Assembly (NCBI GenBank): GCA_963771075.1
Contig: CAVYSE010000028.1
Span: 64,001 to 128,000, forward strand
From: a candidate division FCPU426 bacterium
GTDB taxonomy: Bacteria; Oederibacteriota; Muellerivitia; Muellerivitales; Muellerivitaceae
Direction: 5' to 3'
Length of the DNA stretch: 64,000 nucleotides
Below are positions 1-64,000 of this stretch, one piece after another (positions within the stretch are counted from its first letter, which is position 1; each line of letters starts with the position of its first letter). The notes under the pieces were generated by a model that worked only from the letters and a program-made list of their open reading frames with translations, did not search any database and was not told the origin of the DNA. The translations under genes and the position numbers were made by a program.

Positions 1-144
1 CATGTCCCCCAGGACTGCCAGGAACCTTTCGATGGACTGCTTCACCATGGCGTTATCGGGGGAATAAAGGAAAAAATTGGAAATCGCGATGCGCATTTCC
101 CGAACCAGGACGGCGGCGACCTTGGCTTGTTCGACTGGAAGCAT
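1..144 (-). CDS. N-terminal part of a hypothetical protein running off the left edge (MLPVEQAKVAAVLVREMRIAISNFFLYSPDNAMVKQSIERF...)
   Basis: Open frame on the minus strand from ATG at 144, with a purine-rich RBS-like sequence upstream; translated by hand. Confidence 0.6.
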   Translation of the reverse strand, partial: MLPVEQAKVAAVLVREMRIAISNFFLYSPDNAMVKQSIERFLAVLGDM

Positions 145-294
145 CCGCGGCCTTCTTTCAGGAAGGAATCTTCGGCAACCCATCAAGTTTCATTTTTATC
201 ACTTCTAACCGCTAGTATAAAAAGCGTTGAGCCCGTCCATAAAGACAATTCATGTGGATACCATGGGTGTTCCTAGAATCGTTAAACGGATGGA

Positions 295-500
295 CTTTGA
301 CCCCTACCCGCGCGTTCAAGCGTCAAGGGACGACCCTTCAGGTCACCCCTCGGCCGGGGAAACCCCGGCCAAGTACACGCCCAGTTTCCATTTAAATAAT
401 TTTAACTTTAAGAACTAGGCGGCTTGTCCCCGGCTAAAGCCGGGGCCTGAAAACAGCCGGTTAAAATTTTCTTCCCACGAAGACAGGGCGGCTCAATAGT
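295..500 (+). ncRNA. Candidate structured leader RNA of unknown class
   Basis: Several hairpins: aaggg-ACGA-ccctt, ggccgggg-aaa-ccccggcc, ccccggct-aa-agccgggg, and an aattttaac/gttaaaatt stem. Confidence 0.3.
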
Positions 501-511
501 GTTTAAAATCA

Positions 512-727
512 CATGCTTATCCGAACAGCGCCCGTTGGTTAATGGACTTTTGTATTCATCCGCAAGCCATACACTGTTCTCCCACTCTGAAAGAGGGGGA
601 AAAAGGGGGAGTTAGCTTTTCCGCCAATTCCACCGTAACGGCTAACACCCCCCTTCCCCCCTTTTTCAAAGGGGGATATTGAAAAGCCGTTTTCGCGAAA
701 CTAGCGGGCGCTGTTCGGATAAGCATG
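512..727. mobile_element. MITE, 216 bp, non-autonomous
   Basis: 23-bp perfect TIR catgcttatccgaacagcgcccg (512-534 / 705-727); 8-bp direct repeat TAAAATCA at 504-511 and 728-735. Confidence 0.85.
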
Positions 728-760
728 TAAAATCATGATCGTGTTCGCACAGGAGGGGAA

Positions 761-1189
761 ATGGGATCACCGTGGGGTTTGGTCTACTTAACCGCTTTTT
801 TCTTCGGCCTCTATAATATATTCACCCGCGCGGCGGGGCCCAAGATCGGTGGCCTTTTGGGGCCCCTTCTCCTGGAAGGGTTCGCGGCCCTGGTCATCCT
901 GGCCTTTTTTCTTTGGAGAAAATACCAAGGCGCGGTCGAAACAGTGACCACGATGGGGGTGGTCTATTCCCTCGCCGCGGGCCTGAGCGCGGCGGCGGGG
1001 TCGATCGTGTTTTTCCTCGTCTTCTCCCGGGGCGGACAACTCTCCTTGGCAGGCTCCTCCATCCTCGTCGGCAGCGCCCTCTTGACCGTGGCGGGCGGTT
1101 TTTTATTTTTCCGGGAACCCCTGACCCTCACCCGTTTTATTGGAATCGCGTTCGGCTTGATAAGCCTTTATTTGCTGCGGCTGGAATAA
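761..1189 (+). CDS. EamA/DMT-family small membrane transporter
   Basis: 142 aa, about 5 hydrophobic helices, DMT-like C-terminus (FFREPLTLTRFIGI); RBS aggagg. Confidence 0.75.
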   Translation: MGSPWGLVYLTAFFFGLYNIFTRAAGPKIGGLLGPLLLEGFAALVILAFFLWRKYQGAVETVTTMGVVYSLAAGLSAAAGSIVFFLVFSRGGQLSLAGSSILVGSALLTVAGGFLFFREPLTLTRFIGIAFGLISLYLLRLE

Positions 1190-1215
1190 AAAAAGGCGGC
1201 CCGAAGGCCGCCTTC
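1190..1215. terminator. Intrinsic terminator between convergent genes
   Basis: A-tract followed by the hairpin aaggcggcc-cgaa-ggccgcctt. Confidence 0.7.
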
Positions 1216-1239
1216 CATTCTAAAAAAAAGGAAAGCCCG

Positions 1240-1569
1240 TTAATTCATTTTCATGTCCTTCGCGGGAGCAGGCGCGGCGGTGTTATCCACCGGAACTTCC
1301 TTCTTCACCAGGTCCATCTGGCAGTTGGGACACTTGCCGGGCTTATCGCCGGTATAATCGCCCATGGGGCAAACCCAGACCGTCTTCATGGCCTTCTTTT
1401 TCATTTTCTTCTTGGCCTTCCTGCCGGGAGTCGCCACCGGCATCGCGGCTGCGGGCGTGGGAGCAGTCATGGACGTGTCTTTGTTTGCCGTCACGGCCTC
1501 ATCCGCCCAAGCCGACCCGATCGACAGGATGAAAAGCCCCGCCATTACCCCATTCTTTAGCTTTATCAT
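1240..1569 (-). CDS. Secreted heavy-metal-binding domain protein
   Basis: Signal peptide; WVCPM...DKPGKCPNCQMDLV motif. Confidence 0.75.
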   Translation of the reverse strand: MIKLKNGVMAGLFILSIGSAWADEAVTANKDTSMTAPTPAAAMPVATPGRKAKKKMKKKAMKTVWVCPMGDYTGDKPGKCPNCQMDLVKKEVPVDNTAAPAPAKDMKMN

Positions 1570-1729
1570 TTCTCGATTCCTCGTTTCCCTTTGGTTTTCA
1601 TCCCTTACGCAGGAATGAAGATTGACCTGATCGAATCTATATAAGATTGAACGACCTGAATAGTTACCCTTTTTTTAACCGATAGCGCGGCTTCTTTTCC
1701 AGCCCCCCCGATCATTAAAAGGAAAACCC

Positions 1730-2605
1730 CTATTTCTCATTTTCCAAAGCCCGGCGGATGGCTTCCCATTCCTTTTTTCGATCCTCATCCGGCTTGGGAT
1801 ATTCCATCTTAAGATCCTTCAGGCAATGGAGGATCAGGTGGGAAATGACCAGCCGGGAGTTGTATTTATCATCCGCCGGGACGATATGCCAGGGCGCCCT
1901 TTCGGTAGTGGTTTCCGTGAGGCAATCCTCGTAGGCCGACCAGTACTGATCCCAATATTTCCTTTCCTGGATATCGCTCATGCTGAATTTCCAGTTTTTT
2001 TGCGGATCCTCCAACCTAGCCAAAAACCTTTTTCTTTGTTCCTCCTTGGAAAGATGAAGGAAAATCTTGAGGACACGGGTGCCGTTCTCGTGGAGATGCT
2101 TCTCGTATTCCACGATCGACCGGTACCTTCCCTTCCAAAGGCCCTCCTTCCCCAGGAATTCCTCGGGCAATCCCTCATGCCTTAATATCTCCGGGTGGAC
2201 ACGGGCGACGAGAACCTCCTCATAATAAGAGCGGTTGAAAATGCCGATCTTGCCCCTTTCGGGAAGGCTACGGGTAGTGCGCCAAAGGAAATCATGCTCC
2301 AGCTCCTCCGCGCTGGGTTGTTTGAAGCTGGAAACCTGGCATCCCTGGGGATTGATACCCGACATGACATGCTTGATGGCCCCGTCTTTACCCGCCGCGT
2401 CCATCGCCTGGAAAATGAGGAGCAGGGAATACCGGTTGTGGGCATAGAGCAAACCTTGCAAGGCCCGCATCTCGTCAATATCGTGGGCGAGGATCTCTTG
2501 GTAATCCCCCTTGGTTTCGTAAAAAGGGGGAACCCGGGTCGGCCATTTTTTCAGGCTGACCCCATCCCCCTCCTTCACCCGGAAATCCTTTGAATGCAGT
2601 TTCAT
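1730..2605 (-). CDS. ppk2: Polyphosphate kinase 2 family protein
   Basis: [18 protein letters not shown] and [10 protein letters not shown] motifs. Confidence 0.93.
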
Positions 2606-2659
2606 TGATCGACCTCATGATCCAGGGAACCCGTCCCGGCGGTATCCAACCCCGCTTCT

Positions 2660-3262
2660 CTAATCCTTGCCTCGGCCACGCGCGATGGCCCCGATGGCCA
2701 TCCCCATCAGGATGATGGACAGCCAAACCAAGAAACGTCCGTTGGTCCCGAGGGTTACCCCGAACTTTTGGCTGACGAACTGGCCCAACAGGTACCCCAG
2801 AAAGCCGCCAAGCGCGGAAAAGAAAAGAACACCGGCGAGCCGGACGAGGGTGAAATATTTTCGGCTGATGCCCAAAACCGGCTGTACAAGCGGGAAATAA
2901 ATGAGGGCGAACAATACCCCCAGAATCAACGCGTTACCCGTCAGGCTTTTGAGGAAGGGGCTTCCCCAATAATAAAAACCACAGGTCAGCCACAGGTAAC
3001 AGGATATTCCCAACCCCCAACTTAGTACAAAGCTCAAGGGCCAAAGGACGAGTCCCAAGCAACCACCGGCCGCCTTCCAACGGTAAACATAAAAGAGGGG
3101 ATAAGCGACCGTGAATAACAGGGCGTTATAGCGAAAGTTAAGGTTCCATAGGGGCTGGGCAATGGGATGGGACTGGATATAAAGGTAACCCGCCAAGGCG
3201 AACCCCTCAAATATGAGAAGCCGGACAAGGGACCTTTCTTGCTTCTTCTCCGGGTCACCCAT
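2660..3262 (-). CDS. Hypothetical membrane protein, paralog of the next gene
   Basis: Multiple TM helices; similar to 3267-3929 (AYPLFY/VYPLLY, WLSIILMG/WIILILIG). Confidence 0.65.
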   Translation of the reverse strand: MGDPEKKQERSLVRLLIFEGFALAGYLYIQSHPIAQPLWNLNFRYNALLFTVAYPLFYVYRWKAAGGCLGLVLWPLSFVLSWGLGISCYLWLTCGFYYWGSPFLKSLTGNALILGVLFALIYFPLVQPVLGISRKYFTLVRLAGVLFFSALGGFLGYLLGQFVSQKFGVTLGTNGRFLVWLSIILMGMAIGAIARGRGKD

Positions 3263-3266
3263 GCGA

Positions 3267-3929
3267 TCAACCTTTTCTCGTCTTATTACCGAACCATACG
3301 ACCGCGCCCATGCCGATCAGGATGAGGATGATCCAGATGAGCCCCCGGGTCTCGTCGTCACCCAAAAACATCCCCCACTTGGTGTCCAATGTGCGGCCCA
3401 AATAAAAACCGCCTACCACGCCGCTGACCGAATCGGAGATCATGCCCACCGCGCCCCAAAAAGTATGGTGCACCCGGCTCAGGCCCCAAAGGTGTTCCAC
3501 GAAAAAGAAATAATCGAACACGAAAAAGGGCCCTAAAAACATATAGTCGTTCCTGAAGACCTGGAAGCAAGGGGTCATTCCCAGGGAAAAACCCGTGGAA
3601 TAAAGGCCATAAGCGACCCACATGAAAAAACAACCCAACAGGATAATACGCAGAACGAGGCTCAAAGGCGAAACGAGGAACCGCAACACAAGAGGAAGCT
3701 TCAATTGTTTATAGAAATAGAGCAGGGGATAGACCGCGATAAAGACCACCGCGTTGGCTAAAAAAATCAGGGGGGTAGGGTCGTTGGCGGGGGCGTATTG
3801 GAGGATGTGCAGGAACCCGACAATGCCCAGGATTTCCCAAAGAATGAACCGCGCGAAAGAAGGGGGGTGAGGGAGGATCTCTTCCGGGGCCATCTCGGCC
3901 TCTCTTTCTCCACTTAATGGGTTGCTCAT
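3267..3929 (-). CDS. Hypothetical membrane protein
   Basis: 220 aa, multi-TM, 4 bp from its paralog. Confidence 0.65.
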   Translation of the reverse strand: MSNPLSGEREAEMAPEEILPHPPSFARFILWEILGIVGFLHILQYAPANDPTPLIFLANAVVFIAVYPLLYFYKQLKLPLVLRFLVSPLSLVLRIILLGCFFMWVAYGLYSTGFSLGMTPCFQVFRNDYMFLGPFFVFDYFFFVEHLWGLSRVHHTFWGAVGMISDSVSGVVGGFYLGRTLDTKWGMFLGDDETRGLIWIILILIGMGAVVWFGNKTRKG

Positions 3930-4065
3930 CCGCTAACGGCAATGGCTTCAATATTATAGGAGTAACCCTCGCGGACGAGACCCCGCGTTGGCTTTTTTTC
4001 GAAGGAGGGCCATGGATTAACCTTGAATTGCGCTCTTTATTATTTTATGAGCCCTGATTCCATCC

Positions 4066-4395
4066 TCAATGGTCGCAGGACCCAGCGCGTTTTTCGGTGA
4101 CTTGCCCGCAGGAGAAGCAGGAATATATGAATAGAATCCCTTCCGAGTCCACGCGAGACGACTGGGCATGGACCCTTCCCCCGCACCAAGCGCAAAAGGA
4201 TTTCTGCCATTGGGGCCGGGTGGTCGCCCAAAGCAGGCCCGCGCCCACCAGGATCTCCAATGCGAAGAGCCGTTCCGCCATTCGAAAGGTCAGGCCCCAA
4301 TAGATCCACAGCAGGGACCCGCCCATGATCGCGGCCAGGAACCACATTAAAAAAAAAATTTTCCAGGGCACGCGACCCACCCATTTTGCTGTCAT
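4066..4395 (-). CDS. Small membrane protein with C-terminal zinc-ribbon-like motif
   Basis: Two TM helices, then CAWC...CFSC; RBS ggaagg. Confidence 0.55.
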   Translation of the reverse strand: MTAKWVGRVPWKIFFLMWFLAAIMGGSLLWIYWGLTFRMAERLFALEILVGAGLLWATTRPQWQKSFCAWCGGRVHAQSSRVDSEGILFIYSCFSCGQVTEKRAGSCDH

Positions 4396-4611
4396 GGCTC
4401 ATACCCTTCCACGGTTTGGATTGACGTTGGTCCCTTCAATATGACGCAGATCATGACGATGGGGAACCCCTTACCGATGGTAACTACAACCCCATCTAAA
4501 ATTAGGTCTCTCGGAAAAGGGCCGTTTAAAAGAATTTTTCTTTTTAGAACATAGTTACACAAAGATACTATCTACCCGAAATTTTCATAAACGTAACAAT
4601 ATTTTTTAAAG

Positions 4612-4627
4612 TGTGACCTGCGTCACA
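4612..4627. promoter_or_regulatory. CRP/FNR-family binding site with CRP consensus
   Basis: TGTGA-cctgcg-TCACA with AT-rich flanks, upstream of the yceI operon; tatact at 4642-4647. Confidence 0.7.
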
Positions 4628-4751
4628 TTACAAACCGACCCTATACTTTAAAACTCACTCAACAGGCCTTTTGACCTCCCGGCGCGAGACCCTGATCCGG
4701 GGAGAAAAAGTCCATCGGAAAAAACCCGAAAGAACACAAGGAGAAAAGAAA

Positions 4752-5531
4752 ATGAAATCAAACAACGTAGGAATCATCCTCGCGGTCGCAACCACCCTCA
4801 GCACCCTGGCCTGGGCGGAATCAACACCCGTTTCGACCCCCGCGAAAAGTTCATGGACTGGCAACCAGCTGACCTCGGGTTTGGCTTCCGTTCCGGCCAC
4901 CGAAAGGCCCGCCACCGTCATCGGCCCGGTCGTGAGCGTCACTGCCAAAAAAGGCTCCTCACTCCTGGTCTTGCGGTCCGGCAGCGCCCTCTACATGGTG
5001 GGCGATTCCACCCTGCATAAATATGAGATGGGAGCCAAGTCGCTGCAAGGCTCGGCGGTCATCAAAGCTTCCGCCGCATCGCTCAACACCGACGAGGGAC
5101 TTGTCGCCGCCCTCAAAGCCGGCAAGGCCGAGGCCATGGCCCTGACGGTCCCGGTCAACATGTTCAAATCGAAGGAATCGGGCCTGGACGACAACGCCTA
5201 CAAGGCCCTGAACGCCACCCAATATCCGGAGATCCAATTCGCCCTCACGAGCGAGACCCTGGTGGACGGCAAAACCGCTGACACTTATGTGATGACCGCC
5301 CAGGGAACCTTGACCATCTCGGGCGTGACCCAGCCCGTCATCCTGACCGCCGACACCACGGTCAAGAACGGCGTCATCCGCTTGAAGGGCGTGCAGGCAC
5401 TGAAAATGACCGATTTCAAAATCACCCCGCCCGTGTTCAGCCTGTTGGTGACATCCATCAAGTGCACGGACGATATCGAGATCCACTACGACGTGTCTTT
5501 CGCCATCGCGGGAGAGGTGCCGGTGAAATAG
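4752..5531 (+). CDS. YceI-family periplasmic protein
   Basis: Signal peptide; GDSTLH, LDDNAYKALNATQYPEI, GTLTISGVT and MTDFKITPP motifs; start set at ATG 4752 after the RBS. Confidence 0.85.
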   Translation: MKSNNVGIILAVATTLSTLAWAESTPVSTPAKSSWTGNQLTSGLASVPATERPATVIGPVVSVTAKKGSSLLVLRSGSALYMVGDSTLHKYEMGAKSLQGSAVIKASAASLNTDEGLVAALKAGKAEAMALTVPVNMFKSKESGLDDNAYKALNATQYPEIQFALTSETLVDGKTADTYVMTAQGTLTISGVTQPVILTADTTVKNGVIRLKGVQALKMTDFKITPPVFSLLVTSIKCTDDIEIHYDVSFAIAGEVPVK

Positions 5532-5658
5532 GAAAGCGACGGCCCGGGCCTTCTCCCTGAGGGGGCCCGGAAAAGGAAGTGGCAGGAAGGTTTTTCCAAA
5601 CCCGGGGGAGCCGGGGGAATGAGAAGCCCAAAGAAGTAAAAAAACGGAGGAGAATAAG

Positions 5659-7149
5659 ATGAAAACTTTTCAGAAAGTGCTGATGGCGGCCTTGTTGCTG
5701 CTGGGCTTCTTGCCCCGCGTCCACGCCGCTGAGATTTTCAAGAATGACGACCTCGACATTTCTCTCGGCGGACGCATTCAGGAATTGGGTGAAATGGAGC
5801 TGGTCACGGATGACTCGATTCGAAACCATTTCCGAGTCTATTGCTGGAACTACGAAGACCGTCTTTTCACGAGCGGCGACTATCAAGGTTACAAATGGAA
5901 TTTCGAAGTCGATTTTGGCGGGGAGGATGTCGCCAATTCCACCAACGGTTCCTTTGACCTTCTGGATGCCTATGTGGATATTCCCCTCATCCCTGACATG
6001 GTGACAATCAAGGTCGGCCAATTTCGCGACCCAACCGAATTGGAAAGCGCCACCTACGACGGGAACCAGCTTTTCACTGAAAAGTCCCCCAACTTCAACC
6101 TCTTCTTCAACGAGGGATATGACACCGGGGTCGCCCTTTACGGCCATATCGGCAATTTGGATGGCGCCGCTGGATTGGTTCAGGGCGCACCGGACCTTCC
6201 CCAGCGTTATTTGCCCGAGATCGCCAACATTCCCTTGCCCATGTTCTTGCGCATCGGCTACAACGACGGGATCACCGACGATCCTTTCCATCAGAAGCAA
6301 ACCGGCTTTGCCAAACCGGACCGGGCTTTATTCGCCATCCACGCCAACGGGTATGTCGCGGCTGACAGCAACGCGGGCCACGGGGACCTCTTCAGCCAAA
6401 TGGGCGGAGGCTTGGCCACCTTCAATGCCAACAGTTATTTCGGGAACGTCCTGCTTTCAAAGACTTTTAACCCCTATTTGGGAGCGGATTCGGCTTCAAC
6501 ACCCGTTACCGAGAACTATTACCAGGCTGGGTTGGACTTCCAATTCCGCTCTCCCTTAGCCGACACCACCTTCACCTGCACCGGCGAGGTCATGATTGGG
6601 CATTACGACATCACGGTCTCGACCCCAATGATCGCCGGGGTCCCGACGGGGTTCATTCCCTCGGCAACGACGAACGCCTTGGGCGCTATTCCGGTAACAG
6701 CCGTGCCGGGAAGCCAGTATGCCTTGAACATCGGCGGCGGCGAGTTGACCGCCTCCATCGGCGACAAGCCCTGGGAATTGGCGGGACGTCTTGCCGTGGT
6801 CATTCCGGACAGCGGGATGATGGGAACGCAGGCAGGCGGGTCCTATAACAATTTCACGATGAACGGCACCAAATACACCAGCTACTACTTTAACCCGATC
6901 TTCCCGAACGGCAATCCGATCTGGGAAGTCACCTTCCCCTCGATTACCTGGCACATGAACGACGATTGCAAGCTCGTCGCGGAAACCATGTTCATGTTCA
7001 ACGAGGCCGAGGCGGAGGACGTCGACGGCAACTATGTCATCGCGGAGATGCCTGGTTCGGCCACCAGCGCCACCGCAGGGTATCGGGCGAACAACATCGA
7101 GGCCGGATTTGTGCCTATCGGCCGCATGATGTTTCAGCTGCAGTTCTAG
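5659..7149 (+). CDS. Outer-membrane porin-like beta-barrel protein
   Basis: Signal peptide; LLDAYVD and IKVGQF motifs of phosphate-porin-like proteins; C-terminal FQLQF. Confidence 0.7.
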   Translation: MKTFQKVLMAALLLLGFLPRVHAAEIFKNDDLDISLGGRIQELGEMELVTDDSIRNHFRVYCWNYEDRLFTSGDYQGYKWNFEVDFGGEDVANSTNGSFDLLDAYVDIPLIPDMVTIKVGQFRDPTELESATYDGNQLFTEKSPNFNLFFNEGYDTGVALYGHIGNLDGAAGLVQGAPDLPQRYLPEIANIPLPMFLRIGYNDGITDDPFHQKQTGFAKPDRALFAIHANGYVAADSNAGHGDLFSQMGGGLATFNANSYFGNVLLSKTFNPYLGADSASTPVTENYYQAGLDFQFRSPLADTTFTCTGEVMIGHYDITVSTPMIAGVPTGFIPSATTNALGAIPVTAVPGSQYALNIGGGELTASIGDKPWELAGRLAVVIPDSGMMGTQAGGSYNNFTMNGTKYTSYYFNPIFPNGNPIWEVTFPSITWHMNDDCKLVAETMFMFNEAEAEDVDGNYVIAEMPGSATSATAGYRANNIEAGFVPIGRMMFQLQF

Positions 7150-7162
7150 GAAAGAGGGGCCC

Positions 7163-8011
7163 ATGAGGGGAAAAAGCTTCGTTCCATACCTCCTCAGGGC
7201 TGTTGTGGCAGTCGCCTGTGCCGCGCTCTCCTGCGGCACAGGCGCCGCTGCCGATGATATTTCGCTGGCCTTTTACGAGGGCTACGGCCATTACAAGGTC
7301 GAGGGCTCTTTCTTCGTCGATGCCGACGCGCAAACCGCCTGGGATGTCCTGACCAATTACGAGCGCATCCCCGATTTTGTCCACAGCATGAAAATCAGCA
7401 AGGTCGAGCAGCGCAGCAACAATGATCTGGTCCTCCGCCAGGAAGGCGAAGGAAGCTTCCTTTTTTTCTCCAAACGAATCCATCTGCTCATGAACGTCCA
7501 CGAACAGCCCCAAACGAACAGCATCATCTTTACCGACACCAGCCACAAGGATTTCGATTCCTACCAGGGCACCTGGAAGATCACCCCTTCCGATTACGGC
7601 CATGGTCTGGAGGTCATTTATACCCTTGACGCGGACCAGAATTTCTCTGCGCCCGCTTTCATCGCCTCGGACGTGGTCAAAGGTAATGTGCAGGATCTGT
7701 TGCGATCGTTGAAAAAAGAGATCGCCCAACGGCAGATGGCCACGGACCAGGAGTTGGCCGCCAAAGCCCTTCAAAACGCTAAAATCATTCCCTCCAAGCT
7801 GGCCTTGGCCTTAAAAAGCGGGAACGCGGTGGACAGCCTTTCAGTTCAGTGGACCCCTCAGGCTCTCCTCCCGCTAACCCAATCCCGGAATTCCCCTACC
7901 GAGTCAGGGGTTTCTGAAAAGAGGAGGCGCCTCCCTCTCCCCTCTTTTTCCCTTCCGGGCTCTCCAGGGAAGAGGCCTTCCCCAGTTTTCCAAAACCAAA
8001 CTTTCGCTTGA
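7163..8011 (+). CDS. SRPBCC/START (polyketide cyclase-like) domain protein, secreted
   Basis: AWDVLTNYERIPDFV and DFDSYQGTW motifs; C-terminal tail overlaps the dinB 3' end, so the end is uncertain. Confidence 0.75.
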   Translation: MRGKSFVPYLLRAVVAVACAALSCGTGAAADDISLAFYEGYGHYKVEGSFFVDADAQTAWDVLTNYERIPDFVHSMKISKVEQRSNNDLVLRQEGEGSFLFFSKRIHLLMNVHEQPQTNSIIFTDTSHKDFDSYQGTWKITPSDYGHGLEVIYTLDADQNFSAPAFIASDVVKGNVQDLLRSLKKEIAQRQMATDQELAAKALQNAKIIPSKLALALKSGNAVDSLSVQWTPQALLPLTQSRNSPTESGVSEKRRRLPLPSFSLPGSPGKRPSPVFQNQTFA

Positions 8012-9141
8012 TGGAATCAACGCTTTTAAATAGTTTTTCTTTCCGGGGGTCGCCCATTTCGGGAAAAAGCCAATTCTCCCCTTCTTCCTGCTCAAATTTG
8101 GAAAGGGACACCCCCAACAACCTGATCTTTCGGCCGCGAAGATCCTCTTCGTTTAATAGTTCCTCCGCGGTCAAGCAAAACCACCGCGTCATCGTGGGTA
8201 GCGCCGAGGGTCCGGGCCCGGGTCAGGGTTTGGAAATTCTCAAACCTTAATTTCAGCGTGACGGTCCGCGCCTTTTTCCCCAATCTCCGCAACCGGTAGC
8301 AGCTTTTCTCGGACAGCCATGCCAGGGTTTGACGGATTTGAAGCGGGTCGGAGATGTCATGGTCAAAGGTCGTCTCATGGCCCACGCTTTTGGACGGATG
8401 AAAGGGCGCCACGGGAGAATCATCCACCCCACGGGCTACTTCCCACAGCCAATGGCCGGCCGAGACCCCGAAGGTTTCTTCCAGTAATTTCCGAGGTGCC
8501 TTCAACAGATCCCCAATTTGGTGGATGCCCAATTGCTTTAAACGCGGTTGTGTTTTTTCTCCCGCCCCATGTAAACGCTCGATGGGCAGGGGGTTTAAAA
8601 ACGCCTGCTCCTCCCCTTCGGGCACGACGATCCATCCTGTTTTGGATCCCGAGGAGGGTTTTACAGTCTTGCCCGCGATCTTGGCCACGTACTTGTTGGA
8701 AGCGATCGCGACCGAACAGGTCAATTTTGTTCTTTCCAGGATGGCATCCTTGACCCTTTGGGCCATCCGGCCCCTATCCTCCCCGAACATGGCCTCGCAA
8801 CCCGTGAAATCGAGATAAAACTCGTCGATGGAGGCGTATTCCACCACCGGCGCGATTCGCCTCAGAAGGGCGTAAACCTTGCGGGAATATTTGGAGTAGA
8901 GTTTGTATTCACCCGGAACAAAGATCGCCTGGGGACAAAGCTTTTGAGCCGTGAGGAGAGGCATCCCCGATTTGACCCCGAACGGGCGTGCTTCGTAGGA
9001 AGCCGAACAAACAACCCCCCGTTCGCCTTTTCTTCCCCCCACGATCACCGGTTTTCCCCGAAGGGCGGGGTTAACCAATCGTTCGCAGGAAACGAAAAAG
9101 GAATCCATATCCACGTGGGCGACGAGGCGGGCCATAGGCAT
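7896..9141 (-). pseudogene. dinB: DNA polymerase IV, split by a frameshift near 8177-8180
   Basis: HVDMDSFF, SYEAR and SIDEFY motifs in 8092-9141; the C-terminus (IRLLGVSLS...VDSIKRKFG) continues in another frame to 7896. Confidence 0.85.
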
Positions 9142-9192
9142 ACACTAGTATTCCTTTGACCGCCCGTCAACGGCTTAACGAGACGGAGGGGC

Positions 9193-9678
9193 CTAATTTC
9201 GCTTGAAAGTCAGGGTCATCTTGGACCCATTCGGAAGGGTCGGCGGTTCCGGTTTGACCTTAATTTGCTGGGCTTGCCGCTGTCTCTCCAGGGTTTGAAT
9301 CCTTAAAAAGTCCTCTTTATTGACAGCCGCGAAATGGATTTCGGCCCTGAACACGGGTCTTTTCAACTCGAAAAAGGTTTCCATCTTAATGACCCGGGCC
9401 AAGACGCGCATCTTGGTCTTATGCCGGGCGACGAACATGTGTACTTCCAGAATTTCCTTTGGGCTGAAAACGCTGTCCCCGGTCAAGAAAAGATCACCGT
9501 AGGAAACCCGCTTGTCGATGACGAAATAAAGACTTTCATCCGGGTTGGCCTCGGAGGACCGGTTGAATAGTTTTTTTCGAGGTGTTTTCTTGACCTTCGT
9601 CCGGTGGTATTTGACCTCGACGATGGACTGCACGACCCCTTGAACATGCTTTTCCAGCCAACCGGTCTTTTGCCTCAT
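9193..9678 (-). CDS. Hypothetical protein, PilZ-like
   Basis: 161 aa; VSYGDLFL...VLARVI...AEIHF pattern resembles a PilZ beta-barrel. Confidence 0.45.
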   Translation of the reverse strand: MRQKTGWLEKHVQGVVQSIVEVKYHRTKVKKTPRKKLFNRSSEANPDESLYFVIDKRVSYGDLFLTGDSVFSPKEILEVHMFVARHKTKMRVLARVIKMETFFELKRPVFRAEIHFAAVNKEDFLRIQTLERQRQAQQIKVKPEPPTLPNGSKMTLTFKRN

Positions 9679-9838
9679 CCGTCTCCCCTTTTAATTCAGG
9701 TTATCCATTGATAGGCTCCCAAATAATAACAATTCTAACGTCTGGATTGCCTCCAACTTCAGTCCTAGAAGTCACTTTGTTTAATAAAGACCGCACTGAC
9801 TCGACTCCCTTGAGCTTGAACGTTTAAGTGAAAAGAAA

Positions 9839-10471
9839 TCAAGAATAGATATAGGAAAGACTAGGAAGAAGATTGGTTGGTGTAAGTTCTCTTATCTTCG
9901 CACCCCGTCCTTCCCATTCGATGACCCTTTGTTGGTGTTCCCGCCAAATCGTCCGAACCGAAATTTCGCCGTAAACCGCCTTCAAGTGTAGGGAAAGTTG
10001 TTCATTCGTCGGCCTTTTGGCGCCGGTCAAGAGCCTTGCCGCGCCATCCTGCGAACAGGCGGTCAAAATAAATCCATTCCCATCAAAAGAATAGATTTCA
10101 AGATTGGGGAGGACCACCTTTCCCCCTTCTTTTCCCTCGACCCAATTCACGATCAGTACCGCCGACTTAGCGTCGGGAGCGATGAAGGTGGAAGCCCAGA
10201 AAAAATTCATCGCGGCGTAGGAAAAATCGCCTACATGCCGGAAACCTTCTGATTTTAATCGAATAATGAGTTCTCTTTGCCATGGGGGGGTCAGGGCTTC
10301 CACCAAACCCGGAGGCGCCGGTGCCAGGATTACCGGAGGTTGGGGCAGGTCTCCATCATTTTTTTTGGTTTTAGGCCGGCTTTTTTCAGCCGCCCAAATC
10401 AGGATTCCTGTTCCTAAAAGCAAAAGGAGAACAACTGTTCCAACCGAACCCATAACACCCTTTTCACCCAA
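9839..10471 (-). CDS. Hypothetical membrane-anchored protein
   Basis: N-terminal TM helix, 210-aa ORF. Confidence 0.6.
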   Translation of the reverse strand: MGEKGVMGSVGTVVLLLLLGTGILIWAAEKSRPKTKKNDGDLPQPPVILAPAPPGLVEALTPPWQRELIIRLKSEGFRHVGDFSYAAMNFFWASTFIAPDAKSAVLIVNWVEGKEGGKVVLPNLEIYSFDGNGFILTACSQDGAARLLTGAKRPTNEQLSLHLKAVYGEISVRTIWREHQQRVIEWEGRGAKIRELTPTNLLPSLSYIYS

Positions 10472-10635
10472 GAGTCATAGAGACACAGAGGAAAACCTAA
10501 TTAATTTATGAACTTATAAAACCTTAAAACCCCAGTTCATTCAATGTGTAACTTTATGTTTTATTCTTGAAGCTGACTTGCCTTTGCGCTTATCCCAAAA
10601 CGATTTTCTATGGGACTTTGTGTTTCCGTGGTAAT
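10463..10635. repeat. Intergenic paired nonamer inverted repeat (REP-like)
   Basis: atagagacacagag ... ctttgtgtttccgtggt. Confidence 0.45.
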
Positions 10636-10640
10636 TTTTT

Positions 10641-11204
10641 TTACTTTCCGTAGGTTCCCATCAATTGGGTTTCGGCGAGAATATGCCCTTTCATGACACC
10701 CAAGAGCTGATTTTTGGAGGCCCCCGCCCTCAGATTCAAGACCGTATCCAGGGCGTAAAGCTTGAAATAGTACCGGTGGACTCCGCTCGGAGGCGCCGGA
10801 CCGTCATAACCGATTTGGCCAAAGTCGTTCATACCTTGGCGGATTCCCTTATCGCTGATTTCCTTCTTTGGGAAGTTTTCCAATAACTTGAAAGTGGATT
10901 TGAACACTTCCTTCTCGATGGGAATGTCAAATATAACCCAATGGACCCAGATACGGCCGGGGGCGTCCGGATCGTCGCAAATCAGGGCGAAGGTTTTTGT
11001 TTTCTCAGGAACGCCCGTCCAATGCAATTCGGGAGACTGGTTCTCGTGTTGATAACCGCACCAGGAGGGCAGACGGTCTCCCGCTTTGAAGGATTCACTG
11101 AATAATTGAAGCTTACCCTTTTCCATATCCGATCCTCCCCAAACCCAAGAACTCCAAAAGACCAAAACGAACACCATGGGTCCAAATTTTGGAATCATAA
11201 CCAT
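10641..11204 (-). CDS. YbhB/YbcL (PEBP) family protein
   Basis: ICDDPDAP...WVHW and YDGPAPPSGVHRY motifs. Confidence 0.92.
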   Translation of the reverse strand: MVMIPKFGPMVFVLVFWSSWVWGGSDMEKGKLQLFSESFKAGDRLPSWCGYQHENQSPELHWTGVPEKTKTFALICDDPDAPGRIWVHWVIFDIPIEKEVFKSTFKLLENFPKKEISDKGIRQGMNDFGQIGYDGPAPPSGVHRYYFKLYALDTVLNLRAGASKNQLLGVMKGHILAETQLMGTYGK

Positions 11205-11315
11205 CTCTCTTTTTCGGAATGTTTGATTCTTATTTTAATATTAGTTGGTAATTTATACTTGGTTTAACCTTACAATATGACATCCGGTGGATTTCATCCC
11301 TTAAAAGAACAAACA

Positions 11316-12350
11316 ATGCCCGAAATCGACTCTTATCTCCAAACCTGCATCGACCAGAAATGTTCCGACCTGCATATTGCCTCCGAATCCCCTGTTTGCG
11401 TCCGCCAATTGGGCCGGTTGATCCCCATCACGGAGGGGCCCCTTTCCGCCGAACAATGTGAGGCCCTGATTTTCGAGGCATTGGACCCGGCGACCCTGGG
11501 ACGCCTGAAGGAATCCCTCGAAGTGGATACCACCTATACCCTCCCTAACGGCGAGCGATTCCGCGTGAATGCCTTTCGCCAGCGGCTAGGCTGGGACGCC
11601 GTTTACCGCCATTTCAGCTCCAAGGTCCGCTCCATTGATGAGTTGGGCCTTCCGCCTATCCTTAAAAAATTCGCCGACGCCAACCAGGGAATCATCCTCA
11701 TCACCGGACCCGGCCGATGCGGAAAGTCCACCACCTGTTCCGCCCTGGTTGATTATTTGAACGAGACCACCGAAGAACATATTATCACTATTGAGGACCC
11801 TATCGAGTATATCCACCACCGCAAACAATCCATCGTCAACCAGCGGGGGGTGGGCCACCACACCGAAAGCTTCACCAGCGCCCTCCGGAGCGCCCTCCGG
11901 GAAGATCCGGATATCATCATGGTGGGGGAAATGCGGGACCACGAGACCATGAGCCTGGCCCTGACCGCCGCCGAAACGGGCCACCTGGTCATCGGGACCC
12001 TTCACACCGGGTCCGCCACCTCCACTATTTCCCGTGTCGTCAGCTTGTTCCCCGCGGGTGAACAACCCCAAGCCATTGCCAGCCTCTCCGAAAACCTCGT
12101 GGGAATCGTCTCCCAGCGCCTTCTAGTCAACGCCGAGGGAAACGGCATGGTGCCCGCCTTCGAGATCCTGGTCAATATCATGGCGGTATCCAATGTCATT
12201 CACGAGCGGGAGTTCTTCAAGATCCCATCCCTCATTGCGACCGGTGCATTGCACGGAATGCTGACCATGGAAGCGTCCCTCAAGGCCCTGGTCACGGCCA
12301 AAAAAATCAACCCGGCCCAGGCCGACGAAATACTGGCGGAGGAATCCTGA
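11316..12350 (+). CDS. pilT: Type IV pilus retraction ATPase, PilT/PilU family
   Basis: SDLH, Walker A GPGRCGKST, TIEDPIE, ALREDPD, GEMRD and TLHT motifs. Confidence 0.85.
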   Translation: MPEIDSYLQTCIDQKCSDLHIASESPVCVRQLGRLIPITEGPLSAEQCEALIFEALDPATLGRLKESLEVDTTYTLPNGERFRVNAFRQRLGWDAVYRHFSSKVRSIDELGLPPILKKFADANQGIILITGPGRCGKSTTCSALVDYLNETTEEHIITIEDPIEYIHHRKQSIVNQRGVGHHTESFTSALRSALREDPDIIMVGEMRDHETMSLALTAAETGHLVIGTLHTGSATSTISRVVSLFPAGEQPQAIASLSENLVGIVSQRLLVNAEGNGMVPAFEILVNIMAVSNVIHEREFFKIPSLIATGALHGMLTMEASLKALVTAKKINPAQADEILAEES

Positions 12351-13444
12351 TGGCCGCTATCGACGATCTTTGCAAGGCCATGGTGGCGAAAGGCGCCTCC
12401 GACATGCACCTGACCATCGGGAACCCCCCCCTAATCCGGGTCCATGGCGACCTCATCCCCTTGAACGAAACGGTTATCGACGAGGATCTCATCCAAGGCC
12501 TTCTTTACGAAACCATGACGCCTGAACAGTGGACTTTATGTTGGAATAGGCGCGACTATGATTATGCTTACGAGGTCCCGGACCTGGCCCGCTATCGGGC
12601 CAATGTTTTTTTTAACCAGCAAGGCATTGCCGCGGTGTTTCGTACCATCCCCACCAAGATCCTCTCACTCCAGCAGTTGGGGATGCCGCCTGTCATGACC
12701 GAGATGTGCAAGACCAAGAGGGGCCTGGTCTTGATCACGGGTCCCACCGGAAGCGGCAAAAGCACCACCCTGGCCGCCATGATCGACGAGATCAACAACA
12801 CCCGGGAAGCGCACATCCTCACCATCGAAGATCCTATCGAGTTCGTGCACCGAATGAAGAAATCCAAGATCACCCAGCGCGAAGTGCATCATGACACCCA
12901 CTCGTTCAAGGCGGCCTTGCGGTCCTCAATGCGTCAGGACCCAGACATCATCCTGGTAGGCGAGATGCGCGATTACGAGACCATCTCCCTGGTGATCGCG
13001 GCCGCCGAGATGGGTATTTTGGTCTTCGGGACCCTCCATACCAATTCCACCTCCAAGACCATCGACCGCATCATCAACGTCTACCCGGCCGACGAACGGG
13101 ATAAGGCGCGGGACGCCCTGGCCGCATCCTTAAAGAGCATCGTAGCCCAGCAGCTTTGCCCCACCAAGGACGGCAAAGGGCGCGTAGCCGCCGTGGAGGT
13201 GCTTTCTTTCGACAAAAGCCTCCCTAACCTGATCCGAACCGGCAAGACCTCCGGGATCAATTCCCTCATCGAGATTAGCGGCAACCAGGGGATGCAAACG
13301 ATGGATATGTGCCTGATGAACCTGTTTAAGGCGGACCGCATTTCGGCCAAGCAGGCTTATTTGAAAGCGCTGGACAAGAAAAAATTCCAGGCTTTGTTGG
13401 ACAAAGAAATCGCCAAGGAAGCCGCTGCCGACCCCTGGAAGTAA
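12350..13444 (+). CDS. pilT: Type IV pilus retraction ATPase PilT
   Basis: GPTGSGKST, TIEDPIE, RQDPD, GEMRD and TLHTNS motifs. Confidence 0.9.
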   Translation: MAAIDDLCKAMVAKGASDMHLTIGNPPLIRVHGDLIPLNETVIDEDLIQGLLYETMTPEQWTLCWNRRDYDYAYEVPDLARYRANVFFNQQGIAAVFRTIPTKILSLQQLGMPPVMTEMCKTKRGLVLITGPTGSGKSTTLAAMIDEINNTREAHILTIEDPIEFVHRMKKSKITQREVHHDTHSFKAALRSSMRQDPDIILVGEMRDYETISLVIAAAEMGILVFGTLHTNSTSKTIDRIINVYPADERDKARDALAASLKSIVAQQLCPTKDGKGRVAAVEVLSFDKSLPNLIRTGKTSGINSLIEISGNQGMQTMDMCLMNLFKADRISAKQAYLKALDKKKFQALLDKEIAKEAAADPWK

Positions 13445-13457
13445 CCCTTGTGCAGGC

Positions 13458-13886
13458 TTACGACCGATCCCTCAAGCGGGCCGCCCAAACCCCCAGGCAC
13501 TGATTGCTGACCACCTGTATCCCTTCCACCTCCAGCCGGGCCTCGGACTGGGGATGGGTGATTCCGGTTTGGAGCCAAACCGTTTTTGGCCGTTTCTCTT
13601 GGGGTAAGGCCAAGATCTCATCCACAAGCTCGGGGATTAACTCACTGCGCCTGAAAACATCCAGGATATCGGGTTGGATGGGGAGATCCTCCAATTTGGC
13701 ATAGGCCTCCAGTCCGAGCGAAGATACGATCATGGGATTCACGGGGTAAATCTCATAACCCCTCTCTTTGAGCATGGCGGGAATGGTATAGGCGGGGCGA
13801 TCCATCCTTTTCTCGTCTTGCATGCCATAAATCGCGATGGTTCGGGCTTCTTTCACGATTTGGGCAACCATTTCGTCTTCAAGCAT
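13458..13886 (-). CDS. CoA-binding protein, YccU-like
   Basis: GYEIYPVNP, DVFRRSE and VWLQTGI motifs. Confidence 0.88.
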   Translation of the reverse strand: MLEDEMVAQIVKEARTIAIYGMQDEKRMDRPAYTIPAMLKERGYEIYPVNPMIVSSLGLEAYAKLEDLPIQPDILDVFRRSELIPELVDEILALPQEKRPKTVWLQTGITHPQSEARLEVEGIQVVSNQCLGVWAARLRDRS

Positions 13887-14024
13887 CCAATCACCTCACA
13901 AAAAAAGATCTTTTTCACCACCAAGCCACCAAGTAAAACAAAAATTTTGCTAGTTTTTATGGCGTCATTCCTAACTTTTCCTTATAGGTATTGGTGCCTG
14001 GGTAGTGGTATCCATGTTTAAGAA

Positions 14025-14459
14025 TTAGACGCTTAAGTTTGGTGTGTAGAGGACATACAACATCCAGTAAACAATCACACCTGTTATGGAAACATAAACC
14101 CAGATGGGGAAGGTTATTTTGGCGATCTTTCTGTGCTTCTCGAACTCACCCCGAATGGCCCGAATTATCGTCCAGATGGCCAAAACCGGCACAAGAACAG
14201 CTAAGAGGGTATGAGTAGTCAAAATAAAGAAATAGATGGGACGTATAAGCCCTTTGCCAGTGAAATGCACCACCCCCACATGAGCGTGAAAATATAGGTA
14301 GCAGACTAAAAAAATGGCGGAGGATAGAAATGCTAGACCCATGCAGGTCTTATGGGCCAATAACTTCTTGTTCCTGATAAAGGCATAGCCCATAAGGAGA
14401 AGAAGGGCGCTGAGGCCATTGAGACAGGCGATCAGAAAAGGAACCTGGGAAAGGCTCAT
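14025..14459 (-). CDS. DUF420 family membrane protein (CtaM-like)
   Basis: LNGLS, HKTCM, THTLLA and HRKIAKITFPIWVYVSITG motifs. Confidence 0.88.
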   Translation of the reverse strand: MSLSQVPFLIACLNGLSALLLLMGYAFIRNKKLLAHKTCMGLAFLSSAIFLVCYLYFHAHVGVVHFTGKGLIRPIYFFILTTHTLLAVLVPVLAIWTIIRAIRGEFEKHRKIAKITFPIWVYVSITGVIVYWMLYVLYTPNLSV

Positions 14460-15082
14460 CCCTTTCCTCCGTGTTTCAACAGGTAGACCGCGTCTAATTG
14501 CAGGTTCTGGATATCATTCAGGTCATCCCCGTCATACATTCCCCGGATCTTGCCATCGGCGTCAACGAGCACCACGCGGATGGTGTGGATGAACTCAAAT
14601 CCCGGTATAGCCTGGGGATCCTCGGCCGCGCTGAGTTTAAAACCTTGTTTGATCATAGTATAAAGATCCTTTTTGGTGCCGGTCAGGAATATCCACTGTT
14701 GTGGATCGGCGCCAAACTCCTTCGCGTATTTAGCCATCACCGGCACCTTATCGTAATCCGGGTCTACCGTGAAAGTTACCAGTTTGAAATCATCCTGATC
14801 CTTGAATTGGCGGGCCAGAACCCTTAGATGTCCCGACAAGATGGGGCAGGTCCCCGAACAACGGGTAAAGATAAAATCGCAGACCCAGACCTTACCCTTG
14901 AGCCGGGCGGAAGAAAAGATCTTCCCTTCCTGGGTGGTGAAAGAAAAATTGGGCGCCGATAAAATGGGTTTCAGGAATTTCGAGGATGGACGGGCTTGGA
15001 AAACACGATAGCCCCAGACCGCCAGGATAGCCAGGCTGATAGCCATCACCGACGCCATAACGCCTTTGGGGGGATGGTTCAT
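14456..15082 (-). CDS. SCO family copper chaperone
   Basis: FIFTRCSGTCP, TVDPDYD and a conserved His. Confidence 0.92.
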   Translation of the reverse strand: MNHPPKGVMASVMAISLAILAVWGYRVFQARPSSKFLKPILSAPNFSFTTQEGKIFSSARLKGKVWVCDFIFTRCSGTCPILSGHLRVLARQFKDQDDFKLVTFTVDPDYDKVPVMAKYAKEFGADPQQWIFLTGTKKDLYTMIKQGFKLSAAEDPQAIPGFEFIHTIRVVLVDADGKIRGMYDGDDLNDIQNLQLDAVYLLKHGGKG

Positions 15083-15834
15083 GAGCGGTTCTTGATTTCG
15101 CTTTTCGCCACCGCCAGCGAAGAGATGAAATAAAAGAAGAGTCCAGCCAGAGTTAACGCCAGGAGGCAGATTCCCATGGAAGGAAGGTTCGTATTATTCG
15201 ATTCGTGGGGATAGAGCCCTTCCCGAACTCCCGCCACTCCATAGGTCAAAGGATTCACCGCCATGAGAATCTTCATGAAGCCTGAATTGGAGGCGGGGAA
15301 AACCGCACCCGAGGCCATCCAAAGAGGAAGTAGAACCAGGTTCATGATCGTGTGAAAGCCGGGGATGGACTCGATTTTCCAAGCCAGCCAGAAGCCCGCC
15401 GCGTTCATGACGAAAGATATCAAAAAAAGGGCTGCGGTCAAACCCAAAAGGGGGACGGGTTGGAAACTGGCCCCCACAAATAAACCAATCGGCAATAGGA
15501 TCAAACCCTGCACCGTGGACAAGGTCGATCCGCCCAGGATCTTGCCCATGACGATAGCCCCCCGCGAAACCGGCGCCACCATGACCGACTGCAAAAACCC
15601 CGCTTGCCGGTCCTCGATCACGGACGCATTGGAAAAAATGCAGGTGAACATAACGCTCATTAACAAGGTGCCGGGGAAAAAGTAGGCGCGATAATCGGCC
15701 TGGGGAACGCCCGAGCCCAAGACCAGCCAAAAAAGAAAGGCCGTTCCGATCGCCCCTACCACCCGGCTGGGCTGTCGGTAAAAGCGGACTAATTCCCTCT
15801 GCCAGAGGGTGAAGGTGGCTGTCCAAAAAGTCAT
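15079..15834 (-). CDS. ABC-2 type permease
   Basis: RELVRF, EDRQAGFLQ and NPLTY motifs; multi-TM. Confidence 0.9.
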   Translation of the reverse strand: MTFWTATFTLWQRELVRFYRQPSRVVGAIGTAFLFWLVLGSGVPQADYRAYFFPGTLLMSVMFTCIFSNASVIEDRQAGFLQSVMVAPVSRGAIVMGKILGGSTLSTVQGLILLPIGLFVGASFQPVPLLGLTAALFLISFVMNAAGFWLAWKIESIPGFHTIMNLVLLPLWMASGAVFPASNSGFMKILMAVNPLTYGVAGVREGLYPHESNNTNLPSMGICLLALTLAGLFFYFISSLAVAKSEIKNRS

Positions 15835-15850
15835 ATTAACCTCTAATCTT

Positions 15851-15947
15851 TCACCGCGAAGCCGCGAAGAAAACCATCCAGCAATGTTGTTTTAGGCCTG
15901 AAACTTTTGATTCCTCTTAAAAAGCCGTTCTTCGCGTCTTCGCGGTT
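15851..15947. repeat. Intergenic paired nonamer inverted repeat (REP-like)
   Basis: accgcgaagccgcgaagaa ... ttcttcgcgtcttcgcggt. Confidence 0.65.
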
Positions 15948-15951
15948 CATC

Positions 15952-16881
15952 CTATTCTTTCTCCTCCGAGAGGCCGCGGCCGGTTTTGTGGATGAAAACA
16001 TCCTCCAGCGTGGGCAGGCCCACGGTAAGGGAAAGAACCTCATTGGGAAAATTATCAAGGATGGGCGACACCAGATTGTGGGCCTTGGGTTGTTCCACCT
16101 GGAGTACTCCCGCCATGATCTTCGACTCGATTTTCAGTTTTTCGTTTAGTGCCTTTTGGAAGGTTTCGGGTGCCCTGGCGCGGATACGAAGCACTTCACC
16201 GCCGATGGAGGCTTTCAACTCCTCAGGATAGCCAAGGGCCACCATCTCGCCCTGGTGGAGAATCAGGATCCGGTCGCACCGGTCCGCCTCTTCCAGGTAG
16301 TGGGTTGTCACCAGCACCGTCATGCCTTCCGATTTTCTTAAATTTTCCAGGTGGCCCCAAAATTCCCTCCGGGCGGAGGGATCAAGCCCCGTGGAGGGCT
16401 CGTCCAAGATCATCAACGCAGGATCGTTTATGAGGGCCTTGGCTAGCTCCACCCTGCGCTGAAGACCCCCGGAAAGGGTTTCCACCCGGTCCTTTTGCCT
16501 GTCTTGGAGGTCCAACCGGTCGAGGTCCCGGTCCATGCGTTTTTCAAGCTCCCCTCCCGTCAATCCATAAAGATGGCCTTGGTGCCGGAGATTCTCGCGA
16601 ACGGTCAGTTTTTTATCCAGGGCTGGAGACTGGAAGACAATACCCATTTTGGAACGTACTTCCTGGAGATGGTCGGCCACATCCAAGCCGAAATAACGAA
16701 CATGGCCTTTCGCGCAGGGATAAAGGGTGGAAAGCAACTTGAAGGTGGTCGACTTTCCACCCCCGTTTGGGCCTAAAAATCCGAAAATTTCGCCCTTTTG
16801 GACCGCGAAGGAAAGGCCTTTCAAAGCAGTCTTGTCTCCATACTTAAATGAAAGGTTTTGAACAGAGAGAATATCTGGCAA
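15952..16881 (-). CDS. ABC transporter ATP-binding protein
   Basis: GPNGGGKST, LSGG, ILDEP and TTH motifs. Confidence 0.93.
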   Translation of the reverse strand: MPDILSVQNLSFKYGDKTALKGLSFAVQKGEIFGFLGPNGGGKSTTFKLLSTLYPCAKGHVRYFGLDVADHLQEVRSKMGIVFQSPALDKKLTVRENLRHQGHLYGLTGGELEKRMDRDLDRLDLQDRQKDRVETLSGGLQRRVELAKALINDPALMILDEPSTGLDPSARREFWGHLENLRKSEGMTVLVTTHYLEEADRCDRILILHQGEMVALGYPEELKASIGGEVLRIRARAPETFQKALNEKLKIESKIMAGVLQVEQPKAHNLVSPILDNFPNEVLSLTVGLPTLEDVFIHKTGRGLSEEKE

Positions 16882-16884
16882 GGC

Positions 16885-17733
16885 TTACCCCTTATCCATC
16901 ACCATGGCCGCGAAAAGGCATGGCAAGTACAGGATGGAAACCCAGAATAACTTGCGAGCCTGGGCCAGGGACCGGTTCTTGGCCAAGGCAACGGCGAAGC
17001 CCACAAAGGCTAAACTTAACACAAGGGCGATCCAGAAATATACGGGGCCGGTCATGTGTAAATAAACCGGCAAAACCGACACGGGTAATAGAGCCAAAGA
17101 GTAAACCACCGCCACCAGGCCCGTCAATTCTCCCTTCGGATCTCGGACGGAGAGCATGGGAAACCCGGCTCTTTCATAATCTTGGCGGTATATCCAACCG
17201 ATCGCGAGGAAATGCGGCATTTGCCAGAAGAAGAGAATACTAAAAAGAGTAAACCCTTCCAGCCCGGTGTGATTGGTCGCCGCCGCATAACCCATCAAGG
17301 GTGGAAGGGCGCCGGGGACCGCGCCCACGACTGTGCAGAGGGACGTGATTTTTTTCAAGGGAGTGTAAAGCACAACGTAACTCACGAAGGCACAAAACCC
17401 TAGGAAAGCGGTCAATTCGTTCACCTTGAGGAAAAGGGTCAGAATTCCCGCGAGGGAAAGGGCAAGGCCAAACCAGAAAGCCTGACCGAGCGGTAGTCTG
17501 TCATCCGGGAGGGGCCTTTTTTGGGTCCGGGTCATGCGCTTGTCCGCCTCCACCTCAAACCATTGGTTCAGGGCCCCGCATCCACCGGCGAGAAGGGTGG
17601 CCCCGACCAGGGAAAACAAAAGAGTCTTCCAAGCCAAAGTTCCAGGGCTACCCAACAAAAAACCGGCAAGGTTGGTGAGGATCGCCAAAAAATTCAGCCT
17701 GGGTTTGGTGAGGGATAAATAATCGGAAAGCAT
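16885..17733 (-). CDS. ctaB: Protoheme IX farnesyltransferase (heme O synthase)
   Basis: LTKPR, DKRMTRTQKRPLP, YTPLKK and WQMPHF motifs; start reset to ATG 17733. Confidence 0.93.
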   Translation of the reverse strand: MLSDYLSLTKPRLNFLAILTNLAGFLLGSPGTLAWKTLLFSLVGATLLAGGCGALNQWFEVEADKRMTRTQKRPLPDDRLPLGQAFWFGLALSLAGILTLFLKVNELTAFLGFCAFVSYVVLYTPLKKITSLCTVVGAVPGALPPLMGYAAATNHTGLEGFTLFSILFFWQMPHFLAIGWIYRQDYERAGFPMLSVRDPKGELTGLVAVVYSLALLPVSVLPVYLHMTGPVYFWIALVLSLAFVGFAVALAKNRSLAQARKLFWVSILYLPCLFAAMVMDKG

Positions 17734-17741
17734 TGAAGTTT

Positions 17742-18662
17742 TCAAGTCTTGACCAGTTCCTTGATCAACCGCCGACTGTTCAGGGTCAGGATGAGGGTGG
17801 ACGCCATCACGCCCGCGCCAATGAGCACGTGGAAAGAGGTGGGGATCACGTCCTTTTGTGTCACAACCACCAGCATCCCGAAAAAGCATTGCATCCAGAC
17901 CAAGAGCCCCGCCCACGCGGCAGGCCAATAGATGGATTTTTCCTCAGGGTAAGCTCGGCAGACACGGAATGAAACCCAGGTTATAAAGGTTAAAACGGCC
18001 AATGCCCCCAAGCGGTGCAAATAGTTGACCAGGATAGGAAAGGTCCAATCCGGGGGCGCCAACCCGCCGAAACAAGTTGGAAAATCGGGGATGGCCAGGC
18101 CGGCACCGCTGTGGCGCATGACCGCCCCAATGAGGATTTGCGTGTAGACCAGGGGCACCGCCCAGGGAATGATTTTTTTGAGCGGGTTGTAATATAGGCG
18201 GCCCGGGTGATCCCAAACCCAAGCGCTCGAGGTGACCAGTGCCAGGGAAACATTCAGGCAAAGGAAAATCTGGGCTAAACCCGCGTGGGCAACCGAGACC
18301 GCCGTGGAAAGATGCATTAAAACCGTAACCCCTCCTAAAACCGCCTGTACCAGAACGGCCCCCACCGCGACCCAGGCGAGAACTTTCACCCATCGGCGGT
18401 TCTCGGCCCGCTGGATAAAAACCGCCTGGCCGATCGTCAGGAGCGCGACCGTACCCGCGATAAGCCGATGCCCATGCTCAAAAAGCACTCCCCCGACCAT
18501 TGGAGGAAATAACTGTCCGAAAGAGAGGGGCCAATCCGGAACGGACAGGCTGGAACCGGTGCTGGTGACCAAAGCACCCGCGAGAACAAGTAAAAAAGTA
18601 CATCCCGCCGTGAAAAGCGTAAAGCGATGAAGGACAGGTCGATAAACCGATTTTTCATCCAT
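17742..18662 (-). CDS. ctaA: Heme A synthase (COX15/CtaA)
   Basis: GSSLSVPDWP, FEHGHR, AHAG, GLAIPDFP and LHR motifs. Confidence 0.9.
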   Translation of the reverse strand: MDEKSVYRPVLHRFTLFTAGCTFLLVLAGALVTSTGSSLSVPDWPLSFGQLFPPMVGGVLFEHGHRLIAGTVALLTIGQAVFIQRAENRRWVKVLAWVAVGAVLVQAVLGGVTVLMHLSTAVSVAHAGLAQIFLCLNVSLALVTSSAWVWDHPGRLYYNPLKKIIPWAVPLVYTQILIGAVMRHSGAGLAIPDFPTCFGGLAPPDWTFPILVNYLHRLGALAVLTFITWVSFRVCRAYPEEKSIYWPAAWAGLLVWMQCFFGMLVVVTQKDVIPTSFHVLIGAGVMASTLILTLNSRRLIKELVKT

Positions 18663-18773
18663 AGAAACGATAACCTCCAACCCTTCTTAATAGAAAGCGC
18701 CATTTTCAGAAAAAAGGCCCCGGTATCAAGCCCGGAGCCTAGACCTTATAACAACTAGATTTTATAGGAGAAC

Positions 18774-19544
18774 TTACTGGGCCGTGAAGGTGAAATTGAT
18801 AGTCTTCGCTTCCCCGTCCTTGATGTCCACTTTTTGGGGAGCCGATTCCCCGTATTTTTCCTGGTACGCCGCTAGGGTATAGGAACCGGCGGGAAGGCCT
18901 GAAATTTTAAAGCTTCCATCCTCACCTGAAACGCAGAAGAAGGGGTGGGTAAAGACACCCGACATGCAATGCATCCAGCTATGCACGTCGCATTTAAATT
19001 TGACCGGCATTTCAGGTTTGGAGAATTTCTTTTCCGTGACCATTCCTTGGCTGGGTTGTCCGACGTTGAAGGCGTCATTGACCACGGGCATGGCATGGAC
19101 GTTATGCAGGGTATTGTCCCCATTTACGATTTCCAATGGCTGGTTGACTTGGATCCCGAATACGTGGGGATGGTACTGGCAACCTTTTTGTGTGAGCGTC
19201 ACGCCAGTGGAGGGTGCCGGGTAATTTCCAGCGCCTTCCTTCACATAGACCAGGACATTGGCGAGGTTTCCCTTAGCGTCCACCACTACTGTTTCATCAC
19301 GCATTGTGCCTGAGTGTTGGGCCTTGCAGACCGGGTCGGCGTCAAAATTTAGGACTGCCTGTTGAGGGGCTTTTCCAGTTAGCGTAACCTTGCCGGTTAC
19401 TGAAGCCGTGCCCATAACCGCCGATCCTGAGGAACCGGAGGAGCTGCCCCCTCCTGCCAGCAGATCATCCTCATCGCTTTTACCACAGCTGGACAGGCTC
19501 AAGCCAGTGATGAGAAGCAAAACCAGGTATTTGTGCAATCCCAT
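18774..19544 (-). CDS. Lipoprotein with carboxypeptidase-regulatory-like/cupredoxin-like domain
   Basis: Lipobox LSSC; QKGCQYHPH, LHNVH and KCDVHSWM motifs. Confidence 0.75.
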   Translation of the reverse strand: MGLHKYLVLLLITGLSLSSCGKSDEDDLLAGGGSSSGSSGSAVMGTASVTGKVTLTGKAPQQAVLNFDADPVCKAQHSGTMRDETVVVDAKGNLANVLVYVKEGAGNYPAPSTGVTLTQKGCQYHPHVFGIQVNQPLEIVNGDNTLHNVHAMPVVNDAFNVGQPSQGMVTEKKFSKPEMPVKFKCDVHSWMHCMSGVFTHPFFCVSGEDGSFKISGLPAGSYTLAAYQEKYGESAPQKVDIKDGEAKTINFTFTAQ

Positions 19545-19576
19545 ATCATCCTCCTAAAAATCATTAACCCAATTCA

Positions 19577-19667
19577 AACCACAGAGGCACAGGGAAAGCA
19601 TAAATCTTAGGATAAAGATCTTCTTTTTTTAACCTGTTTCCCTGTGTCTCCGTGTCACGATGGTGAA
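19577..19667. repeat. Intergenic paired nonamer inverted repeat (REP-like)
   Basis: accacagaggcacagggaaa ... tttccctgtgtctccgtg. Confidence 0.6.
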
Positions 19668-19728
19668 ATTCTTTTGTCTTTTTTCACTTTAGGTCGGAGC
19701 CCCGCTCATTGCAAGTGCCATGGGCCGG

Positions 19729-22530
19729 CTAGTTGGCGTTTTTCCAGAACATGAACAGGTAATCCCGCAGGGCTTCCCGCTGTTTGAGAGAATTTCCACC
19801 AAAATATTGGGGGGCGGGCGAGACATCCTGCGGCCAAAAACCCGGCATACGGGTACCCGGCATAAGGTCATCCGGATTCTTGAGCCATTCCACTACCCAA
19901 TCGGGTTTCAGGCGCTCATGAACTTGGTATAGGTCCGGGGCCGCCGAATTCAAGTCGGGGGGAATCTTGTTTCCTAGGACATGGCATTTTTGACACTGCA
20001 GTTTCGCAAAAAGAGCTTTGGCTTGGACCAGGTCCTGGCCTTTTAAGACCTGGGTGTCAGGGCTCTTGAAGGGAAACACCTGGTCTTCCTTTGAGTTGAA
20101 ATAGGTAATTACGTCGCTGATATCCTCATCCGACCAGTGGAAACTGGGCATCCGGATGTGTAGCCAGGGACGGATCGGGTGTACGTTTAGTAGAAAGTTA
20201 TGGAACCAATCGATTTGAAGCTTGGCCCCTTCCTTGCGCAGATTGGGGGGGGCCAGGGAGAGATCGATGCCTTCGTTCTCGTACATGGCGCGGATTTTAC
20301 CGCCTTGGTCTTCGATCAAATGACAGCCTCTGCAATTGAGCTTGGCAATGACCCTTTTACCCTTTTCCAGCAGTGGTCCGTTGCCGTGGATACCCGCTGT
20401 CATCTCGTCCGGCACATAGGTTTTGGTAAGACCCAGGACGGCCGTGGCGATCGCTTCCCTATCTTCATCCGACAGGTTGAAATTGGGCATTTTTAGCCGG
20501 TCTTGAAAGGCTTGAACCTTGTCCATGTCAAATTGGCGGGGATTGGAAAGTTTGGCGTTAAGGAAATCCTGGTGCGTATGGGCCACATCGGTAAAACCAA
20601 AGTCGATCTGGCTGATCTGTTTGCTTCCCCACTCCGATAGCTCGGTACCGATACCCTGGGCTGTCTCAAAACCCGTGATCATGTGACAGCCGAAGCAACC
20701 ATACTTCACAAGGCTCTTTTGGCCCAGCAAAAGGTCTTTTTCCTCGTCGGTCATGGAGGCGACTTGGGCTTGGGCGGCCTTGGGGCCTGACTGCACCTTT
20801 AAATAATCCACCAGCAAAGAATCTCTCATGGCCGGATCGCTTGAAGGCGGCTCAGCCGCCTCAAAATTCTTATTCTTCTTGGTCATCAGGTAGGCCGTGA
20901 TATCGGAAGCTTCTTGGGCCGAAAGTCTCAATTGAGGCATGCGGGTATCTGGATCATAGTGGTGCGGATTGCGGATCCAGGTATAGACCCAGGAGGAGGA
21001 AAGTTTACTTCCGGCGGCGGATAAATCAGGCGCGAAGATCGCGTGATAACCGGGGATATCGTCCATCCCATGACAGGCCGCGCATCCCACATCGTGGAAT
21101 AGCTTCTTTCCTGCCTTTGCGCTTCCCGGACCGGGAGCCTCATTGGGGGTATATTCACCCGAATGGTCAAAGAGGTAGGTGACAATGGAATTCAATTCAG
21201 CCTTGGTTTTAGCCAACCCTTCCGCGTCGTTGTTGTTGGTTTGCTGGAAATAACTCGGCATTTTGGCGGCCGGATTAAAGGACCTGGGGGACCATACCCA
21301 CTTCAAGACGAATTCCTTTTTGAGCTTTCCCTTGATCTTTAAGAGATTCGGCCCGGCCTTGGGTAAACCTTCTAGGTTTTTCACCTTATGGCAACCCACG
21401 CAACCCCGTACCACCATTAATTCCCGCCCCTTGTCCAGCTTGGGCGCGAAGTTAACATGTTGTTGGGTGTTATGACATTTCAAACAGGCGCCTTCGGCGA
21501 ACTTGAGGGGAAGCATAGGCTCGGCGATACCCTCTGGTTCTTTCCAACCATAACGCGTTTTCCATTTATTGGCTTGTTCCTCGTCATTGGGGGCGTGGGC
21601 GCAGGTGTTGAAATTGACGGCTGCCCCGACCCCACCATGGCATATGGTGCATCCGACCTTGTCCATAGGATGGGGGCTGGTAGATCCTAAATACAGTTCC
21701 AGATGAGGATGGGTGCGAAAAGGCTCGGGAGCGTCCTCATAGCCCTTTTTGTCGATGGCCTGGTGGCAGGTCGTACAACGGTCCACCCGCATCGTTTTGG
21801 CGAAATACATGTCTTCCGGGAGATTATGGAGGACAATTTGGTGGATCTGAATGGTGGGCGACATGAAGTCCAACAACATGGCGTTACGAAAATAAAATAG
21901 GAAGTCGGGCTTGAGGCCGGCCGCCCGTGTTTTGAAAAAGTCAAATTGTTTGCGCAAACCCGCGAGCTTGTCCTTGATCTCGTCCCGTTTAGAGGTCAGG
22001 TCGGTCATCCGTTTGTCAGCATCGGCTCGAGCCTGGCGCAGATCAAGAAGTTTCTGGTTAAGCGCAGAGGCTTTATCCACCAATTGATCGATCTCTTTTT
22101 TCAAGCTTGGATTGTCTTTTCCGGGTTTAAGGTAATGTTCTGAATACTCATATTTCGTCGCGTCAATCTTGGCTTTTGTCACCTGGTACACCATGTTGGT
22201 TTTATATATTTGATTGTCTAGGTCCGCCTGCTGGTTTTGGAGTTGTTCAACGAGATCCTGGCGAGACTGCAGGTCCTTTTCCGCGTCTTTCTTATCAACC
22301 AGAAGCTGTTTGTAAAGGGCCAAGTCGATTTCGCCCTTCGCCTCATTGCGTTTTTCCAGGGCTTTTTGCCGTTCCATTTGCATGAACTGGCGTTGGTATT
22401 TTTTCCAGTCCCGGTGGTAATCGGCATAAGCCATCCAAATTACGGCGATTAACAGACCAATGCTGGACCAAAGAAATACCTTAGTAAGGGTGAGGGTGTT
22501 ATAAACTCGCTCGTCTTTGAAGTCGGCCAA
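19729..22530 (-). CDS. Membrane-anchored multiheme cytochrome c with coiled coil (8 CxxCH)
   Basis: CTTCH, CTICH, CLKCH, CVGCH, CAACH, CFGCH, CRGCH, CQKCH; N-terminal TM helix. Confidence 0.92.
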   Translation of the reverse strand: MADFKDERVYNTLTLTKVFLWSSIGLLIAVIWMAYADYHRDWKKYQRQFMQMERQKALEKRNEAKGEIDLALYKQLLVDKKDAEKDLQSRQDLVEQLQNQQADLDNQIYKTNMVYQVTKAKIDATKYEYSEHYLKPGKDNPSLKKEIDQLVDKASALNQKLLDLRQARADADKRMTDLTSKRDEIKDKLAGLRKQFDFFKTRAAGLKPDFLFYFRNAMLLDFMSPTIQIHQIVLHNLPEDMYFAKTMRVDRCTTCHQAIDKKGYEDAPEPFRTHPHLELYLGSTSPHPMDKVGCTICHGGVGAAVNFNTCAHAPNDEEQANKWKTRYGWKEPEGIAEPMLPLKFAEGACLKCHNTQQHVNFAPKLDKGRELMVVRGCVGCHKVKNLEGLPKAGPNLLKIKGKLKKEFVLKWVWSPRSFNPAAKMPSYFQQTNNNDAEGLAKTKAELNSIVTYLFDHSGEYTPNEAPGPGSAKAGKKLFHDVGCAACHGMDDIPGYHAIFAPDLSAAGSKLSSSWVYTWIRNPHHYDPDTRMPQLRLSAQEASDITAYLMTKKNKNFEAAEPPSSDPAMRDSLLVDYLKVQSGPKAAQAQVASMTDEEKDLLLGQKSLVKYGCFGCHMITGFETAQGIGTELSEWGSKQISQIDFGFTDVAHTHQDFLNAKLSNPRQFDMDKVQAFQDRLKMPNFNLSDEDREAIATAVLGLTKTYVPDEMTAGIHGNGPLLEKGKRVIAKLNCRGCHLIEDQGGKIRAMYENEGIDLSLAPPNLRKEGAKLQIDWFHNFLLNVHPIRPWLHIRMPSFHWSDEDISDVITYFNSKEDQVFPFKSPDTQVLKGQDLVQAKALFAKLQCQKCHVLGNKIPPDLNSAAPDLYQVHERLKPDWVVEWLKNPDDLMPGTRMPGFWPQDVSPAPQYFGGNSLKQREALRDYLFMFWKNAN

Positions 22531-22545
22531 GTCTTTTTCCTTTTC

Positions 22546-23631
22546 TTAAATGTTAAAGAAAAATTCGGGGATCGCCACGATGTATTTCAGGTTCAACACC
22601 CACCGCAAAACCATCTTGATGGGAAGGGCCGCCATCAAGAGGGCCAAGTTAATAAAAATCCCATACCGGACCAAACCTAATTTTTCCAAAAACTCCCGGA
22701 GAATTTTGATGTTTTGGGTCAATAGAGGAGGAAGACCCACGAGATAAAACCCCACTAAAAGAAAACCAGGCAATTCCCGAAGTAACCAAAAAGACGGTAG
22801 GCCTATACCTAGAATTTTGACCCACACATATTCTGAAAGATTTACGTTGTTTAGCACAACGACCTTGTGCGCATCCCAAGCCTCAAATGGGCCAAAGAAA
22901 TTCCATGCCGGACCGCGAAGGAAGGTACCCAAAAAAATCAACGTGACCCACAAAATGAAGAAACCAAAAAGAAAAGGGGTGATCGCCCATTGCCTCTCGG
23001 AAAATGTGTAATACCCCGAACCCTTCGGGTTCTTGTCTATGTATGGAATAGCCATGAGGCCCACGATGATAAGGCTGGGAAAAACCACCCCTGCCAGCCA
23101 AGGATCATAATAAACCAGCATTTCCTGCAAACCTAAAAAGTACCAGGGCGCCTTGGAGGGATTGGGCGTCCATGCGGGAGTGGCCGATTCTTCCAGGGGA
23201 GCGTGTAACACAAGGGACCAGACCAACAATAGAACGCCGCCAATAACAGTTGCGATAAATTCGATATAAACAAGATCAGGCCAGACATAGGTTTTTTTAT
23301 CGGAAGTTTCCTTCTCAACAGGGGGCTGTCCCTGGGCAATACGCCGGTCATTGACCACCGCCTGGCGGAAGGACAGCCAGGTAAAAAACGCCACCGAGAA
23401 AACCATGATAAATATCGGAAAATTATCGGCTTTGGTGGAAATATCCCGGAAATGATCATTGAACATAGAAACCAGCAGTAACGACACGACACCCATAAGC
23501 ATCTTCAAGGCAAATTTTGGTTCGGTCCAGGTTTCACGGTAACGGATCATCGCCCAGAAAGCCATAACGCTCATGAGAAAATACATCCAAGGTTGAAAAA
23601 GAAAATTAGTGAAATCAATTAATAATTGCAT
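22546..23631 (-). CDS. Cytochrome b C-terminal subunit (subunit IV-like)
   Basis: WPDL and TPNPSKAPWYFLGLQE motifs; multi-TM. Confidence 0.85.
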   Translation of the reverse strand: MQLLIDFTNFLFQPWMYFLMSVMAFWAMIRYRETWTEPKFALKMLMGVVSLLLVSMFNDHFRDISTKADNFPIFIMVFSVAFFTWLSFRQAVVNDRRIAQGQPPVEKETSDKKTYVWPDLVYIEFIATVIGGVLLLVWSLVLHAPLEESATPAWTPNPSKAPWYFLGLQEMLVYYDPWLAGVVFPSLIIVGLMAIPYIDKNPKGSGYYTFSERQWAITPFLFGFFILWVTLIFLGTFLRGPAWNFFGPFEAWDAHKVVVLNNVNLSEYVWVKILGIGLPSFWLLRELPGFLLVGFYLVGLPPLLTQNIKILREFLEKLGLVRYGIFINLALLMAALPIKMVLRWVLNLKYIVAIPEFFFNI

Positions 23632-23658
23632 GAAGCCTCATTTTAATAACGGGTCTAA

Positions 23659-24489
23659 TCAAAGCGGCCCGGAAATACCGCCGTCCTTACGGACTCGCCA
23701 AAAATGGATGGCCATCAAGGTAGCGGCTACCAGCGGGATAAAAACACAATGGAGGACATAAAATCGAAGTAAAGTAGCTTCCGACACGAAATGCCCACCC
23801 AGAAGGGCAAAATGGATATCGGAACCACCATGCACCAATTTCACCCCGCCGATTTGGATCATGGAAGCTCCCGGACCCTCGTAACCCATAAAGGGGGTTG
23901 CCCGGGCCATATTGGTTCCGACCGTAATGGCCCACATGGCTAATTGGTCCCAAGGCAAAAGATATCCGGTAAAAGATAAAAGAAGAGTCAAAACCAATAA
24001 AAGAACTCCCACCACCCAATTGAATTCACGAGGTGGTTTATAGGAACCCGTCATAAACACCCGGAACATGTGCAGCCAAACGGTAATCACCATGGCATGT
24101 GCACCCCAACGATGCAACTCCCGCATAATACCCAAAGGAACATGCTCGCGCAGGGCGATAATGTCGTAATAAGCGTATTCAGCTGTAGGGCGATAGTAGA
24201 ACATGAGGAGAACCCCACTAACCGTTAATACCAGGAAAAGAAAAAAGGATAACCCTCCCATGCACCAGGTATAGCTCATCTTGATACCCGAATAGCGCGC
24301 CTTCACGGGATGAAGATGGAGGAAAACATTGGAAAGTACCGCCATGATGCGATTACGCGGGGTATCGGGATAACCGTGGCGGAAAATAGATTTCCATACT
24401 TGACCTTGGACAAGCGATTGCTTAATAGCCTCCGGCGAAGGGGCCTGGGTCTTCATTTGATCGATTTTCTTTTTCAACCTATCCAACAT
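23659..24489 (-). CDS. Cytochrome b/b6 N-terminal subunit
   Basis: [25 protein letters not shown] and RFYVLH motifs. Confidence 0.93.
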
Positions 24490-24519
24490 TCCATTACCCC
24501 TTTCAATCCCATACCTGCG

Positions 24520-25296
24520 TCAAGCCTTGAATTCAAGGAAAGCCCCTGGTTGGCTCCATTGCCCCAGCTCATATTGATATTTTTGACTTTCATCCACTTG
24601 AATTTGCCCATCATCCGCAAGGGTAATATTAAATCGTTCCAAGGGTCTAGGGGCAGGTCCCTCAAAATTAATGCCACTTAGGTAATATCCGCTTCCATGG
24701 CAGGGGCACTTAAATTTTTGCTCGGATTGAAGCCAATTTGGAGTACAGCCCAAATGGGTGCAAATGGTGGATAATGCGTAAAAACCCAGCTCGTTACGGA
24801 CGATCCAAACTCGATGCTCGTCCTTAAAGCGGTTATCCACTCCAATAGAAAATTGGTCCGGAAAACCCACCTTGAATTTCAAGGGCGGTTCAAAAGTAAC
24901 ATTGGGGAAAAAGAAACGGAGACAGGTGCTTAAAGCTCCCATGGTAGCCGCGGTAAAAGCTATCCAAGCCCAACCTAAAAGGGTGATAAAAGACCGACGT
25001 GTCATGGCGGGGCTTAATAATTCCTCACCCTCGATCGATTCTTTTTCTACTCGAGGTTTAACTTTTCCGGGAATGAATTCGGGAATTGTCTCGTTATTTC
25101 GCAAACCATAACTAATTGTGAAAATTAAAAGTACAATTATGTATAGAAACCAAATTGAGAGTATTCCTAAACCCATTGGGGATAAGGACTTTATAGATTC
25201 CATTATTTCATTGGATGCCATCGCACTTGATGAAATAAAAATAATTAATAGGGAAAGGCAAATAATAAGTTTTCGGTTCAAATTCTGATTCAGCAT
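24520..25296 (-). CDS. Rieske iron-sulfur subunit
   Basis: CTHLGC, CPCHGS and GPAPRPL motifs; Tat-like TRRSFI. Confidence 0.93.
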   Translation of the reverse strand: MLNQNLNRKLIICLSLLIIFISSSAMASNEIMESIKSLSPMGLGILSIWFLYIIVLLIFTISYGLRNNETIPEFIPGKVKPRVEKESIEGEELLSPAMTRRSFITLLGWAWIAFTAATMGALSTCLRFFFPNVTFEPPLKFKVGFPDQFSIGVDNRFKDEHRVWIVRNELGFYALSTICTHLGCTPNWLQSEQKFKCPCHGSGYYLSGINFEGPAPRPLERFNITLADDGQIQVDESQKYQYELGQWSQPGAFLEFKA

Positions 25297-25610
25297 GGAT
25301 CCATGGCTCCCAATGGACTATGGCAAATTAAATAAACGCCATTCAAAAAAAGAGTGGCGATAAACAAAACTTCCTAAAAACATGCGCATTCTAGTCGAGT
25401 ATTTTTTAACGAGTCAAGAAGCGGACCGATTTAATTTGCCATTTAATACACTAATAATCTTTTCTATCCATTCATCAAACCTTCAACATTATTATCGTGA
25501 TAAATATAAGACCATAGGCAAAACCAAAAACCTACTTTCATTAGGTAACTTGCGATTTTAGGGGTCGATGCAATTAACTAGCAAAAACCATAGGAACTAA
25601 TTGTTAAATG

Positions 25611-25647
25611 AAAAAGGCCAACCATACTTGGTTGGCCTTTAATTTTT
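25611..25647. terminator. Intrinsic terminator after the GH8 gene
   Basis: aaaaaggccaacca-tact-tggttggccttt hairpin with A/T tracts. Confidence 0.7.
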
Positions 25648-25660
25648 AAAGCAAGATTTT

Positions 25661-28600
25661 TTAACGGAGAACTAGCAGTTTCCCTATGGATCGTCCGCTA
25701 TTGGTAGTCACTACAACGTAATATAGGCCGCTCGCCAAGGGGTTGTTCCAATTATCGACCAAGGATATCTTCGGGTCATTTCCATAGTTCAAGCCATAGG
25801 TGTGATTAAAGACCTTCCGGTAAGCGACCGTATAGATTTCCACGGTCACTGAGTTACCGGTATAAACCGGAGGACGAATTGCCACAGGAGATGTACCATC
25901 AGCGGGATTCGGATACACGACAGGAACCTTCAACGGAACCGGCGTCTGAGTGAATGTCGGCGTAATGGTCCCAGTCGAAGTAACTGTAAAGGTAAAAGTA
26001 GGAGTGGCGGTCACAGTTGTCGTGAAAGTTCCCGTTGGGGTAAAGGTCGGAGTATTTGTAAAAGTATAGGTAAAAGTGTTGGTTGGAGTAGAAGTCGCTT
26101 GTTGGCAATTAACCGTATTGACGTTTAGAGGAAGCCCTACAACTGAAATTAATTGACCGCCGTTATTAGCGCTAGTTCCGGTCAAACCCGTAATTGAAAA
26201 TTGATAGGTTCCCGCCGAGTTGCCAATGTAATTCACCAGCACAACAAGATTTGCGGGCGAGGTAGTCACTAAATAATTATTCAAGCTAATCGTCGCGGTG
26301 TTTCCGGTGAACCCTGTGGCAACTCCCTCTTGTGTTCCATTGATGTATACATCCACGCTGGTAATGTTGGCCGAATTTGCTCCCGAGTTTGTAATCGAAA
26401 GGCTTGTTAAATTGACATCCGAAAGGGGAGAAGTGTTTAGTGTGGCCGAAGCCGCCGTCACACCAGTACTCCCGGTCAAGGTGTTCACGGTAATCGAAGT
26501 TGAAGTCAAATTCACGCTACCAGACGTTGGAGTGGCCGTAGCGGTCTGGGTTGAAGTGGCTGTAAAGGTTTGTGTAATGGTGGCGGTTGAGGTACTAGTC
26601 GAGGTAGAGGTATCCGTAGGCGATAAGGTAGGCTGTTGACAATTAACCGTGTTCCCGCCAATAGGTAAGCCCGTAACTGAAATTTGTTGCCCGCCATTGT
26701 TGGCGCTGGTCCCAGTCAAACCAGTGATCGAGAATTGATAGGTACCCGTTGAACTTCCATTGAAATCAACCAATATTTGAATATTAACGGGTGACGAGGT
26801 AACCAGATAATTACTCAAACTTATTGTATCCGTATTCCCGGTGAAACCTGTCGAGGTTCCTTCTAGTGTTCCATTTACATATACATTTATACCCGTGATA
26901 TTGGATGAACTCGACCCAGTGTTGGTTATCGTTATGTTCGTTAGATTAACGGTTGATAATGGCGAAGTAGTCAGGGTGCCACTTATAGCCGTTACGCTTG
27001 AGCTTCCCGTTAGAACATTAACATTAGAAGAAGAAGTATTCACATTCACTGTCCCTGAAGTGGCTGTCGAGGTAGCCGTCTGAGTTGAAGTTGCGGTGCT
27101 AGTCCATGTCGGTGTAGTGGTTGTTGTAAAAGTTTTGGTGTAGGTAAACACCGGCGAATTCGTGATCGTTGGAGTAACCGTCACGGTACTCGTAAAGGTG
27201 GGGGTAAAGGTATTCGTAAAAGTATTCGTTATTGTTGTTGTGTGTGTTGGGGTGAGACTACTCGTCTGGGTGGGGGTATTGGTGATGGTTGGAGTGTCGG
27301 TTGATGTTGCGGTGCGGGTGGATGTAAAGGTAAAGGTATAAGTGCCCGTATTAGTCTGGGTTGTGGTGGAAGTAAATGAATAGGTGATCGTTGGAGATAA
27401 GGTGACAGTCGGGGAAAGGGTGATGGTCGGGCTAAATGGGAAAGTTGCAGTGGGCGTACCCGTATGGGTGGGTGTTTCGGTAATGGTAAAGGTCGTTGTG
27501 CTCGTCGGGGTTGATGTACGCGTGGAGGTTGTGGTTGAAGTTGCCGTAGAGGTCGATGTTGCCGTCCAGGTATTAGTTACGGTTGGGGTGAAAGTTGCGG
27601 TTGAGGTATGGGTGTGGGTATAGGTCGAGGTGGACGTAACCGTACTAGTTAGTGTATTCGTCGGCGTAAACGAGGCGGTGATGGTCGGAGTAAGGGTCAC
27701 TGTCGGGGATAAGGTGATCGTTGGGCTTAATGGGAATGTGGCCGTTGAGGTGCCTGTTTGGGTCGGGGTTCCCGTAACAGAATTGGTCGAGGTGTTCGTG
27801 GGTGTCAAAGTGCGGGTAGAAGTGGAGGTGAAAGTTGAGGTGCCCGTGAAAGAAGCGGTCGAGGTATGGGTCGACGTAAAGGTCGCTGTTGCAGTCGCCG
27901 TAAAGGTGGATGTTCCCGTTGAAGTACGGGTGGCCGTTGCAGTGGTCGTAAAGGTGGATGTCGGGGATGAAGTTAGCGTTGGGGATAAGGTAATGGTTAA
28001 GGTAAACGGGGATGTTGCGGTGGGTGTTCCCGTGATTGTGGAAGTCATGGTGCGGGTAGCTGTAGTTGTACTAGTAGAAGTCGAGGTGTTAGTTGCCGTA
28101 AAAGTGGGTGTTGGTGTAGCCGTATTCGTGGTGGTCGAAGTTCGGGTCATGGTAACTGTCAGGGTTGAAGTTGGGGATAACGTGTTTGTTGCAGTTGATT
28201 GAATCGTTGCCGTGGAAGTCCCCGTGGGGGTAATCGTGGAAGTCGGGGTAGATGTTTTGGTATAAGTTGAAGAGGGCGAGGCAGTATTGGTTTGGCTGCT
28301 GGTGAAGGTTGGGCTATTGGGGACAGTAGCCGTTATAGTCGAAGTCGTAGTACGACTAGCCGTTGGCGTCGGGGTGTAGGTATTGGTGGTTCCCGATGTT
28401 TGAGTAGCCGTGATAGTAGGAGTACGAGTAAGTGTGCTCGTATTTCCCGGGGTGGCAGAATTGACAAAAGTCGCGGTAGCAGGTGGGGTAGCGGTCGGAA
28501 CAACAATAACGGTTTGGGTTTGAGTCGGGTTGACATAGGTGATACAAACTTGGTCAACCCAGAAGCCAAAAGTCGCAGGACCCGTCGCGGCGTTTTCACA

Positions 28601-30628
28601 CTGCCACTGCAATGCATCCACGTCCGAAAGGGCAGTATTCAAAGTATAGGTAGTTCCACCGCTAGGGGTGTTGGTAGTCGGCGCGGGAATAATGGGAGGG
28701 CACATGGCAATAGTTGTGCCGGCGTAATTTCCCCAATTACCGCAAAGAATACTACTCCGAGGAACAATAACCTGCTGCCAGGTACCAGCCGCATTAGTCG
28801 CTGTAACAGGGAAATTGTAACCATACTGATCTCCATTTCCAGACCCGGTGATGTCAATATGCGGATTATGGAATACCAACCTCAGGGTTTCCGTTGTTCC
28901 TGCGGATTGGTTTGTCTTTACATAAAATGAAATTTGGGACATGTAATCAGGCGCTGTTAAATTCTGGTAGGAAGAGGTTTGGGAGGCTGGGCCCATTTCC
29001 GTGGCAAGGGCAAAACCCGCATAGACCACCGTCGTAGCGGTGCCCGTTCCCGGGGGAATGACCACACCGGTAACTGTCGCACCATTGGATCCATACCAGC
29101 CCGTTACCCGAGCGGCATAATAAGAGTTAGCGACCGATCCTTGACCAGAAGTTGTCCCATCCACGATATAAGAAGGTGGCGATACACCCCAGAGCGATGG
29201 AGTCACAACTTGAGTGTTGTTTACCGACGCATACCCGTAAGTGTACCAAAAACCGTCAGTGGAATTAAGCGGAGTGCCACTTTCAAGGTCTGAAAGCATA
29301 AAGCAAGTCTGAGGAACCGGGGTAAAGGTTGGCGTACAAGTAGGGGTGCCGCAGGGATTAACGCCACAAACGAAATCCTGGAAGTTATTAGATCCTATTA
29401 ATGCGCCCCAAAGACAAAGACTATCCTGAAAATATTGAAACCCAGTGCTTTCAAAACCATGCCCGGACCCGGGAAGAATCATATTCCATAAACTATCCAC
29501 GTTACCTTGATTCGCATCCACCATTTCAGCTACCAAAGCTCCCGGTACTTGGAGACCGGAAACGTTGGACCCTCCCGGTGCCCCAGAAGTAATATTCCAA
29601 GATTCTTCCACTTCATTTCCCATAGAAGTACCACCCGTAATAGCGGTGGCTATCGTACCTCCCATTTTCCCGACATAAGTTATAGCCGATGCGTTACCAT
29701 TCCACAGATAATCCAACCCAACACGAATAGGATAACGGGATGCGTCATACCCCATGCAACAAGTCGCCGCACTAGCATTGCTCCCATTGGCACTGGCCGT
29801 ATCTGGCATAAAACCAGTTGTATTAAATGAAGAAAAATAATTGTTATAGACCCAATTAATTACATTCGTCCAATTATGGGTACTAGCTTGACTGTCATGC
29901 GCCGCCCAACAACGATACCAAGCCGGTTCCATGTAACTGGAATAATAAGGTGTTTGATATGCATCCCCGGAATAAACGGCATAATCACTGGTATTGGCGA
30001 TTTCCGAGTTATAGATTCCATTAGCAATTAATTGGAAAGCATTTTTATAATTTACGGTTCCCGCCGAACCCCATTGGGCATCCGCCAAAAGTAATGCTTC
30101 AGCCATATCCTCATCAGCATCTGTCGCCGAGTTGTTATTACATCCCGAACCACCCGGGCAAGTCCAATTCATCAAGTTGTTGTTATCTTTAAAATTATTA
30201 TAGTAATTGTAAAGGCCGTTCATGAGAGTCTGATCGGCCATTTCAGCGGCAAATAACATCCCATAACCAATGCCTTCAGAAACCGTATCGTTGCCATTGG
30301 CGCTACCACGAGTAACCCGAAGACAACCAGAGCATGTACCGGTCGCGCTGACAACAGCGTTGGTATACCACGTGTTATACATTTGAGAAACAGCGGAATC
30401 CATGCCCGCTTGGGTTCCAGAATTGGTTAGGGAAGGGTTAACAAGAGCCGCACCCGCGTTATAAGCGACGTGATGAGGAAACAGATATTTCGGTGTTCCA
30501 GAATTAACAGCTTGGCCAAAAGCCGAACCCACTGTTAAAAGAATGGCGAAGGGAAAAAAGAGATTCAAAATGATTTTAGAAATAGGTTTCAACGTATTTT
30601 CTTTTCTAAAAATTGGAGTCGAGTGCAA
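25661..30628 (-). CDS. Secreted GH8 glycoside hydrolase with CBM-like domain, Thr-rich linker, two Ig-like repeats and a YPNP C-terminal domain
   Basis: TVSEGIGYGM, SATDADEDMA and YDASR motifs; start may be TTG at 30592. Confidence 0.88.
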   Translation of the reverse strand: MHSTPIFRKENTLKPISKIILNLFFPFAILLTVGSAFGQAVNSGTPKYLFPHHVAYNAGAALVNPSLTNSGTQAGMDSAVSQMYNTWYTNAVVSATGTCSGCLRVTRGSANGNDTVSEGIGYGMLFAAEMADQTLMNGLYNYYNNFKDNNNLMNWTCPGGSGCNNNSATDADEDMAEALLLADAQWGSAGTVNYKNAFQLIANGIYNSEIANTSDYAVYSGDAYQTPYYSSYMEPAWYRCWAAHDSQASTHNWTNVINWVYNNYFSSFNTTGFMPDTASANGSNASAATCCMGYDASRYPIRVGLDYLWNGNASAITYVGKMGGTIATAITGGTSMGNEVEESWNITSGAPGGSNVSGLQVPGALVAEMVDANQGNVDSLWNMILPGSGHGFESTGFQYFQDSLCLWGALIGSNNFQDFVCGVNPCGTPTCTPTFTPVPQTCFMLSDLESGTPLNSTDGFWYTYGYASVNNTQVVTPSLWGVSPPSYIVDGTTSGQGSVANSYYAARVTGWYGSNGATVTGVVIPPGTGTATTVVYAGFALATEMGPASQTSSYQNLTAPDYMSQISFYVKTNQSAGTTETLRLVFHNPHIDITGSGNGDQYGYNFPVTATNAAGTWQQVIVPRSSILCGNWGNYAGTTIAMCPPIIPAPTTNTPSGGTTYTLNTALSDVDALQWQCENAATGPATFGFWVDQVCITYVNPTQTQTVIVVPTATPPATATFVNSATPGNTSTLTRTPTITATQTSGTTNTYTPTPTASRTTTSTITATVPNSPTFTSSQTNTASPSSTYTKTSTPTSTITPTGTSTATIQSTATNTLSPTSTLTVTMTRTSTTTNTATPTPTFTATNTSTSTSTTTATRTMTSTITGTPTATSPFTLTITLSPTLTSSPTSTFTTTATATRTSTGTSTFTATATATFTSTHTSTASFTGTSTFTSTSTRTLTPTNTSTNSVTGTPTQTGTSTATFPLSPTITLSPTVTLTPTITASFTPTNTLTSTVTSTSTYTHTHTSTATFTPTVTNTWTATSTSTATSTTTSTRTSTPTSTTTFTITETPTHTGTPTATFPFSPTITLSPTVTLSPTITYSFTSTTTQTNTGTYTFTFTSTRTATSTDTPTITNTPTQTSSLTPTHTTTITNTFTNTFTPTFTSTVTVTPTITNSPVFTYTKTFTTTTTPTWTSTATSTQTATSTATSGTVNVNTSSSNVNVLTGSSSVTAISGTLTTSPLSTVNLTNITITNTGSSSSNITGINVYVNGTLEGTSTGFTGNTDTISLSNYLVTSSPVNIQILVDFNGSSTGTYQFSITGLTGTSANNGGQQISVTGLPIGGNTVNCQQPTLSPTDTSTSTSTSTATITQTFTATSTQTATATPTSGSVNLTSTSITVNTLTGSTGVTAASATLNTSPLSDVNLTSLSITNSGANSANITSVDVYINGTQEGVATGFTGNTATISLNNYLVTTSPANLVVLVNYIGNSAGTYQFSITGLTGTSANNGGQLISVVGLPLNVNTVNCQQATSTPTNTFTYTFTNTPTFTPTGTFTTTVTATPTFTFTVTSTGTITPTFTQTPVPLKVPVVYPNPADGTSPVAIRPPVYTGNSVTVEIYTVAYRKVFNHTYGLNYGNDPKISLVDNWNNPLASGLYYVVVTTNSGRSIGKLLVLR

Positions 30629-30859
30629 AGATTACCTCAACAGCTCTTATAGGTAAACAAGCAATTTTTGTACCTTTAAAATGGAAAAAGTTTACCGATA
30701 AACAACATATTTACTAAGTTTTCACAATGTGAATAACCCACTAGACAAGCCTTTTTGTCAGGTTTTGGCCTAAAGCCGATTAGTTTTTTGACGAAGTGGG
30801 ATGAAATCAATCATTTTTTGAATTAAAGCTTTTTTACCAAAAAAACAACGTTTTTTAGA

Positions 30860-32788
30860 TTATTGGGGTAAAAAGCTCATAATTTTAATAGCTTGGGCAT
30901 TTGAGGGTGAATCTTTAAGTACCCGGGCCATGCAGTAACGCGCCCCTAACACCTGTTGATTATAAAAATACAACTGTCCTAAATTAAAGAAAAAATCGTA
31001 ATAACGGCCCCGGCTTTCTCGAATGGCTTCCAATAATAATGGTTCTCCGAACTCGGGATGACCACTTTGATCGGCAAAAACGCCCATCGCCGAAAGGCCG
31101 ACTGGATAGATAGTTGGCCGGCAAAAATCGTCAATGAAACATTCCAACGGACTAGGCGGGGATGCTTCCACGATTTTTCGTGCCTCGAGGGAAATGGTTT
31201 TGGATATATCCCTTTCGGAAAGCAGCCGTTCATAATCCAGGCTCGGTATTGGGTCGTTGTATCCCCTCCTCAAATAAATAGCGGTCGATTCATCCAAAAA
31301 TACCGGACGCCAATCCGCCCACTTACGCAGATCCAGTATCCATTGGTTCGCCAATGTCGTTTTAAACACAATGATATCGGGTTGGATTCGGTTTATTAAT
31401 CGGGTGACACCCCCTTCGTTCAGTGAATCAATATATTCGGAATACAATTCCGGCCCCATGAGTTCCAACCGGCCGTCAATAAAAGTCAACTGGGGCCCCT
31501 TCCAATCCAGCCACCCCCCCGCGAACATTTCATTGAGTATCTTTCCAGTCAAATGGTTATCCCTCATGAATTGGCACGCCCGCAAGGGAACTTCTTTTTC
31601 ATCCAAACCCCATCCGAAACGGTCGATCCGGCGGTCCGAAATATAATAGGCGTTCGTAACGGTCCGCAAACCAAGCCCTAAAAGAAAAAGTGCGAAGACC
31701 CAAGCAATCCACGCCTTGGACAAAAATAATTTTTCTAACTTTTGAACTACCTCCCCCTTCAAATCTTTCCAACTGGCGGCCGCCAATGGGCTGCAAGCGA
31801 GCATAAAGAGAGGAATATTCCTCATGGCGGTGGCCGACAAACCGAAAAGCGATACCGCCAAGGCCCAATCTTGTATTTTTCTTTGTCGAAAGGTTGCCAG
31901 GAAGAGAACCAATAGACAAAGGCTGAACAATTCATAGGCCATAAGATACAACGATGGAACGAATAGGAACCTACGGGCGAGAGTCCACGGAGGCTGGAAT
32001 TCTGATATCGATTGGTCGAAAACACTGGAAGACCCTAATGTTTTTAAAAGCTGTATCGGAAACAGCATCCCGTTTATTAAATAAGGATTCACCAAACCAG
32101 CGAGCAGGGATAAAGCGAAGATCCCCAGGAGTTTTCGATCGCCACCCCGTATATCGAAAAAGCTAGAAATACTGAATACAGCTATCAAGCCCAGTCCCAA
32201 GGGAAACAGTCCCTCCACATTGGCCCAAAGACATTGTATGAAGGGTAAAAAAATGAGCAGGTCCTTAATTCGTTTCGCCCTCAGTTCCAAAATCAAAAGG
32301 TCCAAGGATAGGAACAACCAGCTTAAAATTTCAGGGCGGGCTTGAAATCGAAGTTCGCAGGCCAATAGGGTCGCAGCCAAGAAAGGAACGCATACCCAGG
32401 GGGGGGATTCGGAAATTTCCATTCGTTTCCAGGTAATGAAAAAAATGGCGAACAATAAAATAATTTCCAAAAGGGATATCAGGCGGAACCCGCCCAACCC
32501 ATACAGCAAGTAAAGCGAAACCTGATAAAGCCAATGGATATCTAAATAGGCATGGTTCAGGACGGAATAACAAAAAACTTCTTTGGATGGGAATTTTAAA
32601 TTCTCGACGATCCATTGGCCCGTCCTTAGATGGTATCCCAAGTCGCTGTCATAAAGCCGGCGGGCCGACAATAAACCCAGCAATAAAAAACAAGAGCCCA
32701 GAGCATAGCTCCAAGGATTAATGGTTTTGAAAGAATTTAGGGGGTGTATTTGAAGCTGTGATACATCTTCAGTTGATGTCAAATTCAT
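30860..32788 (-). CDS. GT-C-like polytopic membrane protein with C-terminal TPR
   Basis: DLGYHLRTGQWI, RPE, WANVEG and FIDGR motifs; many TM helices. Confidence 0.65.
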   Translation of the reverse strand: MNLTSTEDVSQLQIHPLNSFKTINPWSYALGSCFLLLGLLSARRLYDSDLGYHLRTGQWIVENLKFPSKEVFCYSVLNHAYLDIHWLYQVSLYLLYGLGGFRLISLLEIILLFAIFFITWKRMEISESPPWVCVPFLAATLLACELRFQARPEILSWLFLSLDLLILELRAKRIKDLLIFLPFIQCLWANVEGLFPLGLGLIAVFSISSFFDIRGGDRKLLGIFALSLLAGLVNPYLINGMLFPIQLLKTLGSSSVFDQSISEFQPPWTLARRFLFVPSLYLMAYELFSLCLLVLFLATFRQRKIQDWALAVSLFGLSATAMRNIPLFMLACSPLAAASWKDLKGEVVQKLEKLFLSKAWIAWVFALFLLGLGLRTVTNAYYISDRRIDRFGWGLDEKEVPLRACQFMRDNHLTGKILNEMFAGGWLDWKGPQLTFIDGRLELMGPELYSEYIDSLNEGGVTRLINRIQPDIIVFKTTLANQWILDLRKWADWRPVFLDESTAIYLRRGYNDPIPSLDYERLLSERDISKTISLEARKIVEASPPSPLECFIDDFCRPTIYPVGLSAMGVFADQSGHPEFGEPLLLEAIRESRGRYYDFFFNLGQLYFYNQQVLGARYCMARVLKDSPSNAQAIKIMSFLPQ

Positions 32789-32840
32789 AAAAAAATTATA
32801 TCAATTCACGCGCGGAACACGACAAAGAGAAAACGACGGC

Positions 32841-35800
32841 TTATTTCAAAAACAATAGCTTGGTTAAAAAACGCTGTCTTTTTGTGTCGACTACCACAAC
32901 GTAATAAAGGCCATTGGCAATAAGATTGCCTTTTTCATCCTTCATGACGAAAGATGGATCGATACCCGGCTGGGCGTGGAAGGGAATATCAAGGATTTTC
33001 CTAAACGAGAGGGTAAACACCTGGATGGATCCATCCATTCCCATGGTTCCTGTTAATCGAATCGAAACCGGCTGCGTTCCATTTACCGGATTGGGATAAA
33101 GAACCGGGTTTAAAACCGGAATAGGGGTCGAGGTAATCGAGGGTGTCATCGTTCCGCCAGGGGTTGATGTAAAACTTGGGGTTTCTGTCCAAACGGTCGT
33201 CTGGGTGGGAGTTATTGTGGGAGTCCAAGAAGCCGTGACACTGAAGACCTGGGTTAATGTCGAGGTTGGGCTTAGAGTCGTTGTGGCAGTGGGTGAAGGA
33301 GTGGAAGTTGTTGTGTCCGAAAAAACTACCGTCGGGGTTCGGGTCAAGGTTGAGGTCGGACTAAAGGTCCGCGTCCCGGTGGGAGTTGCGCTCCACACAA
33401 GGGTGGGGGTTGCGCTGTTTGTGGGGAAAGCCGTTGAAGTCGGGGTAAATGTTGAGCTTGACGTCATGGTATAGTTTGGGGTCGGGCTTGGCGTGACGGT
33501 TCGAGTCGGGCTATAGGGGAGAGTCGCCGTGAGGCTTACCGTCGCGGTAGGGCTGATTACAATCGTTTGAGTCAGGGTGGAAGTTAGGGTGATTGTACAC
33601 GTTAAAGTGGGGGTCATGGTCAAACTGGGAGTATTGGTAAAACTCGTCGAAAAAGTAGGCGTCGTCGTTTGTGTCAGGGTCAAAGTTTTAGTCGAGGTAA
33701 AGCTAAACACCGGGGTTTGGGTCGCTATAGGGGTAGAAGAAGTTGTTCCAGTCGAGGTTGCAGTTGGAGTGCCCGTAAAACTGAATGTTGGAGTCGGGGT
33801 GTAGGTTTTTGAGAAAGTAAGGGAGGCGGTTGGGGTAAAGGAAGAAGTTGCCGTGATGGTCGTTGTGGGTGTCGAAGAACTCGTAGCACTCAAAATAGGG
33901 GTCATGGTTTGGGTAGGGGAAAGTGTCAGTGTTCCAGTCCCGGTAAGGGTTGCCGTGAATGAAAAAGTAGAGGTGCTAGTCGGGGTATTTGTCCTGGTTA
34001 GAGTCGTCGTAAAAATATTCGTAGGAGTGTTTGTGAATGAAATTGTTGGTGTTGGGGTCGTCGTCAAAACAAGGGTTTGTGTTTGGGTCGTTGTATAAGT
34101 CGATGTCCGGGTCGGGGTCGCTGAAACCGAGAGGGTGGGTGAAGGGGTGAGAGATACCGTGGGGGTAGGCGTGGATGAAAAGGTTGAGGTAAAGGTCGCC
34201 GTTGGACTGTAGGTACGGGTAAGCGTCTGGGTCAAGCTAAAGGTGGGAGTAGCGGTAGCGGTTAAGCCTAAAGTCGGCGTAACCGTGAATGTGGCGGTGG
34301 GGGTGGCCGTGGGTGGAACAATGGGAACAATGCCAATGGCCATGAGGGTGGCGATTTGTACCGACGCCGTTTCGTCCAATTCCAGGGTGCCGTTGGTAAC
34401 CGTGACCGCGAAGGTCTTATCGTCAGCGATATTTTTCCCCGTTCCGAAAGAGGGATAGAGGCTGGTCACGTCCTTGAAAATGTCGAAGTTGGGCAAAACT
34501 GTCACACCGTTCAAAACCACATTGAAGACCCGGTCTCCCGGGGCGGTGTAATAGGTTTCGGCATATTTTAAAGTGACGTCGTAGACCCGGTTGGGCAAAT
34601 TAAATAGGTAGGTCACCCCTCCAGCCGCCCGCTCCGTCATATAAAGGTAAGGGTCGGTCGTATTTGAAATGGGTCCCCCGCTTGAATAGGCGGTTCCAGC
34701 GGTATATCCCCAGTTTCCCGTCGTATAGGCGGTATCGGCCAGCCAGGTAATGGGACCATCGAGGGTCAGGGGGCCCGCACAATTAACGTAAAGCGCTGTA
34801 GCCATTGGGGTCGGTGTGTTGGTCGGTAAGGTGCCCGTGATGGTGGGTGTGAAGGTATTCGTAAAGGTCGAGGTACCCATGGCTGTGGGCGAAAGGGTGA
34901 GGGTGTTGGTGGGCGTGTTGGTCCATGTGTTGGTGACCGTCGGCGTGGGGGGCGTTTGAAGCCGGATAACTTGCATGGCGTTAACCTGGGATGTATCCAC
35001 CGTGGAGCTGAATACAACATCCAATCGGCCGGTGGTAACTTCCACCGTTGTGGGCACATCATAAACCGCATGCTCCCCCACCGTGGCCCAAACATCCAGG
35101 TTGGTCATTACGGGCGTTCCGGCCGCCACCACGCTAAAAACACGCCCGCCAAGGTGGGAATCACCATCATAGTTTTCGCAAAACTTGTATAGCACCTGGT
35201 AATAGCCGTTTGGAACCGTGAAATGATACGTGGGGTTTCCCCACCTTTCCGTTTGATAAAGAGGGGTTTGACCATTGACAGTGCCGGAAATGGCTTGCGT
35301 CGGATAAAGGGAGGTGGATCCCGTGGAGGCTGTGTCATAACCCCAACCGCCCGTGGTGTAGGGTTGGTCCGCCGCCCAAACCGCCCCCGCCGTGTCCGTA
35401 AACTGGGATACGGAGCCGTTGTCCACCCGGATAGTAAGGGGTGCATAGGCAGATAGGGTGGGGGTGGGGGTAGGGGAAACGTAAAGGTTATAATCCAGAA
35501 AATTGTCGGAGAGCATCAGTAATGACATTACGGTCCAGGACTCGTCATAATAGAATCCGCCCTGCAAGAGTTTGCTGCCAACCAGATCGGAATAGGTATT
35601 GTCGATATAGGCTTGGTAGGTCCGGCTCACCATCGCTCCACATCCCGCAGGGCCCACAAAAGCCGCCGATTGGCTGACCGGGCTCGGTCCCTCCGGCAAG
35701 ACGGGTGATTGCGGGTCCGGGGTGCCGTTTAACTTGTAGCCGTCCACGATGGAAACCGCGCCGATGGCTGAAAAGAAACTGCTGGTCAAAGACACATAGG

Positions 35801-36698
35801 CTTGGGACGAGGTATTTCCGAACCAAAGATAGTCCTGGACGATTCGAAAGGGAGTCCGGCAGGCGTCATACTGGTAATCAATGTAAGTCGTATTCACTGA
35901 ATTCTGGGAAACGCCGGCGTTATTGCACCAGGCCGAATCCAGCCCGTTGGAGGAGTTGCCGTAACCTTGATTCAGGTTGGCGTTGAGAATGGCATAGCAA
36001 TTGGCCGCCACGTTCAGCCAACCCGATTGAGTCGTCGCCGCGGCGAACTCCCGGTAATAGGCTGGGGCAAAATAGGATGGGTTGATCGCGCCGAAACCAT
36101 CTCCCGCGGTCAGGGTTTGCCCGGCGCTGTTCACATAGCCGTAAATCTTATTGATCTGGGAAACCGCCAAACTCAGGTAACTCCCCAGGGTGGAACTCGT
36201 TCCCCATTGCCGGACAGCCATTAACAGGCCCCAGGCCATATCCTCATCCGCGTCGGTCGCGGCTCCGCCTCCGTTCGGCCCCAAGGTCCCATCCGAATTG
36301 ATATACCAGTTCATCAAGCCGCTACCGTCCAAGTGTTTTTGCTCGTATTCCCAGAGGTTATCGAAAAGATTTTCATCATTCATGTAAACCGCGATGACCA
36401 TGCCATAGCCGATCCCCTCCGAGACAGTGGAATCGAGATTGAGTCCAGGCTCATTGGGTCTTTGAACGCGGAGGTAACCCGTGGAAGAATCCTTCACCAC
36501 ACAGTCCGTGTACCACTTCACATAGGCTTGGCTGACCGCCGCGTTGGAATAGATGGAGGAATGGAACCCGAAAGGGTTATCCCGGTTCTGGGGAAAGGGG
36601 AAATTCCCCGTGGTTCCATTTACATTTTGCGCCGGGAGAGGGGCGCTCACGCCCAAAAGGAAGACTATTCCAAATAAGGTGGATTTAATTCTTTTCAA
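32841..36698 (-). CDS. Secreted GH8 glycoside hydrolase with two malectin domains, Thr/Pro linker and a YPNP C-terminal domain
   Basis: TVSEGIGYGM, ATDADEDMA and YDACRTP motifs; LYQTERW...F(C/A)E...RVF repeated twice. Confidence 0.9.
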   Translation of the reverse strand: MKRIKSTLFGIVFLLGVSAPLPAQNVNGTTGNFPFPQNRDNPFGFHSSIYSNAAVSQAYVKWYTDCVVKDSSTGYLRVQRPNEPGLNLDSTVSEGIGYGMVIAVYMNDENLFDNLWEYEQKHLDGSGLMNWYINSDGTLGPNGGGAATDADEDMAWGLLMAVRQWGTSSTLGSYLSLAVSQINKIYGYVNSAGQTLTAGDGFGAINPSYFAPAYYREFAAATTQSGWLNVAANCYAILNANLNQGYGNSSNGLDSAWCNNAGVSQNSVNTTYIDYQYDACRTPFRIVQDYLWFGNTSSQAYVSLTSSFFSAIGAVSIVDGYKLNGTPDPQSPVLPEGPSPVSQSAAFVGPAGCGAMVSRTYQAYIDNTYSDLVGSKLLQGGFYYDESWTVMSLLMLSDNFLDYNLYVSPTPTPTLSAYAPLTIRVDNGSVSQFTDTAGAVWAADQPYTTGGWGYDTASTGSTSLYPTQAISGTVNGQTPLYQTERWGNPTYHFTVPNGYYQVLYKFCENYDGDSHLGGRVFSVVAAGTPVMTNLDVWATVGEHAVYDVPTTVEVTTGRLDVVFSSTVDTSQVNAMQVIRLQTPPTPTVTNTWTNTPTNTLTLSPTAMGTSTFTNTFTPTITGTLPTNTPTPMATALYVNCAGPLTLDGPITWLADTAYTTGNWGYTAGTAYSSGGPISNTTDPYLYMTERAAGGVTYLFNLPNRVYDVTLKYAETYYTAPGDRVFNVVLNGVTVLPNFDIFKDVTSLYPSFGTGKNIADDKTFAVTVTNGTLELDETASVQIATLMAIGIVPIVPPTATPTATFTVTPTLGLTATATPTFSLTQTLTRTYSPTATFTSTFSSTPTPTVSLTPSPTLSVSATPTRTSTYTTTQTQTLVLTTTPTPTISFTNTPTNIFTTTLTRTNTPTSTSTFSFTATLTGTGTLTLSPTQTMTPILSATSSSTPTTTITATSSFTPTASLTFSKTYTPTPTFSFTGTPTATSTGTTSSTPIATQTPVFSFTSTKTLTLTQTTTPTFSTSFTNTPSLTMTPTLTCTITLTSTLTQTIVISPTATVSLTATLPYSPTRTVTPSPTPNYTMTSSSTFTPTSTAFPTNSATPTLVWSATPTGTRTFSPTSTLTRTPTVVFSDTTTSTPSPTATTTLSPTSTLTQVFSVTASWTPTITPTQTTVWTETPSFTSTPGGTMTPSITSTPIPVLNPVLYPNPVNGTQPVSIRLTGTMGMDGSIQVFTLSFRKILDIPFHAQPGIDPSFVMKDEKGNLIANGLYYVVVVDTKRQRFLTKLLFLK

Positions 36699-36874
36699 AT
36701 TCGGCCCTTAAACATTGATGAATCTTTCCAACAATGTTTAAAAAATATACCTCATCTTTAAAATTGAAAAAGGGCGATTCACAATAATTTCAAGTTTAAC
36801 GCATCATCCTTGTCAGTCTCATTGGCCTGGAATACGGGAGAAAGTAATTCATTATTGAACTTGGCCAAAATGAA

Positions 36875-38251
36875 TCATTTTTTCAACGTGGAAAGTTCCA
36901 CCCTTTTTGCCTCAGGAGAACCATTGAGAAACAACCCAAAGTAGCCCTCGTCCCCATTTTGGAACGCTTCCAGGACGTAATGGGTTTGAATCCCGCTCTT
37001 GAGGGCCCTGGAAAGCCAAACCAAACCTGACCGGAGAGGATAGAGCCTAAAAAAATTGGGGACGAGATCAAAAGATCTTTTCATGTAATCCCTGAAATCC
37101 GAATATTGGTAAGGTCCTACCGGGTCTGAAATCGTGGCCGCCACGGGTGAGTGGATATCCAAAAGCATCAAGTCCTCGATTCCCATTTCCAAGGCCAGCG
37201 GGACTAAAACGCTGGGTGGGGTGTAAAGGGTCCAGAGAAATCCTATCCGGCCTTGACGGTCCCTAAAAAGATAGGACCGCGCGATGTTGTCGTAAAAACC
37301 GCAAAAGGCATCGGGAAAAGCGTCCTTCCCTGGGTTCCCCTTCTCGATAACCATGAACCGGTTCTGGACAAAGGTTCGAATCTTATCCTTTTCCTGCAAG
37401 TTGGCGTAGGTTCCCATCGCCATCCGCCCACCCTCATAAAAAGCCAGAGTCGCGAGCTCGGGTTGGGGAGGAAGAAAAGGACGCCAATCGTACTGGAACC
37501 CGCCGTACCTTCGCTTTTCCGGGTCCTGATTCCACCAAACGAAATTATCCGATACGTCAAAAACGCCGTTGAAGAGGGCCAAGAGCCCTTGCGAATTTTG
37601 GACCAGGGCGTAATCATTTTTCAAAAGGCTTTTCTCATCCTCCCGCACCCCCGGGAGCCAACCAACTATATGTTTGCGGACCCCGCCCTTGAAGCGGATT
37701 TTGCCCGGGTAATAGACCAGTTGAACCCGGTTTTCGTCAAACGCCGAATAAAAAACCATTGCCCGTTCTTTCATGAGGTCCGCTTGTTGCCGGATCAAGG
37801 CCTTTGCTTTCGGTTTAAGAAAGGGTGTCGTTTCCACCTTCCGGAAATAATCGTCAAAAAGAACCCCTCCCCGGTCGTGGTATTTAACCGCGAAACAGGA
37901 GAGAGTCGCGGTCAACGGCGGAGAGACCGCCGTAAATTCAACGGCACTCGGGTAAAGGAAGGGAAACCCTTCTTTATTATCCTTCGCCTGCCTGGCCCAA
38001 TCGACCGCCAGTTTAAAGGGCCGCTCACCCGGCCCTAAAACCCGGGTCTTGGGCCAATGAAGTTTCGATAACGACTCATAAAGCCATTCACCGGATTTTC
38101 CATAGGCGTACTCCCGGACAGCGGAAACCTGTTTCCCTGCCGGTTCTTCCGAAAAAACTTGAGTCGCGAGGGTCAAGGCCGAAACCCAGAATATAAAACC
38201 GGGCATCAATGTTTTTGAATGGAGGGGGGAGACATTCTTGAAACCAAACAT
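36875..38251 (-). CDS. Secreted hypothetical protein, weakly phosphodiester-glycosidase-like
   Basis: Signal peptide, 458 aa; ARS...LMLLD pattern. Confidence 0.55.
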   Translation of the reverse strand: MFGFKNVSPLHSKTLMPGFIFWVSALTLATQVFSEEPAGKQVSAVREYAYGKSGEWLYESLSKLHWPKTRVLGPGERPFKLAVDWARQAKDNKEGFPFLYPSAVEFTAVSPPLTATLSCFAVKYHDRGGVLFDDYFRKVETTPFLKPKAKALIRQQADLMKERAMVFYSAFDENRVQLVYYPGKIRFKGGVRKHIVGWLPGVREDEKSLLKNDYALVQNSQGLLALFNGVFDVSDNFVWWNQDPEKRRYGGFQYDWRPFLPPQPELATLAFYEGGRMAMGTYANLQEKDKIRTFVQNRFMVIEKGNPGKDAFPDAFCGFYDNIARSYLFRDRQGRIGFLWTLYTPPSVLVPLALEMGIEDLMLLDIHSPVAATISDPVGPYQYSDFRDYMKRSFDLVPNFFRLYPLRSGLVWLSRALKSGIQTHYVLEAFQNGDEGYFGLFLNGSPEAKRVELSTLKK

Positions 38252-41200
38252 TTATTTTTTCCGCCTCGCGCGGATTCTTTTGTTTTCTTTCACACCGCCG
38301 GCCTTTTTCGGGCCCCGCCGGCGGGCGTTTGAAAGCCAGTCATGTGCCACATCTTCGATATGGGCCGCCCGGGACCATTGGACCAGGTCGCGGACTTCCT
38401 GCGGGGGAAGCCGGGATTCCAATTGCTGGGCCAACCGGACGATCTTGTCCTTGGTCTCACGCCGGCAAGTGGGATGGTGGAGGGCGAGCGCCAGGAAAGC
38501 GAAGGCGTTTCGTTCATCCCCCAATAGTTTGGTGTACTTGGAAATCGTGACCATGGCGTCCACCAGTTGCGGGGTCAGGTTCGCGGTCAAGGCGCGGTCA
38601 AAAGCGTCCACCAAATAACGCCGGGCCTGGGAAGGCTGGTTACTTTCCAAACTTACTTCGGCCAGCGAAATCAACGCGACGACGATCCCCACCGTGTCCG
38701 TGTGGCGCTTGAACTGTTCCAGGGCGGACATCATATGGCGCCGCGCCGGGCTCCACTTCCCCTCCGCCAACAACAGCGCCCCCCGGTGGTAGGCGTACCA
38801 GGAAAGGTCCAGGGGCTTGACGCCTTCCCTTTCCTGGATTTGCCTTCCCCTTTCGTAAAAGACCCGGGCTTCCTCAAAACGGCGCTCGGCCACCGCCAGG
38901 TTCCCCAAAAGGTCCAGCGACCAAGTCTGTCCCCGGGGGTCTCCCACCAGGCTATAAAGGTCGAGTCCGGTCTTGGCGTGTTGGCTGGCGGATGTGTAGT
39001 CCCCAACAGCCCAAAGCACCCCCGCCAGAAGATTGTGCGACCACCCCATCGCCCGCTTATCCCCAAACTCGACGTGAAGTTTCAAGCCTTCCTTGTACAT
39101 CTCTCGGGCGCCCTCGAAATTTCCCACTGCCTCGATGGCCCTTCCCAGGTTATTGAAGGCCCAGGCCACCCCCTTCCGGTCCCCGCAGGCCACAAAAGCC
39201 GAGAGCCCTTTTTGATAGTAGTAACGGGCCCGCTCATAGTCGGCCAATTTATGGAGGATGTCGCCCATCAAATTGTAGGAATTGGCCGCCCCTCCCTGGG
39301 AACCGACCGATTCGTAATAGGCCATGGCCTTTCTCAGGAATTTTTGGCCTTCGAAATACTTTTCCAGGCTAAGGGCGATATGGCCCATGTTGTTGAACGC
39401 AAACGCCATACCCGCCTTGTCCCCCGCCTTTTGATAAAGCTGGTAGGCTCGCCGGTAATGGGGGAGAGCCTGGTCGTCGCGGCCCAGGGATTGAAGGACC
39501 AGTCCCAAGCCACAGTAGGGAAAAGCCAATTCCTTGCCCGCCCTTTCTTTTTTTAGGACCGCCAAGCAATCCTCGAGTATCTTCTTCGCCTTCTGAAGAT
39601 CGCCCATCCGTTGCATCAGGATCCCCCATCGGGCCATGAGTTTTCCCATCAGGATCTTGGTGGCCCGGGTGGCCTTCTTGCTCCGGTCCTTCGCGGCCAA
39701 AATTTCCACGGCGCCCTGGAAGGCTTCCACCCCCTCCTGGTACCACCCCTTGGTTTCGTAAAGCATGAATATAGAGTCCAGGTAATCGGCCATTCGGCTA
39801 TCGTTGCCTTGCTCCACCGCCCGTCGCCAACCTTCCCGGATGTTCCCGATCTCATCCGTCAGGTAGGCAAGGGCTTGTCCCTGCTTGGCGCCCCATAAAT
39901 TCTTTTCATTGCGCCGCAGTTCCCGGGCCAGGAAAGCGCTGTGGGCGTCCAGGATTTTGTCTTTTTCGGCATGGTCCTTGAAAAGTTTTTCCTTCGCATA
40001 AAATTTCAGGAGGTCATGGACTTCCAAATAGCCGTTGGGCATGGTCCGCACCAGGAACTTTTGGGCCAACTGCCCGAATATCGCCGGGGAAACCCCCGCC
40101 ACATGGGCCGCGGCTTTGGGGGTGAAGCCTCCCTTGAAGACCGAGCAGGCCCGCAAGGCCTTCTTTTGCCGCTCGTTCAAGAGGACCCAGGAATATTCAA
40201 AGACCGCCCGGAGGGATTGCTGGCGAGTGGGCAAATAGGGCATCTCGGCGGCCAAGAAATCGCGGTTGGACTCGATCTTGGCGGCTATCTCTTCCGGCGT
40301 CATGCTTTTGAGCCAGGTCGCCGAAAGCTCCAGCCCCAGGGGCATTCCCTCCAAAACGGCGCTTAACCGGCCGATGCCGATTTTTTCCTCTTCCTTAGGA
40401 TCCCATTCGGGCACCGTCCGTTGGGCGTGCTGAAGGAATAAACGCACCGAAGCGAAGTTCTCAGGATCGCCGGCATCTGGGCCCGTGGGATAGGAAAGCC
40501 CCTTGATTTCCATGACGATTTCCGTTTTGACCTTCAATCTTTCCCGGCTGGTGGCCAGGATGGATACTTGAGGAGCCTCTTGAAGGATGCGGGTTACGAG
40601 TTCGCCCCCTTCCAGCACATGTTCAAAATTGTCCATGATCAGCAGGATCCGCTTGTCGTTCAGGTAATTAAATAATTGCAGTTCCGAATCCTCGGCTCCG
40701 GTGAAAACAAATTTCAGGGCCTGGGCGATGCTCTCCACCATATACCGGGCCGAGGAGAGGGGCGCCAGCCCCACAAAATAAACCCCATCGGGAAAACGGG
40801 AGGTCATCCGGGCGGCGGCTTGAAGGGACAGTCGCGTCTTTCCAAATCCCCCGGGTCCCACCAGGGTGAGGAGCCGTTGGTCTGCCATCGCGAATGTTTG
40901 AATGATCCGTTCGGTTTCCTCTTCCCTACCTAAAAAAGGAACGTTTTGGGACGGCAAGTTTTGGGGAAAATTTTGGAGGGATTGAAGTGGAGGAATTTCA
41001 CCGGCGGACATCCCCTCGGGCTTTAACACAAAGAGGGTCTGGGGTTGCAAAAGGTCATTTAAGAGATGCGGCCCCATATTCTGAAGGACAAATCCGGCGG
41101 GAACCTCCAGCGAATCATGGGCCTTTTCGGTCAGGAGAACTTGCCCCGCGGGGCATGCATCCAGGAGGGCACGGGCGTGATCCAAGGCTGGTCCCAGGCC

Positions 41201-41518
41201 TTTACTCAGGATCCTTTCCGGGGGGGCGGCGTGAAGGGCCACCCTTAAATCGGCCGCTCCCACCCCTTCCCAGTCTCTTTCGATCAGGTCCTGCCTCAGT
41301 TTCAAGAGGGAGGGCAGGATGTTTCCCTTATCAAAATAAGCCCAAACTCCATTGGGAAAACGTCGAGACCAGGCGGCACCCTGTCGGTGAAACTCATCCT
41401 CCAGATGATAAAAAAGGGCCCCTTTCGCGAGTTCCATTTTCTCAAGGGAATAGTCATTCCGGTTGACCGGCTCGATTCGAGAGGTGAGGTATAGAGCCAA
41501 GGGGAGACTCCTAAGCAT
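38252..41518 (-). CDS. STAND/NB-ARC ATPase with degenerate N-terminal cyclase-like domain and TPRs
   Basis: GPGGFGKT, LLIMDNFEH, ATSRE and GMPLGLEL motifs; C-terminal TPR array. Confidence 0.88.
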   Translation of the reverse strand: MLRSLPLALYLTSRIEPVNRNDYSLEKMELAKGALFYHLEDEFHRQGAAWSRRFPNGVWAYFDKGNILPSLLKLRQDLIERDWEGVGAADLRVALHAAPPERILSKGLGPALDHARALLDACPAGQVLLTEKAHDSLEVPAGFVLQNMGPHLLNDLLQPQTLFVLKPEGMSAGEIPPLQSLQNFPQNLPSQNVPFLGREEETERIIQTFAMADQRLLTLVGPGGFGKTRLSLQAAARMTSRFPDGVYFVGLAPLSSARYMVESIAQALKFVFTGAEDSELQLFNYLNDKRILLIMDNFEHVLEGGELVTRILQEAPQVSILATSRERLKVKTEIVMEIKGLSYPTGPDAGDPENFASVRLFLQHAQRTVPEWDPKEEEKIGIGRLSAVLEGMPLGLELSATWLKSMTPEEIAAKIESNRDFLAAEMPYLPTRQQSLRAVFEYSWVLLNERQKKALRACSVFKGGFTPKAAAHVAGVSPAIFGQLAQKFLVRTMPNGYLEVHDLLKFYAKEKLFKDHAEKDKILDAHSAFLARELRRNEKNLWGAKQGQALAYLTDEIGNIREGWRRAVEQGNDSRMADYLDSIFMLYETKGWYQEGVEAFQGAVEILAAKDRSKKATRATKILMGKLMARWGILMQRMGDLQKAKKILEDCLAVLKKERAGKELAFPYCGLGLVLQSLGRDDQALPHYRRAYQLYQKAGDKAGMAFAFNNMGHIALSLEKYFEGQKFLRKAMAYYESVGSQGGAANSYNLMGDILHKLADYERARYYYQKGLSAFVACGDRKGVAWAFNNLGRAIEAVGNFEGAREMYKEGLKLHVEFGDKRAMGWSHNLLAGVLWAVGDYTSASQHAKTGLDLYSLVGDPRGQTWSLDLLGNLAVAERRFEEARVFYERGRQIQEREGVKPLDLSWYAYHRGALLLAEGKWSPARRHMMSALEQFKRHTDTVGIVVALISLAEVSLESNQPSQARRYLVDAFDRALTANLTPQLVDAMVTISKYTKLLGDERNAFAFLALALHHPTCRRETKDKIVRLAQQLESRLPPQEVRDLVQWSRAAHIEDVAHDWLSNARRRGPKKAGGVKENKRIRARRKK

Positions 41519-41630
41519 TGGGGGTAGGTCTACTATATTATTACAGGGCCATCCCGGTAGAAAGGCCAGGTCCTCGAATTCGTGATAGGCAAAACCACCA
41601 TTGGTTTCCTGGCCAGAAACGAGTTCCCGA

Positions 41631-42050
41631 TCAGGCCGCCCTTTGATTTAAACCAATTAGCAAAAGGCTTGGACCTGGCTTACTAGCTACGAAACAACCG
41701 ATTCCCAATCGCCTAATGAGGTTTGACGAAAAGGGTCGCAGGGAGATGACCTGGTCATAAAGTTTGAGGGCTTCGGAAACTCTTCCCAGACTGGTCAAAC
41801 CGTTCGCGCAATTCAAAAGGGCCATGGGTTGGCTTGGCTCGAGCTTCAGGGATTTGCCCAGCATCCGGACACCCGCTTCCCTATCCCCCTGTTGAAGGAG
41901 GATGGTTCCCAAATGGGTTAAAAGCAGGGTGTTTTGTGGGAAGAAATTCAGCAGTTCCTTCATCTGTTGGGCGGCTTCCACCAACTTTCCCGCTTGGTGC
42001 AAAGCGATCGCTTGGCGGATTCGGGGATCTTGGGGGTGGGTATGTTTCAC
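41631..42050 (-). pseudogene. Short TPR protein, probably truncated
   Basis: About three TPRs, then an abrupt non-TPR tail after ...VISLRP. Confidence 0.5.
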
Positions 42051-42193
42051 GCGCTGACTTCAGCCTCGCTATGGATAAGGCCCACCCTTCGAAACCGCCC
42101 CAATGACATTCGGAGCGATTCAAACTTTCGTGGGAATGGGGGTGCTTTCTTCATTCGATTTTAAGGGAAATTTTCGCCGAGATGCCTTAAAAC

Positions 42194-43561
42194 ATGAGAA
42201 GAATGAAAAGCGTGAATGGCTCTAACAAATATCTTTTTTTAGGTCTTTTTCTTCTTCTCTTCGTTTTGCGCACGGCCTTCGGCTTGAGCGACGAATTCAT
42301 GGAAAACGACCGTCTTCAAACCTACCTGATCGGTTTGAAATGGTATTGTACGGGCGATTGGCCTTATTTCGGGCCCGACCTGGTTTTCTTGAGCACCCTG
42401 CGGGGCCAGATTCCCGGGGCCTTGGAATCTTTCGTCGTGGGCGGGCCCTTCTTCGTCCTTCCCATCCCCGAAGCTCCCTTTCTTTTCCTCAATCTCCTTT
42501 CCCTTTCTTCCATTGCCCTTTTGAGCTGGTATCTTTCCAAGCGGATCTTATCCATCCCTTTCCTTTTCATCTTCGCCTGGATTTCCCTCCTCCCCTGGAC
42601 CCTGAACCAATCCACCTGGGTTTTGAACCCGAGTTACCTGCTTTTCGGAAGCGTGATCTTTTCCATTGGGCTAATGGAAGCCATTCCCGCCCTTTCCATC
42701 CAATTCCTGAAACCCGCCCAGGCCCTGGCCTGGATGGGATTCGGGCTCTGTTGGGACATGCAGTTTCATTTTTCGTGGATACTATTGGCGCCCTATGTGC
42801 CCATCGCGCTTTTGTTATATAGCCGGAAGGCGGGTTGGGGCCAGGTCCCGAAGCTTTTGTTTTATTTCGGCTTGGGCGCCCTGGTACCCGGGTCCTTGAT
42901 CCTTCCGACCCTGATTCGCTACGGCTGGCACTGCCTTTTTACAGGCGAAAGCACCTTCATTCTTTTCAACTTGGATCATGCCCTGTCCTTTTTTACCATG
43001 TTGGCCCGCTACCTTTCCCTGGCCTGTTACGAGATTCCCCGTTTTGTCGGGAACCACACAAGCGACCGATGGGAGTTCCTGACGGTAAAGGACCCCTGGT
43101 TGTTCCCCTTCGCGATGTTTCTGCTCCTCGTGGGATGGATCCAGCCCCTTGTGATGCTATGGAAGGGAGGCATTCAACCTCTTCTTTCCCTCCCAAAGCG
43201 AATCCCGAATGGCGGTCGCCCGGGTGAGATGCCGGTTTTATGGCTCGCTTGGTCCGCGTTTTTCTTGTATTACATCAGTTTTTGGTTCACTCAAAAGGAA
43301 CCCTTCGCCCATATCGCTTACGTCTATTTCCCTATCGTGACCGTCTTCTCTTTTTATATCTGGGACCGGTTCACCCCCCAACCCTTTTGGAGGAAATTCG
43401 GGGTCCTTTGCCTGACGGCCGGTTTCTTTTTACAAACGGGACTAACGCTCTATTGGATCCCCCGGCGGTCCCTTTACCTCAACCGAAACCAGGTGGTCCA
43501 ATCCATCCAAGAGAAAAATTACCACATTCTGGGCGAGCGCAGGCCCGGCGCCCTTTATTAA
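42194..43561 (+). CDS. Polytopic membrane protein, GT-C-like (copy 1)
   Basis: 455 aa, about 11 TM helices, WPYFGPD...QIPGAL; paralog of 50285-51652. Confidence 0.75.
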   Translation: MRRMKSVNGSNKYLFLGLFLLLFVLRTAFGLSDEFMENDRLQTYLIGLKWYCTGDWPYFGPDLVFLSTLRGQIPGALESFVVGGPFFVLPIPEAPFLFLNLLSLSSIALLSWYLSKRILSIPFLFIFAWISLLPWTLNQSTWVLNPSYLLFGSVIFSIGLMEAIPALSIQFLKPAQALAWMGFGLCWDMQFHFSWILLAPYVPIALLLYSRKAGWGQVPKLLFYFGLGALVPGSLILPTLIRYGWHCLFTGESTFILFNLDHALSFFTMLARYLSLACYEIPRFVGNHTSDRWEFLTVKDPWLFPFAMFLLLVGWIQPLVMLWKGGIQPLLSLPKRIPNGGRPGEMPVLWLAWSAFFLYYISFWFTQKEPFAHIAYVYFPIVTVFSFYIWDRFTPQPFWRKFGVLCLTAGFFLQTGLTLYWIPRRSLYLNRNQVVQSIQEKNYHILGERRPGALY

Positions 43562-43698
43562 GAACCGCGAACAAATACCTAATTTCGCCACAGAAACGCG
43601 GAGATACAGTTAAGAATTTGTAACCCCCCAAAAATGAACAAGATTTAAAAACTGTGCCTCTGTGGTGAAAGGGGTCTTGTTACTGTCTTTTAACCAAG

Positions 43699-43977
43699 AT
43701 GAGCCGGATCATTTATTCCCTGTATAAGGACTATTCGACAGGGCGTTATTCTCTCGCTGAAATAACTAAGAGGTACTGGAATAAAGGGTTGGTGGTCCGG
43801 AAAAGCAAAAAGATTCTTTCCAAGAGTACGGTTTATAAAATTCTAACTAACCGGATGTATACGGGGGTGTTCCAATGGAGAGATATAAATTACCGGGGTA
43901 AGTACAAGCCTATCATTCCGCAAAAACTTTGGGATAAAACCCAGAAGGTAATGGAAAAACACTTCAAGTTAAGATAA
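43699..43977 (+). pseudogene. Large serine recombinase fragment (recombinase DNA-binding domain only)
   Basis: SKSTVYKILTNRMYTG...YRGKYKPIIPQKLWDKTQ signature; no catalytic resolvase domain and no zinc ribbon. Confidence 0.8.
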
Positions 43978-43991
43978 TCAGTAGTACTGAG

Positions 43992-44019
43992 TGTTCCTTT
44001 TGGGTCCCCGTCGCGGACA
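43992..44019. repeat. att-like site 1
   Basis: tgttccttttggg-TC-cccgtcgcggaca. Confidence 0.75.
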
Positions 44020-44046
44020 GCCCGTTTGGACTAGATTTACAATTCC

Positions 44047-44322
44047 CTAGGACGTTTCATTTACTCTAAGACCCTTAAGTTTCACGGCAACCGACTTCAA
44101 TATTTCAGGCCGGGGATAGTTATAGACGCCTATCACTTTCTCTATACTGGCTAAATGATTGACGACTTGATCAATCGACTTATTTTTCAAAATTATTTTT
44201 ATAATTCCCGGGATATAAACGTCATATTCATCATGAGCATTCGGCTGATCTGAAACTCCGATTGGATCCCAATCACGAATTAAAATTTCATGTATTTTTT
44301 TAAATAATTCTTCGTTTTTCAT
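44047..44322 (-). CDS. Small hypothetical protein with WDPIGV...DEYD motif (cassette gene 1)
   Basis: AT-rich ORF filling the space between att-like sites 1 and 2; likely start MKNEEL at 44322. Confidence 0.75.
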   Translation of the reverse strand: MKNEELFKKIHEILIRDWDPIGVSDQPNAHDEYDVYIPGIIKIILKNKSIDQVVNHLASIEKVIGVYNYPRPEILKSVAVKLKGLRVNETS

Positions 44323-44351
44323 TTCATACTCTTGCTTTTTATTTCCGAGCA

Positions 44352-44379
44352 TGTCCAATGCGGGTCCCCGTCGTGGACA
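44352..44379. repeat. att-like site 2
   Basis: tgtccaatgcggg-TC-cccgtcgtggaca. Confidence 0.8.
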
Positions 44380-44397
44380 GCTTTAAAACCCAACTTT

Positions 44398-44745
44398 TTA
44401 ATACTTCCTGTGACAACTTGAACATTTATTTAAGTGACCAGAAACAGCCTTTAATATCCAATACGAAACATTCCAATTGAGCCTTTTCCCACAGTGGGGA
44501 CAAGCAAAACGGACCATTGGCCAGAAGCCAAGAAACATGAGTACTGCGAAACAAATTTCCAAGCAAATAGAAGTCGGATCGCTTTTCAACATTGAGCTTG
44601 GGAAGTGTTTTGAAAAAGAATAAATCAATAAAAATAAGATGCCCATTGTAGCAAAAAACCAAACTACAGTTTTTCGAACATTAGCCAAAGTCGCTTTTCG
44701 TACGGAGAGCATTTCTAATAAGATGAATTTAGAGCGATTCGCCAT
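44398..44745 (-). CDS. Two-TM protein with C-terminal zinc ribbon (cassette gene 2)
   Basis: CPHC...CSSC; RBS aaaggtga; fills the space between att-like sites 2 and 3. Confidence 0.7.
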   Translation of the reverse strand: MANRSKFILLEMLSVRKATLANVRKTVVWFFATMGILFLLIYSFSKHFPSSMLKSDPTSICLEICFAVLMFLGFWPMVRFACPHCGKRLNWNVSYWILKAVSGHLNKCSSCHRKY

Positions 44746-44767
44746 TGGTCACCTTTCTAAAATCTAT

Positions 44768-44795
44768 TGTCCACGACGGGTCCCCGTCGTGGACA
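44768..44795. repeat. att-like site 3 (perfect dyad)
   Basis: tgtccacgacggg-TC-cccgtcgtggaca, 13-bp perfect inverted arms. Confidence 0.8.
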
Positions 44796-44852
44796 CCTAA
44801 AACCCTTAATAAACTCTATTTTATCCTTTTTGTCGAAATGACGGCAGAATAC

Positions 44853-44878
44853 TTGACATAATGTCTCATATATGAGAC
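44853..44878 (+). promoter_or_regulatory. Toxin-antitoxin promoter with palindromic operator
   Basis: TTGACA at 44853-44858; palindrome gtctcatatatgagac at 44863-44878. Confidence 0.65.
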
Positions 44879-44887
44879 TTTTATTAA

Positions 44888-45205
44888 GTGATATCAACAC
44901 TGCCACAATGCGTGAAAGAGATCGCAGAATTCCCCCAAGATGTACGGGAAGATCTCGCCGACGCTTTAGCACGATTGGATGAAGGTCACACGCTTTCCAT
45001 GCCCCTGTCCCGGCCGATGCCTTCAATTGGAAAGGGTGTACATGAATTGAGATTCAGGGATCGTGCAGGAATTTATCGGGTGATCTATATTTTGGTTGGC
45101 GCGGGAATCATTTATTTGGTTCATGCATTTGTGAAAAAAGACAAGAAGACGCCGATGCCGAATATTGATTTGGCGAAAAGACGCTTAAAGGAAGTGAAAA
45201 GATGA
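44888..45205 (+). CDS. RelE/ParE-superfamily (HigB/Gp49-like) toxin
   Basis: SRPMPSIGKGVHELR...YRVIY...LVHAFVKK...TP. Confidence 0.9.
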   Translation: MISTLPQCVKEIAEFPQDVREDLADALARLDEGHTLSMPLSRPMPSIGKGVHELRFRDRAGIYRVIYILVGAGIIYLVHAFVKKDKKTPMPNIDLAKRRLKEVKR

Positions 45206-45489
45206 AACATAAAAGTACGGCGGTTGAAATTGCGAAATTGGTAGGTATTTCTCCAGCGAGAGGAATGGAGGCTATTATCAAAGCACAACTGATAACAGCT
45301 GTTTTGCAAGCCATTCAAGTTAAGAAAATGACTCATCAGGAACTCGCTAAGCGCGCAAAGCTCCCCAGGAGCGCCGTGACGGGTATTCTTTCTGGCAGTT
45401 TGCAGAAGGTCACCATTGATCGAGTTCTGAGACTCATTGAAGCGGCGGGTCTTATCGCGGAGATTCGAATCAGAAAATCTGCCGCCTAA
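45202..45489 (+). CDS. XRE-family HTH antitoxin (HigA-like)
   Basis: MTHQELAKRAKLPRSAVT HTH; ATGA overlap with the toxin gene. Confidence 0.88.
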   Translation: MKHKSTAVEIAKLVGISPARGMEAIIKAQLITAVLQAIQVKKMTHQELAKRAKLPRSAVTGILSGSLQKVTIDRVLRLIEAAGLIAEIRIRKSAA

Positions 45490-45623
45490 AGAAAGTTCTG
45501 GGGGAACATTACCGAATAAAAACAAAGATAGCATGTATGGGCCAGCGACCTGCGTAGTAGCTTGATCAATAGTAGCTGATCAAAAACGCGGGTTGCTCCT
45601 GTTAAGGAGCCTGAACATTGGGG

Positions 45624-45895
45624 TCACCTATGAAAAAGAATGTCCAGGCAAAAGCGTAGTATCACGGCCCCAAGTCCAACCTGAGTCTCAAAGGACTACA
45701 AGTCAGTCACCTATTCGCGGTTGTTTCACCGCACGATAACGTTGGACCCGGCCGCTCAATCACCTATGAAAAAGAATGTCCAGGCAAAAGCGTAGTATCA
45801 CGGCCCCAAGTCCAACCTGAGTCTCAAAGGACTACAAGTCAGTCACCTATTCGCGGTTGTTTCACCGCACGATAACGTTGGACCCGGCCGCTCAA
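45624..45895. repeat. Perfect 136-bp tandem duplication
   Basis: 45624-45759 is identical to 45760-45895. Confidence 0.95.
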
Positions 45896-45925
45896 TCAGG
45901 CCAAGGACCTCAACTCTTGCGGGTT
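45790..45925 (-). ncRNA. Putative bridge/seek RNA of the IS1111-type element (ends approximate)
   Basis: Non-coding region 3' of the transposase; segments match the target (ggcctga, gggtc) and the circle junction (gttatc, ataggtga). Confidence 0.7.
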
Positions 45926-45928
45926 GTG

Positions 45929-46951
45929 TCAGACCCCGTCGGAGCTGGCCGGGCAGTCCTCAAAAGCTTCCTTCTTTCGTAACATATGAAAGATGCTTTT
46001 CAGCATAGCCCTTGCTACTGCTATTCGTCCCGCGTTATTCCCATGCTTCTTCTTCACCCTCGTGTATAAGGTCCCATACCGTCGGGTTTTGCGAATGGCA
46101 TGAAGCGAGTTCTCAACCAATATCCAGCGAATCCATTTAGAACCCTGTTTGGTGATGTGGCCGTTGTGGCTTTTTCCCCCTGATGCGTGAACACTGGGGA
46201 CCAATCCACCATAAGAACATAGATGTTCCGCGTCCGGGAACCGGCGAATATCCCCAATCTCGCTCAAAATTAATAAAGCCGAAAAGGCACCCACGCCTGG
46301 CATGGTCATCATCAGCTGGGCTTCCGGGCTTTCTGCTGCCATTTTCTTGATCACCTCTTCTGATTTGGCGATCTCTTGGCCTAGTTCCCGGATTACTTCC
46401 ATATATCCGTCCAGTTCCAAACGGTAGCAAGGCCGGGTACCTACCGTGGCAAGTTCGCGGAAGTTCTTTATTCCGAATCGGTTTTTAGTAACGGGTTCGA
46501 TTCCCGCCTTGGTCATGACCGAAGTCATCCGGTTTTTGGCTTGTGTTCTCAATTGCACCAGGGAAGCCCGGTACCTAAGGATTTCCCGTAAGTCGCGGAT
46601 CTCTCGGGGTGGCACATAGGCTCGTGGCAGCAGATCCACCCGCAAAAGTTGAGCCAGGATTCCCGAATCAATTTTATCCGTCTTGATCTTGGCCGAGGCT
46701 ATGGCTTTGACCTTTTGGGGGTGGGCCAATACCAGGTTGGGGAATCGATCCTCGATGAGTTCGTAAAAGTGATACCAATGACCTGTGGCTTCTACTACGA
46801 CCTGGCTACTCACGGGTTGCTTCTTGAAATAAGCCTTTAAAGTATCCGCGTCGTTCTTCAGATCGACTTGTTCCAGCACCTTTCCTTTCTCATTCACTCT
46901 CGTGACGTAGGATGTTTTCTGGTGTAGGTCTACTCCGATATACTGTCCCAC
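45929..46951 (-). CDS. IS110-family DEDD transposase/recombinase
   Basis: IGVDLH, VVVEATG, KTDKID, PGVG and GLVPSVHASGG motifs. Confidence 0.95.
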   Translation of the reverse strand: MGQYIGVDLHQKTSYVTRVNEKGKVLEQVDLKNDADTLKAYFKKQPVSSQVVVEATGHWYHFYELIEDRFPNLVLAHPQKVKAIASAKIKTDKIDSGILAQLLRVDLLPRAYVPPREIRDLREILRYRASLVQLRTQAKNRMTSVMTKAGIEPVTKNRFGIKNFRELATVGTRPCYRLELDGYMEVIRELGQEIAKSEEVIKKMAAESPEAQLMMTMPGVGAFSALLILSEIGDIRRFPDAEHLCSYGGLVPSVHASGGKSHNGHITKQGSKWIRWILVENSLHAIRKTRRYGTLYTRVKKKHGNNAGRIAVARAMLKSIFHMLRKKEAFEDCPASSDGV

Positions 46952-47091
46952 GGCTGCACCTCCTAAGCGTTTTGCACCACCTGCAAAGGTGAGTGCCTTT
47001 TCGACTCTGGGTTTATCCTAGAGCCTCGTCCCACTTAAGTGGAGACGCTCTACGCTTGGAGCTCTGCAGCCTTTTTCATGTTATCAGGTCT

Positions 47092-47184
47092 TTATTTTAT
47101 ATTATCTATCCGGGCCTTGAACCGCGTCTCTCCCTCCATCCGCTTCTTTATTATCGCTATCCGGTTCCCCACGGCCGAAGAAGA
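47092..47184 (-). pseudogene. C-terminal remnant of a RAYT-like transposase HTH
   Basis: SSSAVGNRIAIIKKRMEGETRFKARIDNIK*, similar to 50022-50216; followed directly by the agaccTGA target half-site. Confidence 0.5.
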
Positions 47185-47486
47185 AAAAAGGCGCCTGGCC
47201 AACATTCAACACTTTAAGCCGTTCATTCCCCTGGAGTCATTGATCATCGTACTCCTGGAATCTCCCTGGCGCCCTTCAGGAAATCAGTTTACAGTTCGCC
47301 CCAATAGCTCATGGCAATTGGGATCACCAAACCACGCCTCTCACCTTGAAGGTTCGAGGCAGGAGACAGTTCGCAGCCCATAAACGGCAGAAAAACTGCA
47401 ACATTATTGACCGATTTTGACCCTTTAGGCCTGTTCCCCACCCAAATATTCGCTTTCATTCGATTTTCCAATTGACGCACAAAAGC

Positions 47487-47650
47487 ATAGCTATTAGTTA
47501 TTAGCTGTTAGCGTTTAGCTGCGGCCTAAACCAAGAGCAAGAAGCTAACACCTTAGGGGAGAATTCCATTAGTTGGCGGTCGACAGTCGACGGTCGGCAG
47601 TTAGGCCTTTAAAGCTGGCTGTCGACAGTGGGCTGTGGACTGTCGACGGC
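47487..47650. repeat. Degenerate heptamer arrays in inverted arrangement
   Basis: gctatta/gttatta/gctgtta/gcgttta and ggtcgac/agtcgac/tgtcgac/tgtggac units. Confidence 0.6.
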
Positions 47651-47666
47651 CTTTGGAGGCTCCGCT

Positions 47667-50033
47667 ATGTCACAATCCCCATCTACCCCCGGTACACCCG
47701 AAGAATCGCCAAAAGCAAACCCGCCCGAAATCCTGGTCGTTTCCCTGGACCAGATGCTGGTCGTGCCGGAGGACAACCCCCGGGGGGCCTACCCCCAGCA
47801 AGATGTCTTGGACATGGCCCGAACCCTCAAGCAGTCCGGACAGGAGGATCCCATCCTCCTGAGGCGCCGGACGCCCGAGGAAAGGGCTCAGGCCCACCCG
47901 GACATTCCCTATCGGCTGGTAGGGGGATTCCTCCGTGTTGCCGCCGCCCCCCTGGCGGGCCTGGCCGCCCTTGAAGCCATTGTGCGGGATATGACCCCCC
48001 AAAAGGCACTGCAAGCCGCAATCCTGGACAATGTTCGTAAAGACATGAATTGGCTGGCCTGGGCCCAATCCGCCGATAGCCTGATTAAGGACGGAATGAA
48101 GCTCCAAGAAGCCTCCGATGCACTTGCGAAAGATGCCTCATGGGTCGGAAAACTGCTAAAACTGTTGTCATTATTGGATTTTCCAACACGCCAGCTCATT
48201 TCGGAAAATTTCCGGAAAAAGGACGGTTACGACCTTCCGGAATCCCATGCCCACTGTTTGGAAGACCTGGCGACCGGGGGGCCAAACGATCAGGTTCTTA
48301 TAGGTAATGCCATACGAGTGGTAATAGACCGCCAAATGCCTTTTGAACTTGTGAAAAAGCTGGTCGAATGGATCCAAAAGGGAAACAGCCCTGAAAGCTT
48401 CCCCCAAGACGGCAAAACAGAGGTCAAGAAGGGGGTTAAAAACCAGAGGTTCGACCCCGCCGACCCCCTGGCCAAGCTTTGGCAAGACCTGCCCCGCACC
48501 ATCAAGGTGCGTCCGACACCCAAGGGCTATAAGGCGGTACTGGCCCTTTCTAAAGACGAAGCGGTACTGGCCCTTTATGGCGCCCTGGGCACGGTGGAGG
48601 AGGCCAAGAGGCTTCAAGGCCAGCCCCATGACCCCCGGTTCGCGGCTGCTTTGGCTGACCTCATTCCTGGAGGTAGGCCTGGTGGAATTCTGAATGCGTC
48701 CTTTCCGGCCTCCCCCGCCAGCCTGGGCCTGGGCTCCTGGCTTAAAGGGGTATGGGCGGCATGGATGGGCAGTCTTAAAGCTGGCGGTCCGAAGACACCA
48801 GCTGACAGCCCACAGTCGTCGGTCGACAGCACGCCAAACCCCGGGACAATGGAAAAAACTATATGGGAACTCTTGGCGGGGATCCCTATCACCGCCAAGA
48901 TAAGGGCCAAAGTCAAGAAGGGGGAAAGGCCGACCTTTTGGGAAGTTCTCATCCTCCTTTTAGCCATCCTTGGGATGTTTTTGGGCTTGCTGGGGAAATA
49001 CCTTTGGAAATTTGCCCAGGGGGGTTGGCGTTTGGCGAAGACCTTCCTCGGAAAGGCCTTCCGGCTCCTGGGGGAGGTGGTAGGCAAGCCCGCCAAGAAA
49101 ATAACCCAGGGCGTGGTGGGTATCGCCTTGGTAGTGGGCCTGGCTTATGGGCTCTATCTATTCTTCTTCCACCCGGCAGGGCTAAGGGGCTTGTTGAGCC
49201 GGACCGCCTCCGGGGCAATCCATTGGGTAGGGTCTTGGGTAAACCCTTGGGAAGGCGATACGCACACCGATTCCCCTAAGGAATCGGTGCAATCAAGTCA
49301 TGGGCCTCAACCCGAAGTTTCGGCCCAGATGAAGCCAGAGTCGGTACCTACGCCTGGTCTGAAACCTCCGGTTTCGGACCAAGCCTTGGCAGTACCCATA
49401 TCTAAATCAGATATGGGTACCCCTGTTCCCACGCCTGAGGTTTTTAAAACTAAGCGCCTAAAACTCAAAACTTCTAAATCTCTGAAAAAGTCCATTCCGG
49501 TGGCAGTGGTTTCAACGCAAAACTCAACACCTAAAACTGAGAACGCGGCCCCATCGGGCCAGTCCCAGTTGGACCTTCTCAACCAAATCAACGCGGAATC
49601 AAAAACCGCCCAGGCTTTCGCCCAGGCCTTTTACGCGGCGGATTATAACGACCTGTTGGGCAGGAGAACCAAACTCAACAAATATTTGAGGCCAGGCTAT
49701 TCCGGCGCTTTTTTCAAAGCCTTTCCAACCGGTTTGAAGATCAAGGAAATCGGCGAACATAAGCTGGTTGAAAGTTTCAAACCCTCGGGCGACGCGAAAC
49801 TGTTGAGGTCGGACGATCAATCGGAGGAATTCCAAGTGGAGGGCACCTTGGTCACCCGGAGTGAGATGGATATTACGGACCCCGTCACCACCCAAAAACC
49901 CGCGGGGCTCGTGATTGACCTCTCCCGTGAGCCGGAGTCGAAGGGGCTGGTGACCGGGGTGAGGGAAATGGTTTTTCCGGGAAAAAAGGTCAGCCCGGAA
50001 ATACAGGGGCCAGGCCAACATTTAACACTTTGA
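47667..50033 (+). CDS. ParB N-terminal domain protein with TM helices and a C-terminal extracytoplasmic domain
   Basis: NPR...GQEDPILL...YRLVGGFLRVAA...DNVRKD plus HTH; two hydrophobic segments; RBS ggagg before ATG 47667. Confidence 0.75.
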   Translation: MSQSPSTPGTPEESPKANPPEILVVSLDQMLVVPEDNPRGAYPQQDVLDMARTLKQSGQEDPILLRRRTPEERAQAHPDIPYRLVGGFLRVAAAPLAGLAALEAIVRDMTPQKALQAAILDNVRKDMNWLAWAQSADSLIKDGMKLQEASDALAKDASWVGKLLKLLSLLDFPTRQLISENFRKKDGYDLPESHAHCLEDLATGGPNDQVLIGNAIRVVIDRQMPFELVKKLVEWIQKGNSPESFPQDGKTEVKKGVKNQRFDPADPLAKLWQDLPRTIKVRPTPKGYKAVLALSKDEAVLALYGALGTVEEAKRLQGQPHDPRFAAALADLIPGGRPGGILNASFPASPASLGLGSWLKGVWAAWMGSLKAGGPKTPADSPQSSVDSTPNPGTMEKTIWELLAGIPITAKIRAKVKKGERPTFWEVLILLLAILGMFLGLLGKYLWKFAQGGWRLAKTFLGKAFRLLGEVVGKPAKKITQGVVGIALVVGLAYGLYLFFFHPAGLRGLLSRTASGAIHWVGSWVNPWEGDTHTDSPKESVQSSHGPQPEVSAQMKPESVPTPGLKPPVSDQALAVPISKSDMGTPVPTPEVFKTKRLKLKTSKSLKKSIPVAVVSTQNSTPKTENAAPSGQSQLDLLNQINAESKTAQAFAQAFYAADYNDLLGRRTKLNKYLRPGYSGAFFKAFPTGLKIKEIGEHKLVESFKPSGDAKLLRSDDQSEEFQVEGTLVTRSEMDITDPVTTQKPAGLVIDLSREPESKGLVTGVREMVFPGKKVSPEIQGPGQHLTL

Positions 50034-50216
50034 GATCTTCTGTGCGAGTTTTTTGTCTTCCCTGATCCTCTTCTTCATCGTCAACCATCGATTTCCCACC
50101 GCGCTGGCCCCAACCCCCATTCGTTCTCCTATAATCCTGGAACTAAGCCCCGCTTTCTTCTTCAACGCATATATCGCTACATCCCTCGCTTCCGATCGCC
50201 TTTTCCCGGCTTTCAC
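50022..50216 (-). pseudogene. DnaA-C-like HTH remnant of a RAYT-like transposase
   Basis: ARDVAIYALKKKAGLSSRIIGERMGVGASAVG. Confidence 0.6.
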
Positions 50217-50284
50217 ATGCTATCTTTATTTGGCCCCTTTATTTTGGTTAATTTTTAGTCGTTCCCATTAAAATTCATTAAAAT

Positions 50285-51652
50285 TTGAGGCGCATGAAAA
50301 ACACATCCCTATCCCCTGAAATTTCCTTTGTAAGCCTCTTCCTCTTTCTTTTTGTGTTTCGAACGCTTTTCGGCTTGAGCGGTGATTTTATGGATCCGGA
50401 TCACCTTCAAACTTTCCTGATCGGTTTGAAATGGTTCACCGAGGGAGGATGGCCATATTTTGGGCCGGATTTGGTCGTTCAGGGAGCCCTGCGGGGCCAG
50501 ATTCCCGGGGCCTTGGAATCTTTCGTCGTGGGCGGGCCCTTCTTCGTCCTTCCCATCCCCGAAGCTCCCTTTCTTTTCCTTAATCTCCTTTCCCTTTCTT
50601 CCATTTCCCTTTTGAGCTGGTATCTTTCCAAGCGGATCTTATCCATCCCTTTCCTTTTCATCTTCGCCTGGATTTCCCTCCTCCCCTGGACCCTGAACCA
50701 ATCCACCTGGGTTTTGAACCCGAGTTACCTGCTTTTCGGAAGCGTGATCTTTTCCATTGGGCTAATGGAAGCCATTCCCGCCCTTTCCATCCAATTCCTG
50801 AAACCCGCCCAAGCCCTGGCCTGGATGGGATTCGGGCTCTGTTGGGATATGCAGTTTCATTTTTCGTGGATACTGTTGGCGCCCTATGTGCCCATCGCGC
50901 TTTTGTTATATAGCCGAAAGGCGGGTTGGGGCCAGGTCCCGAGGCTTTTGTTTTATTTCGCCTTGGGCGCCCTGGTGCCCGGGTCCTTGATCCTTCCGAC
51001 CCTGATTCGCTACGGCTGGCATAGCCTATGGATCGGCGGCAGTACGACCGTTCTTTTTAACGCCAATCATGCCCGTGATTTTTTAACTATCCTGGCCCGT
51101 TATCTTTCCCTTGCCTGTTATGAGATCCCCCAGTTCATCGGCGGCCACACGAGCGAGCGTTGGGAGTTCATTACCCGTACGGCTCCATGGTTGTTCCCCT
51201 TCGCGATCTTTCTGCTCCTCGTGGGATGGATTCAGCCGTTCGTCATGTTGTGGAAGGGCTGGGTCCAACCCCTGGTCTACTTAAAAAGGAGGGGCCCGGA
51301 TAGCCTTCGATCGGGCGAGGGCCCGGTGTACCTATTAGCCGGATCGGCTCTCCTTTTTCTTTACTTGAGCTTTTGGTTTACGGAAAAGGAACCTGTTTCC
51401 CATATCGCTTACGTCTATTTCCCCATCGTGACCGTCTTCTCTTTATATATCTGGGACGGATTCGCCCCCCAGTCCTTTTGGAGGAAATTCGGGGTCCTTT
51501 GCCTGGCGGCCAGTCTTTTCTTCCAGGGCGGGGTGATGATGGACCGGTTGCCCCGCCAGTCCCTCTACCTAAACCGGAGCCAGGCGGTAAATGCCATTCA
51601 GGGAAATAACTTTCATTTACTGGGGGAGCGCAGGCCGGGTAGCCGAAATTAA
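50285..51652 (+). CDS. Polytopic membrane protein, GT-C-like (copy 2)
   Basis: 455 aa, colinear with 42194-43561. Confidence 0.75.
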   Translation: MRRMKNTSLSPEISFVSLFLFLFVFRTLFGLSGDFMDPDHLQTFLIGLKWFTEGGWPYFGPDLVVQGALRGQIPGALESFVVGGPFFVLPIPEAPFLFLNLLSLSSISLLSWYLSKRILSIPFLFIFAWISLLPWTLNQSTWVLNPSYLLFGSVIFSIGLMEAIPALSIQFLKPAQALAWMGFGLCWDMQFHFSWILLAPYVPIALLLYSRKAGWGQVPRLLFYFALGALVPGSLILPTLIRYGWHSLWIGGSTTVLFNANHARDFLTILARYLSLACYEIPQFIGGHTSERWEFITRTAPWLFPFAIFLLLVGWIQPFVMLWKGWVQPLVYLKRRGPDSLRSGEGPVYLLAGSALLFLYLSFWFTEKEPVSHIAYVYFPIVTVFSLYIWDGFAPQSFWRKFGVLCLAASLFFQGGVMMDRLPRQSLYLNRSQAVNAIQGNNFHLLGERRPGSRN

Positions 51653-51680
51653 TTCCGTTTCAAGCGGGTAAGTTTTCCAC

Positions 51681-53297
51681 ATGATTTTATTTCCAAAAGA
51701 GAAAGGATCAAATATGCGCGGGATGAATACTTTTCGTTTTTGGATGGGATGGCTGTTATGCCTCCCCCTTCCCCTTTTGGCGGCGGATATCCATTTCTTG
51801 ATCATGCCCGATACGGTGGTGGGACCGATCAGCCCTTACATCTACGGGATGAATGACGAGGACCCTTCCGGAAGCGGCGCGACCCTGCGCCGGCTGGGCG
51901 GCAACCGTTTGACCGGATACAACTGGGTGAACAACGCTTCCAACGCCGGGAGTGACTGGAAACACAGCAGCGACAACTGGCTTTGCGACCGCGAACACTA
52001 TATCGATTGCGGCCAACCGGCCGCTTTGGTGAAACATTTCATCGAGGAAAACCGGGAAGCCGGAATGGAGAGCCTCATTACCCTTCCCATGGCGGGCTTT
52101 GTGGCGGCGGATAAGAACGGAGAGGTCAGCGAAAAGGAGAAGGCCCCCTCCTCCCGTTGGAAGAAGGTGGTCTTCCGCAAGCGGGGAAAATTCACCCTCG
52201 CGCCAAGCGATAAAGACCCGGCCGTCTATGACGACGAATTTGTGAATTTTTTGGTCGCCAACTATAAAAATTCCGCCGGGGGCGGCGTAAAATTCTACGA
52301 CCTGGATAACGAACCAGGCATCTGGTCCCAAACCCATCCCCGGATCCACCCCAAACCGACGACCTATTGGGAAATGGTCAACCTGACCGAAAGGCTCGCC
52401 TTCGCCGTTACCAAGGTGGACCCTACCGCGCAGGTCTTGGGGCCCGTCTCCTACGGCTGGCAGGAGTTCCTCACCCTCCAAAACGCTCCCGACAGCGCGG
52501 ACATCAACAAGACCGAGGGAACCTTCCTGGACTTTTACCTCAAGCAGATGAAAGCGCTCGAGATCCACGACGGCCGTCGGCTTCTTCATATCCTGGACCT
52601 GCACTGGTATCCGGAAGCCCAGGGCAACGGCAAGCGCATCACCGAGGGTGACACTTCCAGCGAATCCGTGGAGGCCCGTCTCCAGGCCCCCCGCAGCCTT
52701 TGGGACCCGGGATACGTGGAAAAAAGCTGGATCACCCAGTATTCCACCCAGGGCAAATCCATCCAGCTGATCCCCTGGCTCAAGGAAAAGGTTGAGAAGG
52801 ACTATCCCGGTACCGGACTGGGATTCACCGAGTACGATTACGGGGCGGGTGACCATGTTTCGGGAGGGATTGCCCAGGCGGACGTGCTGGGCATTTTCGG
52901 GAAATATGGCGTGAACCTGGCGGCCTACTGGGGAACCCTCAAGGCCTACAACCGGGCGGCTTTCCGACTCTTTCGCAACTATGACGGCCAGGGCTCGGCC
53001 TTTGGCGATACCGAGGTTTCCTCCGGTTCCGATGACATCGTCCAAACTTCCGTTTATGCCGCGACCGACTCAAAACGGGGCGGCTCCCTCTGGATGGTGG
53101 TCCTGAACAAGAACCAAAAAGAAAACATTTCGGGCAGGTTCGAGATCCAGGGAAAATCGGTCTACAAAAATTGGGTTCGGTACGGTTTTGACAGCCGATC
53201 CGCCGACATCAAGACTATGGGTTCGGGAACTCTCAACCAGAACAAGTTCGATTATTCTCTGCCGCCCTTAACCGCCAGCCTCTTTGTCTGCCAATAA
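51681..53297 (+). CDS. GH44 endoglucanase/xyloglucanase
   Basis: RLGGNRLTGYNW.NNASNAGSDW, LDNEP, DLHWYPEA and FTEYDYG motifs. Confidence 0.9.
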   Translation: MILFPKEKGSNMRGMNTFRFWMGWLLCLPLPLLAADIHFLIMPDTVVGPISPYIYGMNDEDPSGSGATLRRLGGNRLTGYNWVNNASNAGSDWKHSSDNWLCDREHYIDCGQPAALVKHFIEENREAGMESLITLPMAGFVAADKNGEVSEKEKAPSSRWKKVVFRKRGKFTLAPSDKDPAVYDDEFVNFLVANYKNSAGGGVKFYDLDNEPGIWSQTHPRIHPKPTTYWEMVNLTERLAFAVTKVDPTAQVLGPVSYGWQEFLTLQNAPDSADINKTEGTFLDFYLKQMKALEIHDGRRLLHILDLHWYPEAQGNGKRITEGDTSSESVEARLQAPRSLWDPGYVEKSWITQYSTQGKSIQLIPWLKEKVEKDYPGTGLGFTEYDYGAGDHVSGGIAQADVLGIFGKYGVNLAAYWGTLKAYNRAAFRLFRNYDGQGSAFGDTEVSSGSDDIVQTSVYAATDSKRGGSLWMVVLNKNQKENISGRFEIQGKSVYKNWVRYGFDSRSADIKTMGSGTLNQNKFDYSLPPLTASLFVCQ

Positions 53298-53372
53298 GCC
53301 CTAAAGGCTGTAAGAAAACTATGTTTTCCTTCGCGATCTTCGCGGTGAAAGTTTGAGGTTTTGTTGCAGGCT

Positions 53373-54530
53373 CTAGTCTTTTTCGGTGCTCAGGGTCTCA
53401 AAAAGGCCCGAGGAAAAGCTGTCTCCATCATAGGTCTGGGTCGGAGCCTCTTTTTCCACGGCCGCCTCGGAAGGGGCCGGCATGTGGATGAAATCCCTGT
53501 TTGCCAAAGGCCCTAAAACGCAGTAGGGAGTCACCTTGTCGCGCAGCCCCTTGAGCTGGACGGGAAGGCGCGATTCGATGTGGAACTTGTCGCTGACCAG
53601 CAAGGCCATTTCCTCGTTCATCAGGATCTCATCCTGCGGGCATATGGAACAAAGACGGGAGGAGAGATTGACCGAGTTGCCGATGAGGGTAAATTCCATC
53701 CGGTTGCGCGAACCCAGGTTTCCCATGATGGCGTGCCCCGCCACGATCCCGACCCCCATGCCGATCTTGACGTTGCGGGCCTTCAGCTCGCTGTTGGCTC
53801 GTGAGATCGAAGTAAATGCTTTTTGCATCTCGAAGGCCGCCTGTACCACCCGTTCGGCCTCCTCCTTCTCGTTTTCCGCGGTCCGCTTGAAATAGATCAG
53901 GGCCGCGTCCCCGATGAATTTGTTGATCTCCCCGCCCTTTTTTTCCACTGCCGCTTGGATGCCCGTGAAAATCTGGTTCAAAACCCGCAAGGTTTCTTTG
54001 CTCGTCAGTTGTTCGGTCATCTGGGTGAAACCCCGGATGTCGGAAAAGAGGATGAAGGCCAGCTGAAGCTGTCCGCCCAGGTTGCTGCCGCCCCCGGAGG
54101 TTTGAAGGACGTGTTTGGAGCCCTCGCTTCCCAGGTAGCGGTCAAGGGTTTGACGGTTGGCGGCGAGATTCCTGATGTTTTCCTGCACGACCGCCGTGGC
54201 CGCGTCCACCACCGATTCCATCCGTTTTTCAACGTCGAAAGGGGAGGCGTTCTCCGCGAAACGCCAATTCTCAGGGAGGGCTCCCGTCTTGAAGAAAATC
54301 CATTGAAGGCGGCAAAACCAGGTAACCTTGGACTGCCACAGGAACAGGAACCACCAGGCCGCCAAGACCAACGCGGCCACCCCGAATACCAAAAGACTTT
54401 GGTTCAAGTTATGCGTGTAGAGCCAATCCAATTCACCCACAACCGCCGAAAAGATGAGCAGGGTGAGAAAGAAAAACAGGGAAACCTTGAAGGTAAACGC
54501 CCTGTTTTTGACCGAGGATAGGGTAGCCAC
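53373..54530 (-). CDS. Membrane-bound class III adenylate/guanylate cyclase
   Basis: FSDIRGFT, KFIGDA and GNSVNLSSRL motifs; 2 TM helices. Confidence 0.9.
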   Translation of the reverse strand: MATLSSVKNRAFTFKVSLFFFLTLLIFSAVVGELDWLYTHNLNQSLLVFGVAALVLAAWWFLFLWQSKVTWFCRLQWIFFKTGALPENWRFAENASPFDVEKRMESVVDAATAVVQENIRNLAANRQTLDRYLGSEGSKHVLQTSGGGSNLGGQLQLAFILFSDIRGFTQMTEQLTSKETLRVLNQIFTGIQAAVEKKGGEINKFIGDAALIYFKRTAENEKEEAERVVQAAFEMQKAFTSISRANSELKARNVKIGMGVGIVAGHAIMGNLGSRNRMEFTLIGNSVNLSSRLCSICPQDEILMNEEMALLVSDKFHIESRLPVQLKGLRDKVTPYCVLGPLANRDFIHMPAPSEAAVEKEAPTQTYDGDSFSSGLFETLSTEKD

Positions 54531-54972
54531 TCATGACCTCTTGAAACTTTTTAATTGTCCCGGTGAGGGTTCAACCTACCGGACTAGACAACCATGATTA
54601 TATGGAAACATATCTCCCATTAAGTTCCAATAGGCGGGTTAAAAAGGGAAAATGGTTAACCGAAGTATCGAAGAAGCGCTTCTTTTTAGGAAAAACTCCC
54701 GACCATTAACTTGCCAAATGGAATAGTGAACCTAGAAACTTTATGAAGAGAGGGCAACAAAACCCTTTTAACCACGGAGACTCAGAGTCGCGATTTTTAA
54801 TTCATTCTTATTTTTCAGGGTTCTTTTGCTTCCTAAACTGCGTCTCCATACCGCTGTCCCCCTTGGCCCGAAGGTTCAATAAATCAGGCCTATAACAACC
54901 CTATGAATGGTCGCGATGGGGTGGATTTTTATTACTGCCTCCTAAATTAATTTCGATCGGAATAAGGCGCGC

Positions 54973-55833
54973 CTACTTCGGGGCTGAGGGGGGATGTTTA
55001 CACCAGGGAAATTGGGAAGCCAGGGCCCCTTCCAGGAGAAAATCGGGAATGAATCGTTTTAGGAAATAAAGCAAGTGGTCTTCACCCTTCACGAGGTACC
55101 GTCGCTTCATGGGTTTATCCGACAAGGCCCGAAAGGCCACCTTCACCAGTTTTTCCACCGGGGCGGCGTGCTTGAACCTTTCCAGGCTGAATTTCTCGAA
55201 GTTCCGGGTGAATTCGCTGTAGGGGGAGTCTTTCGCCAGCGCCCTCTCCCCCCGCCGGGCGTTTTGGGCCACTTCCGTTTTAATCTCGCTTGGAACCAAT
55301 TCAGAGACTTCCACACCGAAAAGGCCGGCTTCCATGCGCATGGCGTCGGTGAGGGACCGGACCGCGAACTTGGTGGCCGAATAGGGTCCCAATACGGGCA
55401 GGGCCACCAGGCCCCCCACGCTTCCCACGTTGAGGATCTTGCCGGTTCCCTGGCGGCGCATGACGGGAAGAACTTCCCGGGTTACCCGGAGGAGCCCGAA
55501 GACATTGGTCTCGAATTGGGCTTTCAGGTCCCGGTCCGAGAGGTCTTCCCAGAAACCGGCCATCACGAAACCCGCGTTGTTCATCAAAAAATCCAGCCGC
55601 CCCTCTTTCTTCACCAATGAGGAGACGGCTTTTTTGACGGAGGGGGTCTTATCCACATCCATTGGGAGGGGAACCACCGGCAGTGTTTTTGAAAGATTTT
55701 TCAGGTCCCGGGCGCGCCTGGGGTTGCGGAAGGTGGCATAAACCCTCCAACCTTTTTCCGCCAAGGCCCGGGTCATCGCCAATCCTATTCCGGAGTTGGC
55801 TCCGGTCACCAAGGCGACAGGTAAGTTATCCAT
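54973..55833 (-). CDS. Short-chain dehydrogenase/reductase
   Basis: TGANSGIG, NNAG and YSATK motifs. Confidence 0.92.
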   Translation of the reverse strand: MDNLPVALVTGANSGIGLAMTRALAEKGWRVYATFRNPRRARDLKNLSKTLPVVPLPMDVDKTPSVKKAVSSLVKKEGRLDFLMNNAGFVMAGFWEDLSDRDLKAQFETNVFGLLRVTREVLPVMRRQGTGKILNVGSVGGLVALPVLGPYSATKFAVRSLTDAMRMEAGLFGVEVSELVPSEIKTEVAQNARRGERALAKDSPYSEFTRNFEKFSLERFKHAAPVEKLVKVAFRALSDKPMKRRYLVKGEDHLLYFLKRFIPDFLLEGALASQFPWCKHPPSAPK

Positions 55834-56680
55834 TTTTCACCGCCTGGAACCTTTCGAGGGTGTAATTCATTACCCGGTCATAGATCCAGTCCGGCATGAA
55901 ACGCTGGGCTATAGGGAAAAAGCGGGCGTCCTTCCCGACCGGATATCTCAGCGCCATATTCCCGTCTTCCAGGGCCTTGAGGACCGCCTGGGCCACGATT
56001 TCCGGGCCTGGGGCCTGGGCGGATTGGCCATTTCCATAGCCGAGAATTTTGTCCAGTACAGCCTGGTAAGGGGATTTTCCTGATTGGAAGATCTTGTTTT
56101 GACGCCGATTGTCTTTGAACCTCGTTTGGATCTGGCCCGGCTCCACCATCCCAACCTCGACCCCAAAGGGCCTCAGTTCCAGCCGCAGGCTTTCGCTCAA
56201 GGCCTCCACGGCGTGCTTGGAGGAGCAATAGAGGCCCACGCCCGCGAAGGTCATCTTACCCGCCACCGAGCTGATGTTCAGAATCCTGCCCCGACCCCGG
56301 GAACGCATGGAGGGGAGCGCCTCCCGGGTTACCCGGAATAAACCAAACAAATTGGTTTCATATTGGGCCAGGATTTCATCGTCCGTAAAATCCTCCAAAG
56401 CCCCAAAAGCCCCCCAACCTGCGTTGTTGACCAAGGCGTCCAGCCCACCCGATTTTTTCAAGACGAGAGCCATGGTCCGGCGCACCGAGGAGGCCTTATC
56501 CACGTCCATGTGGAAAACTTCGACGGACAGCCCTTGGACGCGTGCTTTCAAGGGGGCGGACCTTTTCATGTCACGCAGAGTCGCGAAAACTCGCCAGCCC
56601 CTTTGGGCTAAAAGGGCTGACGTCTCCAAGCCGATGCCGGAGGAACAGCCTGTGATCAAAACGGTTTTGGGGCTTCCCAT
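55826..56680 (-). CDS. Short-chain dehydrogenase/reductase
   Basis: TGCSSGIG, NNAG and YCSSK motifs. Confidence 0.92.
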   Translation of the reverse strand: MGSPKTVLITGCSSGIGLETSALLAQRGWRVFATLRDMKRSAPLKARVQGLSVEVFHMDVDKASSVRRTMALVLKKSGGLDALVNNAGWGAFGALEDFTDDEILAQYETNLFGLFRVTREALPSMRSRGRGRILNISSVAGKMTFAGVGLYCSSKHAVEALSESLRLELRPFGVEVGMVEPGQIQTRFKDNRRQNKIFQSGKSPYQAVLDKILGYGNGQSAQAPGPEIVAQAVLKALEDGNMALRYPVGKDARFFPIAQRFMPDWIYDRVMNYTLERFQAVKNG

Positions 56681-56835
56681 GGTTTCTCCTTTTGCGGGGA
56701 ACGACGACAGTTTAACGGCTTGTGCCTTTACGAAGAACCTGTAAAAAACCCGCCAAGGCGGGCTTGAAGATTGCCCAACTGGCTGAAAACCGTTAGGATG
56801 GGTGCGATTTCCTGGATTTTCACCCTTTTCGAGGT

Positions 56836-57522
56836 GTGATCATGCGCCTTCAAACGCTTTTAGGCTGGGTTCTTATCCTAATCCTTCCCACGGTTCTTTG
56901 GGCCAAGGCTTATAACGAAATGGAAGTGGTCAATTTACAGGGAACCATCATGGTGCAACACGCCGACAACAGCGCCCCGACGGCCCTCATGACGAACAGC
57001 ACGGTGGAAAAGGGGGATACCCTCACCTGTTACGATCAAAGTTGGGTGGTCCTGAAAACGCACAGCGGGGCAAGGATCGGCTTGGATGGCCTCTATGGGC
57101 CGACCGTGGTCAATATTGATGAGTTCTACCTGGAGGGGCCGGACCGCCAGATCCGCTTCGTGCTTCAAAGAGGCGTCCTTTTCCTAAAGACCAACGGTTA
57201 TGGTTCCCGGCAAAGCTTTTTCGAGATCAACACGGGTTCAGTGGTGACCGCGATTAATGACACCCAGGCCCGCTTGGCCTACGTTCCGGAGCAGGCCAGC
57301 CTGACCGTTCAGCATTTCTTTGGCGACTTGAGCGTCGTCGACAAGGATCACGAGGAAAAATTCCAGATGAGCCACTCGGAACGCCATTGGAAAAACGGGG
57401 CGATGCTGGAAAAGGATCCCCTTCCGACCGACGATATCGACTGGATCAACTTCAAGAAGTTTTTTGACTTCGATCCCCGTGTCGTGCCGACCAATAACAA
57501 TTTCCTCTTGAACGGCGAATAA
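56836..57522 (+). CDS. Secreted FecR-domain-like protein
   Basis: Signal peptide; VEKGDTL...LQRG...FEINT pattern. Confidence 0.6.
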   Translation: MIMRLQTLLGWVLILILPTVLWAKAYNEMEVVNLQGTIMVQHADNSAPTALMTNSTVEKGDTLTCYDQSWVVLKTHSGARIGLDGLYGPTVVNIDEFYLEGPDRQIRFVLQRGVLFLKTNGYGSRQSFFEINTGSVVTAINDTQARLAYVPEQASLTVQHFFGDLSVVDKDHEEKFQMSHSERHWKNGAMLEKDPLPTDDIDWINFKKFFDFDPRVVPTNNNFLLNGE

Positions 57523-57538
57523 CCGGCCTCGATCCGCA

Positions 57539-57727
57539 ATGAATCCGCTCCAACTGGAGTACACCTGCCCCTATTGCGGTTATCCCAACTTTTCCCCCCT
57601 TGATCCCGTCAGCGGCCTCCAGGAATGGACCTCGGACTGTGAAAATTGCTGCCGACCCATCGCCTTGAGGGCCAGGGTCCGGCAGGGGGAGGTCGAGGAA
57701 TGGGAAGCGGGAAGGGAGCAAGACTGA
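57539..57727 (+). CDS. CPXCG-motif cysteine-rich protein
   Basis: CPYCG...DCENCCRPI. Confidence 0.85.
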   Translation: MNPLQLEYTCPYCGYPNFSPLDPVSGLQEWTSDCENCCRPIALRARVRQGEVEEWEAGREQD

Positions 57728-57736
57728 GAGGCAGAT

Positions 57737-57812
57737 ATTAGCCATTGGCTTTTAGCGGATGGCTACCCCTGCGCGAGCGCAATGAGCTCTATGAGCTAAT
57801 AGCTAAAAGCTG
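57737..57812. repeat. Inverted heptamer repeat array between convergent genes
   Basis: ttagccattggcttttagc ... gctaatagctaaaagct. Confidence 0.5.
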
Positions 57813-57816
57813 CTGG

Positions 57817-58509
57817 TCAGGGCGTAACCGCCGCCCCGCCGTGCATGACCAGGTTGACCACTACCTTGGCCACATAAAGAAGGAAATAGATCAGCATCCC
57901 CGCGCCGCATATCCAGGAAATAATGGTGAGGGCCTTTCGATTAAAAAGGTTGCGGGTGTAATGCACGCCCAACCCCAGGCAGGAATACCAGATCAGTTCG
58001 CTCACCAAAACCGCCGAGAAAAAGCTGGTCGCGGCCCCTCCCGCCATGGGGATGTTGCCGGACAATTGAAGGGTACTCACCCATCCCACCCACCAGATCA
58101 GGGCAAAGGGGTTGGTGGCCACCAGCAGGAACCCCATGACGAATGAATTGTCCATCCACTGGATTTGCTTACGCACCGTGATATTTTCCATGGCCTCGGG
58201 GTTTTCCCGGATCTCCGTGAGGACCGAATAGGCGAGAAAGAGCAAAAAGAGGGCGGAGATCCCCCAAACGATGATTTTCCCGATGCCCACGATCCCTTCC
58301 TTGGAGATCCCGACAAAGACGATATAGGCGAAAATAGCGTCCACCAGCGCCGCACCCGCCCCGACCAAGAAGGTTTCCTGGAAGCCCCGGACAATGCCCC
58401 GGCGGATAGCCAGGAAATTCACCGGACCGATCAAAACCGCGCTCCCAAAACCGAAAATCAGGCCCTGGGTAATGGCGAGATAAATGAGTTTAAAAGTTTC
58501 GCTCCACAT
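57817..58509 (-). CDS. LysE-family exporter
   Basis: IGPVNFLAIRRG, GAALVD and GFLLVATNP motifs. Confidence 0.85.
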   Translation of the reverse strand: MWSETFKLIYLAITQGLIFGFGSAVLIGPVNFLAIRRGIVRGFQETFLVGAGAALVDAIFAYIVFVGISKEGIVGIGKIIVWGISALFLLFLAYSVLTEIRENPEAMENITVRKQIQWMDNSFVMGFLLVATNPFALIWWVGWVSTLQLSGNIPMAGGAATSFFSAVLVSELIWYSCLGLGVHYTRNLFNRKALTIISWICGAGMLIYFLLYVAKVVVNLVMHGGAAVTP

Positions 58510-58657
58510 AGCTGGTTATTTTACAGGATTAGGCGGGGGGCCGATAAAAAAAGGGGTGTGGCGAAGCCGCTTTCTGCTTTTCCCGGCTTGACCTCGGGGG
58601 GGCTGGGAGGCGAAACTCAAGGGAGCTTTACAAGCTCTAACAAAACCTCAACTTCTT

Positions 58658-58746
58658 TCCACGAAGACCGCGAAGAGCACCAAGAACGGGATTAAAATCT
58701 TGGTAAAACCAAGAAATGGAACTTCGTGATCTTCGTGTGCTTTGGG
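58658..58746. repeat. Intergenic paired nonamer inverted repeat (REP-like)
   Basis: ccacgaagaccgcgaagagcaccaag ... cttcgtgatcttcgtgtgcttt. Confidence 0.6.
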
Positions 58747-58793
58747 ACGAAAGAGGTTTTGGATAGGTTCTTAATCCATTCAAGGGAACGAAC

Positions 58794-59279
58794 ATGGCCG
58801 AAACCGCTCTGGTGAATATCCTGATGGGAAGCAAATCCGACTGGGAAGTGATGAAAAACGCCTCGGATACCCTCAAGCAATTCGGGGTCGCCCATGAATG
58901 CCGGGTTCTTTCCGCGCACCGCACTCCCCGCGAGACCGCCGAATATGTGGCAGGCGCGGAAAACCGGGGGGTCGAGGTGGTGATCGCCGCGGCCGGGGGC
59001 GCCGCCCACCTGGCGGGAGTTTGCGCCGCCCATACCCTCCTGCCCGTGTTGGGAGTGCCCATGGAGAGCAAATTGATGGGGCTGGATTCCCTCCTTTCCA
59101 CCGCCCAAATGCCCGGCGGCATTCCCGTCGGGACCCTTGCCGTCGGCAAGGCCGGGGCCGTGAACTCCGCCCTTCTAGCCGTCGCCATCCTGGGGCTCAA
59201 GCGGCCCGATCTCAAGGAAAAGCTCAAGACCTTCCGCAAGGACCAGGCCGACAAGGTTTTGAAAGAAAAGCTGGATTAA
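58794..59279 (+). CDS. purE: N5-CAIR mutase
   Basis: MGSKSD, SAHRTP, AGGAAHL and QMPGGIPV motifs. Confidence 0.96.
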   Translation: MAETALVNILMGSKSDWEVMKNASDTLKQFGVAHECRVLSAHRTPRETAEYVAGAENRGVEVVIAAAGGAAHLAGVCAAHTLLPVLGVPMESKLMGLDSLLSTAQMPGGIPVGTLAVGKAGAVNSALLAVAILGLKRPDLKEKLKTFRKDQADKVLKEKLD

Positions 59280-59390
59280 TCGGGCCGACCTTCCCAGGGC
59301 GGCTTTTCCCCGCCAAAAATATCCTTCCCCACTTACCTTTGCCGCTTCCCTGGGTTATCCTGCGGTTCATTTTCAATCAGGGCGGTACCG

Positions 59391-62213
59391 ATGTTTCAAG
59401 ACGATCCAACCGATCCCCTTTCCTCCCAATCCCCGGCTCAGGGCGATTACACCCTCTCGCACGTGGTGCGTTTTTTCGCGCGCAACCTCGGCCAGGTTAT
59501 TTCCGATCAGGATGGCCCCCAAGCCCTGGCCCTGGTGGAAAGGGTCCGGTCCCTATGCAAACAGCTCCGAGCCACCCCCGGCGAGGCCATCGCCGAGGAA
59601 GTAGCCGCCATCATCGCGGGTCTTTCCCTGGAACAGCTCAACTTGCTCACGAAAGCCTTCACCCATTATTTCGGCCTGATCAACCTGGCGGAGAAGCTGG
59701 AACTGCTTTACCAGATCCGGGAGGAATCCCTTTTAAATCCCCAATCCAAACGGGAGGGTTCCCTTTCTTCCGCCATCCGGCTATTGCGGGAACAGGGGGT
59801 TCCGGCGAAGAAACTGCAAACCCTCCTGGGTCAGGCCCGCATCACCATGGTCTTCACCGCCCACCCCACCGAGTCCAAGCGCCCCACCATCCTGGATAAG
59901 CTTCACCGTATCGGCAGTCTGGCTTCCCGTTTAAGTCAGGAAAGGCTTTTGCGGGAGGAAATGGAGGATTGCCAGAACCAGCTGAGGGAAGAACTGACCT
60001 CCCTCTGGCAGACTGACGATGTGCGCCAGACCCAGCCCGAGGTTTTGGACGAAGTCCGGGGCCATCTTTATTACTATAAGGAAACCCTGATGCAGGTGAT
60101 CCCCTCCCTCTACCGGGAATTGGAGAATTCCCTGAAAGAGGAATATCCCAAGACCCCCTGGCCCCTGAAATCCTTCCTGACCTTCGGCACCTGGATGGGG
60201 GGGGACCGGGACGGCAATCCTTTCGTGACCCCGGCCGTGACGGTCGAGGCCCTCTGTTTGCTCCGTAAAGTGGGTTTGGAATTAACGATGGAATCCGTGG
60301 ACATGCTTTCTTCCCGGCTTTCCATCTCCAGCCGTTGGGCGTCGATTTCCGACCCCCTGCGCCAATCCCTGGAGGCGGACGCGAAACTTTTCCCGGCTCT
60401 TTCCGAAAATCTTTCCCGCCGGTCACCGCGGGAGTATTACCGGCACAAATGCTCCTATATCTCCGAGAAATTGCGCCGGACCCTGGCCTATAACGGCCAA
60501 TTCAAGGAACATTGGCGTGCCGGGCTGGAAAAACCCTTGAAAGACACCTGGTATGCCACGCCCGCAGGGCTTTTGGAGGAATTGAAGATGGTCTCCGGGA
60601 GTTTGATCGGGAACAACGGCGGGATCCTGGCGGAAGGATTCCTGGAGGAGGTGATCCGTCGGGTGGAGGTCTTTGGGTTCAACCTGGCTTCCATGGATGT
60701 GCGGCAGCATAGCGCCCGCCACTCGGCCGCCCTCGCGGAGATCTTTCAAACCATCGGGGTGGCCGACGATTATGACCGCCTGAGCGAAGACTTGAAACGG
60801 GCCATCCTCATCCAGGAACTCAAGGGCAAACGCCCGCTGGTCTCCGACCGTCTGGCCCTCAGCCCCGAAACCCGGGAGACGCTGGAGACCTTCCACATGA
60901 TCGCCCGGGTGAAAGAACACCTGGACCCTTCGGCCCTCCACACCTACATCATCTCCATGACCAAAAACATCAGCGACGTCCTCGCTGTGCTCCTATTGGC
61001 CCGGGAAGCGGGCCTCTTTCTGGACAACGCTTACAGCCGTATCGATGTGGTACCGCTATTTGAGACCCGGGGGGATTTGCGGAACGCCGGGGCCTTCATG
61101 GCCAAGCTCTTCAAGATCGACGTGTACCGACGCCACGTCGCCCAGCGATGCGACCTTCAGGAGATCATGCTCGGCTACAGCGACTCCAACAAGGAAAGCG
61201 GGTACCTGGCGGCCAATTGGTCCCTGTACCGCGCCCAGGTGGATCTGGCCTCGGTGGCGGACCAGCACGAAATCCAATTGCGGCTGTTCCACGGGCGGGG
61301 CGGCAGCATCGGCCGGGGGGGCGGACCCGCCAGCCGGGCGATCCTGGCCCAGCCTCCACGAACCATCCGGGGGGCCCTGAAAATCACCGAGCAGGGAGAG
61401 GTCATCAGCGACCATTACGGCGAGCCGGAAGCGGCCCGCCATCATTTGGAACAAATATTGAACGCCGCCTTACGTAGTTCCTTTCCCTCCAAGGAAGTGA
61501 TGCCGAAAAAAAGCTGGGAACATCTCATGGAAAAAATCGCCGAAGCCTCCCACCAGGCCTACCGGTCCCTGGTTTATGACCATCCCCGCTTCGTGGAATA
61601 CTTCCGCCTGGCCACCCCCATCTCGGAGATCAGCCAGCACCGGATCGCGAGCAGGCCCGCCAGCCGCAAGGTTAGCGACCATATCGAGGATTTGCGCGCC
61701 ATCCCCTGGGTCTTTAGTTGGATGCAGTCCCGCACTACCCTGCCGGGATGGTACGGACTGGGGTCCGCCCTCCAGAAAACGATCAGGGAAACACCCGAGG
61801 GATTATCCCAACTACGGGAAATGTATGCCCAATGGCCCTTTTTCCAGCAGCTCTTGGACAACGCCCAAATGATCCTGTCCAAGGCGGACATGGATATCGC
61901 CCGGCGCTACGCCGCCCTCTGTCCGGACGAGGGGCTTCGGAAGGAAATTTTCGGGCGAATTGAAGCCGAATACCTGGAGTCCCTATCGGCCATCCGGCAA
62001 ATCGCCCAGGTCCAGGAAATCCTGGAAAAGGATATCCAGCTTTTCCAATCTATAAAATTACGCAATCCCTACATTGATCCCATCAGTTTTATACAAATCG
62101 AGTTGATTCAACGTCTACGCTCGAACCCAAGCGAACTTTTGAAGGCCCAACTTCAGGAAGCTATCCTCATGACGATCAACGGCATCGCGGCGGGCCTGAA
62201 AAACACGGGTTAA
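59391..62213 (+). CDS. ppc: Phosphoenolpyruvate carboxylase
   Basis: FTAHPTE, WMGGDRDGNP, MLGYSDSNK, FHGRGGSIGRGG, LRAIPW and GLKNTG motifs. Confidence 0.97.
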   Translation: MFQDDPTDPLSSQSPAQGDYTLSHVVRFFARNLGQVISDQDGPQALALVERVRSLCKQLRATPGEAIAEEVAAIIAGLSLEQLNLLTKAFTHYFGLINLAEKLELLYQIREESLLNPQSKREGSLSSAIRLLREQGVPAKKLQTLLGQARITMVFTAHPTESKRPTILDKLHRIGSLASRLSQERLLREEMEDCQNQLREELTSLWQTDDVRQTQPEVLDEVRGHLYYYKETLMQVIPSLYRELENSLKEEYPKTPWPLKSFLTFGTWMGGDRDGNPFVTPAVTVEALCLLRKVGLELTMESVDMLSSRLSISSRWASISDPLRQSLEADAKLFPALSENLSRRSPREYYRHKCSYISEKLRRTLAYNGQFKEHWRAGLEKPLKDTWYATPAGLLEELKMVSGSLIGNNGGILAEGFLEEVIRRVEVFGFNLASMDVRQHSARHSAALAEIFQTIGVADDYDRLSEDLKRAILIQELKGKRPLVSDRLALSPETRETLETFHMIARVKEHLDPSALHTYIISMTKNISDVLAVLLLAREAGLFLDNAYSRIDVVPLFETRGDLRNAGAFMAKLFKIDVYRRHVAQRCDLQEIMLGYSDSNKESGYLAANWSLYRAQVDLASVADQHEIQLRLFHGRGGSIGRGGGPASRAILAQPPRTIRGALKITEQGEVISDHYGEPEAARHHLEQILNAALRSSFPSKEVMPKKSWEHLMEKIAEASHQAYRSLVYDHPRFVEYFRLATPISEISQHRIASRPASRKVSDHIEDLRAIPWVFSWMQSRTTLPGWYGLGSALQKTIRETPEGLSQLREMYAQWPFFQQLLDNAQMILSKADMDIARRYAALCPDEGLRKEIFGRIEAEYLESLSAIRQIAQVQEILEKDIQLFQSIKLRNPYIDPISFIQIELIQRLRSNPSELLKAQLQEAILMTINGIAAGLKNTG

Positions 62214-62386
62214 CTTTTTTAAATCGGGAATCTCTTGTTCAATTTACAAAGATTTAACCCCACCCAAGCCCGGCCTTAAAACCCCCATGGTCGAATGGAC
62301 AAAACATGACCGAAATCGTATGTACCCGTTGAATTCAATGTAAAATAACGAAGGTCGACGTTCGAAATAGTGAAAGTGCCCTATTC

Positions 62387-63184
62387 ATGCCCAACCCAGC
62401 TCACCCCAACCTTTTGGTCGTAGAACCCAATCCCAATCTCCGCGAATTGCTCGTCATTCGCTTGGAGTGTTTCAATTGTAATGTGTTGGAAGCTTCCAAT
62501 ACCTCCGAGCTGGATAAAATCCTTCCGAACCATCCCGTAGAAATCATTGTCACGGCCTGGTCCATCCCCGGGCTGGAGGGTTTGGAACTGCTCAAGCGGT
62601 TGGAACCCCGCCGTCGCAAGGTGCTCCTTCTGGTCGAATCGGACGTTGAAGTACCGACCGCCAACCTTGCCCTTTTAGGCCTGGATTCGGTCCATACCCA
62701 CAAGAAAAGATCGGACCTTTTTAAAAGGGTCGAGGACCTCTTAGGCCAGGTTCGCAACTTTCCCTCGGAAGCGCCCGTTCCATCCAGCAGACAGATCCTT
62801 CTGGTGGACGATTCCAAGGCCATCCGGTCATTTCTCCGAAAAAGCCTGGAAACTTCGCTGCCCGGTTCCGTGATCCGGGAGGCGGCCGATGGCGTGACCG
62901 CTATCTCCGAAATGTCCAAAAAAAAGGTCGATTTGATCGTGACCGATCTGGAAATGCCCGGAATGGACGGCCGGACTTTCCTGCGCAAGATCCGCCAAAA
63001 TCCGATTTTGAGAGCCAAGCCCATTCTGGTCTTGTCCGGATCCATCACCCACGAGCTTTTGGAGGAATTCAAGGAGGACCCGGCCCTACTTTTCATCGCC
63101 AAGCCCTGCACCGCCGAAGTTTTAGGCCAAAGCGCGGTCCGCCTTCTCAACCCCGAATTGAAAGCTTCCCGGCTGAAAGTTTAA
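62387..63184 (+). CDS. Tandem receiver-domain response regulator
   Basis: Degenerate first receiver; canonical second receiver (LVDD, TDLEMP, KP). Confidence 0.85.
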   Translation: MPNPAHPNLLVVEPNPNLRELLVIRLECFNCNVLEASNTSELDKILPNHPVEIIVTAWSIPGLEGLELLKRLEPRRRKVLLLVESDVEVPTANLALLGLDSVHTHKKRSDLFKRVEDLLGQVRNFPSEAPVPSSRQILLVDDSKAIRSFLRKSLETSLPGSVIREAADGVTAISEMSKKKVDLIVTDLEMPGMDGRTFLRKIRQNPILRAKPILVLSGSITHELLEEFKEDPALLFIAKPCTAEVLGQSAVRLLNPELKASRLKV

Positions 63185-63271
63185 TCCAACGCGAACCCGA
63201 ATATTTCCACGCCCTCACGGCCGAACATAGGCGCCCGATTTGCGCTACTGTAGAAAACCTTCGAGGGTTGG

Positions 63272-63721
63272 TTGTATCCCGTTTATATCAAAAACGTTAA
63301 GATAGGACCCCTTATGGTGCTCAAATCCTTTCCCAACATCCTTCTCGTGGACGACAGCACCACCAACCTTCTCCTGCTTTCCCGCGCCATGAAAGCCAAG
63401 GGTTTTCTTGTAGAAACAGCGGCCAGCGGGGCGGAGGCCCTGGAACTAATCAACAACCATTCCTTCGGCTTGATATTGCTTGATTTGTTGATGCCGGGCC
63501 TGGATGGCTTGGAAGTTTGTCAAAGGCTCAGCCAACATCCCCAGCGGGCGCAATTCAAGGTGGTCATCTGTTCTGGATGCGATGAACTGGAAGTGATCCA
63601 AAACACCCTGGGAACGGGCGCGGACGCCTATTTTGTCAAGGAAGGAACGCCCGAGGAATTCGCCGACCGTTTGGCGGCGCTCTTCGCCGGTGAAACCACC
63701 ACGCCATCCGAACCGCTGTAG
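63272..63721 (+). CDS. Single-domain response regulator
   Basis: LVDDS, LLDLLMP and GADAYFVK motifs; start may be ATG at 63314. Confidence 0.88.
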   Translation: MYPVYIKNVKIGPLMVLKSFPNILLVDDSTTNLLLLSRAMKAKGFLVETAASGAEALELINNHSFGLILLDLLMPGLDGLEVCQRLSQHPQRAQFKVVICSGCDELEVIQNTLGTGADAYFVKEGTPEEFADRLAALFAGETTTPSEPL

Positions 63722-64000
63722 GCCGCCCTGGATTTCGCCGGTCGGCAATCCATCTCCCTGGGCTTGACCTCTCCTACCAAGCCTCCACACGACTTGTCAT
63801 CCGATCGGCCATAACTTAAAACCCCTAACCCTCATCAAATAATTACCACAGGGACAAGGGACGACACCGACCTCATTCATGCTTTATGGAAACTCTTAAG
63901 TGCTGTAACAAAACCATGATTTTCTTGGCGTCTTCGCGGTCAAAGGTTGAGGTTTGGTTACAGGTTTTAATATCCTACGCGCCCTTTAAATCCATCACCG

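Follow-up and report, generated by a model that had tools for sequence, protein, structure and literature searches.

Mobile gene cassettes between 28-bp sites in a bacterial genome and its family, and a short serine recombinase as their probable enzyme

A stretch of 64,000 nucleotides from a candidate division FCPU426 bacterium (the window) carries, next to a fragment of a serine recombinase gene, a run of small genes separated by similar 28-bp sequences, and the question raised by this locus is whether these genes are mobile cassettes and, if they are, which recombinase moves them. The initial annotation had read the run as an integron-like array built on serine recombinase sites, and most of what it described was found as claimed (Table 1). 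The three 28-bp sites at 43992, 44352 and 44768 are co-oriented with a spacing of 360 and 416 bp, every site reads 13-TC-13 around the central TC with site 3 forming a perfect dyad, the stop of the PF07508 ORF lies 14 bp before site 1, and each interval holds one AT-rich minus-strand gene that starts 29 and 22 bp from the next site in cassettes 1 and 2, respectively. Two points had been missed: a third cassette, containing a toxin-antitoxin pair, follows site 3, and the array is one of 17 in the genome.

Table 1. Features of the cassette array in the window and the intact recombinase gene on another contig.
Feature	Coordinates	Strand	Remarks
5'-truncated short serine recombinase stub	43694..43977	+	PF07508; ORF 43699-43977, 92 aa
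14-bp spacer, recombinase stop to site 1	43978..43991	+	short imperfect palindrome; identical in 4/4 genomic copies
Site 1, recombinase-proximal, weak left arm	43992..44019	+	arm complementarity 7/13
Cassette 1, 360 bp TC to TC	44005..44364	-	gene 44047-44322, 91 aa
Site 2	44352..44379	+	arm complementarity 10/13
Cassette 2, 416 bp TC to TC	44365..44780	-	gene 44398-44745, 115 aa
Site 3, perfect 13-TC-13 dyad	44768..44795	+	arm complementarity 13/13
Cassette 3, toxin-antitoxin pair	44781..45520	+	Gp49/RelE-like 44888-45205; HTH 45202-45489 (Pfam)
IS110-family element, neighbour outside the system	45614..47088	-	transposase 45929-46951; Pfam
Intact short recombinase gene	G000:C8:80002-80835		277 aa; PF00239 and PF07508

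The stub ORF contains the recombinase domain alone (Pfam search, PF07508, E 6.6e-12) and corresponds to residues 186-277 of the intact protein encoded on contig C8 of the same genome (G000), with two residue differences. From 43694 on, its DNA shows 96% nucleotide identity with three other genomic copies. The left arm of site 1 is the same in the four recombinase copies, while its right arm and all the downstream DNA differ. The gene stops of cassettes 1 and 2 are 27 and 18 bp from the previous site, and the GC content of the two intervals is 0.355 and 0.369 compared to 0.53 for the genome.

The length of the cassette 1 protein is counted from an SD-preceded ATG; a longer TTG start falls inside site 2. 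No Pfam, NCBIfam or PADLOC match was found for this protein, a weak atlas lead points to a cluster with DUF1871 in 16% of its members, and the cassette was not found in the 30 relatives searched. The cassette 2 protein consists of a hydrophobic N-terminal part followed by a CxxC...CxxC zinc-ribbon-like end; its zinc-ribbon Pfam matches were all sub-threshold and the protein search gave no homologue. The stretch after site 3 has a palindrome at 44863-44878, ahead of the toxin-antitoxin pair, and this pair is counted as the third cassette because a copy of about 90% identity in a related genome (G054), where the similarity stops near 45520, lies between two sites. The right-hand site is missing in the present genome.

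Two paralogous membrane protein genes of 455 aa without family hits (window 42194-43561 and 50285-51652) flank an inserted region of 6.7 kb, and a tandem run of such genes occurs at this place in relatives. In two genomes of the same genus the host genes on either side are present but neither sites nor a recombinase stub, and in a third the first of these genes are followed by other DNA. The array in the window is therefore a lineage-specific insertion.

A total of 105 sites with a PWM score of at least 16 were found in the 4.39-Mb genome as opposed to none in each of two local dinucleotide shuffles, and the site family is thus not a product of chance. The sites are grouped into 17 arrays of 2-13 sites and 15 singles, and 73 of the 76 neighbouring site pairs within 6 kb are co-oriented. 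The 68 intervals have a median unit size of 778 bp, and 33 of them contain a single gene of at least 70 aa, the median distance between its stop and the site being about 19 bp. Excluding the ORFs of group II introns and IS110 elements, 92 of the 106 interval ORFs of at least 70 aa are on the minus strand. Toxin-antitoxin-type Pfam names were obtained for 33 of the 137 interval proteins scanned (151 ORFs were listed and 14 short ones dropped), and 60, which may include spurious ORFs, had no match. PADLOC returned one weak match for 39 cargo proteins without a known family.

The 17 arrays are located at unrelated loci with no single conserved anchor gene on the chromosome, and they do not occur at tRNA or tmRNA genes; a single site has a tRNA gene within 2 kb. 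A search that allowed one mismatch detected the site in 26 of 30 relatives from the family and in the one other genome of the same order. None of 67 other genomes of the phylum has it at the same stringency, and the reversed control also gave none. No site was found in viral contigs by an exact pattern search, and the Rfam scan gave chance hits only. The initial annotation had also envisaged a dispersed repeat unlinked to large serine recombinases, which does not describe this family: although it occurs throughout the genome, the motif is clustered, co-oriented and linked to the recombinase. Nor were the same genes found in relatives without flanking sites, as it had likewise envisaged.

Cassette 2 is 100% identical in a genome of a different genus (G051:C61), where it directly follows an intact short recombinase gene as the first unit and where its neighbours on the two sides are not those in the window. 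The right arm of site 2 accompanies the cassette into G051 and the left arm does not; a comparison of the two junctions shows left-arm differences as far as position 13 and identity from the TC onward. Fifteen unit pairs matching end to end were found among 359 units and 473 sites in 13 genomes, a comparison covering the whole of G000 and selected regions of the others. The two members come from different genomes in six of these pairs, and in ten they have different neighbours on either side; two pairs are part of an inverted duplication. Single units are shared between genera at 99-100% identity. In addition, one of four runs compared (run X2) has a contig in which a 495-bp cassette of another array is missing and its two flanks are precisely joined. 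Joints with short sides or with middles of unclear origin were left aside in the run comparison, and no circular junction was present in the contigs of these four runs. The identical cassette 2, the end-to-end pairs and the precise join bear out the mobility that had been proposed for the cassettes, and the intervals are mobile units with site-precise ends.

Sites with one flank in common (at least 97%, with intron-flanked sites and one duplication removed) were used to locate the point of exchange. The 17 pairs with the right flank alone in common have 36 mismatches in the left arm, none in the TC and six in the right arm. The 23 pairs with the left flank alone in common have none in the left arm, none in the TC and 19 in the right arm, the first of which is at position 18. 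The pairs in these counts are not independent, six of them being derived from the four recombinase copies of G000. This pattern places the exchange point within positions 14-17 of the 28, a bracket whose left edge (positions 12-13) is drawn from one pair, window and G051, and which includes the dyad centre at 14-15. The serine-type character predicted for the site is supported, in the form of a 13-2-13 dyad with the exchange bracketed around its centre.

The genome contains four PF07508 matches and one PF00239 match, and the intact short recombinase is its sole gene with a resolvase domain. In this gene and in three 5'-truncated stubs, 14 bp separate the stop from a left arm that is the same in all four; the DNA past this arm differs. 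The 19 closest database proteins have 275-283 aa and 68-96% identity and all lack PF13408; the next relatives, at 61% identity or less, include zinc-ribbon forms. All 20 short proteins stop just before CxxCG, i.e. without zinc ribbon or coiled coil, and they form one side of a 100/100 branch in a comparison with 30 long relatives. The loss of these two parts is a trait of the clade. The short proteins retain the YxRVS motif, and Y16, R18, S20 and the DRLYR motif are invariant. In structure comparisons, both domains of an AlphaFold model (mean pLDDT 78, pTM 0.49) were matched by serine integrases. Hence the catalytic serine domain and the recombinase domain of large serine integrases are both present, and the zinc ribbon and coiled coil are missing in all 20 clade members. 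The initial annotation was right in recognising a recombinase fragment, but it is not from an ordinary large serine recombinase; it belongs to a conserved short form.

A tblastn search of the genome for a separately encoded zinc ribbon or coiled coil was negative (best E 0.15). A recombinase split by its own att site was considered and rejected, as every copy of the gene ends ahead of the site and the genome lacks a piece that would complete it. Plasmids gave no recombinase match at E<=1e-40. In the LI integrase, the recombinase domain is described as spanning 13 bp per half-site and the zinc domain as covering positions 16-24 (PMC3783163), and a protein without the zinc domain therefore fits a 13-2-13 site.

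The short recombinase and the site are closely linked. The 3' end can be read in 12 copies of the short clade, and every one of them is followed by a site, or by the left arm of one, 8-36 bp past the stop. Four of these copies are in G000, one each in G051, G053, G054, G067, G070 and G072, and two on metagenome contigs; the site in G054 is interrupted by an intron, one contig (L058) breaks off past the left arm, and a frameshift is present in the G072 copy. Among the 89 loci with flanking DNA examined, none of the 77 long or CxxCG-bearing relatives has a site near the gene. The association of the sites with the recombinase that had been proposed is therefore borne out. The spacer motif of the recombinase tail precedes 14 of the 473 sites, and ten of the 14 are behind a recognisable recombinase 3' end.

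Among the 30 relatives, the short recombinase is intact in four and a stub in two. Searches with the query used detected no short recombinase in 20 of the 26 site-bearing relatives, some of which have 15-38 site matches and are 89-99% complete; the draft state of the assemblies and the mobility of the gene may be the reason. Site-rich relatives in which it was not detected include G044, G047, G049 and G066. A source in trans had been postulated for the incomplete local gene, and an intact copy that could provide it does exist on another contig.

The intact gene is at the end of a nine-gene TraG/VirB4-like block that is syntenic in two genera (G000:C8:61900-73800 and G051:C61:9500-21400). The block encodes a TraG/VirB4-like ATPase, a GGDEF-TPR protein and six or seven proteins without Pfam hits, and it is possibly an undescribed conjugation or secretion module. 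ArdC was found upstream of the recombinase in G000, G054 and G067. No such element genes were present in the 40 kb upstream of the recombinase in G053.

We consider it probable that these arrays constitute an integron-like cassette system run by the short serine recombinase, which is the likely catalyst. A dimer of this protein would bind one symmetric 28-bp site, with 13 bp per arm, and exchange strands at the central TC. With one kind of site and no directionality module, any two co-oriented sites could excise the unit between them as a circle, the circle could enter any existing site, and the asymmetric TC would give every unit the same direction. Conjugative-type elements, at the end of which the intact gene is often located, would carry cassettes between genera; the recombinase would be provided in cis at the few loci that serve as platforms, and arrays without one, such as that in the window, would receive it in trans. 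The LI integrase with its coiled coil deleted is reported to be promiscuous but weak in intermolecular integration (PMC5499577), and by analogy excision by the short enzyme may be more efficient than integration, or a helper may be required.

An alternative view is that the sites are att scars of larger tandem integrative elements and that the small units are passive deletion derivatives, as in SCC or Dehalococcoides islands. The position of the intact gene at the end of the nine-gene block on G000:C8 and G051:C61 is consistent with this, and so are the recombinase of G067, which lies within a 7-kb site-bounded unit, the recurrence of recombinase stubs of 520 to about 100 bp, and a toxin-antitoxin unit in G054 whose tail resembles the recombinase stop region. 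However, the recombinase-tail motif was found at only 14 of 473 sites, the typical unit is far smaller (median 778 bp) and in 33 of 68 intervals holds one gene ending about 19 bp from the site, single units travel alone between genera with 99-100% identity, and the arrays occupy many loci with one site near a tRNA gene. We regard this origin as unlikely for the arrays as a whole. The initial annotation had asked whether the intervals are eroded ends of large elements, which does not hold for them in general, yet a few units do end in eroded recombinase tails; since 14 of 473 sites carry such tails, deletions within larger elements may have given rise to some of the cassettes. Less likely still, and in our judgement improbable, is a short recombinase that only excises or resolves, with integration carried out by another enzyme or through a partner replacing the coiled coil. 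The small amount of intermolecular product from the coiled-coil-deleted LI integrase (PMC5499577) and the many site-rich genomes without a detected short recombinase would agree with such a division of labour, but no second candidate is linked to the arrays, the tblastn search for a zinc-ribbon or coiled-coil piece (best E 0.15) was negative, and the G053 gene has no element genes in the 40 kb upstream.

The length of 28 bp could also be read as 11-6-11, i.e. as a dif-like target of a tyrosine recombinase, or the site could act as a folded single strand as attC does for IntI. A single core Xer-like gene, located at G000:C6:114198-115232 in this genome, indeed has the same range as the site, being present in 29 of 30 family genomes and one genome of the same order (E<=1e-60); its 345-aa product falls below the XerC, XerD, XerA and XerS cut-offs. 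This gene has a site of its own, a perfect 11-6-11 dif-like sequence just upstream (G000:C6:114166-114193; L209:6166-6193), and an AT-rich 11-6-11 site unlike the cassette site is kept beside it in four of four genomes (G000, G047, G049 and G051). The cassette site was accordingly rejected as the dif target of the host Xer, as far as sequence comparison can tell. The junction between the window and G051 would moreover imply partners that differ inside the supposed 6-bp spacer. No IntI was found over the cut-off in G000 (TIGR02249, 0 matches), and none of its eight tyrosine recombinase genes is near an array, the distance examined being 25 kb. With regard to folding, compensatory double changes between the arms are in mild excess (60 compared to 41 expected) and the arm pairs 9:20 and 6:23 covary (p 0.002 and 0.008), an excess that would not be expected from a pure double-strand model. 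On the other hand, the most variable arm pair, 10:19, shows no covariation (169 vs 166, p 0.38), and sites 1 and 2 fold poorly. Taken together, a tyrosine recombinase is very improbable. The least credible reading is a REP-like dispersed palindrome or a terminator to which insertions are simply attracted. There are some 100 copies per genome, the strong ones form hairpins, and group II introns use them as targets, but this reading leaves the strict co-orientation, the site-precise deletion and the recombinase adjacency without explanation and is contradicted, and largely refuted, by the exchange of arms at the dyad centre.

For the expression of the cassettes, a promoter beyond site 3 that the genes share had been proposed initially. 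The string at 44836-44808 is present as written, but a consensus promoter scan made no call there. This stretch is the left end of the third mobile cassette, its -35 hexamer differs in the G054 copy, and it is absent beside the identical cassette 2 in G051, so the shared promoter is not upheld. The cassette genes read towards the recombinase gene, which would leave no place for an integron-type Pc. No conserved promoter motif was found in the flanks of the sites. A promoter with its -35 in the site arm was also rejected, as -10 matches at 16-18 bp number 50 of 332, which does not exceed the 53-85 at control offsets. Site 3 scores as a terminator-like hairpin on the minus (gene) strand.

The arrays were compared with known systems of tandem mobile units. 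Integrons, sedentary chromosomal integrons and CALINs are described as co-oriented arrays of mostly one-gene cassettes with minimal spacers, with many toxin-antitoxin pairs and with recombinase-less arrays among them (bioRxiv 10.1101/2024.07.02.601686), and in these respects, including the co-oriented mobile cassettes, the present system is alike. It differs from them in the absence of IntI, in a 28-bp dyad in place of attC, in exchange at the dyad centre and in its many loci. A folded single-strand attC is not what we observed, given the 28-bp dyad and the pair 10:19 without covariation, together with only a mild overall excess of compensatory changes. Large serine integrases (LI/A118, Bxb1, phiC31, SPbeta; PMC3783163, PMC5499577) share the catalytic and recombinase domains, a 2-bp asymmetric centre and the 13-bp half-site contact. 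The present enzyme is, in contrast, short, without zinc ribbon or coiled coil, and has hundreds of targets; they use attP, attB, attL and attR, whereas one short symmetric type of site was seen here.

Staphylococcal SCC composite islands (CcrAB) also consist of tandem units between direct repeats and have a full-length serine recombinase of about 540 aa, with islands of many kb at one essential-gene locus; the NCBIfam matches in the CcrAB comparison were below cut-off. The ssrA islands of Dehalococcoides (DsiB) are reported to have tandem units between direct repeats, a serine recombinase and integrase-less units mobilised with others, the enzyme having about 540 aa and the islands many kb at one essential-gene locus (PMC3146451). 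In contrast to both, the present system has a 277-aa enzyme, at least 17 loci, a median unit of 778 bp and no tRNA or ssrA anchor. The site differs from that of pdif modules in being GC-rich, of other sequence and co-oriented, and a separate dif-like site exists by the Xer-like gene. In pdif modules, or dif-integrating elements (XerC/D), 28-bp sites bound small modules rich in toxin-antitoxin genes.

No earlier description of such serine-recombinase cassette arrays was found in the mainly open-access literature searched. From its sequence, the enzyme appears to be derived from large serine integrases by loss of the directionality module. We lean, with somewhat less assurance than for the system described above, towards a second and independently evolved integron-class system, with a minimised serine integrase, one 28-bp site, bidirectional action and a family-wide cassette pool. 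If the enzyme assignment is true, cassette arrays were invented with a different class of recombinase and with a much simpler site than that of integrons, and software for finding integrons would miss them. The enzyme would then resemble Cre in acting bidirectionally, as a serine recombinase whose site is shorter than those of known large serine integrases. The short protein would offer a natural test of the model that attributes the directionality of serine integrases to their zinc ribbon and coiled coil, and, with its compact size of 277 aa and a 28-bp site, it could become a useful tool. With about 100 junctions per genome and identical units across genera, this may be a main route of gene turnover in this soil/peat lineage.

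Several additional features were found near the sites and in the genome. A group II intron of about 2 kb with a 529-aa RT abuts the outer edge of a site in either orientation (e.g. G000:C3:171335-173315), with about ten further near-full copies on C2, C3, C4, C5, C6, C9 and C21. A related group II element is likewise at the outer edge of a site in G067, and a second intron (458-aa RT) is inserted inside the right arm of a site in G054. Group II introns reportedly target the cassette site of integrons as well. A loose end at a site in run X1 was considered as a pseudo-site and rejected, as it matches the end of the second group II intron. Entry through degenerate terminal arms acting as pseudo-sites also received no clear support; the first sites are weaker in both arms and the last are not weaker. 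The right arm of three sites (G000:C11:133945, C26:73627 and C26:134325) is broken by the same hairpin of about 33 bp, and part of an array near a contig end is present as an inverted duplication (G000:C26:138321-143721), possibly an assembly artefact.

Two more dif-like copies were observed on G000:C12 at 14498 and 14579, 81 bp apart. This order may have a single-Xer system, possibly with pdif-like modules. GC skew and KOPS on 28 contigs located no terminus.

Finally, the IS110 element next to the array in the window has near-identical full-length copies on six other contigs, and an exact 136-bp tandem duplication (window 45624-45895) is found at the end of this copy. An inverted-repeat stretch at window 43580-43680, between the stop of the membrane-protein gene and the recombinase stub, appears similar to repeats that occur beside GxxExxY genes. 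Window 47628-50033 encodes an 801-aa ParB-like protein with a hydrophobic segment; the 3' part of this gene recurs about 200 bp past array-terminal sites on C3, C5, C9, C13 and C21 and also adjoins an array in G047.

What the first reader, a model, noticed from the sequence alone, without database searches (positions are those of the whole stretch)
45624..45902. IS1111-type RNA-encoding end duplicated exactly at the element's own target guide
Seen: a perfect 136-bp tandem repeat. On the minus strand the junction is right end ...cataggTGA joined to ttgagcgg..., the sequence that normally follows ggccTGA inside the element's non-coding RNA. So the element end recombined at a TGA core lying within the DNA that encodes the putative left target guide. 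Inferred: self-targeting. The guide-encoding DNA resembles the target, so a circle inserted into a sister copy and the nested pair later collapsed. The result is a second, 5'-truncated guide RNA and two usable right ends, a possible route to guide arrays or RNA-only mini-circles.
Basis: partly seen in the sequence, partly recalled or inferred. Interest (0 to 1): 0.75.

Follow-up and report, generated by a model that had tools for sequence, protein, structure and literature searches.

The report
Jumping gene recombined at own guide
An RNA-guided jumping gene carries an exact 136-base duplication of its tail that joins its right end to the DNA spelling its own targeting guide, probably a misfire of its own enzyme; such tail duplications are already reported, but this particular break point is a new, testable detail.

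Summary
The 136-bp tandem is exact (45624-45898, 2x136+3). It lies in an IS1111-type element with seven identical 1,324-bp copies in the genome; only this copy has it. The junction joins the right end, at the TGA core, to the bases just after the left target guide. Covariation with flanks over 14 distinct guides supports that guide. The unit is the donor-binding loop plus a right end; it holds no target guide, so it is no guide array. Best reading: one-step half-match recombination by the element's own recombinase; nested insertion then collapse is possible but not needed. Right-end-anchored non-coding tandems are already reported for IS110 (Hu et al. 2026 preprint, n=468), with the other boundary undefined in the parts I read. 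New here: that boundary is the guide-coding DNA. One relative has a transposase-less mini-element starting exactly there (L130), two within 0-9 nt (L261, L185), but orphan right ends with other breakpoints are common. No second tandem was found, and no reads of this assembly were available. The scan noted a similar tail duplication elsewhere (e1-780204, untested). New variant of a known kind; interest 0.45.

The parts
47084..47086 (-). TGA core at the left junction (left target AAGACC | core)
   Evidence: identical element sequence starts after this TGA in all copies while the flanks differ
47050..47083 (-). Left end: TAAC (right-donor side, with -10 box TAACAT 47083-47078) and left subterminal inverted repeat (perfect 9 bp at 47079-47071, 30 nt at 70%)
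45929..46951 (-). IS110-family DEDD recombinase, 340 aa, intact, identical in 7 copies
   Evidence: PF01548 + PF02371; NF033542 238 bits, cut-off 140; E54, D92, D95, S257 invariant and D8 nearly so in A1
45884..45952 (-). Predicted target-binding loop: outer stem 45952-45942 pairing with 45893-45884, beginning inside the last codons of the recombinase gene
   Evidence: single-sequence fold z -2.0; consensus fold of 17 sequences, 13 of 25 pairs with two-sided changes; inferred RNA, not shown expressed
45932..45937 (-). Predicted right target guide GGGGTC (complement of GA-CCCC), 5' of the left guide as described for IS1111 elements
   Evidence: right flanks CCCC/CTCC; order as in PMC11187229; not tested by a shuffle
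45896..45904 (-). Left target guide TTGGCC + TGA core: the internal break point of the duplication
   Evidence: left flanks AAGACC x3, TTGGCC x2, GTAGCC, CAGGCC; covariation 47 of 56 vs shuffled mean 24.3
45760..45895 (-). Original copy of the unit: 3' strand of the target-loop stem, donor-binding loop (about 45883-45810; right donor guide 45876-45871, left donor guide 45850-45843), -35 box, inner right end with core TGA 45762-45760
45624..45759 (-). Extra copy: second donor-binding loop (about 45747-45674) without target guides, -35 box TGGACA 45646-45641, outer right end (inverted repeat 45638-45630, AGG, core TGA 45626-45624)
   Evidence: exact duplicate
45620..45623 (-). Right half of the target (CCCC), continuing the genomic repeat into which the element inserted
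   Evidence: 19 empty copies of this repeat end read ...TGA CCC
47087..47200 (-). Multicopy genomic repeat that supplies the target (left flank)
   Evidence: 24 matches to its last 27 nt, 5 occupied, 19 empty

Best explanation
The element's own RNA-guided recombinase made the duplication in one step. SHOWN: the right end (left-donor half + TGA) is fused at the core to the bases behind the left target guide. INFERRED: the DNA that templates this guide is by construction a perfect left-target half-site with a core in register, 136 bp from the right end. A recombinase-RNA complex on the right junction took this half-match as its partner. Between sister chromosomes, or by single-strand transfer resolved in place, that yields this tandem; within one molecule it yields a 136-bp donor-loop circle, which could also have re-entered here. 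The locus now encodes, by read-through only, an RNA with one target loop and two donor loops, and has two donor-matching right ends (circles of 1,324 or 1,460 bp). It is most likely a neutral misfire, not an adaptation.
For: Both sides of the junction lie at guide-defined cores, with only 3 nt of homology. The site matches the left target guide 6 of 6 and its right side TTGA can pair with the right target guide by two G.T wobbles next to the core; a natural target with such a wobble is occupied (C11). A better right-donor look-alike nearer the end (45800, TGA TACT) was not used. All 7 copies are identical, so the enzyme was recently active. Papers: one half-site, including a new left target, sufficed for IS621 in vitro (10.64898/2026.08.31.748434); right-junction transfer to a new target was shown for CazIS110 (10.1101/2025.10.25.684509); left-donor-anchored non-coding tandems are common and proposed to be resolved in place (10.64898/2026.08.14.744561). 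Recurrence: L130 (G101) is a transposase-less piece from this same core to the right end, in register in that genome's standard target repeat, 133 of 140 identical to the full copy, and differing from the guide at the base before the core.
Against: One event in one assembly; reads of that assembly were not available, and the assembly holds a fold-back that looks like a long-read artefact. No second tandem: 0 of 81 related loci and no adjacent pair in the pattern scans. The two outer right-target positions mismatch, and ISPpu10's right guide is stringent (10.64898/2026.03.19.712850). Orphan right ends with breakpoints elsewhere are common: of 36 sites aligned, 30 stop short of the guide (some are chance 13-mer hits), 3 extend well beyond it, 3 stop at it; L261 and L185 are ambiguous and genomes entered that set because they had pattern hits. 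All biochemistry cited is from IS621-type or CazIS110 enzymes, 2 papers of it preprints; this enzyme is distant from IS621 (40 bits).
Confidence: 0.55

Rival explanations
1. Donor-loop-only half-match: the right end was recognised, the partner needed only a TGA core, and landing on the guide is coincidence.
For: Donor-loop-only complexes recombine (PMC13626964; 10.1101/2025.05.14.653916); repeat boundaries keep left-donor-only matches; many orphan right ends break elsewhere.
Against: 1 of 12 nearby TGA sites is the guide and that one was used; L130 breaks at the same core.
Confidence: 0.15
2. One reading: a full circle inserted into the guide site of a sister copy, then the two 1.18-kb direct repeats collapsed by homologous recombination.
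For: Gives the same product; a full donor plus a left-target half-site recombines; IS110 loci take repeated insertions.
Against: Two steps. A free circle had 45 perfect empty sites and about 920 sites as good as this one in the genome, whereas the one-step route explains the choice by proximity. No nested intermediate seen. The 7 copies are identical, so no marker can tell the routes apart.
Confidence: 0.12
3. Assembly artefact: the chromosome has one unit; a chimeric read, or reads of a real mini-circle, were built into the consensus.
For: C18 carries a 2.1-kb fold-back through another copy, 91% identity with 50 gaps; only 1 of 7 copies is affected.
Against: The locus lies mid-contig (C28 109,624 of 430,233) and is error-free against six other copies; a random artefact has no reason to join two cores.
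Confidence: 0.12
4. Replication slippage on 3 nt of microhomology, independent of the recombinase.
For: Short tandem duplications are frequent next to these targets. For L130, deletion between the left junction and the guide could use their shared TGAT.
Against: Both breakpoints sit on functional cores. The flank duplications follow another rule: they contain the CCCC side of the target, this unit does not.
Confidence: 0.06

Closest known systems
Tandem non-coding repeat units and partial circles at IS110 loci (Hu et al., bioRxiv 10.64898/2026.08.14.744561, Figs 4B, 4E, 5B as described in text and legends)
   Same: Tandem of a non-coding unit beside the recombinase gene, anchored at the left-donor (right-end) boundary, one-sided donor match; recurrent internal endpoints.
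   Different: In the parts read, the other boundary is 'yet to be defined' and is not tied to the target guide; 'IS1111' and 'TBL' occur 0 times in the main text. Figures and supplements were not visible and could show such a case.
IS1111-family seekRNA elements ISEc11, ISKpn4, ISPa11 (PMC11187229); IS1111 bridge RNAs (PMC11208160)
   Same: Subterminal inverted repeats, 7-bp and 3-bp extensions, RNA region behind the gene, top-strand guide before bottom-strand guide, circle-junction promoter.
   Different: Other target (RRCC TGA CYCC in a genomic repeat); no duplicated end described in the parts read; RNA here only predicted.
Half-match recombination of IS621 (10.64898/2026.08.31.748434) and direct transfer of CazIS110 (10.1101/2025.10.25.684509)
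   Same: A core plus one matching arm suffices; a single junction can be transferred.
   Different: Shown for other enzymes on synthetic or genomic sites, not on the element's own guide-coding DNA.
ISPpu9 / ssr9 modules of Pseudomonas putida (PMC12288879)
   Same: RNA-only module behind the recombinase gene with its own right end; circles from alternative ends; stand-alone copies.
   Different: ssr9 is bounded by its own A' and B' end boxes; the unit here has no left-end repeat and starts inside the target loop.

Membership tests
IS110 family | DEDD recombinase with C-terminal Tnp domain and catalytic serine motif | tested here: met
   PF01548, PF02371; NF033542 above cut-off; D8, E54, D92, D95, S257 conserved
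IS1111 group | Subterminal inverted repeats, usually 11-13 bp | tested here: inconclusive
   9 bp perfect, 30 nt at 70%: present but the perfect part is shorter than the usual length given in PMC11187229
IS1111 group | 7-bp left and 3-bp right terminal extensions, no further target duplication | tested here: met
   TGATAAC and AGG; empty sites hold one TGA
IS1111 group | Long non-coding region behind the gene; recombinase of 330-350 aa | tested here: met
   about 170 nt behind the stop; 340 aa
IS1111 group | Recombinase falls in the IS1111 clade | not tested
   no tree with named reference elements was built
Bridge/seek RNA system | Target guides match both strands of the target and covary with it | tested here: met
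   left guide: 14 distinct guides, 47 of 56 identical, 0 of 10,000 shuffles reach it (kin not independent); right guide by inspection only
Bridge/seek RNA system | Two-loop RNA fold with donor guides matching the circle junction | tested here: met
   consensus fold; ATAGGTGA and GTTATC match the two ends; no Rfam family
Bridge/seek RNA system | RNA expressed, bound by the enzyme, needed for circles | not testable with these tools
   needs RNA-seq and biochemistry
Left-donor-anchored tandem non-coding units (Hu et al.) | At least 2 copies, at least 50 bp, at least 95% identical, beside the gene, boundary matching one donor arm only | tested here: met
   2 x 136 bp, 100%, TRF score 550; left donor exact, right donor 1 match + 1 wobble of 4; their second program ULTRA was not run
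Guide array (CRISPR- or TIGR-like) | Repeated units each with its own target guide | tested here: not met
   the unit contains neither target guide and the copies are identical
ssr9-like mobile RNA module | Free circles or stand-alone copies of the unit | tested here: inconclusive
   no stand-alone copy in G000; one clean stand-alone equivalent in G101, which could also be an in-place deletion; circles not testable

The most novel reading that the evidence does not exclude
Every bridge-RNA element carries built-in self-targets: the DNA templating its left target guide is a perfect half-site with a core. This is a main source of the recurrent, unexplained internal endpoints of IS110 tandems and partial circles, and it releases a 130-140-bp donor-loop-only module that moves to real target sites (L130) and, as RNA, shifts the enzyme towards target-independent excision: a minimal parasite or regulator cut out of the guide RNA gene itself.
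Probability: 0.25. Interest if true: 0.72.

Novelty: new variant of a known kind. Interest (0 to 1): 0.45.

Why it matters
It offers a concrete rule for a gap left open in the largest survey of IS110 expansion (what the second boundary of one-sided events is), testable at once on 468 tandem loci and 5,813 partial circles. If guide-coding DNA is a substrate, bridge-RNA expression cassettes used for genome editing are intrinsic off-target sites, and donor-loop-only RNAs, so far engineered constructs in the papers read, occur in nature. If the coincidence does not hold up, the locus is one more right-end tandem of a reported class.

Tried and rejected
Reads: 21 runs listed, all as assembled contigs; no RNA holder listed. 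Four runs laid (X1, X2, X4, X7): no joint reported and no listed contig crosses 45759/45760; X1 and X7 contigs cover the whole single-copy element. Contigs drop rare variants and these may be other strains, so this is no evidence either way. Junction 19-mer in metagenome contigs: 13 hits, 0 of 13 near a related recombinase or sharing more than about 30 nt: chance. First genome-contig scan with the single protein: 0 of 36 confirmed. Viral contigs: 1 relative; motif scan 17 hits, 1 of 17 beside a recombinase, no tandem. Loose motif scans of 351 and 301 genomes gave mostly chance hits. Rhizobial IS1111-like plasmid element as an outside test: 60 of 117 and 60 of 106 records shown, best place only; of 4 followed up, L375 is split by an IS66, L376 and L377 are too diverged, L378 begins near the left donor guide core but ambiguously: no clean case. 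My automatic target-loop classifier mislabelled many intact loci; only its total (60 distinct sites, 8 in G000) is used and the rest was judged by eye. An alternative right target guide just after the left guide was rejected: it lies in the stem. A guide array was rejected. The flank-repeat process was rejected for this junction. Rfam: 1 weak tmRNA fragment below cut-off. Literature searches for self-targeting or guide-encoding DNA returned no paper stating it in title, abstract or the passages read; subscription papers, figures and bioRxiv supplements were not visible. No structure prediction was run.

Full report
OBSERVATION. The repeat is as described: two identical 136-nt units at 45624-45759 and 45760-45895, with 3 more matching bases, so the only homology at the join is TGA on the minus strand. 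It lies at the 3' end of an IS110-family recombinase gene (45929-46951, minus, 340 aa). The genome (28 contigs, 4.39 Mb) has 7 full copies, identical over 1,324 bp; 1 of 7 has the duplication.

ELEMENT ENDS AND TARGET. The flanks of the 7 copies fix the ends and give the target RRCC TGA CYCC (left flanks AAGACC x3, TTGGCC x2, GTAGCC, CAGGCC; right flanks CCCC x6, CTCC x1). The 7-bp and 3-bp extensions beyond subterminal inverted repeats and the RNA region behind the gene fit the IS1111 group as defined in PMC11187229 (read: abstract, Introduction, Results parts 1-2 of 4); the perfect repeat is 9 bp, shorter than the usual 11-13. A circle would join -35 TGGACA, 17 bp and -10 TAACAT; the tandem junction gives TTGAGC instead.

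GUIDES. In IS1111 elements the top-strand guide precedes the bottom-strand guide. Here that gives right target guide GGGGTC (45937-45932, in the last codons), left target guide TTGGCC-TGA (45904-45896), right donor guide GTTATC and left donor guide ATAGGTGA. Relatives came (best 80 of 484). In 36 loci where both guide and left flank could be read, one pair per distinct guide (14) gave 47 of 56 identical positions (shuffled mean 24.3, maximum 41, 0 of 10,000) and 54 of 56 with wobble (mean 36.6, maximum 48); relatives are not independent. A consensus fold of 17 sequences closes the target loop just behind the left guide and opens the donor loop next to it; 13 of 25 pairs have two-sided changes. 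The target loop is still predicted in the longer transcript. Expression is not shown.

IS THE JUNCTION SPECIAL? Of 12 TGA sites in the last 300 nt only the one used matches the left target guide (6 of 6); its right side can pair with the right guide by two G.T wobbles and then mismatches twice; a closer right-donor look-alike was passed over. rG:dT pairs are tolerated by IS621 (PMC11208160, passages), while ISPpu10's right guide is stringent (10.64898/2026.03.19.712850, passages). Alone this is about a 1-in-12 coincidence under a core-only rule.

RECURRENCE. No second tandem: 0 of 81 related loci (0 of 79 without L099 and L117, which come from an unpublished genome on which nothing else here rests), and no adjacent pair in motif scans of 5, 5, 351, 301, 51, 131, 151, 50, 7, 251 and 49 genomes, sets that overlap. 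Most are fragmented assemblies in which repeats collapse. Of 60 distinct sites with the motif and a right end (8 in G000, 2 at contig edges), three outside G000 lack recombinase and target loop and begin at or near the guide core. L130 (G101, which also has two full copies) is clean: its left flank is that genome's target repeat, seen empty in L135, in register with TGA; the base before the core differs from the guide; the body is 133 of 140 identical to the full copy; the right flank is CCCC. L261 (G1140) breaks within 2 nt and L185 (G506) within about 9 nt, but both follow a TGACCCC-type flank repeat and could come from another process. Against a special role: orphan right ends are common; of 36 sites aligned, 30 stop 15-121 nt from the end, short of the guide (some are chance hits), 3 extend further upstream (L220, L221, L250), 3 stop at the guide; L274 has an internal deletion ending about 25 nt upstream. 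The motif starts at the guide and genomes were chosen by hits, so I give no P value. L130 may be a re-inserted circle or an in-place deletion; either uses the same core.

MECHANISM. Shown: fusion of the right end to the post-guide sequence at the core. Inferred: the guide-coding DNA is a built-in left-target half-site. A single half-site suffices for IS621 (10.64898/2026.08.31.748434; read parts 1-4 of 6); the right junction can be transferred directly to a new target by CazIS110 (10.1101/2025.10.25.684509; abstract and Results part 2 of 3); donor-loop-only RNA supports excision and two target loops do not form a productive complex (PMC13626964; abstract, Discussion, passages; also 10.1101/2025.05.14.653916, passages). 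One exchange between the right end and the guide site on a sister chromosome gives this product. The nested route gives the same product in two steps, and a free circle had 45 perfect empty sites and about 920 equally good half-sites to choose from; proximity favours one step. Identical copies leave no marker to decide. Artefact cannot be excluded: C18 holds a 2.1-kb fold-back with 50 gaps through another copy, which I read as a long-read artefact (inference).

WHAT IS KNOWN. Hu et al. (10.64898/2026.08.14.744561; abstract, passages, sections 8 and 9; figures and supplements not seen) report tandem non-coding units beside IS110 genes (n=468) whose boundaries keep left-donor-only matches, recurrent internal endpoints of partial circles, and re-integration of partial elements, and leave the other boundaries undefined. 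ISPpu9 makes RNA-only circles from dedicated end boxes (PMC12288879; abstract, section 15). The locus therefore belongs to a reported class. I found no statement that the target-guide DNA is the break point (searches; limits as listed). Two earlier notes of this scan touch the theme on other DNA; I did not test them and do not count them as support.

VERDICT. Observation confirmed; interpretation partly supported. Works like half-match bridge recombination; the element is an IS1111-type member of the IS110 family by the features tested; the tandem is a new variant of a known kind. Interest 0.45; if the guide-core rule proves general (probability 0.25), 0.72.

Noticed in passing
window 47084-47200 and 23 further matches in G000: The target is the end of a multicopy repeat of variable length ending AAGACC TGA CCCC plus a short tail; 19 of 24 matches are empty. 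I recall this motif beside REP-associated tyrosine transposase genes; one paper search found nothing, so the label is recalled only.
   Followed up: partly
G000 C19 and C26 right flanks, empty sites C11:544982 and C26:77303; L050, L083, L250: Short tandem duplications (13-20 bp) that begin exactly with TGACCCC occur at empty and occupied targets alike; cause unexplained.
   Followed up: partly
G000 C18 about 280,100-284,540: Fold-back of 2.1 kb through a partial copy of the element, 91% identity with 50 gaps, at the contig end: probably a long-read artefact.
   Followed up: partly
G000 C6:2793-2829 and C1:118275-118331; many sites in relatives, e.g. G1102: Orphan right ends of 15-120 bp, often still followed by CCC, are abundant in this clade.
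   Followed up: partly
L015 (G003:C71:8361-8441), L220, L221: Bridge-RNA-like sequences with no related recombinase found in the locus (G003 has no match to this protein at 1e-40).
   Followed up: partly
window 45929-45952: The predicted target loop begins inside the recombinase gene; the right target guide is spelled by its last codons.
   Followed up: yes
L070 upstream of the gene; L065 and L219; L274: L070 has an inverted right end where the left end should be; L065 and L219 show a second left end about 50 bp behind a right end; L274 lacks almost the whole gene by internal deletion.
   Followed up: no
L378 (NZ_CP064191.1, about 155,557-155,708): Fragment of a rhizobial IS1111-like element that starts near the left donor guide core and runs to the right end; diverged, boundary uncertain.
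   Followed up: partly
window 44888-45489: Gp49/RelE-like gene and HTH_37 gene pair, a likely toxin-antitoxin module, beside the insertion; a ParB-domain gene at 47628-50033 on the other side.
   Followed up: no
window 45555-45583: 14-bp tandem (2 copies, 93%) in the right flank, 40 bp from the element.
   Followed up: no
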